NCBI GenBank assembly: GCA_024137785.1
Contig: JAHRHZ010000110.1
Span: 124,001-188,000, forward strand
DNA length: 64,000 bases
Source: Ginglymostoma cirratum
Lineage: Eukaryota
Direction: 5' to 3'
This document shows positions 1 to 64,000 of this stretch, piece after piece. Numbering within the stretch: the stretch's first letter is position 1; each line of letters starts with the position of its first letter. The translations under genes were made by a program, and so were the position numbers. Below the pieces are notes generated by a model that saw nothing but the letters and a program-made list of their open reading frames with translations, was not told where the DNA came from and did no database searches.

Positions 1-1126
1 TTTGCAGTGTCACTTGTGTTCCCCCTTAGAAACATGGGCAGGTCGAGCCTCATGTAATCTTTCCCTGTTGTAAACAGGCTATGGTTTTATAGCACCATCT
101 ACGCATTAAATCTTGGTCGGGGATTCCAAACACTAGGTTTAAAAACCAATGAGTTCATATCTTGCCATCATTTATTCTCGCTGTGTTCAAACTTTAACCA
201 AGTTTCCACAGTAATAATTCGTTAACCTCTGGAAGAAATGCTACCAAACACATCTGAAGAATTTCGGATTGATGGGTCTTGAAATTTTAAGGAGAAGGAA
301 GGGAAGTTTGCTCGAATCTATTTAGTTTGGAGATCTGCACACACATAAAATGATTGCGGTTGTCCATTGAAATGCTTCCCGACTCAGAGCTGTCTGAACC
401 TCAGTGAAGTTTCTTTAATAAACTCTCCCCGGGGCTTCCAGCTGCACCATGAGATCATGTGGTATGAACGGTGATGGCCTTCAACTATTGTGACGCAATA
501 ATAATGCTGGTTCCTGAATTAGTTGTGCGTCACGTGGTACTGAATCCTTCAATGAAAAGTAATTACATCCCCAGGTATTTACATGTGTACATTACAGTCA
601 TAGGCACTTCCATGTCTGACCTTAAGTTAAACAACTCTGGGGGTATTATTTTTCGATCAATGACATTCATGGCGCTTTTTCTCGATCAAGTTCGAGAAAT
701 ATTGTGTCTTGTTGACTGACTTTGTGGACAAAAACCGGAAAATGGAAGTGGAACCCAGTCCGTGTTTTTTTTAAACCCCTCAAAGATCATTTATGTCTCA
801 CTTTGTCTCTCCCGGATCCACCCCGTGACATACAGACTGGAATCAGTCCCCCCAGAAACAAGTTTAGAGTTGAATGTATGGAGAAGAAGGAGTAAATTCG
901 AGGAGAGGGAAGTTGAGACATTGATGTTGAGAAGGCAGAATGAGGGAGTCACAGGGAACGACAGACAGAGATAGGACAAAGTTGTTTAGAGGGACAGAGG
1001 AAGAGACAGCGAGAGAGAGATAAACAGTCATAAAGTTTTGACATTTGTTATCATTTAAAATTTACAAAAAAATCGTTGCGGTCTGACCACTTCCTTAATC
1101 CCGCACACCAGCCAACTCAAAAATGG

Positions 1127-1198
1127 GGGCCTGTGGCACAACCGTAGCGCGTCTCACTCTAGATCAGAAGGTTGCCTATTCAAGTCAAGTCAGGCTGC
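1127..1198 (+). pseudogene. tRNA-Trp-derived pseudogene, anticodon CCA->CTA
   Basis: ggcctgtggcacaaccgtagcgcgtctcactctagatcagaaggttgcctattcaagtcaagtcagg aligns end to end with vertebrate tRNA-Trp; stem and B-box mismatches. Confidence 0.85.
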
Positions 1199-1377
1199 TT
1201 GTGCTTTATTAAAAGATGAATTCCCCATCTTTTAAAATCGCAGCAGAGTTTGTTCTCTGCGGATGTATATTGTTCAATTTCTTCGTTCGATTACAGGCTA
1301 AATTTTGCTTCCAGATTCAGTTGTGTATAATGTTTCAGGCATGTGGTTTATCCATTGGTTGGGCAAGCATTGTAAGG

Positions 1378-1620
1378 GCTGCACGGTGCTTTAGTGATGG
1401 GCACTGCTGGCTTAAAGCCCCAGTGACATGAGTTTGATTCCAGCGCTGGGCGATTGTCTGTGTGGGTTTCCTCTGGTTTCCTCCCACAGTCCAAAGATGT
1501 GCAGACTCGTTGGATAAGCTATGCTAAATTAACCGTCGTGTTCAGGGAGGTTGAGATTTGCTTGGTTGTAAGGGGTTGGGTCGAATGGCCTGTTTTCAAA
1601 CTGTCCGGCTTCTATGATGA
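1378..1620 (+). mobile_element. HE1-type (V-SINE) shark SINE, internally deleted
   Basis: tRNA-like head gcacggtgctttagtg...gtttgattcc and V-domain gggtttcctctggtttcctcccacagtccaaagatgtgcag. Confidence 0.8.
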
Positions 1621-2102
1621 TTGTCTGAAATGCCCATTTCTCTCATTGTGAGAAATAAACCACAAACTGTTTACCATGAGGTTCAAATATATAGGCGTCT
1701 TCCTCTGAGCAATTGTTTCGTTCAATTGGTGACAGCGCGGTGTGAATAAACATTACCCTGATATTTTAGGGCTTAATGTACAGACACCCAATTTTTATGT
1801 TGCAGTCGATCAGGAGATTCCAGCTCCTTCTCTAATAGCAAATTGACAGTGAGTTCAGAAAGAATTGTTTCGAAGCAACTACCTGCCACTGAACACAGTT
1901 AAAGAAATCTTTATTCAACAGCAGGGACAAGAACCACAGTCTGACAGCCCCTGTCCCCATTAAGGGTGAGCCTTAATTTTATGAACTGTGTCAGTAAATC
2001 CAAAAGCGGATGTTTATTTGTTTCAATTCGTCATTTAACAAAATTATTTGACCTGTTGGACGCAGCTATCTGAAACATTGCGGGGAATAACTGAAGTGTC
2101 CT

Positions 2103-2230
2103 GACTTCACCCGAGTAAGGATCAGCTCTCCGAAATCTTAGGGTTTCAAAGAAATGTGTTGGACTATAACCTGGTGTAGTGCAGCTTCTGACTTTGTCCA
2201 ACCTAGCCCATCGCGGCACCACCACATCAT
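2103..2230 (+). mobile_element. Short Penelope-derived repeat with degenerate hammerhead core
   Basis: tgttggactataacctggtgtagtg...ctgactttgtcc; same family as 3016, 34798, 46050, 50240, 62125. Confidence 0.65.
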
Positions 2231-3013
2231 GATAAAGAAATTACTCAGTGATTCCAAGGACTGTTTGGTTTTCCATCTGGCCTGTAACATGCACTTTCGA
2301 GATGATTTAAAAATATATTTAGTACTGTTGTGTGATATTCCGTTGTGAAATGTGCTCCAGCTGTGTCAATATAACCTTTGTCTAACTTCCCACATTCTGT
2401 TGTTCGAACACGAGGAAGTTTTCTGATTCAGTATGTGAATGTTCCTGCTCGAGAAAGTGCAACTGTTGACCTACTCTTGGGAAATAAGACCGGGGAGGTG
2501 ACTGAGGGGTCGGTGGGGGTACACTTTGGGGTCAGCAACCCTAATTCTATTAGGTTTAAAACAGTTGTGGAAAAGGATAAACTGGATCTAAAAGTTAATG
2601 TTTTAATTGGAGGAAGACCAATTTTGAGAGTATTAGGCAAGAAGTTTCAAAAGTTGATTGGCAGTGGAGGTTTGAAGGTAAAGGGATGGTAGAAAATTGA
2701 AAGTCCTCAAAAATGAGTCAAAGGAAATCCAGAGACAATATGTTCCTGTTTAGGTGAAGGGCAAGGCTGGTAGGTGTAAGGAATACTGGATGACTGGAGG
2801 AACTGTGGCTTTGATAAAGAATAAGATAATGTTAAGGAGAATACGAAGGGATTCTGCAAATACATTACGGTCAAAAAGGTAACCAGGGAGAGAGTATGGG
2901 CCCTTAAAGGTCAGAAAGGCCACCTATGTGTGGAAACGCAGGAGATGGGGGAGATACTAAACCAGTACTATGCATCAGTCTTTACCGTGTGGAAAGATTT
3001 CGAAGATAGACAT

Positions 3014-3505
3014 GATGTGGTGGTGCCGGTGTTGGACTGGGGTGGACAAGGTCAGTAATCGCATGACACCAGGTTATATTCTAACACGTCCATTTGAAAA
3101 CACAAACATCTCAGAGTCTTATTCCTTCTTCAGGTGTTGGTGAGAGAGGTAGTATAAGAAACAAAAAAATGTAAGTAAAAGATCAAAGGTTCAAGCCACT
3201 GACGAGGATGTACTACACTACACTAAGATGCTGTTAAATCTTTAATCAGTTAGATGTTAGAAGGTGGACACTGATAAAACCTTTAAATCTCTCATGACAG
3301 TGACTTCAATGTAACTTGGGGATTTACACATACATATTAATCAATTAAAACCTTCTGACTGGTTAAAGCTTTCACAGGTTTGTTCAGTGAATCCTCATTA
3401 GTGGTATGACCGTTTGACCTTTTACCAATAAATTCTGTGTCTGATACTTGTGATTTGAAATAAACCTGTTGGAATATAACCTGATGTCGTGTGATTTCTG
3501 ACCTT
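3014..3505. mobile_element. Penelope-derived element with inverted termini, nested in CR1
   Basis: Left acaccaggttatattctaaca is mirrored by right tgttggaatataacctgatgt; it interrupts CR1 between similar gaagata...catg motifs. Confidence 0.7.
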
Positions 3506-4697
3506 GGAAGATAATGAACATGGGGAAATAGATGGCGACAAGTAAAAAAGTGTCCAAACTGCAGAACAGGATTCGCTGGACATCTTACAAAGGCATATAG
3601 GTGGATAGACCGCTGGGACCTGATCACGTGCACCCTAGAACTCTGTGAGAAGCCAGGAAAATAGTTGGTAGGTCACTTGCTGAGATATTTGGACCGTCGA
3701 TAGCCAAAGAATAGGTGCCAGAAGACTGTACATTGGCCATAGTGGAGCCATTACTTAAGAAAGGTCGTAAGGAGAAACTAAGGAATTATAGATTGGTGAC
3801 CTGGCATTCGTGGCGGGAAAGTTGTTGCAGGGAATCCTGAGTGATAAAACTTACATGTGGGAATGCAAGGACTGTTTAGGGATAGTCAATATGGCTTTGT
3901 GCATTGGAAATCGTGTCTCACGAACTTGACTGAGTCTTTTGAAGAAGGAACAAAGACGAGTGATGAAGGAGCAGCGTGGTGGACGAGATCTATATGTACA
4001 CAATAAGGTGTTCGACAAGGTTCCTAACAGTAGATGAGTTATCAAGGTTGGATCACATGGAATGCAGGGAAAAGTAGCAATTTGGTTACAGAACTGGCTC
4101 GAAAGTAGAAGGCAAAAGGATGGTAATGGAGGGTTGCATTTCAGACTGGGGGTCTGTGACAAGCGGTGTGCTGTAAGATTGGCGCTGTATCCACTGCCTT
4201 TTGTCCTTTTATGTACATGATTTGGATGTGAAGATAGGAGTTATGGTTAGTGAATTTGCAGATGACACCAAAATTGGAGGTGTAGCGGACAGTGAAGAAG
4301 GTTACCTCAGAGTGCAACATGATCTTGATCAGATGGGGCAATGGGCCAAGGAATAACAGATGGAGTTTAATTTAGTTAAATGTGACGTTCCGCATTTTGG
4401 AAAGGCAAATCAGAGGAGTAACTAGACATTTAGTGGTCAGATTCTGGGGAGTGTTGCTGAACAAAGAGACCTTGGAGTGAAGGTTCATATTTACTTGAAA
4501 GTGGAGTCAGAGGTAGACAGTTTGAAAGAGAGGTTTATTGCTCAGTGCATTGAGTGTAGAAAATTAGGAGGTCATGTTGCTATTGTATAGGACATTGGTT
4601 AGGCCTCTCTTGTAACACTGTTCAATTCTGGCCTCCCTGCTACAGGAAGGATGTTATGAAATTTGAAAGGGTTCAGAAAATATTTACAGGGATGTTG

Positions 4698-5162
4698 TAT
4701 CAGAGATAAAAGGTACTGCAGATGCTGGAGAATCCGAGATAACAAGCATGGGGCTGGATGAACACAGCAGGTCAAGCAGCATCATAGGAGCAGGAAAACT
4801 TGACGTTTCGGGCCTAAACCCTTCATCAGAAATGGGGGAGGGGAAGAGGGTTCTGAAATAAATAGGGAGAGAGGGGGAGGCGGATAGAGGATGGATAGAG
4901 GAGAGGATAGGTGGAGAGGAGGCAGACAAGTCGAAGAGGCGGGGATGGAGCCAGTAAAGCTGAGTGTAGGTAGGGGGGTAGGGAGGAGATAGGTCAGTCC
5001 AGGGAGGACGGACAGGTCAAGGGGGCGGGATGATGTTAGTAGATAGGATATGGGGGTGTGGCTTGAGGTGAGAGGAAAAACAGGTTAGGGAGGTGGAGAT
5101 GAGCTGGGCTGGTTTTGGGATGCGGTAGGGGGAGGGGAGATTTTGAAGCTTGTGAAATCCAC
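4698..5162 (-). mobile_element. Penelope-like terminal-repeat element nested in CR1, 16-bp target-site duplication
   Basis: Flanked by atttacagggatgttg at 4682-4697 and 5163-5178; contains hammerhead core at 4802-4829 (-). Confidence 0.85.
4802..4829 (-). ncRNA. Minimal hammerhead ribozyme core (Penelope-type)
   Basis: Minus strand CTGATGA-a-GGGT-ttag-GCCC-GAAAC-GTC: intact core, stem II, palindromic ACGT and GUC triplet. Confidence 0.7.
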
Positions 5163-5787
5163 ATTTACAGGGATGTTGCCAGGTTTCGCGGGTTTTGGAC
5201 GAGAGAGAGAGGTTGAATAGACTGGAGCTATTTTCACTGGAGTATCGGAGGCTAAGGGGTGACTTTGTAGAGGTTTTATCAAATCATGTAGGGTATTGAT
5301 AAGGAAAGTAGATAAGGTCCTATCTTCGGTGTCGGGGAGTCCAAAGCTAAAGGGCATAGGTTTAACGTGAGAGGGGAAATACTTAAAAGGCACTTAAGAG
5401 GCAATTGTTTCATGCAAAGGGTGGTGCGTGTATGGAACGAGCTGCCATAGGGAGTGGTGGATGCTGGTACAATTACAACATTTAAAAGGCATCTGGGTGG
5501 GTATGTTAGTGGAAGGAATTAGAGGGATCTGGCCATAATGCTGGCAAATGGGATTACATTACTTTAGGTTATCTGGGAGGAATGGACGAGGTGGACCGAA
5601 GGGTCTGTGTTCGTACTGTATTTCTCTACAACTCTATGACTCTACCAATGTTAATTTCACACAGAAACAAAAAATTGTAACAGCTCAGATGGAGCCATGC
5701 AGCTCACCTTAGCTCTGCTGGCTCTCCACAATGAGGAAACACGTGTCTCTTTTTGTTTCATTCACTTGCCTTCTCCCTGTTACTGTA

Positions 5788-6050
5788 AGCGGGACATTCT
5801 CGGCGGCATGGCTTGGGCTGGGAAGCCCGGAGAGGGACACACTCAGCAGCATAGCGTGGCCTGGGAAGCCCGGAGAGGGCCACTCTCGGCGACGGTATGC
5901 CGTAGGACTGGAGAAGGAAAAGTTGGATTCTCTCTTAGTTATTTATTTTTAAAAAAATTTTATTCTAAGTCAGTGTGAATGACTCCTATGTACAAGCGAC
6001 GTTACACACTTTCCACATTATTTTTATCTTGAATGCTCGTGACAATAAAG
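5788..6050 (+). mobile_element. Short non-autonomous retroposon fragment with internal duplication
   Basis: ctgggaagcccggagaggg twice; ends in gtgacaataaa, a LINE-type 3' tail. Confidence 0.45.
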
Positions 6051-6079
6051 GATATTTTGTTCCAACTCTGCACATTGTT

Positions 6080-6500
6080 ACTTTTACCATAACCATTTAA
6101 ATCCCTTTTATATCGATTGAATCTGACTCTGTCACTCTCAGATAGTGTTTTTCAGTAAGTTACCACTCCCTGTGTCTAAACTTTCTTCCCCTTATCAGTT
6201 TTACTTCTTTTCCTAATGGCTTTAAATCTCTGCCTAACCGTTCTCGATCCTTTCAGGGATGGGAGCATTCTCACCCTTTTATTTCCTCTGTCCATAGACC
6301 ACATAACTTGGAAAGCTTCAATGAGACCAGCATTCAGTCTCCTGTCCTCCATGGAGAACTGTCACAACTTTCCAATCTGACTTCATTGCTGACATTTCTC
6401 ATACACGGCACTATTCACGGGAACCTATTCAACACTGTGTCCGATCACTTCACCTCCCCGCTTCCTGATGTTTCACGCCCAGAACTGACAAACAATGCAG
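6080..6500 (-). mobile_element. Old CR1 3' fragment
   Basis: Degenerate reverse complement of the CR1 RT C-terminus and 3' UTR. Confidence 0.55.
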
Positions 6501-6818
6501 CTGGAGGATTCACCCGGAGTCGGATTGAGTGCACGCACATTCTGAAACACTTGATTTTTCTTTTAATAAGTGTTTTCCTTTGCCCTGTTCGCTATTATGA
6601 TAGCTCTGTCCCATCCCGACGTCAACCAGTCCTACCTCATTTAACGAAGCTGCTTTCTCAAAAACTAATTGCAAGTTTTGGCAAAAGTGATAAGTTTAGA
6701 CTTTATTATAATGCCGACTGTTCGAGACCTTTTCGTCAGACAGACTGACAAGAAGTGGATTTCAGCTCCGTTCTATAGAAACGCATAAAATTCAAGAGAA
6801 GGAAAGGTGGACAAACAT

Positions 6819-6900
6819 CGACCAAAGTGGGATTTAAACTCACACGTGCAAGGCATAATGGATTAATAATCCATTGCTTTAACCTCTTGGCCATCTCAAA
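6819..6900 (-). pseudogene. tRNA-Ser(GCT)-derived pseudogene
   Basis: cgaccaaagtgggatttaaactcacacgtgcaaggcataatggattaataatccattgctttaacctcttggccatc matches revcomp Ser-GCT; anticodon mutated. Confidence 0.85.
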
Positions 6901-6996
6901 GTTGATATTAAAGAGGCTTCCTATGATCATATCCAAACAGCTGAGTAAATTCCTCAGAGCGGCAGACATTTCTCCTGGTGTCAGTAAAATGATAAA

Positions 6997-7072
6997 CAGC
7001 AGAGGACGTGTCTAAGAGTATGGTATGACATCTGGAGGATGGGACTCACGCGGTCTTAATGAGACACTTGCT
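6997..7072 (-). pseudogene. initiator tRNA-Met remnant
   Basis: cagcagaggac...gacatctggaggatgggac...cacttgct; syntenic with the iMet-Ser pair at 42031-42270. Confidence 0.55.
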
Positions 7073-7606
7073 CGCATAATTGAAACATTTTTTTAAAAAA
7101 AGCTCAGGGTCAAGATCTGTAGGATCGAATTCTGTGAAGAATTGAAGCTGATGGAATGAAAAGCCCCGTGACAGCGGGGACGTAACGTTGTCTGTGAGGA
7201 ATTCTCTTCCAGACTCGAGGAGAATACACAGTGTTGTTCCCAGGATTCACTATTGGGCTTACCTCTCTTCTGGACAATTATGAACGTCCCGCACGGATTC
7301 AGAGCGACCAATTTCTAACTCCTAATTAGGCAAAACTGACATTGAACCAAACAACGCAAAAAGTTCCAGAAACTAACGTCTTCCAATGGAGTGTGTTTCG
7401 GTTAACATCGCCGTTTGTCATTTTCCTGATCATGATGCTTTAAGAATCATTGGTGTATATTCATAAAAGCTACTCTGGGCAAGGTTTCATGTCACAACCT
7501 CGGCATTTCACGCATCTGTCTCTGTGTGTCTTCTTGCAATATTAATTGATCCCTTAATATGTTTCTTTAGCACATATTAGGAGGAAAAGGCAGGACTAAC
7601 AGTCAG

Positions 7607-7678
7607 TGCAGTGACTCAAGTTCGAGCCGAGATTGTTATTGCCGCAACACAGAGTATTAATTACAACGCAATCAGGGA
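7607..7678 (-). pseudogene. tRNA-His-derived pseudogene
   Basis: tgcagtgactcaagttcgagccgagattg...gccgcaacacagagtattaa matches revcomp His-GTG. Confidence 0.8.
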
Positions 7679-9229
7679 GCCACATATAGACCCGACAGAC
7701 AGTGAAAGACAATTGCGTGCTAGAGAGTGTGCCAGAAGCAGCACCAGACACACAATATCAACAATTGCCAAACAGCAGATTGAGATGGGGAACACAGAAT
7801 GCCAGGAATCTTTGAAATTCATGGTCCGAGAGGTTACGAAAGCTCCGTGTTGAATCTGTAAAAGATCGAGATGAATAGATTTCTACAGAGTAAAAACATT
7901 AAGAGCTCATGGGATAGTGCAGCAAAGTAGTGTTGAAGTAGAAACTCATTCGTGATCTCATTGAACGGTGTGGTGTGCTCGAAGTTGGCAACTTATGTCT
8001 GGAGGATGAAAATCAGTTGATAGAATTGTTTCGAATTGAAGTTTTCACTGCATTGAGGAAGCTGAGGAAGATACAGAGTAAACTCATTCAGATGTGACGA
8101 CCGGAGCAACAGATACCTTTTCTTCAGCACTCGTGAAATTGCACAGCACAGAGGAGAAATGTGATGCATAGAATTTGGGTTGTTGGGCCCAGCAACCTTT
8201 CAGAAGACGGGCTTACTTGGGTGAAAGACATCAAAACGAATATGGATGGCGTTTACTGGTATATAAAGGCAGCATAAAAAAATCAGGAATGGGATTTACT
8301 CTGATTTAAAGACGTTAGAAAGGACACAGGCAGGGTTTACTCGGATATAACGACATTTTGAAGGATGAGGTTCACTGGGCTGAGGGAAATGGTGAAGGAT
8401 CACGCGGGTGGAAAACAGGAAAGACTGAGCGGTGACTATTGCCAATTTACCAGATGGTGGGAGGTTGGTGAGAGCAGATCAGTGGGAAATACCCCGTTTC
8501 GAATGAGTCGATAAAAATAGTTCAGAGATTCAAACTCAACAGTGAACGACCAAGAAAAGTTTGGAGCAACATTTTTATTTCGTCAGACCTATTCATGTAG
8601 GGAACGATTTTCGAAAAAAAAAAGAAGCTGATTCCAGATTTCTTTTAAAAGGCAAGTGTAAGAACTTGGTAAGTGTAACCGAATAAGACTAAGTGTAGAC
8701 AGAGCTTATAGTTTTTATAGGTGTGGCAGCCTGTTCCATGTGAACGATTATAAATTGCAACAGAGCTGAGCTGTGTGGTTTTGCTCTCCAGAACTCTCTG
8801 TTCTTTACCGCAGCTCTTAAATTTTCTTTGCAAGTTGTCGCCAAATTTGATGACAACATTCAAAAGGCCCATTGAGATAAATCGATTTCCTTTCGATTAT
8901 TATAATGACCTGTGCGAGTTTGCAGGGAAGTATTTAATATGGAACAGACTAAACAGCCATTCCCAGAATTAAAATCAGTGGAGGACCAAAAGATGAGAAT
9001 GTGAATTGAGCTAAAACCCCAACTTTGTTTCTCTGTCCACAGATGGCTCTTCACTTGGGGAATATTTGTAGCTTTTTGATTGATAATTGAGAAATTTCCC
9101 AAGGACAGAACACTGCCCAAAGTCAGAAAGTGATTTTTTTTCCAATAAATTCTCTTTTGCTTAACATTGCTGTATGATATTTCCCGCAATCTGATGCCCC
9201 AATAATCCCTGCTCCACGTCAATAAAGGC

Positions 9230-9325
9230 TGCTCCGGGTGAGGTTAGAGGTCACAGTCTCGGCAATTCACGCGCCTCTATAACGTCATAGAAGGACTGCG
9301 CGCTCACCGATTGCAACACTGCAGC
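9230..9325 (-). pseudogene. Intron-containing tRNA-Ile(TAT)-derived gene, anticodon TCT
   Basis: Revcomp gctgcagtgttgcaatcggtgagcgcgcagtccttcta[22-nt intron]ttgccgagactgtgacctctaacctcacccggagca. Confidence 0.85.
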
Positions 9326-9771
9326 CACAGAGGAGCTCCGCGCGCTCATTGCCATCTCCATTTCCGGTTGCATCTTCGCGGCTGGGCTACTGAGTTTCTA
9401 TGATTCTGGGCCTGGGAACTGGGATTAAATGGTCGTCTGCTGCAGTGGTTACTTACTGGTGAGAGGGAACTGGTGATGTAACAGATGTTAAACTGCATTG
9501 CGGTTGAAAAATACATTGCAACAACATCCTGTATTATCGCCTGAGACTTTGATGGTCTGTAGAAATTTATCAATCTCAGTCTTCAAAATACTCAATGATG
9601 GAGTTTCCACACCCTCTGGGAGCGTCGATGTTACAGATTCCAGCCTTTTGTGTACCCCCATATTCAAGTGCACTACTTAGAAATAATTCCAATTGTGGAT
9701 CTGGTGCTGTTCCTGACATATCCTCTGATAAAATGGTTGCTGCTCTGCCCAAGCAGGCTATTTCGTGTGGT

Positions 9772-9843
9772 ACCACAATCATATAATGGTTTGTGCTGTG
9801 CTTTCTAGCCGTAGAAACCTTCTTTCGAATCTCAGTCACGGTA
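9772..9843 (+). pseudogene. tRNA-His-derived pseudogene (anticodon position reads CTA)
   Basis: accacaatcatataatggtttgtgctgtgctttctagccgtagaaaccttctttcgaatctcagtcacggta. Confidence 0.8.
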
Positions 9844-10419
9844 GTGGGTGTTTGTTGCCATGTTATAATTCCTTGTGACACGTTCTACAGAGATGCGGCA
9901 AACTATCGAACATTTTTACGTGAAAATATTGTTTGAGGTGGTGACAATCATCTGTCAAACCGCACTCTCTCGCATATCTGCGTTTGAATTCAAACCCACC
10001 ACTTGGAGATTTCTCTCCTCCCACAATCACTAACTCCCCTTTGTATCCCTCCTTCCACCTCACTGCACAATCTGACATCTATTTTCACATTGATATCGTT
10101 CACTCTACTCTGTCCTGTTGCCGTCAGTGTTGTGAACGTGGCCCATCTGACCACCGGGAGAGTTACGCCAGATGAATATTTGAGATGCTGCAGTTGTGAG
10201 ATCAAAACGCATGTAGCAGCTTTTGCTGATATGGACCAATAATTATTGGAGCGTCAGACTCAGGAAAACGACACAGGGCAATATTGAGCAAAATAGACTT
10301 CATTGGAAAAGACCAGTTTCTGTGGTTTTCTGCATTATTTCTTTCATTTGTTCATTTGGCTACAGCTAGAGTATTGTAACAGTTATTTAATTCACATTAT
10401 TGCGGGGATTCCATAGACG

Positions 10420-10850
10420 AGAAACGGTGCAAAAGAGATTTACTCGGATATTGTTTGGGCTGAAGAGTTTCAATAATGAGGAGAGTTTGAACAGACTGTG
10501 ATTGTTTTCCTTAGAACAGAGGAGATATACAAAATAATGAGTGACATTGATAGGGTAGATTCATTTTAAACACTTCCTCTTGATGGAGGGATTGAACACC
10601 AGGGGACATAGATTTAATGTAAGAGTAAGAAAGTTTTGAGTAAATGTGCAGAAAAAAAGTTTTCAGCCAGCGGGTGTTTGGAATCTGGAAGCCAGTGCCT
10701 GTAAGTGTCCTCGAGGCAGATACCCTGATGACTTTAAGAAACATTCAGATGTGAATTTTGATGCTAAGGCATTGATGGCGATGGGCTGAGCAATAGAAAT
10801 AGAATTTGGACACTTCAGCGATTGTATTTGATTGGTGCACACGTAAAGGG
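10420..10850 (+). mobile_element. CR1 3' fragment
   Basis: agagatttactcggatattg...gaggagagtttgaacagactg...caggggacatagatttaatgtaagag. Confidence 0.75.
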
Positions 10851-10882
10851 CATAACGGGGGGTTGGGGGACTGCCGTCGACA

Positions 10883-10954
10883 TCCTCGACAAGAAAGTGG
10901 TTAGTATCCTTGCGTGTCATGCCAGAGACGAGGGGTCAATTCCCCCCATGGTGG
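10883..10954 (+). pseudogene. tRNA-Asp(GTC) pseudogene
   Basis: tcctcgacaagaaagtggttagtatccttgcgtgtcatgccagagacgaggggtcaattcccc. Confidence 0.8.
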
Positions 10955-10999
10955 GTAGAAGCATTTTGGAGGCCTTTCAGCAAAAGGGACCAAGCTTCA

Positions 11000-11118
11000 G
11001 CTGATGTCTGCGTGGAGTTTGCACGTTCGCATGTTCTCACGTTCTCACCATGTCTGCGCCGGAGTGCTTGAGTTTCTTTCCACAGTCTAAACATATGCAG
11101 GCTTGGTGATTTGGACAC
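11000..11118 (+). mobile_element. HE1-type SINE 5' part (continues at about 13420-13500)
   Basis: gtctgcgtggagtttgcacgttc...ccacagtctaaacatatgcagg; 3' part atgggaaattgcgccattgtgtgtggggatgtccagg follows the CR1. Confidence 0.7.
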
Positions 11119-13275
11119 ATGGAACATAGAACAGTACAGCACAGACCATTCGGCCCACTATGTCGTGCGGACCGATTATCCTACTCGAAGATCAATCTAC
11201 CCTGCACACTTGATATTTTACGATCGTCCATGTGCCCATCCAAGACTCGCTTAAATATTCCTCATGTATCTGACTCGGCTACTACCGCCAACAGCGCATT
11301 CCACTCACCCACCACTCTCTGTGTAAAGAACCTACCTCTGACATCTCCACTATACCTTCCTCCAATCACCTTAAAATTCTGCCCCCTCGTAATAATCAGT
11401 TCAGTCCTGGGAAAAGGTCTCAGGGTATGCATTCTATCTGCGCCCATCATCATCTTATATACCTCGATCAGGTCACCTTGCATCCATCTTCGCTCCAAAG
11501 AGAAAAGCTCGAGCTATCTCAGCCTTTCCTCATAAGATCTGCCCTCCAGTCCAGGCAGCATTCTGGTAAATCTCCTTTTCATCCTCTCCAAAGCTTCCAC
11601 ATCCTTCCTATAATGAAGTGATCAGAAGTGAACACAATATCTCAAGTCTGGTCTAACCAGTGTTTTAAGGAACTGAAGCATAACCTTGCTGCTCTTAAAC
11701 TCAATTCCCCTGACAATGAAAGCCAGTGCACCGTACACCTTCTTAAGAACCCTATCATCTTGGGTAGCAATTTTGAGGGGTCTATCGATGTGGACGCCAA
11801 GATCCCTCTTTTCCTCCACACTGCCAAGAAACCTGCCATTAACCGTATGTTCTGCATTTAAATTCGACCTTCCAAAATGGATCACTTCACACTTTTCCAG
11901 GTTGAATTCCATCTGCTACTTCTTAACCCAGCTTTGCATCCTGTCAATGCCCCATTGCAACCTCGAACAGCCCTCCACATTATCCACCATGCCACCAATC
12001 TTCGTATCATCGTCAAACTTACTAACCCACTCTTCCAATTCCTCATCCAAGTCATTTATAAAGATCACAACAAGTGGGATCCCAGAGCAGATTTCTTTAA
12101 AACACCACTGGTCACTGTGTCCTGGCTGAATATTTTCCATCTATGACAACCCTCTGGCCTCTATTGGACAGGCAATTCTGGATACAGACAGCCAGCTTTC
12201 CATGAATCCCATGTCTCCTAACTTTCTAAACGAGCCCACCTTGGAGAACATAATCAAATGTTTATCAAAAATCCATATACAGCACATCCATTGCTAGATC
12301 TTTATTAATGTAATTTGCCACATCCTCAAAGAATTAAATAAAGTTTTTGAGGCATGACCTGCCTCTCACAAAGCCACATTGACTATTACTAATCAAATTG
12401 TGCTTGTCCAAATAATCATCAATACTGTCTTTCAGAATCCTCTCCAATAAGTTTCCAACTACAGAATGACTGACTGCTCTGTAATTCCCAGGATTATACC
12501 TATTCCCTTTCTTGAACAAGGGAATAACATTACGTATCTTCCAATCATCTGGTATTACTCCAGTTGACCGTGAGGATGCACAAATCATCGCCAAAGACAA
12601 AGCGCTCTCTTCCCTCGTTTCCCTCAGCAACCTTGAGCATTTCCTGTCTGCCCCAGGGGTCTTATCTATCCTCATGTTTTTCAAAATTTGTAGCACATCC
12701 CTCCTTCCTAACATCAACCTGGTTGAGCATATCTGCCTTTTTCATGCTATCCTCACAAATGATAAGGTCCCTCTCACTGGTGAATACTGAAAGAAAGTAT
12801 TCATTAAGGACCTCCCCTACCTCATACGACTCTGCGCACCTTTTCCCTTCACTATCCCGGATAGGCACTACCGTTACACTGACCATCTTCTTGTTCCTCA
12901 CATAAGTATAGAATGCCTTGGGATTTTCCTAAATCCTACCTGTCATACCCCGCCTTCTCTCTCTCCTCAGTCTATTCTTCAGTTTCTTCCTCGCTACCTT
13001 GTCGACCTCTCGAGCTCTGTCCAATCCTTGTTTTCTTAACCTTAAGTAAGCTTCCTTCTTCTTCTTGACTAGATGTTCTACGTGTCTTGTCATCCAAGGC
13101 TCCTTCACCTTACCAGCCTTTCCTTGCCTCAGTGGGACAAACCTATACACTACTCAGAGCAAGTGCTCCCTCAACAACCTCCACATTTCTGTCGCCCATT
13201 TCTCTGAGAACATCTATTCCCAAATTCCTCTCCGAAGTTCTTGCCTGATAGCATTGTAATCCCCTTTCCCCCAAA
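11119..13275 (-). mobile_element. 5'-truncated CR1 LINE (RT), frameshifted
   Basis: Minus ORFs with KEPWMT, PGNYRAVS, SKFDDDTKIGG, MEFNLEKCEVIHFG, GDLIEVYK, GRFFTQRVVGEWNAL; 3' tail revcomp gaacatagaacagtacagcacag. Confidence 0.95.
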
Positions 13276-13504
13276 ACTGAAATAACATACCTGGGCTCAT
13301 CTAGGAGTTGTACCCAGGACCTCGCGCATGTTAGCACTACAGAGTACCCTAAGCAAGGGTCATAGCACAAATCCAACAAACCTTTCTTGTTTTTGGCTTC
13401 AAATAATTCACATAATTGCGATGGGAAATTGCGCCATTGTGTGTGGGGATGTCCAGGGTAGGTTGGTAAGCTATGCTAAATGTGGGTTGATGAGGATTAG
13501 CGGC

Positions 13505-13758
13505 GTCCCTCTTTTATACATGACTCTGGACGAGAATGGTCACCGTTTCATATCGGGCTCTGGGGTATAATGTTTACTGTTTTATGTTGGGCTCTGTGAC
13601 AGCATGTTCACTGTTTTACATCGGACTCTGTGGGAGAACTTTACTGGTTTATGCTGTGCTGTGGGGGAGAGTGGTCACGGTCTAACATCATGCACCGTGG
13701 CCGAATGTTCACTATTGTATATCGGGCTCTGGGGAGATGAGTCACTGGTTTAAATCGA
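13505..13758. repeat. Degenerate ~33-bp minisatellite, about 7-8 units
   Basis: Unit like cactgttttatatcgggctctgtgggagaatgtt repeated head to tail. Confidence 0.8.
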
Positions 13759-14319
13759 ACTTCATTCTACTCCTCCTATACCTTCACGTGTGTGATATGT
13801 TTTGCAACAAATGCCTGAAGCCCTTCAATCCAAACAAAAATGAATGGCAAGCTGAATGTATCTTTAAGATTCGGTGACCAACTAATGCTTTGTGTCTGTG
13901 AGAATGCATATTCCAATAAAGAAAATACGAGCTCTACGACATTTCTGGGATTTGCATTTTCACATTGGAATATGATTCGGTCCCTTGATCACACCAGAAT
14001 AACTTTCCGGTGTAAGTGTAACATGATCAGCACCGGACTGCAGGGAAAATGCACAAAGCCAAGTAAGCAGCGCAAGAGATGATACCGTGCAACATATTTA
14101 CAGTTATTAAGCCTGTGATGCAAAATAAGTGGCTCCGAAAAAAAATCCTTCGTCTGGAATGGTAAGCAGATTTATAATCCGAGAACGGCAGATCCCATTG
14201 CGAACTTTTTCCACAGGCAGTCCATGTACGAGCAACATTATCATATTTCCTTTCACTTTACCTGTCTTTCTGCTTAGCCAGTCAGTATTCCAGCGAAGAT
14301 TTCCACTTCTGGGCAAGAG

Positions 14320-15540
14320 CAAATACCAGACGTCACACGACACCATGTTATACGAGCAATTGTCTCAAAAATGATTTCTGTGATATTGCTGCCAGAACAC
14401 AACAAAAGCGAAGGCACAGGTAAGGTCTTCGAGTAAGCCTATCCTCCTCACCCTTTTCCCTAGCTGCTCGGCTATGCCAAGCTACAATATCAATTTCCCA
14501 CTAGATGCCAATACCCCAATACCCTGGGGCATTTTCAAACTGCTCCTACAAATACAATGGAGGTTTAATCTATCGCCACTTACCGGAAACTGCTTAAGTC
14601 AGGAAATAAAAAGTATAAGAGTAAGAATGACCCTCGAAAAGTGACGGCGAGCAATCATAGTCTCGATTAGATTAGGTTTCCCTTCTGATCAACAATGCGT
14701 GTGTGCCTGCATCACAACAATTACATCGGATGAAGAAGATGGCTCATCAGCTCCCGTCGCCAGAACAGAAATGAAGGAAATGGGAGAAATTTCACATCGC
14801 AGTACCTTCCTTTTCGCCAGAAAAGGTATATAACAGCAAATAGTCTCAATGCAGGATTTTGCTTCACACCAGCAACAAAATAACGATCTGCATTCACTTT
14901 CAGCGAATAGCGTGAGCAATGCAACTTGTCTGGGACATGGTGAAGCAGCACAGCCTGCTTGTTCCCTCTATCATGCTGGGGGCATTCCGCACGCGATAAC
15001 TACAGCCCCATGGAATCATGCCGTGGACGCTGATCCGATGAAGGCTTTGTTTTGTCCCACATCAAAGATTACCTTGAGCAAAACAAAGAGAAGTTAAACG
15101 CAGCTTTAGTAGAACAGTTGGACATAGTGGGATTTGAAACCACACTTTCTCAGTGACTAGAACCGAAATCCAGCAGCTTGGACTGCTCAGCCATATCACC
15201 ACCACATGCAGCTATAGCTCAGATATGACATTTTCCAATGATGCTACTGCACACAACTGATGCAATGGCACCCGGAAGTTCTTGCGAGGGACTCCACCCT
15301 TCTCATCGTTGCTCAGCTATGTCAGGGTACAATTTCAGTTTTGCGCCAGATGCCGACAGGCCTGCAATCAAAACGAATATCAACGCAAAGCTGAAAGCGT
15401 CTTGTGAGGTTTGGTTGAGCAACAAATATGATGTGCCAGTTCGAAAGTATATTATGCTTCGATCAAGAACACATGACTGCACCATATTTCCGGGTTCATC
15501 CACACCAATGCTGTCACACACTGAAAACTCATAACTTTTC
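14320..15540 (+). repeat. Low-copy Leu-cassette repeat (paralogs 37600-38600 inverted, 58190-59160 direct, 41570-41820 inverted partial)
   Basis: Shared blocks such as ggtttcccttctgatcaacaatg, atgcaggattt(t)gcttcac, atcatgctggg.gcattcc, ggacgctga.ccgatg. Confidence 0.8.
15119..15200 (-). pseudogene. tRNA-Leu (TAG/AAG-type body) pseudogene
   Basis: gtgggatttgaaaccacac...gactagaaccgaaatccagc...gactgctcagcca. Confidence 0.8.
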
Positions 15541-16013
15541 CCCGCTGTTACCGAGAATCAGGATTTTATTGAATAAACCCACACGGTCACAAAAGAAGAT
15601 AATTTCCCCTCTGAATTGGGTAACTTTCAGGGAGACTTCATTGATGCTTTCTATGGTATCCTCAGAATTAGCTAATTCTGGTTCAGCTCCATTTGACATG
15701 GAGCCGCCCAGGAAGTGACCATTCTCATTCTGTGACTATGAACAGTCTCGTTGTTACAGGATTGGAGTTGGGTTTGCCCCTTCAAAAGTCTTGTCCATTA
15801 TTATACATGCGGCTGCACCTACAAACTGATCTCTCGGACTTCCAGCGAAGTGGAAACAATTTGCACTCTAATACAAGGAACCGGTATTTTAATCAAAGCA
15901 GCAGAAGATAAACCATGTTTTAGGCATAGCTGAAGCTACTGGTTTCACGAATAATGCTGGAGGACTGAATAGCTGGGATCCACCTCAGAAAGTGAAGTTG
16001 CACGAAGCAAAGT

Positions 16014-16079
16014 CGCCCTGCATCGGGCTCAAACACAGAGGTTAAGAATCTTATGCTCCACCAACTGAGCTAGCCAGGC
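16014..16079 (-). pseudogene. tRNA-Lys(CTT) pseudogene
   Basis: cgccctgcatcgggctcaaac...gttaagaatcttatgctccaccaactgagctagccaggc; short deletion. Confidence 0.85.
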
Positions 16080-17696
16080 TCAATGGGCAGATACTTATTT
16101 TCCCATTTCACACTGAGCCAAATCCCCTGCAAGTTAATTTCAATGTGCCAAAGATGATCCAGCTGGAAAAGCGCAAGTTTCCAGTTCATTCCTCACAATC
16201 ACAAATAACATCAGTTACATCATCCACTTTTCAGCTGTTACTCCTTCAGAACACTATAATACATTTTTAACGCTTGTTCCGTGATTAAACACTCAAAATT
16301 CATATTTTAATGTCGGTACCCTCACCCTTGAGTTGCCCATGCGAATGTCAGTCACTCTGAGAGATGGTGAATCTGCTTCAATAAACCCACTCATTTATGT
16401 GATAGACTGTGTGAAATGCATTGCTGTCTGTCCAGTCTCACTCATTACATTCAGCACTTTGTTTGTTATGTACATCAGCAAATTCTGCAGCTTCGAATCT
16501 TGGGACTGGATTTTCACAGTTCGGTTGAAAAGATTCGATGTTCAAGAAGAATTTGCTACAGACGTTGTGAAACGTTAAAAAAGGGTTTTCACGCTTTTCC
16601 ACACGGGTACGACTGTTCAGAAGGAACATGTTTCCAATCGTTGTATTAGTTGAGGTTTTCCAAGTGAGGCTCAGAGTAAGTTCTACTCACTTGGAAATTG
16701 TGCAGATGTTGCTCTGAAGTTTAGTGAGCGTGATGGAATCTCCCTGTGTTTTCCTGAGCCTGTGCTCGTTGCATTGAAAGGTTTGGGCCCGGTTGGAAGA
16801 CCTTGTCTCACAAGGATGGACACGAAGCGGTTGATTGAATCTGCAGTGACCGCTTTTTGCTGGCAGTGGAGGGTTGGAGAGTCCGGGGTCAAATTCGACC
16901 GCTTGTCCCTGTATCACTCTGCGTGGATCAGGGGAAGAGAAAATCATTCATGGGTTTATTTGATTCCAATCTCTTAATAGATTTCTATAAATTAAATAAG
17001 GGTACATGTTGAGAATAGTTGTATTAAAACCTGTATGTCCGGGGTCTGACTGGATAATCGTGGAGCTGACAAAATTTCGAAGCTGTCTCCTGAAGGTACA
17101 ATCCCGATAGACAATCTTCTGTGTCACTGGAAACGTCGATGAGTAGGAAAACACAAGAGGCTGCATTGCTGGCTAATCTGAAAACACCAGTCATTCTCTC
17201 AATATCCGAATGCACTGAAGAATTGCAAAACAGTACCAGTTAACAGTAGGGTCTGCAAAAGCTCCTAATGCAGGGAGTAAGCCTCATTACGCAGCTGGAG
17301 GCCTTTCAGTTTTCAGAACCTATCACCGGTTTATGTGTGATGGTCACATGCAGTAGAGTTGTGGTGTTAGCATGGACATGAGCAAGAACGGTAACATTCA
17401 CAGCGTGAACAACGAACAAAGATAATCACCGTCACTTCTTCACATCAAGGTCCCTGATTTGTGAAGCTGTTAGTTTTACTGGCAAAGAAAATACATTTGT
17501 CATCAGGAGGCTGCTTCAGTGTCAGCTCGTTTTCGGCTCGATTCAACGTGAAATTCCTTTTTGCTGTTTCACAGACACTTCTGCTTCTCCTTTTCTTGTA
17601 TTCTCATCCCTTCCTTCACAGTTTGGTCAGAATACCTAGGTGAGGCTAGATAAACTGTAGCCGTATCGGGGAATGTTGTGGTAATGGCACCGACAT

Positions 17697-18300
17697 TTTT
17701 CCTTTCCTTTCTGTCAGTTAGCAGCCACTTCGAATGGAGAATTGGTCCTTTCAGTGTCTACCACAATATATGTCTCTATTTGTCTCTCTTTGACTCTGTG
17801 TATCCACATCACCCACTTTCAAACTCTCCTACATTCCATTTCCACATCCCTCATTCCCCATTTCTGCTCTTTGAAAAGATCACCCTCGTTCATTTTTACA
17901 CCAACAGTAAAGACATCGCTATATTATATAATTGTGATGGCATTTTTTTCGTTTTCTGTTGGATTAGGAATTCTATTTTGAATTCTGAAAATTCACAATC
18001 TTTTGAGACAAGAAATGACTCCTTACATCAGTCATAACAGACAGACATATTTTCCAAGGAATGTGATTCCAGTACTAGATATTCTACTCTCAAAGAGTCT
18101 CCAAATTTCAGACTTTTCAAAAAAGCAGAAATGGGAAATGGGTTATGTGGATAATGTCGTGTCGGAGAATGTGAAAGGGGGTGAGGTGGATACACAGAAT
18201 CAAAGAAAGTCAAATGGAGACACATATCGTGGTAGACACTGAAAGGACCAATTCTCCATTCTACATGGCTACGAAGGGACAGAAAAGGAAAAGGAAAAGG
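17697..18300. repeat. Inverted repeat / foldback element
   Basis: gaatggagaattggtcctttcagtgtctaccac (about 17732) is the reverse complement of gtggtagacactgaaaggaccaattctccattc (about 18229); arms about 180 bp. Confidence 0.85.
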
Positions 18301-18718
18301 CAACCGTTTAAGCAGAGCCTTTCACCACCTTATGGCAACGGAAGCAGAATTACAGGTGATGAAGTCCCTTTCAAGTGGTAAAGTTGACGTGAGTAAGTTA
18401 ATGAGAGAGGAATTTTGATAAATATGTTGATTCGACAGACAAAGCGAATAATTTCTACAGACATTATTACATAGAAATGCATAATTAACCTAGGAGGGAC
18501 GAACGGTCAGTGGATTTGAAACTTCAGCTCTGTTTCTCTCTACAGATGCTGCCAGGTCTGCTGAGTTTCTCTACCAATTTCTGTTTTGTGTCAAATTGCC
18601 TCAGTTTTTTTGTTTTATGTTATCCTGCACAGCGTTTGGGACAAATCAGATTAGCTGCTGGCTCCTGATCAGTCAGAAGTGCTGTCACCATGATAAATTC
18701 GCACAAACAGAACTTCTA

Positions 18719-18790
18719 TTCTCTGAATGGGAATCAAACCCGGGCAGTGGCGGTGACAGCGTAAATCCTAAACATTAGACCACCAAGAAA
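18719..18790 (-). pseudogene. tRNA-Glu-derived pseudogene, anticodon GTC
   Basis: ttctctgaatgggaatcaaacccgggcagtggcggtgacagcgtaaatcctaaacattagaccacca. Confidence 0.85.
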
Positions 18791-20156
18791 GACATCAGAT
18801 TGGTTCCTGTCTTCTCTTGATGACACTGCTTTTGCGTTTTCATTTCTGATCATATTCGCTGCGGATTGGTTTCCCCGTCTCTGAGATTTGAAGAAGACCA
18901 TTTGGACTATCGTTTCAGTGCAGCTCATCAATCCTTCATCCATTCTAGTCCCAGCTTCCAGCATTTGGCCCAAGGCCTTGTGTGCTTTGACGTTACGAAT
19001 ACAGATTCCGAAGCATTTATCCTTGTGACGTCAAAGCACACAACAAATGGGCCCGAAGTTTGAAATGGTGAAACTGCGTTAATACCTCTTTGAGGAAGTC
19101 ATTATCATTTTCGCCCACAGAGGTAGACAACAGGGGCACATCCCCGAGAGTGAAAGAGACCTCAGGATTATACCTGCTCCATGTGCTTCACGTCCGCTTT
19201 TTGGCCGCAGGCACGAGCCTCTGCGACAAAAGGCAACTTTAGGTGGAACACAAGCAAATTTTCCAGACAATGAGTACTGTTTCATGAGCTGGGATATAAA
19301 ATGGACAGTTGATCTGAAATAGTCTCACAGGCTGCTCACGTGCAACTTTCAGTTTCGAATACTCACCGACCCAATCACTGCAGCTCCTGGGAATTTGACA
19401 GCACAACCTCCGGCAGGCATCCCTAACTTAAAGAAACTGACACACGTCATGTCTCATCTCTTTCTGCCTGTGTCCCCGTCTCACCTCGAGCTCTCTCTGA
19501 CCGCCCAACTCCAAGGTCAATGCGCTGCTTTTTACAAACACAGGCAGATTGCGAAGCAAATCATGACCTGGAAAGCAGGGCCAGGAAATGTAAGGCAGGA
19601 AGGATTGAGAAGCAATGGGTTTTCAAACGGCTGGGTAAAAAGACACCAGGATCGCATCTTCCTGATTCTCCCAGATAGTGATTCTAGTAATATGCACAGT
19701 GCCAGCTGTCCCAATCCCAATGTCCCAATGGATAACGTGTCTGACAGATAGATCAGGGGCGAGTCGGTTCGATCCCTTCCTGGCTCTGTTGCATTTTGCA
19801 AGCGTTGTCCTATCACTTCACAACCTAAGCTCCCAGCAGCTGGTATAAAGGTCCCCAGCACGGAAAAGTACCCCTCAGCCCATCGGGTCTGATTCATTTG
19901 AAATCAAATCCTGACAGTTCTCGTTTCCTTTTCCGGCACTTTCCATATTGACTCACGAAGTTTAGCAACGTTTAGCAACAGTGTACAATTAAATGTATCA
20001 TAAATCGAGTGAGGTTTTCTCCTTCTTGCTCTCTAACAGGCAGTGATTGGCCTATGCCCTTCATAACCGATTTGGGTGAAGTATTCGTCGGCCACTTCTC
20101 CTGTAATAACTCTCGCAAACAATAATACAAGGAGCAAATCTCTTTCAGCTCTTAAA

Positions 20157-20237
20157 TGTAGTCGACAGGATTTCAAACAGGGGAGGAATAGCCAAATAAA
20201 TTCCAGTCCATCGCCTTAACAAGTCGGCCACGACGAC
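20157..20237 (-). pseudogene. tRNA-Ser (AGA/TGA-type body) pseudogene
   Basis: tgtagtcgacaggatt...ccagtccatcgccttaacaagtcggccacgac. Confidence 0.85.
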
Positions 20238-21331
20238 ACACGTCGGAGCACTGCCTCTGCGTTCCAGGTCTCTTTGTCTCTCTGTGTGGAGCTGACGAAG
20301 AGTGAACTATTACGCAGTTTGTTTGAATCCAATCACTTCTCAGATTTCGAAAATGTTAAATTCAGTGCATGATAGCTCCGGCTGATTCATCCCAACAGAT
20401 GGGATAAACGTTCATTTGAAAACAAAAACATAAATTTAAGGGAAGTCTCTGCAGATCTGGCAGAGAATCAGAGTCAGCTTTTCAGAACTCTGTTTTATCC
20501 CACAGGTACTGCCAAACCTGCTGAGTTTCTCCAGAAGGTTTTGTTTGTCTCATTGTCCCATAGCCGAAATGAGATTTGAATTCCTGAATTGTAGAAACGA
20601 GAATCTTTTCCATGTCTCAACTTAGTTCAGTTCCCGAGAACATCAGAGTCAATGTCCCAGCCTTTAAAAGAAGAGCAGGTGTCTTGACTGTTGTGCTTAG
20701 TGGGAAAGTTCACCCTTCATTCTCCTGTGATTTCCGTTTCCAAGAATTTCTAAAGATTCAAAAACGTGAAGACTGGGTTTTCTGTTTTGCTTCTTTAACA
20801 TCGCCCCACCTCCCGCGCCCACCACCCTACCTCCAATTGTCAATATTTTCCCAAAATCTCTTCACAATCCTTCGCCTCCAGGGATGATTTAATCCGTTTA
20901 GTGGAGTGATTTCCGAGATCGGGAATGTTCTCTTTGGAGCCAAAAAGTTTAACCAAAGATTTCCTGGTGCTGTTCACAACAGTGTGGGAAGTGTTGTCGG
21001 GAATAGGCGGGGTGATGGAGGGTAGAAACTGGAGCTACTGACCAGGTAACGTTACCAGAGGACTGCAATTCAAGATATTTAATGCAAAATCATTTATGTA
21101 GATTGAACGCAGAGAATACTGGGGAAACTCAACACGTTTAGTGCTACCTGTGGAAAGAGAAACACAGCTCAAGTTTTGAGTATGGTAAAGATTCTGTTTC
21201 AGAACTCGTGTTTACTGAATTTCAATAAATGACCAGGTTCTCCGATGGGCTGGTGAGAAGGAATTTATTGAGTTTGAGCTATAACCCATTGATCAGATTT
21301 GAAAAAAAAAAAAAAAAACAGGTTCAGGAAA

Positions 21332-21413
21332 CATAGTCGGCAGGATTCAAACCAGTGGGGAGAAACTCCAATGGACATCCAATCTATCGCCTTAACCACT
21401 CAGCCACGACATC
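21332..21413 (-). pseudogene. tRNA-Ser (AGA/TGA-type body) pseudogene
   Basis: catagtcggcaggattcaaacc...ccaatgga...atcgccttaaccactcagccacgac. Confidence 0.85.
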
Positions 21414-21744
21414 AGGGGGCATACCACACTTTAACATTCCTCATGGAATGATTTCAGCAGGAAACAGAAGTATTAGGCCTGTCTTGTCCGTGTCACAATC
21501 CTTATATTTCTTTTCATCCTGTATTTGATCTGAGCGGAGATTGAATTGAACTACGTTATTGAGAAATAGAGTGAATGGGAAGAATCCATTTCCATGAGCA
21601 GGGAGATTATTAGTCAGATCAATGGATTGAGAAATAAAGATGTATTTGTATTTTGAAAGTGTATTTCATTGCCATCTAATTCATAATCAATGAAGTATTT
21701 GGAAAGCAGATTCGTCATTAGCCAATCTAATGTGCAAATCAGGG

Positions 21745-21842
21745 CAAGATAGCAAGCGTGGGGCTGGATGAACACAGCAAGCCAAACAGCATCATAGGAG
21801 CAGGAAAACTTCACGTTTCGGACCTAGACCCTTCATCAGACC
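21745..21842 (-). mobile_element. Penelope-like terminal repeat fragment with hammerhead core
   Basis: Same sequence as 4735-4830; core ctgatgaagggtctaggtccgaaacgtg. Confidence 0.75.
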
Positions 21843-21999
21843 CTTTTCTGGCAAAATTATCAATATTAAACCTTTGTTTAACCATAGGTCAAAAACGAAA
21901 CTGTTTCAAATACTCACAATTGGCGCTGAATGTGCCAATGAGTTCATCACTGACTTTAGGGTTTTGATGTGCTCTGATTTCCACCCGTGTGTGTAATAG

Positions 22000-22935
22000 A
22001 CCCGGGAAGGAGTTGCCCATTTAATACAGAGATGAGGGGGATCTTCTCCCATTCAGTTGCGAACAAATCTGTGGAATTCTCCCAACAGAGTTCTGATAAG
22101 GATGGGTGTATTCAACGCTGAGACAGACAGAGATTTAGACATTTAGGGGTTCAAGGGCGACTGTGATAAGGCAGAAAAGTGTAGTTGAGGATTAGCCATG
22201 ATCTCACTTAAAGATGTAATTGACCTGATGGGCCAAAAGACTTCCATTTGTCACAATGTCTTATCTTTCATTTGAAGAATGCGAGTCAATTGTAAAGGAA
22301 GAAATAAAGGTCGTTTGTAAAAGGCTATTGAAGTCAAACACAGTCAACATCGTTTGTTTAAAGGCAAATCACGCTTGATAATTTTGCCAGACTTCTTTGG
22401 TAATATTACAAGCACAGGTGATGACGGCAAAAGGCAGATAAAGAGCATTTGAATTTTTAGCAGGCACTCAATAAGGAGCCATATTGCAGGTCATTGCACA
22501 AGGTAAGGGTTTACGCTGTTAGGGATAAATGAGCATGGGATGCCCATTATTTAATTAACATAAAATATTGAATCGGGATTAATGGGTATTTTTCAAGTAG
22601 AAAAGATATGATGTTTGGAGTTCCAGACTGGTCAGCCAGAGGGCTGCAATTATTTATCTCTGTATTAGTGGCTTGGAGGATGTACCAGAGTGTAAAGTGT
22701 TCAATTTTGCAGAATATACGAAATAGGCGGAGGGCATGTTGTCGTAAGGACATGCGAATTTGCAAAGGGATATGGATAGGTTGAGTGAGCGGACAAAAAA
22801 CTTGCCTCATGCAGTTTCATGCCGGCAGTGTGGGTTCTTGCACATTGGTCAGAAGATTCAAAAGGTAGACTACTAGTGAAATCGAGAGAAATTTCCAAAA
22901 AAATAAAGGGTACAAAGGAACTTGAGTGCTCTTTT
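22000..22935 (+). mobile_element. Old CR1 fragments (3' end, then RT region)
   Basis: gtcaacatcgtttgtttaaaggcaaatcacgcttgataattttg; tttgcagaatatacgaaataggcgg; atgcagtttcatg. Confidence 0.75.
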
Positions 22936-23089
22936 GCATGAAACAAACAAAAGTGAATGACATATGTATTTTTCTGGCAAAAAATGGCGTCCTTTCATCA
23001 AGCTCACAATGAAAGAAATGGTTTCCCACGAAAAGACAGAAACTAAGTACGTGTAGATTAATCGAAGGCCGGGATATGTCTCCTGTTGT

Positions 23090-23385
23090 TCTATTGGAAA
23101 TACTTGATATATTGTTTATGGTTCTGTAAACTTTATTTGCAACGGAGCTTGGAGTGGGAGAGGGGGAAATTAAGGTCACCCATAATTATTGTCTTCCCTT
23201 TATCTGTCACACACAATATCCGTTTTTATACGTTTGTTTTCATGTTGTAGTTACTGTTAGTAGGCTTGTAGACTACACCCACTAGTGACTTCTTTTCCTC
23301 ACTATTCCTCATTGCTACATAAACAGATTCTACATGCTTATCTCCTGAATCAAGGTAATCTCCAACCATTGTCCAAATGTCACCA
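23090..23385 (-). mobile_element. CR1 endonuclease-domain fragment
   Basis: Minus ORF VESVYVAMRNSEEKKSLVGVVYKPTNS. Confidence 0.75.
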
Positions 23386-23493
23386 CAACCTCGGCATTTC
23401 ACATGCCTCTGTATGCCTACTTGAAATATTAATTGATCCTCTACTGTGTTACTATTGCATACATTGAGAGAAAATGAAAGGGAAAACAAACAC

Positions 23494-23564
23494 TGCCGTG
23501 ATTCGGTTTAGAGTCGAAGCTGCTGCGGCTATATGCAGAGTATTGGCCATTATACGACCATAGC
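23494..23564 (-). pseudogene. tRNA-His-derived pseudogene
   Basis: tgccgtgattcggtttagagtcgaagctgctgcggctatatgcagagtattggccattatacgacca. Confidence 0.8.
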
Positions 23565-24249
23565 GCTTAACAACGAGGCACCAGGAAACATACAATAAGC
23601 ACACTGCTGGAGGGCATGCAAGGAGCAGCACCAGAAACACAACATAAATACTGATCAAATAGCATAATGATATGAGTAGACAAAATCTATCGAATTCAGG
23701 GCCATGGAGGATGTCAATGTCCAGCATTCAGAGTGTAAGAAATTGAAATTGATAGATTTCGATGGATAAAACATATTAAGAAATGATGGGATAGTGCGGA
23801 AAAATGTCAGTGAAGCAGGAGTTCATACATAATTTCACTGATCAGCTAGGCAGGTTCAATGGGCTGAGTGGCTACATCATATTTGTTATGTTTCAATATA
23901 AAAACATTACTTTATCACTTGGCAAATGTAGTTAATATTCGGGTGGAACTGAAGTAATTCTTCTGGGCTGAGGTCTTGTATGTATTTCTCAATTGGAAAT
24001 CGAGTTTTACATCGGCTGCATCAGCAGTTTCCTCACACAAGGAAGTAACCACTACTGCAGAAGATCATTTAAGCCCAGTTCCCAGCCCTGGGGTCAGAGA
24101 ACTTCAGTGCCCTAACATTCTATGTATGCAGAGTCAATCGGATTCTAATCCTAAATCCCTATTCCGGTCAATCCCTGAAAAACTTGATGAGCTTTGCTAA
24201 GCACATTATGTCTCTATCTGCCTTAAAATATTCAAGAACTCTGCAGGTT

Positions 24250-24770
24250 GCAGCGGAGATTTACAAGAATGTTGCCAGGACTGGATAAGATGAAACTTTC
24301 CAGAATGTTTGGTTAGGCTGGGATTCTTCTCATTGGAACTCAGGAGGTTGACTGGAGTTTATATTAATATAACAACATTTATTAACATCCAATATTCTTA
24401 GGGGCCTTGAAAGGGTTAATTTGGACAAATGGTTTCCCCGAGCGCGAGAGAGAAGGACTATCGGACATCATATCAGAATAAAGTTTAGTCCATTTAATTT
24501 GGAAACGAGGAGGAATTTCTTTTCTTAGGGGCCAGTGAACCTGTGGAATTCTTTCCCGCAGATGGCTGTTAAGGATGAATTGTTGGGTATTGTCAAATTG
24601 AGCTAGACAGACGTCTAATCAGTAAGACGGTCAAGAGTTGTTCAAGTCAAGCAGCAGAAAGGAGTTGAAGATTACCATTGAAAGGTGCAGCAGGCTCGTT
24701 GTTTCGAATATGTCTGCTCTTAATTTATTCCTGCTGTTCCTCCATCATTTTGCCTATGGTCTTATTTAAT
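24250..24770 (+). mobile_element. CR1 3' fragment
   Basis: gcagcggagatttacaagaatgttgccagg...gaggaggaatttcttttcttag...ctgtggaattct. Confidence 0.75.
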
Positions 24771-26169
24771 CCATAGGTCCAACATTGTTTGGGAGGTGGA
24801 CTTGGATAAAATTATAGTCTTATTTTCATGCAGTCACGCCTTGTAGCTAATCATGGCCCTTTCACTCCGCTCCCTCGGCGTTTGTTTTCAACCGATAACA
24901 TTTTGGATTCTTCCAAATGAATTGAAAGTCATTCTAAGTAAGTCTGACTGCCAGCATCGCCCCACAAACGCTCCACGGGCTAGTTTACCTTTGTTTAGAA
25001 GCCCTGTACACTGTGATTACTCACACATGCGCAACATGGAGTCATTCTCAGTCTGAATTTTAAACCAAGGCTAAAATGGAGAAAGCTTCTTCCTAACGAT
25101 GAGAACATTAAAGGAACGACAACTTAACAGTGAAAGTTGGTTCATCAACATTTCTTCTGCACTCTTCTTTATTCCTTGTGCCAGTTAATTAAATTTGCCT
25201 CCCAGCCTGTCACAGACTTTTACTATTGTTGTTTTTACAGAATCGTGCCTTTACACTTAGAAATGCTGGGAATACTCACAATCCTGTCCCTCCCCATCCG
25301 AGAATAAACATTTCTTGGATCAAAATAAAACATGTCACACAGGTAGAAGAAATCATCAGTGTCTTGGGAAACCTTCAAGAGGAGTCCTATCAGATTTCTG
25401 CTGTAATCTTAGCAAAAAGATCATTCTCGCTTGGATTCTGTTTTTCACAGAGAGTGCAGGGAGATCGTGAAGATCGGATGGATCTTCTGTGCGTCCTATT
25501 TGTTGAATTTCAAAATTAGGCGATTTTCAGCTTCCTGACTTTAGACTTATTGTTCTGTTGTTCTGGCAAGCCATCCACATGACATATATTTCCTGGAGAC
25601 TTTTCCTGTAACTCACAGAACAACCAGGATGCAGACAACACCAATCAGCATTGGAACTGAACTCATCGCCTGTCATTGGGTTTGACAAATACAGTCTATA
25701 AAATTCAGTCTCACCGTTAATGTGAAGAGGGGCTGTGGGACGGCAGTTTCCTCTCCTGCTGTTCAGTAAAGATCATTCCAACTGTAAAATGAATTGTTGT
25801 TGATAGGAAATATTTCTTCCTGAACTCACTGCCATCTGCTTGAACAAGAGGAGTTGAAATCTCCTTATAGATTTAAACATAAAGTTGCGTGTTTAAAAAT
25901 TAAGTGAGAAAATATCTGCATACCGTTCGCAGCATGGAGGTGTTACTGACTGAATGAAGCAGCTGACCAGAGGGAGGCAGTTGTGTGTTTAAACCCCACA
26001 ATGGACACTTTGTGTTTGAGCAAACAACATCCCTGCAGCAGTGTTCCCAATATAAAAGTGACAGCAAAGTACCACACATTATTGAACAGTAACTGAATCC
26101 GAGTAACACTATCAAGCAGTGCCCACAAAACAACAAGCTCTGCTTTGAATTCAAGGAGAAGCACTTTAC

Positions 26170-26241
26170 TGAGCCTGACGTGATTTAAACACGCAACAAT
26201 CTGATCTGGAGTGAGACATGCTACCTCTGCATCACAAGCTC
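26170..26241 (-). pseudogene. tRNA-Trp(CCA) pseudogene
   Basis: tgagcctgacgtgatttaaacacgcaacaatctgatctggagtgagacatgctacc; flanks are inverted paralogs of about 800-2030. Confidence 0.85.
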
Positions 26242-26762
26242 ATAACTCGCAGAAACGTCGCTGTGCAGAATTAAGTGATCATAACCCAATGAGAAATTAT
26301 GACGTAAAAGGGAGGTAGAAAGGTCGCGCACTTCCTGCATTTTTTCTCTGCACTCTCTCCGCGTGTCTCCAATCGCCTTTTTCACTCTCCACTCATTTGT
26401 CTGTCCTTTTTCTCCCTCAGCCTGCCCTTCTCCACTTCATTCTTTCAGCCTCTCTCTTCTTGCCATTTAGGTTTCTCGCTGATACATCCTAATCTGAACT
26501 GGGGAGATTGATTTTAGTGTGTGCGTCACAGGGTGGATCCAGGAATTACGCTTGAACCTCCATCAGGCACAACGAGAAATAAACGATTTGGTCGTGGAAT
26601 GGGAGTGGGGGTAGATTCCAATACAGATACGCTTAGGCATTTTCCACTCATGTTCTTGTGAGTAAACGACAAAACAAGTAACTGACTGTATTCCAGAACT
26701 TGCATCATTCGGAACCTAATGTTCTTGATTTCAAACAAACCTGACTCGCTTTCTTCAGCTCT

Positions 26763-26840
26763 GTCCGGGGCAGCACAATGGATAAAGTAATGACATCTGT
26801 TTAGGGATCAGGAGATTGTAGTTTTCTCTCTGGTTGAGTG
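26763..26840 (+). pseudogene. tRNA-Arg(ACG-type) remnant
   Basis: gcacaatggataa...ggatcaggagattgtag; downstream flank paralogous to that of Arg at 32645. Confidence 0.6.
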
Positions 26841-27333
26841 AAGTTCATGACTTCATTCTTCTTTCAAAATACTATTTTCCCTTGGCCTGAAGCCGCGATG
26901 AGGTTTGAATTTCTGTTGCACACGAACGAGAATCCTTTCACAGTCTAAAATCAATAAATGTTACCCAGAACATCAGAGTGAATGTCCCAGCATCATCAAA
27001 GGAGCGGAAGCTGAAACAGTCCCACAAGTTTCTCATGGGCACCTTCCCATTTCCAAAACCCACCGATCCAATCATGCGGTTCCTGGCAATGACAAGGCAA
27101 AAAAAAATGTAAAATCGAGTCTCAGCTTTGTGAAGCTTTAGATGCACTTTGCGAAGTGGAATCAGAGGAGAAATAAATATTAACTGTCCCACTGAGTAGA
27201 GACGGTCGTCTTTCAGAATCTGGGGCATTGACTCACATTCTCGGGATCATTTAATGATCCGAGACATTGAAAAGATTCCTGTCACAGCTGCCTTGCTTCT
27301 GCTGTTGTCACTATAAAGAACAATAAATCTTGA

Positions 27334-27400
27334 TTCCCTGAACACGAACAGAGATAGGCCGTGGCGTTGAAAACGCCAATTCCTAACCACGAGCAGGAAG
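27334..27400 (-). pseudogene. tRNA-Glu(TTC) remnant
   Basis: ttccctga...ggccgtggcgttgaaaacgccaattcctaaccac. Confidence 0.7.
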
Positions 27401-27516
27401 GAATTCATTGTACTTGCATGAATGTTTCTTCTGATTTATTTTCGTCAAACTCCCGCTTTTCCATATGTCTCCATTTGACGTTAGAATATTATTTACATGG
27501 AAAAGGAAGAAAAATG

Positions 27517-27540
27517 CAACTCTGGTGGAATTCGAACCTA
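27517..27540 (-). pseudogene. tRNA 3'-end fragment (Arg-TCT-like)
   Basis: caactctggtggaattcgaacc resembles the revcomp T-arm and acceptor of Arg-TCT. Confidence 0.35.
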
Positions 27541-27979
27541 CTAGATAAAAGCAAGAATTACGTCTTCAAGTGCCGGTTCACTTCCTAATATTTAGGGGAT
27601 TACTTTCCTTACCAGTTCAGTTCCATTTATAATGCTTCACGGGGAAACATATGCCAAACATTTCAAAAGCATGAAATATTTTTACAGTCGACGCTATTCA
27701 GCTGTACGCATTCACAAAATTTATTTATATATAAATTTCCTTTATCTATTTTTGAAAGTCATGATCAGTTGTGTCGCAATTTACAAGGGGCTTAAGTTGG
27801 AATAATATGCCACACTTTTCAAAGCCATGAGCTTTTCCACACTCCGTCTGAATCATCTGTTCATGACATTTCTTTGCAGCTAAAGTCGTTCAAATTCGAA
27901 TTGATTTCCCTGCTTAGCCCTGCCCCGACCTTCCCTGCCACCCAGCATCCGGCACCCATTCCCCTCAGACCTGGACACT

Positions 27980-29230
27980 GACTCTCTCCCCTTATTAAAC
28001 TCATTCCTTACGTGTATGCTCATACATCTTTTAAAACACTCAGGAATCAGCTTCTAATTTTATTTCTGGAAAATCGTTGTCGACTTAAATAACTCTCCGA
28101 GTCAAAAAAATTCGACTCCAATGTTTTCTTTCCCATTCATTGATGTTTTTGAATCTCTGACCTCTCTGACCTTGATTCACTTGAAAGAGGGAATGTTCCT
28201 CCAATATAAACACACTGAACCTCGCATCGTCAAGGAAATCTCCGTTAGTTTACTTCCCAATTTTGCCGAGTTCAGGTGCAGCTTTTCCAAACTTTCCAAC
28301 ATCTCGTGAATATAATCCTGTATCCTGTCCAGCATCCCGACAAAATCGTCTGCGTCTTTTCTAATCTCTATAGTTTTGGTGAAGAATGAGAACAAGGATT
28401 ACATACAATGTTCGAACTGAGGCTGATCTACAGACATTACAGTTCTACAATGATCTCTTCGCTTAATTTCGCGATTGCTCCACTTATAAACTTTACTAAC
28501 CCAAATTATTATCTGACCACATCATGGAGGTCGTCTCTATGGGGCCCAAAAGCTCTTGACTCACTTCTTTTGGTAATTTCATGGAATGTGGGAATGGCTT
28601 GTAACGCCAACATCCCTAAATCCCTGTGACCCAAGTCACTCTCAGCTATTTCGAAAGGTAACTGACGTTCAACTACCTCCCTGTGAGGCTGTAGTCATTT
28701 CCAGTGCAGACTGGGTAAGAACAGTTTGTATCCTTCACCAAAGGTCAAACTGAAACTGAAATCTACACTTAAAAAAAAGACTCTCCTATCTATTGTATAT
28801 TATCTTTCGATGTTGATGTCCCGTTTGTGCATCAATTTGTGTCTCTCTGCATTGAATTCGACTGCATGACTACTTTGTGAATGAACATATTTTCCTCACC
28901 AATAATTATTCTGAAGTCTATAGCGCACTGCCTGATATTATCTGTATGTTCCTGAAGGACAGTCTTCACATCCCTGGAATGAATCCAGTGAACATTCGTT
29001 ACACGACCTCGAAAGCAGTAATTCCTTACCTGAGCTCGGAAATCATTACTCCACTGACCTGCTGTTGTGTGCTCAACAAAACCAAGATAATTGCCGCAAG
29101 AATTTCACATCCAGTTTTTGCGATCTGATTCCTATAAGAGTTGGCCCAAATCGTTGACAATGACTTCCAAATTTGTCTGAACACAATCATTTGCTGTTCT
29201 CTCTTCATCAACAAGTTCTGCATTTTAACA
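27980..29230 (-). mobile_element. Highly degraded CR1 3' fragments
   Basis: Two degenerate revcomp RT C-terminal segments (about 28000-28450 and 28830-29230). Confidence 0.5.
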
Positions 29231-29334
29231 TCAAGTAATTTATAAGTTTATTTACTTTTCCAACAATTTCAAACAAACTCACTCATAGTTTACAAACTGA
29301 TAGAAAGTAGCAGCTTCGTCAACGTGTAAAGCAG

Positions 29335-29405
29335 CGCGCAGTGGTCATGTGGGAAGGCATTGGTCTCGTACACCAAACGTCGTGCTTTGGTCCCAGCCTG
29401 TGCCG
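29335..29405 (+). pseudogene. tRNA-Thr(CGT) pseudogene
   Basis: gcgcagtggtcatgtgggaaggcattggtctcgtacaccaaacgtcgtg...cctgtgcc. Confidence 0.8.
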
Positions 29406-30089
29406 AGGAGAGTACTTGTTGATAATCGTGACACCAAAGAGTCCATCATTGGCCTTTTGGACCGTGGCCGTTCCTCAGAGTGATAGCACAACTAATTTGC
29501 AGCGATCGCAGTGTGACTGAGTTGTACTTTTACTTTGAAGGAGAGAAGGTTGGATCCAAGACAAGTCTTTCAAACCTTGAAAGTGCAATAGTATCAGTTC
29601 AAAATTATGGCTGAAGTGAAATGAAATGTTAGGTTAAGAGTTGTCTCAGTTTGGCTGCGATAGCAGTAATTTAAGGAGATATTTCATAATATTCAGAAAA
29701 AGAAAAACTCAATTGTCTTTGCCAGCTTTCCTTCACTTTTGAAGATTAGCACACATTTTTGAAGACTGACTCTGGCTTCACAATTCCACTGCGTCACACC
29801 ACCCAGAAGGTAAGAGTCAGGCAATTAGACAAGCAGAAGGACCAAAAACCTTCAGTGCACGTACAGTGACAGATAAAGTGCTCAGGAGACAAGCAGCGCG
29901 CTGAGATGGAATGGGATTATTTATGTGAAAGGACTTCTTCCGTAACCTCTGTTACGTAGAGACTCCCCTCATGTTGGAAATATGAATTTCCTGCCTGTAA
30001 TTCTGACGAACAGCTAAATATTTGCCGACTAGCACACAACGCATAAGAGGCAGTGACATACCATCTTCGTGGTTGGCTCACCAAGCTAG

Positions 30090-30820
30090 TTCATTATTCC
30101 GCAGATGTTTCATTCCGCCGAATTGTACCTCCTCCAAGTATTCAAAGACAATAGATACCTACCCGAAAAACTGTATCAGAAGATGCCTACCACACGAACG
30201 ATACCAAGGAGATACTATGTGCCCTGACACACTCATCACGCTACCTTACATCAGGAACACATCTGAAATGACCGTAAGGTTCCTGCGACAACTGGGCATC
30301 AGAGTAGCACACAAACCCACCTCATCCTACGCCAACTGCTCACCCGAACCAAAGAACCACTAGCCACCAGGGACAGGACCAATGTCATATACAAGATTCC
30401 CTGCAAATACTGCGGCAAACAGTCCATTGGATCCACAGGAAGGAAATTAACCTAAAGAGCACATCCACATGGACAAGAAGAACAACCAATTTAATTGGGA
30501 CAATACCAGGCCCCTGGACAGGCAAGGCAGAGACAAGCACGGGAATTCCGAGAAGCCTGGTACTCCACCCAGAATGTGATCAATAAACAAATAGAGCTCG
30601 ACCACATATACACTACACTGCAAAGGAAAACCTAAAGTAAGTTTACTCATTTCAACGGACGCCAAAGTTTAAATAACAGGCAGGAAAACAGAACAGCGCT
30701 TGAACGGAGGCTGCGCTGATGATGTTCCCCAGCAGAGTAATGAAACTTCTGCGAAACAACCAACCAGCTCGGCAAGCCAACCAGCCACAGCATCCACAAC
30801 TCGAACTACAAATATACCCT
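30090..30820 (+). mobile_element. Penelope-like element 3' part (RT-EN linker, GIY-YIG remnant, terminal hammerhead)
   Basis: ITLPYIRNTSEMTVRFLRQLGIRVAHKP, TNVIYKIPC, then ctgatgatgttccccagcagagtaatgaaac. Confidence 0.88.
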
Positions 30821-31377
30821 AAAATCATTAAGGTATTTGCTGTTTCTTCACTCAAATCTCGATCGGTTTACCCTGTATCTTCCTAACTCCTGCTTCCAGT
30901 AAACACTTCAAAATGGAACAAATCTATCAAACCGCTTTCATTCCAAAACAGACACAAGTTGCAGCTTGCAGAAGGCATGTATTGGCACTTTCAATGATAC
31001 TCTGTTTCCTCGGGAGCTACAGTGCTGTCCGGCGCTGATTCAGCCAGCACCGTCCTTCCTGTGACATGTAACATCGTGAATGGGAGGACAGATAGTAATA
31101 ACCCACACTTGTCTATGTGTCAATGTGCAGCGAGTGTTCGATGGTGCAGTGCCTCAGTGACCTGGGAGGAGAGACTTAAAAGGGGGTTTGTGACAGTGGG
31201 AGGCAGAAATGTCTACGAGAAGAGGCAGGTTTGAATTCCAATACATCAAACGCAGACATGTGAGAGAGCGGATGTTTGCGGGAATAAAATCACCACCTCA
31301 GGCAATATTTTCATGCAAATCAATTAATTCTTTAATGAACAATTGTCCTAAGGAGCAAAATGAGTTAGAACAACGGC

Positions 31378-31449
31378 TACTGTGACTCGGGCTCGAACCG
31401 ATGATGCTGCGGCCAAAACGCAGAATATTAACCATTATACGATCACAAC
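31378..31449 (-). tRNA. tRNA-His body with TTG anticodon, still foldable (probable pseudogene)
   Basis: GTTGTGA TC GTAT AATGGTTA ATAT T CTGCG TTTTGGC CGCAG CATC ATCGG TTCGAGC CCGAG TCACAGT A. Confidence 0.85.
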
Positions 31450-31883
31450 AACACAGTAAAAGACGCGATTAAAAAGTATGATAAGAACAATGATTGAGGA
31501 TGTTTTCGGAACAGCACCGGATACACAACGGGAAGACTTGGCGATCAGTGGACTGACTTGTAAGTACTCAGAGGGAGCTGCAATCTTTAACTTCGATGCT
31601 CGCAGACTCTATCATTGAGTAAATTGAAGACTGAGATTGATAGATTTCAATAAAACATCAAAGGTTCGGGGAGAGGGCAGGATATTGTTGAATTGTATTT
31701 TTGAAAAGCATTGCAGTTTAATAACGGTTGCTTCACCAGTTTTCTCACACAAGGAAGTAACCACTGCTGCAGACGACAATATAATCCCAGTTCCCAGGCC
31801 CGGAACCAGAGAAACTCAATGGCGCAGCCGCAAAGATACAACCAGAAATGTGAATGGCAATGACCACGTGAAGCAATTCTGTG

Positions 31884-31979
31884 GTTCCAGTGACGCAATC
31901 GGTGAGCGCGCGGTCCTTCTGTGACAGTATAGAGGCGTGTGAAATGCCGAGACTGTGAGCTCCAACCTCACCCGGAGCA
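31884..31979 (+). pseudogene. Intron-containing tRNA-Ile(TAT)-derived gene, anticodon TCT
   Basis: gttccagtgacgcaatcggtgagcgcgcggtccttctg[tgacagtatagaggcgtgtgaa]atgccgagactgtgagctccaacctcacccggagca. Confidence 0.88.
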
Positions 31980-32644
31980 GCTTTTACAGACATGGAGCAG
32001 GGTTTACTGGGACATCAGGATTTGGAAAAGCAATTTTAATCTGAAGCAAAATAATTTTTGGCTGCACAGATGTTTGTGGACTGGGAGAGGATCTGTCCGT
32101 GAAAATGTCTTAATTGTAAAGAATAATGCTGCAAGTATTCAACTCGGAAAGAATGATATCTGTGCAGTGAGAAATGGAAGTAATGTTTTCTCTCTCTGAA
32201 CTTGCTCATATGGTTGACTCTGCACCGGGTTAAATTTCAGGAACGGCTTTTTCACTCGTTTCATCGTATTCATTTCCTGTAAACACACACAGGTCATTAA
32301 AGTAATCTAAACTTCCGACAAATAATGGGAATAAACGATGTTGTGATTAGGATCAAATTTTCCTCATGTTGTGGAGGAAAAGCAGGAAAGTGGAGTTGAG
32401 ATTTATTAGAACAGTAGTGATTTCATTGAATAGCTGGGTGGACTGGTTCAGGTGAATGGCAGCTCCCTGAGGACAAATGTGTTTTCTTTTCAGGTGAAAG
32501 ACAGCGTATCACAATGTCGGGGCCATTGAACTGAAACAGTGATGGTGATAATCTCTGCTGGCAGTTCATGTTGTGACTGTTACAATTGCTATTCATGTCC
32601 GTGTTACCACCTTAACTGCATTGGATCAGACACCACCATGCAGA

Positions 32645-32717
32645 GGGCCAGTGGCACAATGGATAACACTCTTGACTACGTATCAGGAGAATGTGGGTTT
32701 GACTCCTACTTTGTTTG
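32645..32717 (+). pseudogene. tRNA-Arg(ACG) pseudogene
   Basis: gggccagtggcacaatggataacactcttgactacgtatcaggagaatgtgggtttgactcct. Confidence 0.87.
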
Positions 32718-33208
32718 AGAGCAGTGTAGAAATTTATTAAACCTCCCAACTAATCTTTCTCCCTGTTATGAAGTCGAGGTGACGTTTGAATTTCTGTAGG
32801 AACGAGACCCCTTTCACGATCTCCTCTCAGTGAATGTCACCAATGTCCCAGCCTCGTCAGAGAAGGGGAAGTTGAAATTGTCCCAACAGCTGCTTATGCC
32901 TACCGTCTGGTTTCCCAAACCCACCGACCCAATCACTGCAGCAGCTGTGAATAGCAAGGAAACAAAACAAATCATCCAGATTCACCTTCAAGAAACTTTA
33001 GAATCTCTTTGGGATATGAAATCAGAGGAGAATGAAGGGTGAAATGTCCGAATGTACAGAGACAGTTAAGGCACCATTACCATCTTTAAGAGGCTGGGAC
33101 TTTGACTCTCATGTTCTCGGGGACATGAACTGATCCGTGACATTGAATGGATTCCATCAGAACTGCTTTACCTTTACGATTGCCCCTGTCAAGAACAATC
33201 AATCCTGA

Positions 33209-33280
33209 TTTCCTGACCGGGAATCACACCCAGGACGCGGAGGTGAAAGTGTCAAATCCTAACCACCAGGCCACCAGAGT
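33209..33280 (-). pseudogene. tRNA-Glu(TTC) pseudogene
   Basis: tttcctgaccgggaatcacacccaggacgcggaggtgaaagtgtcaaatcctaaccaccaggccaccag. Confidence 0.88.
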
Positions 33281-34190
33281 TGAGGTCAGAAGGACGTGAA
33301 TTGTTTCATAATGATGCAGATTCTGACTTCTTGTCTCTTTCAAAATAATCAAATAGTCGAGTATTTTTTTATAGCCCCTTCGATCTCCGTTTCCAGAACT
33401 TGGCCTGTAGCCCTGTATTCTCTGACGTTTCAAGTGTTCATCTCAATAATATTTTCCCTGTGACGTTTTAATCTCAAAGGTTACAATAAATGGTACTGAA
33501 GTTTGAGACGGTAAAACTGTGCTCTTGTCCCCGTCGGGGAACTGAACCTCATTTTCACCCACAAACGGAAGCAATCAGACACATTTCCCCAAAAGTGACA
33601 GAGGCGTCAAGAGAGACCAACCCCCAGAAAGCAAGGATTTCACCCACCTGACTTATATTGTTCAATTTCAGATTTAAACATCAGAGTCTGTTTACAGCAA
33701 ACCAGAAAATCATTCGGTTGCTTCCCTGTTTGTCTTGCCCATTTTTTTCTCTTCACTCTGCAATTTATACTGCTCCACCTCATTCTTCCTGCCAAACTGG
33801 AACATTTCTCACATCAGCTGCTTCGGAAAGATCTTTCTCAAACACCTGGAAGGACAAACAGGAATATGGTATTTCAAAAGCATTTCTGGCTGATAGAGGA
33901 AATGACCTGATGTTATTAATACCGTTGCATCAGGAATAATTTCAAACTACATTTAAAGAGATCCTTTGGATGTTGGATGCAGCAGGTGGTGAAAATTCTC
34001 ACAGGACCAAGAAAGAAATGAATTCACGGCCATTCAGTGATTCACCAAACTACAGACCTAACACTGCAGGGATAGGTGTCCTCTGAGAGAGGGTTGCCTG
34101 CATTAGAAACTGCAATGTAATAGACGACTGGATAGCTTGTGCATAATAGACCAAGACAATGTAAAAAAAAAGTGTCGGTGGACACGCTGT

Positions 34191-34262
34191 GTTTCTGCGG
34201 TGTAGCGGTTATTACATTTGACTCACACCGCTGCTCCCTCATTATCTGAACAAGGCGTGTTT
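34191..34262 (+). pseudogene. tRNA-Val(CAC) pseudogene
   Basis: gtttctgcggtgtagcggttattacatttgactcacac; 3' half decayed. Confidence 0.75.
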
Positions 34263-34797
34263 TTCCCACTTTTCCATAAACGCGAACAGAGTTCATTTTT
34301 ATATTGCTGTTCTCATCACAAAATCTTACTGCTTCTAACTTGGAGATGGGGTATTGGGTAGAAAGTTTCCAAAGACAGGGAGAATCTGCTGCAGCCGTTG
34401 CCAAATTTAACAAAAGCTTTTACGACCCTTTTATATGAGAAAAACCGTTCGAGAGAAACGAGTTTCTGTAAATTGCATCTCGGGCTGGGCAGAAAGCCGC
34501 TGATTGAAGCTGCAGTGGCCGCTTTCTGCTGGTAGCTGGGAATGGGAAGAGGGGTCAAATCCCGCTGCTTGTCTCTGTCTCACTCTGTGTGGAGCAAGGG
34601 AAGAGAGAGTCTTTGATGGTTGTATTTTGAATTCAATCTCGTCTTGGATTTTGCCTGCGTTACCTGGCAGATCTTGACCCAAAGCAACCGAAGTACTGCA
34701 TCTGCATGGCATCGAGCTAGTATCTTTTCAACTTACATTCTGATGCTGATCCGTTGAGCCACGGAAACGGACGTCAACAAACTATGCAAAATCCCCT

Positions 34798-34978
34798 GAT
34801 GTGGAGGTGCCAGTGTCGGACAGGTGCAGACAAAGTCTGTAATCACGTGACACCAGGTTTGGTCCAACAGGTTTATTTGAAAACACAAGCTTTCGGAACC
34901 TCACTCATACATCAGGAGTTAGTGAGAGAAGTGTCAGACACAGAATTTAAAACGAAAAGATAAAAAGGGTCAGACCAC
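34798..34978 (-). mobile_element. Short Penelope-derived repeat (paralog at 62125-62296)
   Basis: gtggaggtgccagtgtcgg...acaccaggtttggtccaacaggtttatttgaaaacacaagctttcgga. Confidence 0.75.
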
Positions 34979-35433
34979 TCTCTGATTGGAGAGTACGGTA
35001 TCACAGACTGCTGCTTGTCCCTGTCCCTGTCCCACTCTGAGTGGAGCCGAGGTGAAGCATTTGTGGTGCTGTATAAGTCCAACCTCATCATAGAGGTCTA
35101 GCGGGTGAGAAGGAGATACGTGGTCCATATAATTGTTTGATCTGAAACTGCTGAAGCCGCGTACCTGGGTGGTCTCGAGCTACAGCCCTTTCAGTGACTG
35201 ACCAATTGAGACGCAAAACTGGCGCCAACATGACATGCAATGTCCCCAAGCAAAGATCTGACGATGTACTGTGCAGCTGGATCTCTCAAGAGTTTCAGGA
35301 CCTGTTGCTCATTTTACCGCTTTCTTAAGCGAAACTGTCAGAGGCCCAAGGAACTGCAAACACCGACAAGAAAAGAAGACATCACCTTCTTAACATAACC
35401 CAGATTCAAACTAGGGTATAACACAAGCAAATC

Positions 35434-35516
35434 TAGCAGCAGTGGGACTAGATCCCACGACTCAACAGAGGTGGGAAGTTTAAATCCTGCACCTGAGAAC
35501 TCTCAGCCAAGCTACT
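35434..35516 (-). pseudogene. tRNA-Leu pseudogene
   Basis: tagcagcagtgggactagatcccacg...taaatcctgcacctgagaactctcagccaagctac. Confidence 0.75.
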
Positions 35517-36559
35517 GCTTGAAGGCCACCTGCATGATACCTTCATAACTAGTGTATGCAATGAATTAGAATATTAATCTCAAGAAACTTAGAGCTTTTT
35601 TTAAAATTCTTCCTTTGGATGTGAGTTCTTGAGCATTTATTACAACTTGTAAGTTGCCCCTGAGAAGATGTTGGGGACCAATTTGTTGCAATTCGATTAA
35701 TCTGACCAACTAGCCCGAAACTCACTGAAGGAGCTCTTCAGTCAACATTTCAATCATCCTCCACTTGATACCTACAGAGAGGCACTCAGGTATATCCACT
35801 GAGAGCGAAGAAGGTCTGAGGAGTGACATTAACTCAGAAACTAAGGGTGTCTCTCACTTAGCGAATGATTGAAACATTTTGGGAGAGCAACATTCATGAA
35901 AGTTTCGAATTAAGGCGAGTTGTAATTGTTAAAACAGACCTGTTGTGTGGGTTTTCCAAACGGCAAGCAGCTGATTCAGACCAGTTAGCACCCACAATGA
36001 GCCTTCGAGCTCCAACTCTTGTTAAAGATCCCATGTGCTGTTTTCCAAGATTTCATGTCCCTTGTTTTTCCTCCTCTTTGACTCTAAAGCCTCTCTTCCA
36101 TGTTGTTCCTCGATCTGATGTCTGACTGGATCTCGAGCTCTGATGCGAAAGGTGAACTCACACTCTACTGATTCTGCCAGAATTACTGTGACCATTTTGT
36201 TTTCAAACGCTTTGCAAGTCACCTTCCTTCAGAAAATATGCACAAAATAAATAAGGCATTATTCCCTGACCAGGGATCGTATTGTATCGAGACGAAAACA
36301 CGAGAGCTTCCGGAACATAGTTCTGAATTCTTGCAGATTGCCCAACATGATTTCACATCAGGCACTTTTCCCCCAAGACGCAACCAATGACTGACATGAT
36401 GGAAGTGAATGGATCATTGTCAACTATGTGGATGACACAGAAATAAGTAATAAGCTAAATAATGAGTCAGAACTCAATGGTCAACATGTTTATTTGAAAT
36501 CAAAAGCATTCGGAGAGATGCTCCTTCGTCAGGTGTCAGAATTCAACTTTAATGTAGCC

Positions 36560-37140
36560 AATATTTCAAATAGAATGTACAATGATTGTGGAAAGGGATT
36601 GTTATAGTTATACAAGGTACAGCAAGGGTACAGTGAGCAGCTTTGGAACCACACCTAAAGTAAGGTACATTGGCGTTGGATTAGTGCAGTGAAGGTTCAC
36701 CGCATTCTCTGGTGGGTAGAGGAATTTTCGTGTGAGCAGATATTGAGTAGGTTGGGCCTCTACTCTTTGGACTTTAAAAGAATGAGTGAAGACGGCATTG
36801 AAAAAGTTAATATTCTGAGTGGCCTTGACAAGATAAATGTGGGCCTGATGTTTTCTGTATGGAAGGGTTCAGGGCCAGAAGGCATCATCTCAGTCTGAGC
36901 AGTCACTCACTTTGGACAGATACAAGGAGGATTCAATTTTCTCTCAGAGGCGATGAATCTGTGGAATTCTTTACGACAGAGTTAGGCTGTGTCGGTAAGT
37001 ATAATCAAAACTCAGATAGACATTTGTAATTATTTAGGATATGAAGGATTATGTGGATAAGGCATGCAAATCGTGTCTCCAGATTATCAGATTATCGAAG
37101 ATTTCATGGAATGGGGAACGGATAGAATGGACCGTATGAT
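36560..37140 (+). mobile_element. CR1 3' fragment (paralog 59660-60230, inverted)
   Basis: gtgcagtgaaggttcacc...gttgggcctctactctttgg...ttctctcagagg...gtggaattct. Confidence 0.75.
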
Positions 37141-37942
37141 TGACTGTGGCTATGCATCTTATTCAATACGTCAAGCTTATCCGTTCCAATTATTTGTTTT
37201 TTTTTCAATTTACCCACTCTCTGATTCTCTGCCTACTTCTGTGCCGAATTTAACTCAATATCCCTCTGTCTGTCGAGTTATCAGATTAATTAGCTGCTTG
37301 GTGTAAACACAGACTGATGATGAATTTTATCTGGAAAGCTTTATCTGGAAAGTAAGGAGTGGGAATGTCAGACAGAAAGTCATAAGATTACAGATGGCAG
37401 GAAAAATGAAAGAGGGTGCTGATCTTCCTGTTTCTCAAAGTATGAGTTACAAGAGTGTTCCCAGTGCCCATTATTTTCTTCCACTCTTCCCACTCTTGTG
37501 AACGTTGTAAACCTTTGGAAAGGTGCATATTTTAACACATTCAAACTGTGAGGAAAGGGCTTTATTTTCTTTATTTCTTAATAATACTTGTAAACACGAC
37601 AGCTGTTCCACTTCGAACAATGAGCGAAATCATTCTCCAAAGTGAAAATCTAAGTTCCAGAAAAGTTGTCGAGCTCATAGTTTCTTTATCGAAGCATAAC
37701 CAAATACAACTTATCACAGATTCATTACATTTGTTCCTCGACCAAGTGTCACGATGTAGATTCAGCTTTGCATTGATGCTTGTTTGATAAATGGGCTTTC
37801 GGCATCTGATGGGAAGTTGATATTGTAACCGGGCATACCCGAATAGCTAAGAAAATGTACGGGATAGGGATCCTCGAAGCCTTTCCCTGCGCGTTCGCTG
37901 TTGTTTTGTTACAGGAGCAACATCGGAAAATGTCATATATGA

Positions 37943-38024
37943 GCAAATAGCTCATTGTGGTCTTCGGCGCTGGATTGAGGTTCCAGTCTCTGAGGAGGTG
38001 TGGGTTGTGTGGAAGCATGGTGGG
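37943..38024 (+). pseudogene. tRNA-Leu-derived pseudogene, anticodon GAG
   Basis: tggtcttcggcgctggattgaggttccagtctctgaggaggtgtgggtt. Confidence 0.75.
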
Positions 38025-38833
38025 GATGATCTGCGTTTAAGTGGAACGCAACGAAAGATGTTGGACAGCACAGATGCTGCATTGGGTCAGCGTCCAAAAT
38101 GTGTTCACTTGGTGTAGTGGCATGGAATGTCCCCAGCATGATATCGGCACAAGCAGGCTGCGCTGTTGCTTCATGTTACAGGCAACTTACGTTGTTCATC
38201 TTTTTCACTGAAAGCGAGTGGAGATTGTCATACCACTGCTGCTGTGAAATCAAATCCTGCATTAATTCTAATCACAGTTATTTGCTGTGGTGGTGAAAAG
38301 GAGGGTAATTGCGAGGTGAAATTTTGCTAAATTTCCCTCATCTCTCATCTCCTTCATTTCTGTTCTGGAGAAGAGAACTAATGAGACGCCTTCTCGATAC
38401 GCTGCAATCGTTGCCGTGCAGGCACACCCGCATTGTTGATAAGAAGGGAAACCCAGCCTCTTTGAGACTGTGATTGCGAATCGACACTTTTCATGGGTCA
38501 TTCTAATCCTGTTTTTTGATTCCTTATTCCAGCATATTCCAGAAAGTGGTGTTGGACTAAAATGCCAGTATAATCGGTAGCGCAGTTTGAAAGTGCCCCA
38601 CTACCACTTGTGCGAGTGGTTCGTGACACAAACAAGTCGTGGTGTGTCACAGACAGCACTCATGCTTTGGTGTGTCTGCCACTACGTTCGCCTTCTCATT
38701 TTTGCTTCGGTTGCGCTTTAAGACCTGTCTATTTTGGGCTTCGTTCGATTCGTGAGAAGTTAACAAGGTTATTTTTTGCAGCCAGTAAACCCCCCTGACC
38801 GCAGTCATCGGGGTTAAAGGCGAAGGACCCCTT

Positions 38834-38907
38834 CGTCTTTGGGTGGACTCAAACAATCAACATCTCAGATAATAACTGAACGCACTAACCGACGGCGCCA
38901 CAGAGAC
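38834..38907 (-). pseudogene. tRNA-Asn pseudogene
   Basis: cgtctttgggtggactcaaac...gaacgcactaaccgacggcgccacagagac. Confidence 0.85.
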
Positions 38908-38959
38908 AGGGGTCCAGTGGCAACTGCGAACAAACAATTAATTACGGGGTCAGCAACTG

Positions 38960-39425
38960 TCGCGATGTCAGGGTGGACAGCGCGAAAAGGGACACCTCGG
39001 TGCACGTCGTCCATGCCGGCCAGATATCCAAAACTAATTTAGCCTCGTTTGCTAGCATTTGGTCCTTATCCCTCTTAACCCTTCCGATTCACGCACGCAT
39101 CCAGATGCCTTGGAAATGTTGTTAATTTATCAGGTTCCACCATTTCGTCTGAGAGATCAATGCATACTTGCACCACCTGCAGCACGTCGAAAACGCACCT
39201 CAGGTCGCTTTTATATTTCTGCTGCTCACTTTACTTATACGCCGTCCAGTTTTGGATCGCCCACCATGTGATAAAGACCTTGACTACTCACCCTTTCCAT
39301 ATCCCTGATGATTTTGTAAACTTCTGCCAGGTCGTCCCTCAGCCTCCGACGCTCCAGGAAAAGCTGCCCCAGCCTATTCGGCCTCGCCTTAGAGTCCGAA
39401 ACGTGCAACCCTGGCAACATCCACG
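38960..39425 (-). mobile_element. CR1 3' fragment (paralog 57320-57770)
   Basis: Minus ORF RPNRLGQLFLERRRLRDDLAEVYKIIRDMERV. Confidence 0.8.
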
Positions 39426-39586
39426 TGAATATTTTCTGGGCAGCTTTGCATGATGTCTTTTATTTTTCAGTAATGCCAATAATGCTGGACTACATCGATC
39501 TATTTGAAACAGAGAGGTGAAACGTGGAACGGCTGCGAATTTCAATGCTGTCGGAAGGCCAATGTGGAGACCATGGCTCGTGTCAT

Positions 39587-39659
39587 GTTTCTGTAGTGTA
39601 GTGGTAATTACTTCGGTCTCACCAATGAAAGGTCTCCGATTCGCAGCCGGGCAGGCGCA
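39587..39659 (+). pseudogene. tRNA-Val(CAC) pseudogene
   Basis: gtttctgtagtgtagtggtaattacttcggtctcaccaatgaaaggtctccgattcgcagccgggc. Confidence 0.85.
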
Positions 39660-39898
39660 GGGTTGCTCCTCTTTTACAGCGATAGGTTTTTGGATGGACG
39701 TGGAGTGAGCTTTCTCGTTTGTTGTTCTCGTCAGCCAACCTTTCTTTGAATGAAGTGTCCATTATCTGCTTTTGTTGTGGAAAGGAGGATCATTATATTT
39801 CACTGCAGTACGAAGCTTTGTTAAATTTCTCTCCTTCCTGGTCATGAATGTGCAGAGATGGTCACCCATTTTAGGAGTGCATTTAGCGTGCCCTAATT

Positions 39899-39970
39899 CT
39901 TTCTGTTGCGGAGTCATATCACTTTTGCTTAACGTGCGAAAGCGTTCCAGCTCAAAGTCAAGTAATAGCT
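39899..39970 (+). pseudogene. tRNA-Val(AAC) remnant
   Basis: tttctgttgcggag...tatcacttttgcttaacgtgcgaaag...ccagctcaaa. Confidence 0.6.
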
Positions 39971-40287
39971 GGATTTACCGGTGTCGCAGTGCACCACGCA
40001 TTCCTCTCTCTCAAATGCATCTCAAAGTAGTCTCTGAATGTTCCAGTTCCGTCAGACTCTGACTTGTCTGGAAGTGCGTGAGTTGAAACCAGAAGCCCTC
40101 AGTCACTTTTTGGAGTAAACAAACATGTTTGCATTTCTTAGCAAAGGACACAATAGCGGCTGATTCAGTCAACAACAGGAGTGAGGGGATTTACAGACTC
40201 AGACGAACCTCATGACTCGTGCTCTTGCAGAATCACTCTCATTAACGTGTGCTCTCAAGTCAAAGACACGCTGGTATTGAAACCGAG

Positions 40288-41375
40288 GAAATGACAAGAA
40301 TGTATCCAATCTTTTTCTCTTTATATCAAAGGCGAGCAAGCAAATTTAAACAAGGAGGGATAGGTAAGCGAGCCACATGAAGCTCAAGTGAAACCACTTT
40401 TAACTTAATCAGCCAGCAGGATGTGAAGTGATGGTGACTCAAGCGCGAGAGCTTTTCACTTCTTGAACAAAAAGTAATTGCATATTTTAACGTCTCCTTG
40501 ACGTCTCTGATCGCCTTTTATGTTCAGAAATGTTTTCAGAAACTGTCTTTTGTCCATCTCGAAAGAAGAACCGTGATATTTCGTACTTTTTACTCAGTTG
40601 CTTTTCCTCGTTTCCTGAGCCCGTTTCCAAATCAGCTGGCTGCCACCTGAGATTTGTTCAAGTCCAGGACTGGAAAGCTGTGCAGGAAAATTTACGTTTA
40701 AGGAGAAAGGCATGGCAGATGGTAACTCAACTGCACCGAGGTTCGAACAACCTCGCAATGATTTGTCGTTCTAAAATTCTAACGCTTTCTTGAACCTTTT
40801 GACTCGCTCTCTCGTACAGAAAATAATGCTAAAGTGCGCTCTTGAGTTTTAGCCACGTTGGATTTGAAACTGCAGAAATGACAAGACAAGCTACTAAATA
40901 GGATTGTTTCCATTTTCTTTTCTTTCTTTCGCAATTCATCAAGCAAATCTAAACAAGGAGGAATAGGGAAGCGAGGCATGTTAGCTCCGGTGAAACACCT
41001 TCTCTCTTATTCAGTCTGCAGTAAGTGCCCTGAAGATGACCCAAGATAGAGAGCTTTTCACCTCTTGAGCACAAAACAATCACGTCGAGTTAGCAGCTTT
41101 TTAACACCTCTGATCGCATTTTACTTTCTGTTAATATGTGTAGAATCTGCCTTCTATCTATCTCTACGTAATCACGGTGGAATTTCGTCAAATTGAGAAT
41201 GTCATTTTTCTTCGTTTCCCACACAGGTTTCCAACTCTGCTGGCAGCCATTTGACATTTGCTCATGTCCAGGTCTGGAAAACTCTGCAGGAAAATCGACG
41301 GTTAAGGAGAAAGACCAGGAAAGTAGATACCTGCACTGAGTTTCGAACAGCCTCGCGATATGATCTGTTGTTCGT
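40288..41375 (+). repeat. Diverged tandem duplication, ~590-bp period, 2 units
   Basis: caagcaaat.taaacaaggagg.atagg.aagcgag at about 40338 and 40940; gtccagg.ctggaaa.ct.tgcaggaaaat at about 40661 and 41266. Confidence 0.85.
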
Positions 41376-42030
41376 GGATTCCAATGCTAACTGGCTTTTC
41401 AGATGGAAGACTTTCTTTGAGTCGCTTATTCTGCAAACCCAGCTTAATAACTGTAAATATGCTGCACGGTATCATCTCGTACTAGCCACTTCGGCTTGGT
41501 GTATTTTGCCTGTCGTCTGGTGCTTTTCATGTCACGTGTAAACGCGAATATCATTCCGTTTCGAGCAATGAGCGAAATCATTTACCAAAGCGAAAATCTA
41601 AATTCCAGAAATGTGGTGCAGTCATGTGTTCCTTAATCGAAGCACAACCGAATATACTTTCTCACAGGCACCTTACCGTTGATACTTAACCGACCCTCGC
41701 AAGATTCATTCAGTTTTGCATTGATGTTTGTTTTCATTGAAGGGCTATTGCTATCTGGTGCGAAACTGATATTGTAGCCGGGCATAGCCGAGCAGCTATG
41801 AAAATGGATAAGGCGGAGTCATTGATATCTGTCGAGGGCAGAGGTGGACCGAATACAGTCTCCGGGGAGCAGTCTGAACTTTTGTCAAGTCTGGAAAACA
41901 ATTCCTCTAGGAAAAGGTTACTTTTTCGCTAACACGCGGCTGTTCATTTCATCGGCTTCAATTCATCATCGAATTCGATTCAATAGATCTCATCCCTGAG
42001 TAATTTCTTCATTTGTGTTCAACTCAAGCA

Positions 42031-42093
42031 AGCAGTGTGTCGCAGTGGGAGTGACCCACAGGTCATACATTCTCTGGAAATCATACCCTGCTG
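42031..42093 (+). pseudogene. initiator tRNA-Met remnant
   Basis: agcagtgtgtcgcagtgggagtg...acccacaggtc...gaaatcataccctgct. Confidence 0.6.
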
Positions 42094-42189
42094 CATATCA
42101 TTTCACGAAGATGAGGGAGAAATACTTGCTCCTCAGCACAATTTACTTAACTGAGAAAAATACGAAGTCTTGATATATGCTACATACGT

Positions 42190-42270
42190 GACGCGGTGGC
42201 CGAGGTGTTAAAGTGATAGTCTGCTAATCCATTGTGCTTATACGCGTGGGTTTGAATCGCCCTCTCGTTG
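42190..42270 (+). pseudogene. tRNA-Ser(GCT) pseudogene
   Basis: gacgcggtggccgaggtgttaaagtgatagtctgctaatccattgtgcttatacgcgtgggtttgaatc. Confidence 0.88.
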
Positions 42271-43839
42271 TTCGTTCGCTGTTGACAGCCTACGTTTTTG
42301 CTCGTTAGTTTTAGATGAGAAGGGAAGCTGGAATCCGATTCTTGCCAGTTTATCTTGTCAGAGATTTCTGACGAGTGGACTTTACGGTAAAGTCAAAATC
42401 AAGAATTGGAACTTGTAGTCTGAACTCTATTGAAATGTAGGTTGAGTTGGGATGTTGAGTTGGGATAATGAGAAGGAACACGATTTTCCCTTCCATTATG
42501 TCTTCCAAATTGTCTTCCAATGAACATACATCGAATGAAAGAGAAACTTCGCCATTTCACGCAAATTTTCAGAGAAGAGTTCGACCAGAAACGTCTGCTC
42601 ATCCGACAAACCCGCATAATCGATAGGGAAATCCAAAGTAGCATTCAAGTTATTCAGTTGATTTGTCACCTTCAATATATTGAGAGATACACAACTGTCA
42701 AATTCTCAACGTGAGTTGTAAGGATGGGGTCGGAAAAATCATCGAAGTTTTAGATCCGCCACGATGTTAAGAAACGACGAGTCAGCGGAGTCGAGTTGAA
42801 TTGCCTCTTCTTGTTCGTTTTGTTTCCCATCTTTCCGTGTTGTTTCAGGCAGAGAATTGTCAACAATAACATGCAGCATAGATCAGTACAACATAGGTCA
42901 GTGCAGACCGCTATTCTGAACTGAACTGGTCCCATTCGCCTGCCCGTCATTGCGTATTTCTCCATTTCCTACCTGTTTACGTGTCTGTCTAAATGCCTCT
43001 TAAACGTTGCTAACATGATGATGACAATAGTGAATCGACAACACTGAATATCAAGTTTCTCACATTTAACCCACCCTCTCACAAATGGAATGGACAGTTT
43101 CTGTTGCAGCTTTAGGTAAGACAGTGGAGGATGAACACAGGCGCTCTGTCAGACTGCATGGTCCTTCACATTGGTTTCCGACCAGGCACATGGAGCAAGT
43201 TGCCGGGTGGATGTTGGGGATTCAGGGGTAGATTTCTCATTGTCATGTTGGAGTTCTGGTTGTGGTGGTAAGCATGATGTTCTGGCATTCTAAATCCAGT
43301 TCTGGTCTCTTCCTAGTTTACAATTTGAAATGTGAAATTCAATTTAACTTTGTGTTACATTCTTATGTATTCACTGGTCATGAAAATCTTGGAAGGTGTC
43401 TTTAAATAAAGTAATGGGGAAGGTTAATGTCTTTGGGTGTAGTGTGCATCCTGTCATTTGTGTGAACTATCCAAGCCAAGTTGGTGAATTGTTGCTGAAT
43501 CGAATTCTATGACGAATTCCGTGGCATGAAAAGCCAATGACAGCGGTGGTGTAACACTGTCTGTGACAAATCGTTTTCTTGATTCGAAGAGAGTACACAA
43601 TGCTCTTTCCAGGAGTCAGTATTGGCACCAACCTCTCCCCTGAACAGATATTAATGAACCACAAAGTGCACAAAGTGTACAGTTTGAAAAATTCTAAATG
43701 ATACAAAACTCGCAAATGAACTAAAGAACGCAGAAAGCCTCACGAACCGTTTTCTCCCAATAAAATGTATCTTGCTGGACATTCCTTGGTGTTCTTTTCC
43801 TGAGACTTGTGAGACGGAGACGATGCAACATGTGAGCAG

Positions 43840-44325
43840 GTGTAAATGGATGTTGTGGCTGCTTGGCTTGCAGAGCTGTTTCATTGTTCCGCGGACGTTT
43901 CATTTCCCTGCTGGGTAACATCATCAGTGCAGCCTCCAATGAAGCGCTGTTGTGTTTCCCCGCCTGGTATTTGAACTCTGGAGTCCGTCGGACTGGATTA
44001 CCTCACTTCCAGTTTTCCTTCCCAGAGGACTTCCCAGAGGTCGAGCTCTGTGTGTTTATTGATGGCTTTCGTAGTGGAGAACAAGTCTTCTAGGAATTGC
44101 CTTGCTTGTCTCTGCTTCGCTTGTCCCAGGATCCTGGTATTGACCCAGTGAAATTGGTGGTTCTCCTGATCTATGTGAATAGAAATGAGTGAGTATTGGT
44201 CGTGTCTTTTTGTTGCCAGTTGACGTTCGTGTACCCTTGTGGTTAATTTCCTTCCTGTTTTTCCGAAGTAGTGTTCGTCACAGCCTCTGCAGGGAATCTT
44301 GTAAATAACATTGGTCCCATACATT
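43840..44325 (-). mobile_element. Penelope-like GIY-YIG endonuclease 3' fragment with terminal hammerhead
   Basis: ORF TNVIYKIPCRGCDEHYFGKTGRKLTTRVHE...AINKHTELD; core ctgatgatgttacccagcagggaaatgaaacgtc at 43890-43932 (-). Confidence 0.9.
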
Positions 44326-44327
44326 TA

Positions 44328-44530
44328 TCCCACGAACGGCACCAGGAAGATACTACGTGCCCAGCACATTCATCACGCTACCTTACATCAGGAACACATC
44401 TTAACTGACCACAAGACTCCTACGACAACCTTGGCATACGGTAGCATACAAAGCCACATCAACCCTTCGCCAACTGCTCACCCGAACCAAAGACCCACTA
44501 CCACTATAGACAGTACCAATGACATATACA
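44328..44530 (+). mobile_element. Penelope-like linker fragment in opposite orientation
   Basis: catcacgctaccttacatcaggaacacatc...cgccaactgctcacccgaaccaaagaccc, same region as 30230-30390. Confidence 0.85.
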
Positions 44531-44573
44531 GTCAAGGTATAGCCAGAAATATGGAGTCACAGAAATTTGTGAC

Positions 44574-44669
44574 GCTCCAGTGGCGCAATCGGTCAGTGCG
44601 CGGTACTTATCTGATTGAATGGAAGCGTGTGCAATGCTGACGTTGTGAGTTGGAGCTTCTCTTGGAGCA
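44574..44669 (+). tRNA. Intron-containing tRNA-Ile(TAT), damaged B-box (probable pseudogene)
   Basis: gctccagtggcgcaatcggtcagtgcgcggtacttatc[22-nt intron]atgctgacgttgtgagttggagcttctcttggagca followed by gtttt. Confidence 0.88.
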
Positions 44670-45196
44670 GTTTTGATGTGTCGTGGCTCAAAAGGGCAAT
44701 GAGGAGAAGCAATTCTGAGCAAATCTATAGGAAAATACCAGATTCTGTGACTTGGGAAATTACTCAAGGATCGAGAAACATTCTGCAAATATTCAAAATT
44801 GAAGAAACATCAGCGGAGAAAGAAAATACCGCGATTTTTTTTTTTCAGTTGGAAGACGTTTCTCACTTGGCTGGCTGCATTGAGTTAACCTGCGGGAAAA
44901 AGCTGTTTATTCATTCCAATTTATTCAATTTGCTGCAAATTCGCGCAGCTCATTGAAATAATTAAGAACGAATTAGAATTATCTCATTCAACCGTGCAAA
45001 TGTTGCATTCAACTTTGGTCAGAATATTTATCAGTAACAGTTCCATTCCGTCTTCTCCGAATGTGGGATTTTCACTGAAAAGATCCTTTGGGATCTCAGA
45101 TAGTCTTTGATTTCATATTGAACCACGTTCACACACTCACAAAGATTTTCGCGAAAATACGTCAAACAGAATAGAGGACGCAGCTACAGATAACAA

Positions 45197-45271
45197 GGGC
45201 TCAAGCAGGATTGGAACGTTGGACCTCTCACAGCCTCCTCAGCGACCCTCACACCTCTACACCAACGAATA
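45197..45271 (-). pseudogene. tRNA-Pro(AGG) pseudogene with 3 extra nt after position 37
   Basis: Revcomp ttcgttggtgtagaggtgtgagggtcgctgagga[ggc]tgtgagaggtcc...tgagccc. Confidence 0.75.
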
Positions 45272-46049
45272 GTTTCATCGAGCATCAGCCTTCTGTTATA
45301 ATCGGGTTGACCCTCAAACAGTGATCTTTGAATTGTGGAGACAGTTTTCAATTTTTGTATGATCCTGAGGTGTGTAATAACACCTTTCAACAGGCTGCTT
45401 ACATTTAAAAAAGCTCAGTTCGGGCAGTGAAAGCAGCAATGAACAGATTTTTCCCATTCTGCCTCTGGTCCCGGGCTGCTGCGTCTTGCTCCTTTCGCCG
45501 AACACCGGGGTGTCTTCAATGGCAGATGGATCAAACCATATCCCTCCACGGGCACGCAGTGCTTGGGAATGGTATGCGTTTTGCAGCTTCTTCTTGAACA
45601 CTGGAAGGGTCAAGATGCAGAAGAGGTAGAATCAGACGTCAGGAAATTATAAACGACGATTGGGAACTTTCATGAAATGACATTAATCGGAGACAGAGAG
45701 AAGGATTCAGAGCTGCTGGAAAAGAGAGGAGTCAAAACTGGAGACCATTACCTTTAGAAACGTTATACGGGATGTTTCTGCGCAACCTGTGTGGATTTCA
45801 GGATTTCACTTCATGCAGCAATCTTGCAGAAAGTCTTTTGCAAAGCGGATTTCGGCTGCTTTGTTTTGACAGTGTAGGGATTAATATCTGACACCAACAG
45901 TACAGATTAAGAGAATCCAAGTGAAACAATCAGTCACTGTGAGTCATCCCCAACGTCCCTGAGCTGCGGAGCTGCAGACAGTTCAAATCGGAAGGGAGGG
46001 TTAAAAATGAGCCATTGTTTCTCACTCGCCTGCTCTGTCACAGAGACAA

Positions 46050-46175
46050 TGAACAAAATCAGAAGTCAGATGACACCAGGTTATAGTCCAACAGGTTTAT
46101 GTGAACTCATATGCTTTCACAGCGCTTCTCCTCCATCAGGTGAAGTGCCACTTTTCACCGGCATATCCACATCAC
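46050..46175 (-). mobile_element. Short Penelope-derived repeat
   Basis: cagaagtcagatgacaccaggttatagtccaacaggttta...ccatcaggtg. Confidence 0.75.
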
Positions 46176-47319
46176 AGAGACAGGTATAGTGATGTCATAA
46201 ACCAATGGCGTCATTGCTGTGCAGGATGAAGCCGTTTAGCCCATCGAGTCCACAGCGATTCTCTGTCACTTTTATCTCTCCGTGGTTATTCATAATCGGT
46301 AATATCCGTCCTAATCATGGTGAACTGTATCTGTGTCGTGATGCTGTCGCCGATCCTCTTGTCATTCACAACTTTTCATTTTCTGAAACAGCTACTTTCT
46401 GAAACAGCGCGGGGAATTACTGCAGGGCGTCCTTCGCTTGTAAAACACTACAACTGATTTTTTTTCAAATTCAACACTTTATTCCTGCGATCTCAGAGAA
46501 CAGTTTTAACAAATACGACCATCGCAGACCGACACAGAACAGGAGAAGGCCATTCAGAAACTCAGATGCGTGTCACCTCACTTGCGTAAACTTGGCCCAT
46601 GTATCAATGTGAGATTTTTTTTTCAGATACACGAACTTACGGGAAGCTGATCAAAACTCATCAAAATGATGAGATCTGAATTCGATGAGATCGAGTTCAG
46701 TCTGAGATCCCTGAGAGTGCAGTGAATATATTGTGCACGGGGAAGAAGGAAGCAAGTTTCAAACAACCCTTACCCATAGTCAACAGACATCATCACTGGT
46801 GGTGAAAAGTCCTCTGTAAATGGACTCTCTTTATCTTTAATGTTCTAAAATCCCATTTACCAGTTTACTGATCCTCACCTGTGGAAACTGTTTCTCACTG
46901 TCTAGCGCCATGAAATCTCCATTTAACCTTCTTTGCTGTAAACAGAACAATCCCGGCCTTTTGACTATCTCCATAAATCTGAATTCCCTCAGCCCCGGGT
47001 ATGATGAAGCCTGAAGATTGCAACGAGATGTTGGGAACAAAATTCAGTTGGTAGGTGGAAACTTGGTAAGAAAACAAAACAGAAACCCAATCTCCAGCTT
47101 AACGAATCTTTCAAAATTTTCTCTGATCCATGTGGAAACAAATTGTATAATAATCCATCAATGGAGAGAACCCGGTGCCAGGAGAAGGGGCAAACAGCAC
47201 CCTCTCGGGAGCAGGGAGACAGATTGAGAAGAAAATATCCTTGAAATTCTTTGCTGCTTCGATTTCCCCGAACAAAGTGGAACGTAATTCACTCTGAAAG
47301 GGGTGCCACCTTATTGGAT

Positions 47320-47400
47320 GGCTCGTTGGTCTGGGGGAATGATTCTCGCTTCGGGTCTTATATGCTCGAGAGCCCCCGGGTTTAAAGCCCAGACGAGCCC
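47320..47400 (+). tRNA. tRNA-Pro(CGG) with 9-nt intron-like insertion at 37/38 (probable pseudogene)
   Basis: ggctcgttggtctgggggaatgattctcgcttcggg[tcttatatg]ctcgagagcccccgggtttaaagcccagacgagccc. Confidence 0.88.
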
Positions 47401-47689
47401 AGATTTCTCATCTTCACTTTCACTTAACTACCCGACCAGCTTTCGGAAAAATAAGGCCAGTCGAACATTATAGTGAACACAACGCAGAGAAACACTTGTT
47501 CAAAGTGATAAAGAGTGTTTCCGATGTTTGCTACGCAATCTGAATGATTCCAGAGATCGCAAGATCTGCAGGTGCTGTAGACAGAGACGCTACAGTGTGG
47601 AGCTGGAGAAACACAGCAGGTCAGGCAGCACAGGAGGAGGAGAAGAGTCGACGGCTTGGGCCAAGATCAATCATCAGAATGAAGTCTCC

Positions 47690-48140
47690 GCTGCATTCTT
47701 GCTCAATTATGTATGTGTGAAAGTTCAGGAAACTGGGGCAGAAAGTGACTGGAGACAGTACTGAACAGGGTAGCTTGAATGGTGACGTGTGTTGAGAATG
47801 TTAGCAATAAAGATAGATTGGAAAGTTGAGATAGTTCTCCTTGCAGAAGGGAAAACTGGTCTGATTAAAGCTTTCCAAGTTGTGAGGGGTATGAGCAGAG
47901 GAAATAAGGGAGTGAAAATGCTCACACACCTGGAAAGATCGAGACCGATTAGGCAGGGATTTAAAGTCACGAGGAAAAGAAGTAAGAATTACATGACAAA
48001 GAATGTTTTTATGCAACGACTAAGTGTATCTGTAAATCCCTGTCTGACTGTGACAAGATTCATGCCACACAAAACGGAATTCGATGGTTCTGTTAAAAGC
48101 CACAATATGCAGAGTTACAGGGAGAAGGCAAGTAAACGAT
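47690..48140 (+). mobile_element. CR1 3' fragment
   Basis: Degenerate GLIKAFQVVRG...QGFKV...KNVFMQR, RT C-terminus. Confidence 0.7.
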
Positions 48141-48432
48141 ATTAAAACAGACACTCATGTACTTATTGCGGAGACCTGGCGCACCCAAAGCGAAGGCGAG
48201 CTACATGGCTTCTGTCTGTGTTTTGACAAATTTTGTGATTCTGAGTGGATTCACAGCTCGACCAACAGACCGTGGGAACTTAAGCAAAGGTAATATTTAC
48301 ACAAGTGTGACATTTCTAAGCAACAGAATATTACATAACATCAGTGAAGATCATTTGACATCATTCTTTAAGGTACATGCCACACACCGGATGAAAAGCT
48401 GAGTACATGTTGAACAAGGCAGACGCGAGGAC

Positions 48433-48504
48433 AACAGAGTAGTGCAGCGGGAGCGTGCTAGGCCAGTACTCCGGCGATCAAAATCTCGAAACCATTCTCT
48501 GCTA
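48433..48504 (+). pseudogene. initiator tRNA-Met pseudogene
   Basis: aacagagtagtgcagcgggagcgtgctaggcc...tcgaaaccattctctgcta then tttt. Confidence 0.82.
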
Positions 48505-48826
48505 TTTTCTAAAGGCATGTGGTGTTATGTCCTGCACTGTGTGTTTTGATCAGGTTTCCGCTTCCCATAGCTTCATGTGCCTGAAATAAAATCTCATATT
48601 GATACACTGGCCAAACTTACACAGGGGAGGTGACATGTTTGTGAAGGTCTTCTGCTGTTCTCTGTCGTCTGCTCTGAACTGAATTGTAAAACCTCTTATC
48701 TGAGATGGGAATAAACTGGGGAAGTTGAAACACATCAGGCGCAGTTTTTTTCCATTCCTGGCAGTAATTCCCCACGCCGTTTCAGATGTGAATGATCAGA
48801 GGATCAGCATGTCGGAGACAGCATGG

Positions 48827-49125
48827 CAAGGCACAATGGTTCAATGGTTAGCACTGCTGCCTCAGAACGCCACAGACCCCGCTTCTGTTCTGCCCTCGGG
48901 AAATCCTCAATGTGTGGTTTGCATATTTTCCCCGCTTCCTGCAGTTGCTCTGGTTTCCTCCCACAGTCCAGCGATGTTCAGGTTTCTGGATTGGCTGGGC
49001 TCAATTGCCCGTAGTGTTCGGCGATGTGTGGGTTCTGGGAGGAATGAGATTGGGTGGGATGCTTTGAGGTGCGTTGTGGACTTGTTGGGATGCAGGATCT
49101 GTTTCCACACTGGGTATTCTATGAG
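48827..49125 (+). mobile_element. HE1-type SINE
   Basis: ggcacaatggttcaatggttagcactgctgcctcagaacgcca...gctctggtttcctcccacagtcca...gtttccacactg. Confidence 0.85.
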
Positions 49126-49904
49126 CATTTCGGTGCAGACACCACTGTTCGGGAGATATATTATTGATACTTCGGAGAAATACAAGCGATTTAGAGTCGC
49201 CGTGACTCAATAGGCTGAATGGCCATTGGCTGATGACTTCACACTCCCTGCCTTTGAGACGGAGCGGGTGAGGGCGAAACAATAGCTTATTTCTAACCCT
49301 CCCTTCCGCCTCGTGCTGTTTGCAGCCCGGCAACTCAGGGCTGTTGGGGACGTATCTCAGTGAATGAGTGTTGCATTCAGATTCTGTTAATCTGGGACTG
49401 TTGGTGTCAGATATTAACTCCTGCTCTGGATGCAGCAAAGGAACAGACTCCCGCGTTGCCAAGGTGTTATTTGCAGGGCTGTTGTGTGCAGAAGAATTCT
49501 GAACACCAACACAGGCGGCACAGAAATATCCCATTTTAAGTTGCTGAAGGGACTAATCTCTAGTTTTGTGTTCTGTCTTTCTCAGCAGCTCTCCAAGCTT
49601 CTGTCTGTCTCTGATAAATGTCATTCGACGGAAGTTCCAAATTGTTATTTATTATTTGCTGCACAAGCCGCATTCCATCTCTCTGCCCCATCCCTCTTCC
49701 AGTGCTTGAGAGGGAGCTGTAGAGCATATCCCAACACTGCCTGTCCGAGGAGGGAAATGATTTAATGCATCTGCCAATGGAGAGAACCCTGCCCCAACGG
49801 AAGGGACAAATTGCACCGTCCCAGGAACAGGGAGACAGAGCAAGAAGATGCTCTTTGCTGCTTTAACTGCCTGAAGCAACGGGGAATAGTAATTTTGTCC
49901 AAGC

Positions 49905-49995
49905 AACATGTTCAGATCTGTTATTACACACCTCTAGAGCAGCTCGAACTTGAACTCTGGTCTCCTACATCTGAGGTAGGAACACTATCACTGCC
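49905..49995 (-). mobile_element. Short tRNA-derived SINE
   Basis: Revcomp gcagtgatagtgttcctacctc...ccagagttcaag...ctagaggtgtgtaataaca. Confidence 0.55.
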
Positions 49996-50038
49996 TGAGT
50001 GGCATCTGATTTATTGTCAAGTGGGGTTTCATCATACT

Positions 50039-50123
50039 GGGTCGTTGGCCTTGTGGTCTGATTGTCACTTCAGCTAGATGTCGTCACTGCGAGAATTTGC
50101 AGGTTTGAATCCTGTATGAGGCT
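50039..50123 (+). pseudogene. tRNA-Pro-derived pseudogene with 13-nt intron-like insertion (anticodon CAG, probably from CGG)
   Basis: gggtcgttggccttgtggtctgattgtcacttcagc[tagatgtcgtcac]tgcgagaatttgcaggtttgaatcctgtatgaggct. Confidence 0.8.
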
Positions 50124-50244
50124 TTATTCCGTTTGACGTGTGTTTTATTTTAAATGTTTAGGAGAACATGGAGGCGGCTCTTTATGAAATCAATTTCAGA
50201 TTATAACCGGAAAGTGTTTTTGCTGTGAATGTATTACATGCATC

Positions 50245-50340
50245 CATTTCAACTGAGGAAGGAACCATACTCTGAAAGCTCCTGATTTCAGATAAATCTG
50301 ATGGTCTGTAACCTGGTGTCGTGTGACTTCTGACTTTATA
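50245..50340 (+). mobile_element. Short Penelope-derived repeat
   Basis: ctgaggaaggaacc...gaaagctc...taacctggtgtcgtgtgacttctgacttt. Confidence 0.7.
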
Positions 50341-51084
50341 TCACATTAGGACGAAAATGAATCAAGTTTTAAACGATGTCTGTTCATGGTAAACTGACTT
50401 CCTCATTGGTGATGATAAGCACTATATAAATACAATTATACCTCTTTTAACTGTCTTAAATGAAAGTACTCTGTTTACTTACCCTAGTCAACGGAAATAA
50501 TTTCTCACAATCAGCTTAATTAAACTATCAAACCCCATCGGTACCCACCCCCAAAATTATAAACGGCTGCAAAGTTGTCAGTTGTTAGATGGAAACATGG
50601 AAAGGAAACAAAACAGCTAACCCAGTCTCCAGCTTCGCAAATCTTTCATCACACTTTGTGATTCAGACTCAAGGGAAAGCAAAGGGTGAACTTTCTGATT
50701 GACCAGAATAAGTCAAGGCACCTTTCCCTACTTTAAGGCGTGGGGACGTTGATTTTGATGCTCTCAGTGTCATTACCTGATCTGAGACATTGCAATAATC
50801 AGAATTCAATGAAAAGATCAGGAATACCACATAAATCTCGGCTGTGGCACGATCAGATACTTGGGAACAGACAAGAAGTGGAAAGGCTCGAAGGGAGGTA
50901 GCCCTGGGTTCAGGAGAGCTGGCTTCTTGTGTCACGGATGTCTCTGCAGTGGGTGGGATCAGACTGTTTCCATGTCTCCACAATGAATGTCCCAGACTTT
51001 ATCTTGGAAAAGTAAAACTGGCAAAGGATTATTGCTATTCTTGTGATATCACAAAGTTAATCTGAAATTTCATTGTTCATCCCT

Positions 51085-51292
51085 CATTAATCCATAGGTA
51101 GAGGTGATGGACCACTTTCTTGATCTTCTTGGCATGTAAGTACAGCCACTTTGCCATTAGGGAAGAAATTCCAGGATTTGGACCCAGGTACATTGAAGGA
51201 ACAGTGGTGTGTTTCCAACTCAGAATGGTGAGATGCTTGGAGGGAGACGTGTGGGCGGTAGTTTTCCTGTGTATGTGTTGTCATTGTCCTTT
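51085..51292 (-). mobile_element. LINE (CR1-group) 3' fragment
   Basis: Revcomp reads ...PGSKSWNFFPN..., typical of an RT-LINE C-terminus. Confidence 0.55.
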
Positions 51293-52127
51293 TAGACTGA
51301 AGAAAACTCTCACTAGGTTGATTCTGGCAGATTCAGAGTGAATGTTCTCTTTGTAACCAGGAATTCTTTCTCCTTCAGAAAATTCAGATAAAAGAAAATA
51401 ATTTTCATTTCCTGAGTTTGAAATGTGCGTAGGTCTTGTTGATGCAAGCTCTGAATCCGAACGACTGGAATACCAGATATGCTGACAGTAACCCTTGCGA
51501 CCTGATTGAACATGGTTTTGTGTCATTTCTTCACATCAGAACCACCTTCGCCAGAATGTTTCTCTCCCTAAGCTTTGAAAAGGTTCATATTGTCACCCGA
51601 GTTTCAATGCAAAGAAAGTGGAGATGTGATAATCTGGTCTTGTTCAGCAGGCGTACTGCAGGAAGGTCGAGAACAAGTTGATGCCAACTGGGGCCTGTTT
51701 GGAGGCACTGAGCTGCAGTGAAAATGCAGCACCATTTAAGTTATTGTTCAACTTGTCTGATTTCAGGGTCCAGGCTATAAATGATCAGAAGCTTCTCATT
51801 GAATTTGTTCAGGGTCTTGACTCGAAGAGACAATCACTCAAAGCATGAGAATGTATTTCACTGGAGTGGATCATAAAATACTGGACTGACTGTGAGTAAA
51901 ACGATGGAAAGTTTCAGCAGAGAAACAGGCGGCACCGAAGCAGGCACCTGAGGACCAAAGTGTTTCCTTTGCCAGTGAAATTCACCGCTTCACAAAGTAG
52001 GGGCCGTTGTAATGAAGCAGTGACGGTGGTTACCTTTGCTGGTTGTTCACCTTGTGAATGTTACCATTGCTGTTCATGTCCCTGTTAATACCCCAACTCT
52101 GTAGCATGTTAACATTAGATGTGTAGA

Positions 52128-52199
52128 GAAATAGCGGTCCAACAGGTCACGCGCCTGGGTATGAATCAGGTGACTGTAGATTCATTCTTACCTGGCTGA
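52128..52199 (+). pseudogene. tRNA-Arg remnant
   Basis: acgcgcctgggtatgaatcagg...gtagattcattcttacctggct; syntenic with Arg at 32645. Confidence 0.55.
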
Positions 52200-52672
52200 A
52201 GCGCCATTTGCAACTTCTTTAAATTACCAACCTCATCATTTTCACTATTCTGATGCCCTGATCAGGTTTGAATCTGTTCTGCAGGAACTGGAATCCTTTC
52301 ACTTCCTCACATCAGTAAATATCACTGAGAATATTGGAGTCAGTGTCCCAGCGTCATCGGAGGAGGGGAACCTGAGTAGTACCACACATTGTTTCTTTCA
52401 CACCTTTTAACTTCCCAAACCACCCAATCACTGCGGGTCCTTGGAATGGAAACGAAACATAATTTAGAAATACACTAGTCTCAACTTTATGAATCTTTAG
52501 AACTGGGAATCAGAGGCGCATGAAGAGAGAACTGTCCGACTGAGCAAACACAGTCAAACTACCCTCCCTCCTTTAAGCGGCCAGCACATTCATTGATACG
52601 AAACATGAAAAGGGTTCCCGCCAGGCACTGCTCGGCCTTTGTTGCTGTCATTGTGAGGATAGTAAAGACTCA

Positions 52673-52744
52673 TCCCCTGAGCAGGCTTCGACTCCAGGCA
52701 ACAGTGGTGAAAATAGTGTACTCTAGCCACCAGGCCACCTGGGA
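52673..52744 (-). pseudogene. tRNA-Glu(TTC) pseudogene
   Basis: tcccctgagcaggcttcgactccagg...ggtgaaa...ctagccaccaggccacctggga. Confidence 0.75.
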
Positions 52745-53249
52745 GCAAACAGACCTGCGTCATTTCTTAATAACACAGCTTCTGGCTTTTTTTTTTTTGG
52801 TAATCAGTTGCTCCTGCAAAATGATGGCATCATTGAGTTTTTACAGCATGGAATGAGGCTGATCATCCCAGTTTCCAACACTTGGACTTTTAGTCTTATA
52901 TGCTCTCATGTTTCAAGTGTTCGTTTCAATGTTATTTACCCTGTAACATTTTAATCTCACATATGACTACCAATGAGACTGAAGTTTGAGATGTGAAAAC
53001 TGTGTTCATGCCCCTCGAGGAAATTAACCTCATTTTCACCCACAGCAGGAAACAAACAAGGATACCTTCCACGGAGAGTGCCAGAGGAATTTGGAGAGAG
53101 CAATCCCAGGAAGCAAAATTTCACTCTTTTGACTCTATTGTCCTATTTCAGACTTCAAAACTAGAATCTGTTCACAGCAACAAAAGGAAGCACTCGGCGT
53201 CTTCCCTGGGTTTGTGTTCCTCCCCCGTTGTTCACCTGTCAGTTTAGGA

Positions 53250-53372
53250 GATTGTAGGAACTGCAGACGCTGAAGAATCTGAGATAACAAGGTGTAGAGC
53301 TGGATGAACACAACAGGCCATGCAGCATCAGAGGAGCAGGAAGGCTGACGTTTCGGGCCTCGAACCTTCTTT
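53250..53372 (-). mobile_element. Penelope-like terminal repeat fragment
   Basis: ggaactgcagacgctgaagaatctgagataacaagg...gacgtttcgggcc. Confidence 0.75.
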
Positions 53373-53598
53373 GGCAGTTGAAAATTCTTCACCTCGCTCT
53401 TCCGGCCAAACGTCGCTCACGTCAGCTGCTCCCTGCCCTACCGAATCGTCTTCCTCAAGTAGGTGGAAGGACAAAGAGGAATGTGGAATTTCAAACACAT
53501 TTCTGGCCTGTGGAGGAAATGATAGTGTCACAATTTCAGATAACATTTAGATGGCTGCTTTCGATCTTGGAAGCAGCGGGTGTACAAAAAATGCCACA

Positions 53599-53672
53599 GG
53601 GCCCCTGCGAGATTTGAACTCACAACACCTGGTTTGACAAGATCACTGCTCTAACCACTGAGCAATGGAGCG
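53599..53672 (-). tRNA. tRNA-Thr(TGT) with 1-nt anticodon-loop insertion (probable pseudogene)
   Basis: gggcccctgcgagatttgaactcacaacacctggtttgacaagatcactgctctaaccactgagcaatggagc; B-box intact. Confidence 0.85.
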
Positions 53673-54289
53673 AGTCACAACACAGACGAAAGAGCATCTC
53701 ATGTATTAGAAATGACAAAGTGATAGATAATTGGATACCTTGTGTGTTGTGAACCAAGATGGAACAAAACCGAAACAGAGCAGATGGGCATCACGTGCAG
53801 AAAGACTGGAGAATGCAAGGCCGAATCAGACAGTGTCATGAGTGACATAAACAGATCTTTCCTGGTATTCCAGTGAGTACGATTCAGTGTCTTCACTGCC
53901 ATAGCCTGTTAATGGTTGTCATTTACAGTTTTAAATACGAAATATTGACTGATCTTCAGAAGCAGAATTATGTCATTGACCAGTCAAAATCGATTCACTC
54001 CATGTTCCAGGTCCACATCAGCAATGCCAGCTGCAACTGCCTGACGTGCAATCAGTTTAAAACAACAATAGAGGGAAGGTCAGGAAAAGAGAAGGGCAAC
54101 GGTAGTTTGTGAGAGTTGACTGTAGGCCGAGTGGAGCCAGGCTCAATGTGAGTGCTGGAGACCAGTCTTCACTGTTTACCCTGGTATACTGATCACATTG
54201 GATCAATCAAACAAGGACTGTTCTTTGTATGTTGTCCTTTGCACATCACAACTCGGTTCAGTGCCTCGAGGGGTTCGGAAACTTTTAAT

Positions 54290-55110
54290 TTGGCAACGAA
54301 CTCAGGTCAGTGGTCCACAAATTAAGCTGCGTTCGTACACTATTTAAACGGGCCACCACCCATTGCAACGACCCAGAACTATGCAGAAAGAGGAAGAGCA
54401 CCAATACAAAATCTTCGCTTTGAACGGGTATCCCTGCAATTTCATTCGCAGGTGCCTACTAAATCGCAACACGAAGAGGACACATTATGGCCTAACACAC
54501 TGGCTACACTGCCGTACATCAAGAACATATCAGAACTGACAACTCCTATGACCACTAGGAATTACAGTCGCACACAAGCCCACAGCCATGTTACGATATA
54601 CACTCACAAGGATTAAATACCCCATACCCACGACATGAAGAACCGACATAGTTCACAAAATCCCGTGCAACGACTGCCACAAACATTATATCAGAGAGAC
54701 AGGAAGGAAACTAGCCATCAGAATACATGAACATCAGCTATCATCAAAATGACACGACGAACATTCCCTATTATCATTCTACTCGGATAATGAAGGCCAT
54801 CAGTTTAACTGGGAAAACATAACCGTGGTAGCCCAAGCCAAATGTCGACACACATGGGAATTCCTAGAGGCATGGTTCTCAATCCATAATGCAGGCAGCA
54901 AACATATAGAATTGGACCCCAAATAGAACCCACACAGAACAGACTGGGAGATGACAGAACTCGCCGCAACAGACCGGACAGTATAAATTCCAAGTGGAGT
55001 AGAACAACATCGCTTCATCGGAAGTCTCACTCATGATGTCACCTAGCATGGTGAGGAAACGTCTGAATTAAAACAAGCCAGCTGGGCGAGAAAATTAACC
55101 ACCTCAACTT
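54290..55110 (+). mobile_element. Penelope-like element 3' part, degenerate
   Basis: cgggtatccctgcaatttcattcgc, ATLPYIKNISEL, HKIPCNDCHKHY...ETGRKLAIRIHEH; degenerate terminal hammerhead at about 55027-55066. Confidence 0.88.
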
Positions 55111-55464
55111 TACCGTTTAATGTGTGGCTCAGTGTCAGTCCTTGTGATATTATACACATACTGTTCTACCCATTTATTCTGCCATACACAAGGTTCCCCA
55201 ACAAAAGGCAGCTTTTCGTGGATCACAAGCAGTTTCTCCTGACAATGGGCACCGTTGCCGTGAGCTGGGATATGAAACAGTCAGTGAGCTGAAGTAGCCC
55301 CACACTCATGATACAGTTACCTTTAAATTTCAATTTTCAATTTCCAAAACCCAGCGATCCAATCACTTCAGCTGCTGGGAATCTGACAAAAACAGCGCTG
55401 GGCACACATTCCTCTTCGGAAGCATCTGTCAATTTGCAAGGGTAGAAAAGCTGTCAACCTCACT

Positions 55465-55536
55465 CGAGAGAGGGAGGATACAACATTTCAATGTCCACAC
55501 CGAAGTTAGACGCCGTATCAATTACACCACTGGTTC
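55465..55536 (-). pseudogene. tRNA-Arg(TCG) pseudogene
   Basis: Revcomp gaaccagtggtgtaattgatacggcgtctaacttcgg. Confidence 0.7.
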
Positions 55537-55799
55537 CAAACGTCTTGCTGCATCTTTCATCTAATCGATTTGTGATGTAATCAAAGATACTGGCGGAAAA
55601 AGCATTTGCAAGGTGAATATCCAGCAAAATAATCACCGTCACTGCTGCACTTCAATGTTCTCCACTATGTGAAGCGTTGAATTTCACTGGCAAACGAAAC
55701 ACATTTGATATTATATGCCTGCTTCACTGTCACCCGTTTCCCTGCCACCTGCTTCTCTGCTGAAATTGCCATTGTTTTATTCACAGTCATTGCAAAGTT

Positions 55800-56262
55800 C
55801 TGTCTCTCGTATCACTTTTTAAAAAATTATCTCCTCAGAACTTAAAAATGTCCCCTACTCTTGAAATTTCCCATCCTAGTGGAAAAACAACGACCATTAG
55901 TATTATCTACTTGTCTGTTTATTTTATAACCTTCTGTCAGGTCGCCTCTCAACCTCCGAAGCAGCAACGAAAAAGTGCAAGTATGTCCAAAGTGTCTTTA
56001 TAATCAAACCTTTCATACCAGTCAACATCCTGGTAAACCTCTTCATAACACCCGGCAGCTTCGTACTATGCCGCCTGTAATTGTGCAACAGAAACTGCAC
56101 ACTGTATTTCAGAAGAGGCCTCCTGTACAAACTCAATATAACTTTCCAACTCCTAAACTGAAACGATTGAGCAATGAAGTAGGGTGTGACAAAAGCCTGT
56201 TTAACTTCTCTATCTATATGTGATGTAAACTTCAAAGAAGTATGTACCAGCACCCCTAGGTC
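55800..56262 (-). mobile_element. CR1 RT C-terminal fragment
   Basis: DLGVLVHTSLK...RPLLKYSVQF...KRFTRML. Confidence 0.85.
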
Positions 56263-56440
56263 CAAAAGGAGGCACCTTAAGAGTGAGACAACGTCTGTGG
56301 GCAGGTGCGGAATAGTCATGAATTTCTTTGACTCCACGTCTAAAGAAATTTATTGTACACGTGCGGCTGAATAAGATCGGCAATTATAAGAACTATAAAT
56401 GAAACTGAACTTTTTTTTCAATTAGAAAGAAAAGCTACAC

Positions 56441-56521
56441 CCTCTCGAGTCGGAAGGAAACCGTCGCTCCGAGACGCAATTCCTGCTTTCACATGGTGCC
56501 TTGACGATTCGACCACATTCC
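56441..56521 (-). pseudogene. Possible tRNA-Leu(CAG/CAA-type) remnant
   Basis: tggtgccttgacgattcgaccac resembles revcomp Leu 5' half; gagtcggaaggaaacc resembles the T-arm. Confidence 0.35.
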
Positions 56522-57002
56522 AATGATGTTAGGAACATTTCATACTCTCCGAACTCCACCCAAGAAATCCACAAACAAGGCTCTGTCTCTTTGCGTTTTG
56601 AACCCTCCCTTCCTCTCAGCAGGTCTTTATTTTAAGCTGGTAAAAATTATGACCAAATTTGAACGTAACATTCGCACGGTTCAATGAGATAAATCTAATT
56701 CCTTTTTGAATGTTTAAATGACCCGTGGCGTTTGCATCAAATTGAATGAATTGAAGCGAGTTAAATAGCTTTTCCCTGCAACTTAACTCAATTTTGAATA
56801 ACCATATGAGAAATGTTTGCGATCTGAAAAGAAATCATCTTTTATTTTCTCTCCGCAATTTTTTTTTTCACATTTTGAACATTTCCAAGACGTTTGTCGA
56901 TCTTTGAGTCAATTCTAAATCCTCAGAAACTGGCAATTTCCAAGAAACCTTGTTCAAAATTGACTTTGCACCTTAGCGTCTTTTCCCTCGAAAAATTAAA
57001 AC

Positions 57003-57098
57003 TGCGCCAGCAGAGAGGTGGACTCACAACTTCGGCATTACACACGCCTCTACACCGTCATATAAACACTGTGGGCTAACCGACTGCGCCAGTGGAGC
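57003..57098 (-). pseudogene. Intron-containing tRNA-Ile(TAT) pseudogene
   Basis: Revcomp gctccactggcgcagtcggttagcccacagtgtttata[tgacggtgtagaggcgtgtgta]atgccgaagttgtgagtcc. Confidence 0.85.
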
Positions 57099-57319
57099 GA
57101 CACACGCTGAATATTTCCTATTATTCCTTATCGGTTGGCAAATCAACTGTGAACTGGGATTAAATGATTCTCTTCACAAGTGGTTTCTGACTTTTTTGAG
57201 TAAATTACTGATCTACGGAGTGCTAAACTGGATTTATTGCTGCTTTACACATTTTCAGCATTTTTTTACAGTGTTCCCTGAGACTTTGATGCCTCCAGCC
57301 TGTAGAAATCTGTCAATCA

Positions 57320-57770
57320 CGTTCTTGCCAGGGTTGCGCGGTTTGGACTGTAGGGCGAATCTGAATAGGCCGGGCGAAATTTCTTTGCAAGGTTGGAGGA
57401 TGACGACTTCGAGAAGTTTTTAAAATCATGAAGGTTATGAACAGGGTGAATGGTCGAGGTATTTTTTCAACGACTGGGCGAGTACAAAACTGCAGGGCAT
57501 ATATTTAAGGTGAGAGGGGAAAAATGAAATGGAAACAGAGGGGCATTTTTCTTGCAGAAGGTAGTGTGTGAATGGAATGAACTAACAGAGGAAGTTCTGG
57601 AGGCTGGTGAAATGACAGCATTGCAAGGGCATCTGGACGCATGCATGAATCAGAAGGGTTTAGATGGACAAGGGCCAAATGCTGGTAAAATGGGTTTAAA
57701 TTAATTTGGGATATCTGGTCAGCATGGTGCACCAAAGCGTCTGCTTTCGTGCTGGACATCCTGACGACGC
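57320..57770 (+). mobile_element. CR1 3' fragment
   Basis: gttcttgccagggttg...gaagtttttaaaatcatga...gggcatatatttaaggtgagaggg. Confidence 0.8.
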
Positions 57771-57823
57771 CACAGTTGCTGACCCCAAGTTTAACCATTT
57801 GTTTGCACATCTAGCTGGAGCCT

Positions 57824-57896
57824 GTCTCTGTGGCGTAATTGTTTAGCACATTCAGCGGTTCAGTGAAAGGTTGGTTGCTCGAACCCACCCAGAAGC
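57824..57896 (+). pseudogene. tRNA-Asn(GTT) pseudogene
   Basis: gtctctgtggcgtaattgtttagcacattcagcggttcagtgaaaggttggttgctcgaacccacccag. Confidence 0.87.
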
Positions 57897-58740
57897 AAAA
57901 GGGCTACTTTGCTTTTAACCCCGATGACCATTCTCCGTGACAATTCCTTCGTGAGAATTTTGGCTGCAAGAGGATAACCGTGTTAGCCCCTCAGGAATCT
58001 AACGAAGCGCCAAACAGGCAGGTCTTAACGGGCAACCAAAGCAGGAATTACAAGGCGAATGCAGTTGCGGTCACACCAAAGCATGAATGCTGTCTGTGAG
58101 ACGCCTCAACTTGTCTGTGTCACGCACTGTGGGCGAAAATGGCCGCGGGTCAATTCCAAACTGCGCTTCCAATTATACCGGGAGTTTCGTCCAACGCCAC
58201 TTCCCGGAAAGTGCTCAGATAAGGCAAAAAAAGAACAGAGTTAGAATGACCCATGAAAAGTGACGATTAGCAACACAGTCTCGAAGAGCTGGGTTTCCCT
58301 TCTGATCCACAATGGAGGCGTGCCTGCACGGCAATGATTGCACAGGATCGAGAAGGCTGCTCATCAGTTCCCTTTTCCTCTACAGAAATAAAGGAAATTA
58401 GAGAAAATTAACAAAATGTCTCATCGAAATTACTCTCCTTTTCGCCACAACAGCAAATAACTGTGATTTGAATTCATGCAGGATTTGATTTCACAGCAGC
58501 AGTGGTATGACAATCCCCATTCGCTCTCAGTGAACAGGATGTGCAACGTAACTTGCCTGGAACATGAAGCAGCAGTGCAGACTGCTGTTCACGATATCAT
58601 GCTGGGTGCATTCCATGCCACTGCACCCTGGAAACATGACTTGGACGCTGACCCGATGGATGTTCTGCGCTGTCCCACATCAAAGACCAGTTTGCCAGCA
58701 GCAAAGCCATTTGGTTGCGTTCAACTTAAACGCACTCGTC

Positions 58741-58822
58741 CCAACCATGCTTCCTCACAACCCACCCCTCGTCAATGATTGAAACCTCAATCCAGCGCCT
58801 AAGACCATGATGAGCCGTTATC
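58741..58822 (-). pseudogene. tRNA-Leu-derived pseudogene, anticodon GAG
   Basis: aacccacccctc...gattgaaacctcaatccagcgcctaagacc. Confidence 0.7.
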
Positions 58823-59659
58823 TCAGAAATGACATCCTCCGATGTTGCTATTGCAACACTACAACAGCGAAGGCACAGGGAAAGGATTCGAAGATCCCTA
58901 TCCCGCTCGTACATTTTCTTAAATGCTCAGGTATGCCTGGTTACAAAATCAATTTCCCACAAGATGCTGATAGCCCATCCATCAAAACAAACAACAATAT
59001 AAAGGTGAATCTCTGTCGTGAGACTTGGTCGAACAACAAATATAATGCATCTGTGAGAAACTGTATGTGGTTCTGCTTCGGTAAAGAAAATATGAACTGT
59101 ATAGCATTTCTGAAACTTAGATTTTCACTTTGGAGAATGATTTCGCTCATTGCTTGAAACAGGGCATTTACAAGTCGCATTTACAAGTATAATTAAGAAA
59201 TAAAGAGAATAAAGGCCTTTCCTTACATTTGAACATATGTTAAAATATGCACCATTCCAAAAGTTTACAACGTGCACAAGATTGGAACCAGTGGAAGACG
59301 ATAAAGGGCACTGGCACATTCTTGTAATTAATATATTGGAGAAACAGGAAGATCTTCCCTTTTTACTGCCATTTGTAAACTTATCACTTTCTGCCTAACA
59401 TTCCCATTCCTTGCTTTCCACTTAAAGCTTGAATTACCATCAGTCTAAATTTACACCAAGCAGCTACTTAATCTGATAACTCGACAGGCAGAGGGAAGTC
59501 GACTTAAATTCGAGACTGAAGCGGGCAGCGAATCCGAAAGTAGGTAAATTGACATCAAATATGACAACCCAGAAAAAAAAAATCAAATAGTTCGAACGGA
59601 TAAGCTTGACGCATTGAATAAGTTGCAGGAGCCACAGTAAATCATATGGTTCATTCTAT

Positions 59660-60230
59660 CCACTCCAAAATTCCACGAGATCTTGGATAATCTGATAATC
59701 CGGAGAGGCGATTTCCATGCCTTGTCCACTTAATCCTTCATACTCTTAATCATTAAAAATTTATATTTGAGGTTTGATTATACTTATCGACCCTCCCTAA
59801 CAGCCCTCTGTAGTAAAGAATTCCGCAGATTCATACCCCCTGAGAGAAAATGAATCTTCCTCGTCTCTGTCCTAAGTGGGTAACTCCTCAGACTGAGATG
59901 ATGCCTCTGTTCCTAAACTCTTCCACACGGAGGAAACATCCTCCCCACATGTAGCTTTTCAAGCCCCCTAAGAATATTAACTGTTTCAATGCAGTCGTCA
60001 TTCATTCTCTCAAACTCCAATGGGTTCAGGCCGACTCAGTCTCTCCTCACATGAAAATCCCTCTACACACCAGAGAAAGTAGTTAACCTTCCCTTCACTG
60101 ACCAAATGCTAACGTATCTTTCTTTAGATGTGGGTTCCAAAGCTGTTCACTGTATTCTGGCTGTAAATTGTATAACTGTAACAATTCTTTTCTATATTAA
60201 TTGTCTATTTTCTTTGAAATACAGGCTGTA
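59660..60230 (-). mobile_element. CR1 3' fragment
   Basis: Inverted paralog of 36560-37140. Confidence 0.75.
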
Positions 60231-60997
60231 TTAAAGTTGAAATTCGTCACCTGATGAAGGTGCAGCTCTCCGACTGCTTTTGATTTCAAATAAACCTGTT
60301 GTACTATTGACTTCTGACTCATTATTTAGCTTCTTAATTATTTTTGTGTCATCCACATTGTTGATAATGATGGATCACTTCCATCATGTGAGTCATTGGT
60401 TGTGTCTTGGGAGGGGGGGGTAAATGATTGATGTGAAATGATGTTGAAACTCCCATGATTCACCAAACTGGAAGAATTCAGAATTACGTGCCTGATGCTG
60501 TAGTGTCTTCGTCTCGACTGCAAAACCGTCCCTGGTCAATGAATTTTGTCTTACTTGCTTTGTGCATATTTTCTGAAGGAAGGTGACTTGCAAAGTGTCT
60601 GAAAAATATATGGTCATACTAGTTCTGGCAGAATCAGTGTACTGAGAGTTCAACTTTCACATCAGAGCTGAAGATCCCAGTTAGACAATAGATCGAGGAA
60701 TGACACGGAAGAGAGGCTTTGGAGTGAAAGAGGAGGAAAAGCGAGGGACGTGAAATGTTGAAAAGCAGCACATGGGATCTGTCTCAAGAGTTGGAGATCG
60801 AAGGCTCAATTGTGGGTGCTAATTGGTCATATTTTCTGCCTGCTGTTTGAGTGGACTCACACAGCAGTCCTGTTTTAACAATTACAACTCGCTTCAATTC
60901 AAAACGTTCATGAATGTTGCTGTCCCAGAATGGTTCAATTATTCGCCGAGTGAGAGACGCCCTTGGTTTCTGGGTTATTGTCATTTCCTCAGACCTT

Positions 60998-61293
60998 TAC
61001 ATAGAAGCCTTACGATGTGGAAACAGGCCCTTCGGCTTAACAATCCACACTGGCCCTCGGTGTATCCTACCTCTATAACTCACCTAATCTACACATCGCT
61101 GATCTCCACGGGCTATTTAGCATGGCCAATCCACCTAGCTGGCACATCTTGGGACTTTGCGAAGAAACCGGACAACACCCATGCAGACGCAGGGAGAATG
61201 CGAAAACTCCGCAGAGAGAGTCACCCGACGGTGGAATCAAACCTGGATACCTGTTGCGGTGAGGCAACAGTGCTAATCGCTGAGCCACCATGC
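60998..61293 (-). mobile_element. HE1-type SINE, present only in the right arm
   Basis: Revcomp ggtggctcagcgattagcactgttgcctcac...ggtttgattcc...gcggagttttcgcattctccctgcgtctgcatggg. Confidence 0.88.
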
Positions 61294-61583
61294 TGCTCAG
61301 TGTGGGGACATTTGAGTGCTCCTCTGTCGGTATCAAGTGGAGGATGATTGAAATGTCGATTGAACTGCTCCTTCAGTCAGTATCGGACCAGTTGGCCAGA
61401 TTGATCCAATTGCAACAAACCGCTCCCCACCATCTTCTCAGAGGCAAATGGGGCGTTGTAATAAGTGTTGAAGTATTGGCGTCTTGGGGAAGAATTTTAA
61501 AAAAGAGGCTGGAAGTTTCTTCACGCTGATAAAATTGATAAATGTTCTTCGGTTTACTGTTAACATGGTCATGGCTATTTTGC

Positions 61584-61664
61584 TGCTTCAATTTTGAGTG
61601 GTCAAAGTTGCTGGAATTAAGCTCCATTATTTAATGAGGTGTGGGTTCAAATCCCACTGAAACG
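61584..61664 (+). pseudogene. tRNA-Leu pseudogene
   Basis: gagtggtcaaagttgctggaattaagctcca...gaggtgtgggttcaaatcccact; B-box intact. Confidence 0.78.
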
Positions 61665-62124
61665 TGTATGACTTGTGATGTACCCGAGGAGGAAGCTGGG
61701 AAAGGTCAATTTTGTAACGTCTACTTTTCCTCTGAGTGTTTATAGCTCCTCGGTACTCTGACAGTTTCGGAGATGAAAGCAGTAAAATGGGCAACAGGTA
61801 CTGAAAACAGTGAGTGCTCCAGCTGTTCAGTGCCTCCTCAGCTCTTCGCCTGGGGACTTTGCATTCCATTTTGGCGCCAGTTTCTGTGTCTCCATTGGCC
61901 AATGGCTGAAATAGCAGTGGCTCAAGACCACCCAGGGAAACTACCTTGTTTCAGATTGAACAATTATACCAAACACGTACTTACATTTCACCCACGAGAA
62001 CTCCATGATGAGTTTGGATTTAAACAGCACCATCAATGAGTCACCTCGACTCCACTCGGAGTGGGACTGGGAGAGGGAAAAGTAGCAGGTTATGACACTG
62101 TATCCTCCAATCAGAGAGTGTTGT

Positions 62125-62296
62125 GGCCCTTTGATTTTTACTAATAAATTTTGTGTCTGACACCTCTTTCACTAACAACTGATGAAGAAGTGAGGCTCCG
62201 AAAGCTTATGTTTTCAAATAAACCTGTTGGACTATGACCTGGTATCGTGTGATTTCTGACTTTGTCCGCTCCAGTCCAACACCAGCGCTTCGACAT
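62125..62296 (+). mobile_element. Short Penelope-derived repeat with hammerhead core
   Basis: ctgatgaagaagtgaggctccgaaagctt...aaataaacctgttggactatgacctgg. Confidence 0.75.
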
Positions 62297-62420
62297 TCGG
62301 GGATTTAGCACAGTTTGTTGAAGTTCGTTTCTGTGGGTCAATGGATGATCATGACGATGTAAGTTGAAAAAGACCATATGCTCCAGACGAACTCTGCTCA
62401 CATTTATCGAAAAGTTGGAA

Positions 62421-62492
62421 AATCACAACTTGTTCAGATAATGAGGGGACAGCGCTGTGAAGTGGATGTAATGACCACTACACCGCAGAAAC
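62421..62492 (-). pseudogene. tRNA-Val pseudogene
   Basis: gatgtaatgaccactacaccgcagaaac; paralog of 34191. Confidence 0.72.
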
Positions 62493-63389
62493 ACAGCGGG
62501 CCCACTGACACTATTTTTAACACTGTCTTGCTCTATTATGCACAGGCCATCCAGTCATCGATTACATTGCAGTTTCTAATGCATGAGACCCTCTCTCAGT
62601 GGACACCTATGCCCGCAGTGTTGTGTCTGTAGTTTGCTGATTCACCGAGTGGCCGTGAGTTCATTTCTTTCTGGAGCCTGCGAGAATTTTCCCAGCTGCT
62701 GCATCCAATATCCAAAGGAACTATTTAAGTGTCGTTTGAAATTATTTCTGATGCGATAGTTTTAACACCACCTTATCATTTCCTCCACCAGCCAGAAATG
62801 CTTTTGAAATACCACACTCGTGGTTGTCCTGCCAGGTGTTTGAGAGAGGTCTTTCGGAAGCAGCTGATGTTCCAGTTTGGCAGGAAGAATGAGGTGGAGC
62901 AGTAAAAATTGCGGAGTGCGGAGGAAACAATGAGGGAGTAACACGGACAGGGAAGCGGCCGAATGATTCCTATCTTTACTGTAAACAGAGTCTGATTTTA
63001 AAGTCTGAAATTGAACGATATAAGACAGGTGGGTGAAATCCTTGATTTCTGGGGGTTGGTCTCTTCTGACGCCTCTGTCACTTTTAGGGGAATGTGTCTG
63101 ATTGCTTCTATTTGTGGGTCAAAATGAGGTTCATTTCCCCGACGGGGACATGAACACAGTTTTACCGTCTCAAACTTCAGTCCCATTTATTGTAACCTTT
63201 GAGATTAAAACGTCACAGGGAGAATATTATTGAGATGAACACTTGAAACGTCAGAGCATACAAGGCTACAGGCCCGGTGCTGGAAAAGGGGATTGGTGGA
63301 CCGATAAAAAATTCAACGATGCGATCATTTTGGAAGAGAAAAGTCAAAATCCGCATCATTAAGAAACAATTCACGTGCTTCTGCCCTCA

Positions 63390-63461
63390 TCTCTAGTGGT
63401 CTGGTGGTTAGGATTTGGCAATTTCACCTCCGCGTCCTGGGTGTGATTCCCGGTCAGGGAA
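63390..63461 (+). pseudogene. tRNA-Glu(TTC) pseudogene
   Basis: tctctagtggtctggtggttaggatttggcaatttcacctccgcgtcctgggtgtgattcccggtcagggaa; B-box mutated as in 33209. Confidence 0.88.
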
Positions 63462-63953
63462 TCAGGATTGATTGATCCTGACAGGGACAATAGCAAAGGT
63501 AAAGCAGTTCTGAAGGGAATCCTTTCAATGTCACGGATAAGTTCATGTCCCCGAGAACATGAGAGTCAATGCCCCAGCCTCTTAAAGATAGGAATGGTGC
63601 CTGAACTCTTTCTGTTCAGTCAGACAGTTCACCCTTCATTCTCCTCTGATTTCAGGTCCCAAAGAGATTCTAAAGTTTCTTCAAGCTGCGGCTGGGCGAT
63701 TTGTTTTGTTTCTTTACTTTTGCCAGGAGCTGCAGTGAATGGGTCAGTGGGTTTGGGAAACCAAAAGGGAGGCATAAGCAGCTTATGGGACAATTTCAGC
63801 TTCCCCTACTCTGAAGAGGCTGGAACATTTGTGACTTTCACTAACAGGAGATAGTGAAAGGGTTCTCGTTCCTGCAGAAAGTCAAAAGTTTCCTTGGCTT
63901 CAGAGCAGGGAGAAAGATGAGTTGGAAGGTGAAATAAATTTCTGCACCAAGCT

Positions 63954-64000
63954 CGAGCCAGGTAGGCTCTACATTCGCTTGACTTGTAGTTAGGCATGTC
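63954..64000 (-). pseudogene. tRNA-Arg(ACG-type) remnant cut by the window edge
   Basis: cgagccagg...tgacttgtagttaggcatgt; mirror position of Arg at 32645. Confidence 0.55.

Follow-up and report, generated by a model that had tools for sequence, protein, structure and literature searches.

Four decayed proline tRNA genes with anticodon-loop inserts in Ginglymostoma cirratum, probable fossils of a spliced tRNA family

We analyzed a window of 64,000 nucleotides from Ginglymostoma cirratum (assembly GCA_024137785.1, contig JAHRHZ010000110.1, positions 124,001 to 188,000) and identified four decayed proline tRNA genes, each carrying extra bases in the anticodon loop (Table 1); the copies are referred to here by their first position. 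A preliminary description of this DNA had counted three Pro-derived copies and had missed the one at 13293. The exons of all four resemble animal cytosolic tRNA-Pro, with the identities in Table 1 measured against the best match in a reference set of 48-50 tRNAs and compared with a null maximum of 0.554 of the length. A rescan of the window at a lower threshold brought up no additional Pro copy that stood out from the null (best 0.556 versus 0.554). The CAG anticodon of the 50039 copy is likely a decayed CGG.

Table 1. Proline tRNA copies, their loop inserts and associated flanking features in the window
Feature	Positions	Strand	Remarks
Decayed tRNA-Pro(AGG)	13293..13382	-	56/72 identity to intact animal-type Pro gene
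18-nt insert	13329..13346	-	13293 copy; best at 37/38 or one base later; purine at -3
Decayed tRNA-Pro	45197..45271	-	53/72; inverted duplicate of 50039 copy
3-nt net extra, anticodon loop	45233..45235	-	45197 copy; position ambiguous
Upstream block common to 50039 and 45197 copies	47135..47290	+	upstream of 47320 copy
Decayed tRNA-Pro(CGG)	47320..47400	+	64/72, best preserved of the four
9-nt net insert	47356..47364	+	47320 copy
Paralogous upstream block of 50039 copy	49750..49890	+	flank alignment
~120-nt insertion between common block and 50039 copy	49895..50015	-	SINE-head-like; remnant also upstream of 45197
Decayed tRNA-Pro	50039..50123	+	51/72; anticodon now CAG
13-nt insert, anticodon loop	50075..50087	+	50039 copy; no purine at -3

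All four copies are pseudogenes. With 9-21 exon changes each, none counts as an intact gene; whole-molecule folds recovered the cloverleaf in none of them, and default ARAGORN and Rfam called 0 of the 4. ARAGORN with relaxed thresholds gave output too noisy for use. Because the copies have no common 3' tail and encode no CCA, they represent genomic genes and not SINEs or retrocopies, an origin that was also rejected for want of an A tail. The downstream flanks of all six copy pairs scored within the null or at its edge, and a T4 run lies 16 nt 3' of the 13293 gene.

The 9-, 13- and 3-nt extra bases reported in the preliminary description are present at the coordinates in Table 1, and the net lengths are well resolved, the peaks of the leave-one-out exon profiles falling at gaps of 9, 13 and 3 nt with scores of 45-55, compared with 18.5 or less elsewhere in the window. 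Their assignment to the canonical 37/38 intron site held only in part. The 50039 insert ties at four positions that include 37/38, whereas the 47320 insert fits best 1-2 nt downstream of it (63 versus 62 matches at 37/38). The 45197 insert ties across seven positions and can therefore be placed only somewhere in the loop, which rules out reading this copy as a clean AGG gene with a 3-nt intron. Lengths of 18, 13 and 9 nt fall inside the range of 6-133 nt given for eukaryotic tRNA introns of the TSEN type (PMC4090602), and the 3-nt net remnant falls outside it. As sources of the inserts, tandem duplication was rejected (best self-matches 3/9, 4/13 and 5/18), as was a transposon footprint, no flanking duplication being present at the inserts.

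Loop inserts of at least 3 nt were found in 4 of 4 Pro copies and in 0 of 28 non-Pro, non-Ile decayed loci (Fisher p=2.8e-5; p=0.011 when collapsed to 2 independent Pro lineages versus 12 isotypes). Five of these 28 loci had inserts of at least 3 nt outside the anticodon loop, indicating that the method is able to see inserts. Because all four Pro copies carry inserts in the anticodon loop, the region in which tRNA introns lie, descent from spliced Pro genes is likely. Introns of 22 nt persist in all four Ile-TAT-like copies of the window, in contrast to the Pro net lengths of 18, 13, 9 and 3 nt, and at the background rate only ~4% of 18-nt introns should carry a deletion of at least 3 nt; this counts against reading the Pro inserts as intron remnants. 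Homology from insert to insert was not significant (global p=0.21, 0.15 and 0.65; local p=0.08-0.67).

The potential for anticodon-intron (A-I) pairing, which involves pyrimidine 32 and a purine at -3, is greatest in the longest insert. The 13293 insert can form four consecutive Watson-Crick pairs with nucleotides 32-35 (U32:A, U33:A, A34:U, G35:C) with a 3-nt 3' bulge, a run with a chance of 0.0024 for Watson-Crick pairs only and 0.031 with G-U; a single pair is possible in 47320, and the A-I pair is absent in 50039. The same four-pair run occurs in a Tyr-type tRNA (L128) and a Leu-CAA tRNA (L127), the two intact animal tRNAs with introns that were retrieved. The predicted fold of the present 18-nt insert takes another register that is 5 kcal/mol better, with an A-I probability of 0.003 versus 0.83 in both intact animal controls. 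This poor prediction is softened by the finding that 86 of the 92 distinct real non-animal Pro introns among those listed also fall below 0.05, and by the 6 of 54 single changes that restore the pair in the 18-nt insert.

These features bear on the idea that Pro genes bearing the insert were amplified as a family and transcribed by Pol III but spliced poorly or never, forming tRNA-like repeats whose similarity reflects recent copying or conversion and not selection. tRNA-derived repeats are very numerous in cartilaginous fish, with more than 9500 Ala-like copies in elephant shark (PMC8450103), and such a history would fit both an 18-nt insert that is now predicted not to favour the A-I pair and a 50039 insert that has no purine at -3. 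Nevertheless, we consider it unlikely, given the A-I-type complementarity of the full-length insert, which lies in the right register, the presence of two anticodons, the missing common tail, and the loose intron demands of the eukaryotic TSEN, which works largely by a ruler mechanism (PMC4090602).

The upstream flanks of the 45197, 47320 and 50039 copies are paralogous, as first described, with local scores of 68, 40 and 74 against null maxima of 24-26. In 45197 and 50039 the ~120-nt insertion, on whose minus strand A-box-like and B-box-like motifs are seen by eye, sets the common block back from the tRNA by an additional ~100-120 nt. The proximal 300-nt flanks of the 13293 copy show no relationship to the flanks of the other copies; one weak 40-nt match between 13293 and 45197, ~0.8-1 kb upstream, scored 36 versus a null of 27. 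The window is rich in duplicated segments.

Decay has been unequal among the three flank paralogs. The 47320 copy has 9 changes in 71 exon positions versus 21 and 20 in the other two (p=0.0098), and the derived changes that it has in common with these two number 0 and 1. Because it is less damaged than its flank paralogs, it likely stayed functional and under selection after duplication while carrying the insert, and an unspliced loop insert of 9-17 nt would not permit such selection, which implies splicing.

The same imbalance argues against a history in which a lone Pro gene was killed by a single chance insertion and its dead copy was multiplied by segmental duplication and then eroded. That history would accord with the abundance of duplicated segments, with the common flanks of three of the four copies, with insert lengths that vary as under free decay, and with two non-CpG D-loop changes common to 50039 and 13293, a possible sign of descent from one damaged ancestor. 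However, it sits poorly with a 47320 copy that carries under half of its paralogs' damage and almost none of their derived changes, and with a 13293 copy that has unrelated proximal flanks, a different anticodon and an insert fitting the A-I register; we judge it very unlikely. Independent chance indels private to each pseudogene, or footprints of a tRNA-gene-targeting transposon, are highly improbable: significant homology between the inserts is indeed absent and Dada transposons that target tRNA genes exist in fish (PMC3706591), but the background chance of an insertion of at least 3 nt in a 7-nt window is ~0.016 per copy (4e-6 for three), none of the 28 other loci has one in the loop, and Dada leaves 6-7 bp duplications of a kind missing here, with no tRNA-Pro target named in the main text of that paper.

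The four copies are probably fossils of a lineage-specific family of spliced tRNA-Pro genes. The preliminary description had arrived at the same reading, which is the best one and is helped by the 13293 copy and the unequal decay of the paralogs; however, the three inserts that it named, of 9, 13 and 3 nt, are probably net remnants after deletions and not intact introns. It had also proposed intact source genes elsewhere in the genome, and intact, expressed members may exist there today. The source of all four inserts was likely a true tRNA intron of ~17-18 nt. In the working ancestors, Pol III would have transcribed the genes, TSEN would have cut out this intron and RTCB would have sealed the exons, giving ordinary animal tRNA-Pro. 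The family would have spanned at least the AGG and CGG anticodons, its intron may have been gained in this lineage and then spread through gene duplication, and the shorter inserts may have arisen from later deletions.

For the 47320 copy, a post hoc model would extend the intron remnant to ~47371 and have 8 nt lost across the 3' splice site. A single slip of 8 nt between a pair of 5-nt direct repeats would account for both the shortness of the insert and the two mismatched positions at 38-39. In this model, the 17-nt intron has an A-I pair probability of 0.80, a value as high being found in 7 of 1000 shuffles, and the 45197 copy agrees with its last five bases at 4/5 (p=0.016), both comparisons being likewise post hoc. 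The model has some circularity, as four of the bases that pair in it could be plain exon 2.

Human intron-bearing tRNAs belong to four families, Tyr-GUA, Ile-UAU, Arg-UCU and Leu-CAA, according to a review (PMC10275265) that bears out for human the spliced isotypes named in the preliminary description. The Pro copies are like them in having a short insert placed one nucleotide after the anticodon, a purine at -3 that could face pyrimidine 32 in 13293 and 47320, and insert sequences that differ within the family; the purine at -3 is described as the one feature kept by human introns (10.1101/2020.08.03.234229). They are unlike them in isotype, which lies outside the four, and in being pseudogenes of putatively spliced genes.

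Pro introns of non-animal eukaryotes have the same isotype and junction context. The 124 metagenome matches listed, from a search that covered 20 of 64 parts, appear from their exons to be of fungal origin; their introns are mostly 15-20 nt long, with a purine at -3 in 115 of the 124, and 18 nt is the second commonest length among the 92 distinct real introns listed. In contrast, the exons studied here are animal-type, and the 18-nt insert matches the listed non-animal 18-nt introns at no more than 9/18, so independent gain appears likelier than common descent. Among these 124 matches, from a collection not expected to hold shark DNA, there was no intact intron-bearing animal-type Pro gene with an animal-type 5' end, and viral contigs searched with an animal-type Pro motif gave 0 matches. 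The intact animal-type Pro genes retrieved, all from GTDB contaminant contigs where shark DNA is not expected, were without an intron (16/16).

In sharks, according to a bioRxiv preprint, tRNA genes form clusters and intron-containing loci (tRNAscan-SE score 50 or more) are in excess. Its main text gives no isotype for the intron loci and contains neither "Pro" nor "proline"; its Fig. 3A and supplements may list one. Pro introns, which the preliminary description regards as sporadic in vertebrates, were not encountered for sharks or any vertebrate in open-licence literature, in listings and abstract openings; GtRNAdb or the supplements of the preprint may list such genes, and those of PMC9858662 and PMC8450103 hold no shark entries.

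A wider proposal, which we regard as evenly poised, is that a fifth spliced tRNA family arose in sharks. Working Pro genes of more than one anticodon would have an intron of 17-18 nt, its 3' part co-varying with the anticodon, proline decoding would be partly or mostly dependent on TSEN and RTCB, and much of the shark excess of intron loci would be explained.

Spliced tRNA families are treated as a fixed set in those vertebrates that have been studied, with four in human. A shark Pro family, if true, would mean that a vertebrate lineage had acquired a tRNA intron at a time that can be dated, a kind of event for which we know of no mechanism, and would offer a natural test of the substrate needs of TSEN and of the role of introns in anticodon modification; it could also put a name to the excess of intron-containing loci in sharks. 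The chemistry itself would be ordinary even then, and the four copies described here are dead. Fission yeast methylates C34 of tRNA-Pro CGG (PMC11408192).

All four decayed tRNA-Pro copies in the window carry extra bases in the anticodon loop, compared with none of 28 other decayed tRNA loci, 5 of which have inserts elsewhere. With paralogs collapsed, the comparison of two Pro lineages against 12 isotypes gave p = 0.011. Locus 31884 was excluded from this count beforehand, because no Ile reference was available and because its family, presumably Ile-TAT, normally bears an intron. The preliminary description had reported three of the copies, and their inserts were present where it placed them, with well-defined net lengths of 9 nt in the copy starting at 47320, 13 nt in that at 50039, and 3 nt in that at 45197. 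The fourth copy, overlooked there, lies on the minus strand (13293-13382). Its anticodon is AGG and position 37 is G; its insert is 18 nt long and its exon 2 begins cleanly. Insertion exactly at the canonical intron site, 37/38, held only in part: this site is among four tied placements in 50039, but the best fit in 47320 falls one to two bases 3' of it, and seven placements tie in 45197.

The upstream flanks of the three copies first described are indeed paralogous, with one block common to 47320, 45197, and 50039. The latter two form an inverted duplicate pair with four derived changes in common, two of them outside CpG, and only in this pair does a SINE-head-like piece of ~120 nt separate the block from the gene. 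Exon changes number 9 of 71 in 47320, against 21 and 20 in its two flank paralogs (p = 0.0098), with which it has 0 and 1 derived changes in common. On the simplest reading, the 47320 lineage would have stayed functional for long while carrying its insert, which would imply that it was spliced; a tRNA-Pro family that was amplified but unspliced appears improbable. Somewhat less probable still is a single lethal insertion that was then copied. A lethal insertion preceding duplication predicts equal decay in the three copies, whereas 47320 has fewer than half the exon changes of either of the other two. The tRNA-Pro inserts differ in length and their mutual homology is not significant; independent indels or transposon footprints (available text of PMC3706591) are nonetheless the least credible explanation and very unlikely.

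The proximal flanks of 13293 show no relation to those of the other tRNA-Pro copies. Two non-CpG D-loop changes are common to 13293 and 50039 and absent from 45197, the twin of 50039; recurrent change is the likelier cause, but they weigh against full independence of 13293. Neither a common 3' tail nor an encoded CCA was found in any of the four.

According to the available text of the sources, eukaryotic tRNA introns lie at 37/38, TSEN cleaves them by a ruler and the anticodon-intron (A-I) pair, and RTCB joins the exons in animals (PMC10275265, PMC4090602, PMC10485636). The human intron-bearing families given there are Tyr, Ile, Arg-UCU, and Leu-CAA (PMC10275265), and the only conserved feature of human introns is described as pyrimidine 32 paired with a purine at -3 (10.1101/2020.08.03.234229). 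The 18-nt insert of 13293 can form the 32/-3 pair and three further Watson-Crick pairs, with 3 nt bulged out at the 3' site (chance probability 0.0024, or 0.031 counting G-U), and the same four-pair run occurs in both intact animal intron tRNAs retrieved. The predicted fold of its present sequence favours another register by 5 kcal/mol, with an A-I probability of 0.003 versus 0.83 in both animal controls. This folding test is weak, because 86 of 92 real Pro introns among the matches listed also fall below 0.05, and in 13293 the pair is regained with 6 of 54 single changes. Non-animal Pro introns among the matches listed are mostly 15-20 nt long with a purine at -3 in 115/124; the 50039 insert lacks this purine.

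A motif scan of GTDB contigs for animal-type Pro genes yielded 12 short loci (L121-L132) with 62 ARAGORN tRNA calls; these short contigs in prokaryote assemblies, with dense clusters of animal-type tRNA genes, are likely host (animal) contamination. None of their 16 Pro matches has an intron, and the best match of the 18-nt insert to non-animal Pro introns, among the matches listed, is 9/18. Since other animal-type Pro genes are intronless and the insert is unlike non-animal Pro introns, the intron may have been acquired within this lineage. The feature is real, and the sequences are most likely fossil members of a spliced tRNA-Pro family specific to this lineage, as first proposed. The recurrence of loop inserts, the unequal paralog decay, and the 18-nt copy favour this proposal, while the varying lengths and non-significant homology count against it. 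The ancestral genes would have been TSEN/RTCB substrates yielding ordinary tRNA-Pro. No report of such a family was found in the literature searched, including the available text of PMC8450103, PMC9858662, PMC13578239, and PMC11408192, although GtRNAdb may list such genes; the supplements of the first two contain no shark entries.

Four other pseudogenes in the window, presumably of isotype Ile-TAT, have inserts of one length, 14-19/22 identical pairwise. Shrinkage of three of the four tRNA-Pro inserts could reflect hairpin- or repeat-driven deletion, or their lengths could be true diversity among working genes. In 47320, the loop pairs across six to seven positions with bases lying 3' of the insert. 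A post hoc model would assign these bases to an ancestral intron of 17 nt, from which 8 nt would have been lost between two 5-nt direct repeats across the 3' splice site. The model clears both mismatches of 47320 at 38-39, the modelled intron has an A-I probability of 0.80 (7/1000 shuffles equally high), and the 45197 insert agrees with it over its final five bases at 4/5 (p = 0.016). It is partly circular and is to be taken as a prediction.

Coordinates of features accompanying the tRNA-Pro copies
Feature	Position (strand)	Description
SINE-head-like insertion	49895-50015 (-)	upstream of inverted Pro pair; A-box-like and B-box-like motifs
SINE-head-like insertion	45330-45410	upstream of inverted Pro pair; A-box-like and B-box-like motifs
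Ile-TAT-like pseudogene	9230-9325 (-)	paralogous; 22-nt insert at 37/38
Ile-TAT-like pseudogene	31884-31979 (+)	paralogous; 22-nt insert at 37/38
Ile-TAT-like pseudogene	44574-44669 (+)	paralogous; 22-nt insert at 37/38
Ile-TAT-like pseudogene	57003-57098 (-)	paralogous; 22-nt insert at 37/38

The window scan was gap-tolerant and used 48 distinct intronless tRNA genes as references; the L130 Pro calls and two genes with introns were initially left out, the latter two entering later scans in spliced form. Above 0.58 it returned 33 decayed tRNA-like loci; with reversed sequence as the null, no hit reached 0.55 in the first scan, and the wider one peaked at 0.554. At least 33 such loci of at least 13 isotypes, none clearly intact, occupy 1127-63462, dispersed by duplication in direct and inverted orientation. 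Default ARAGORN and Rfam each called three tRNAs in the window, no tRNA-Pro copy among them; the loci ARAGORN labelled Gln (31378) and Arg (31884) resemble decayed His and Ile, respectively. The window holds 12 stop-to-stop frames of 130-200 aa and no long open frame. A short degenerate tandem repeat with a ~67-nt period (13524-13761) lies immediately upstream of the 13293 copy. Direct and inverted duplications are numerous across the window, and a large inverted one of ~6.5 kb relates 32724-39417 to 57325-63947 at 74-85% identity.
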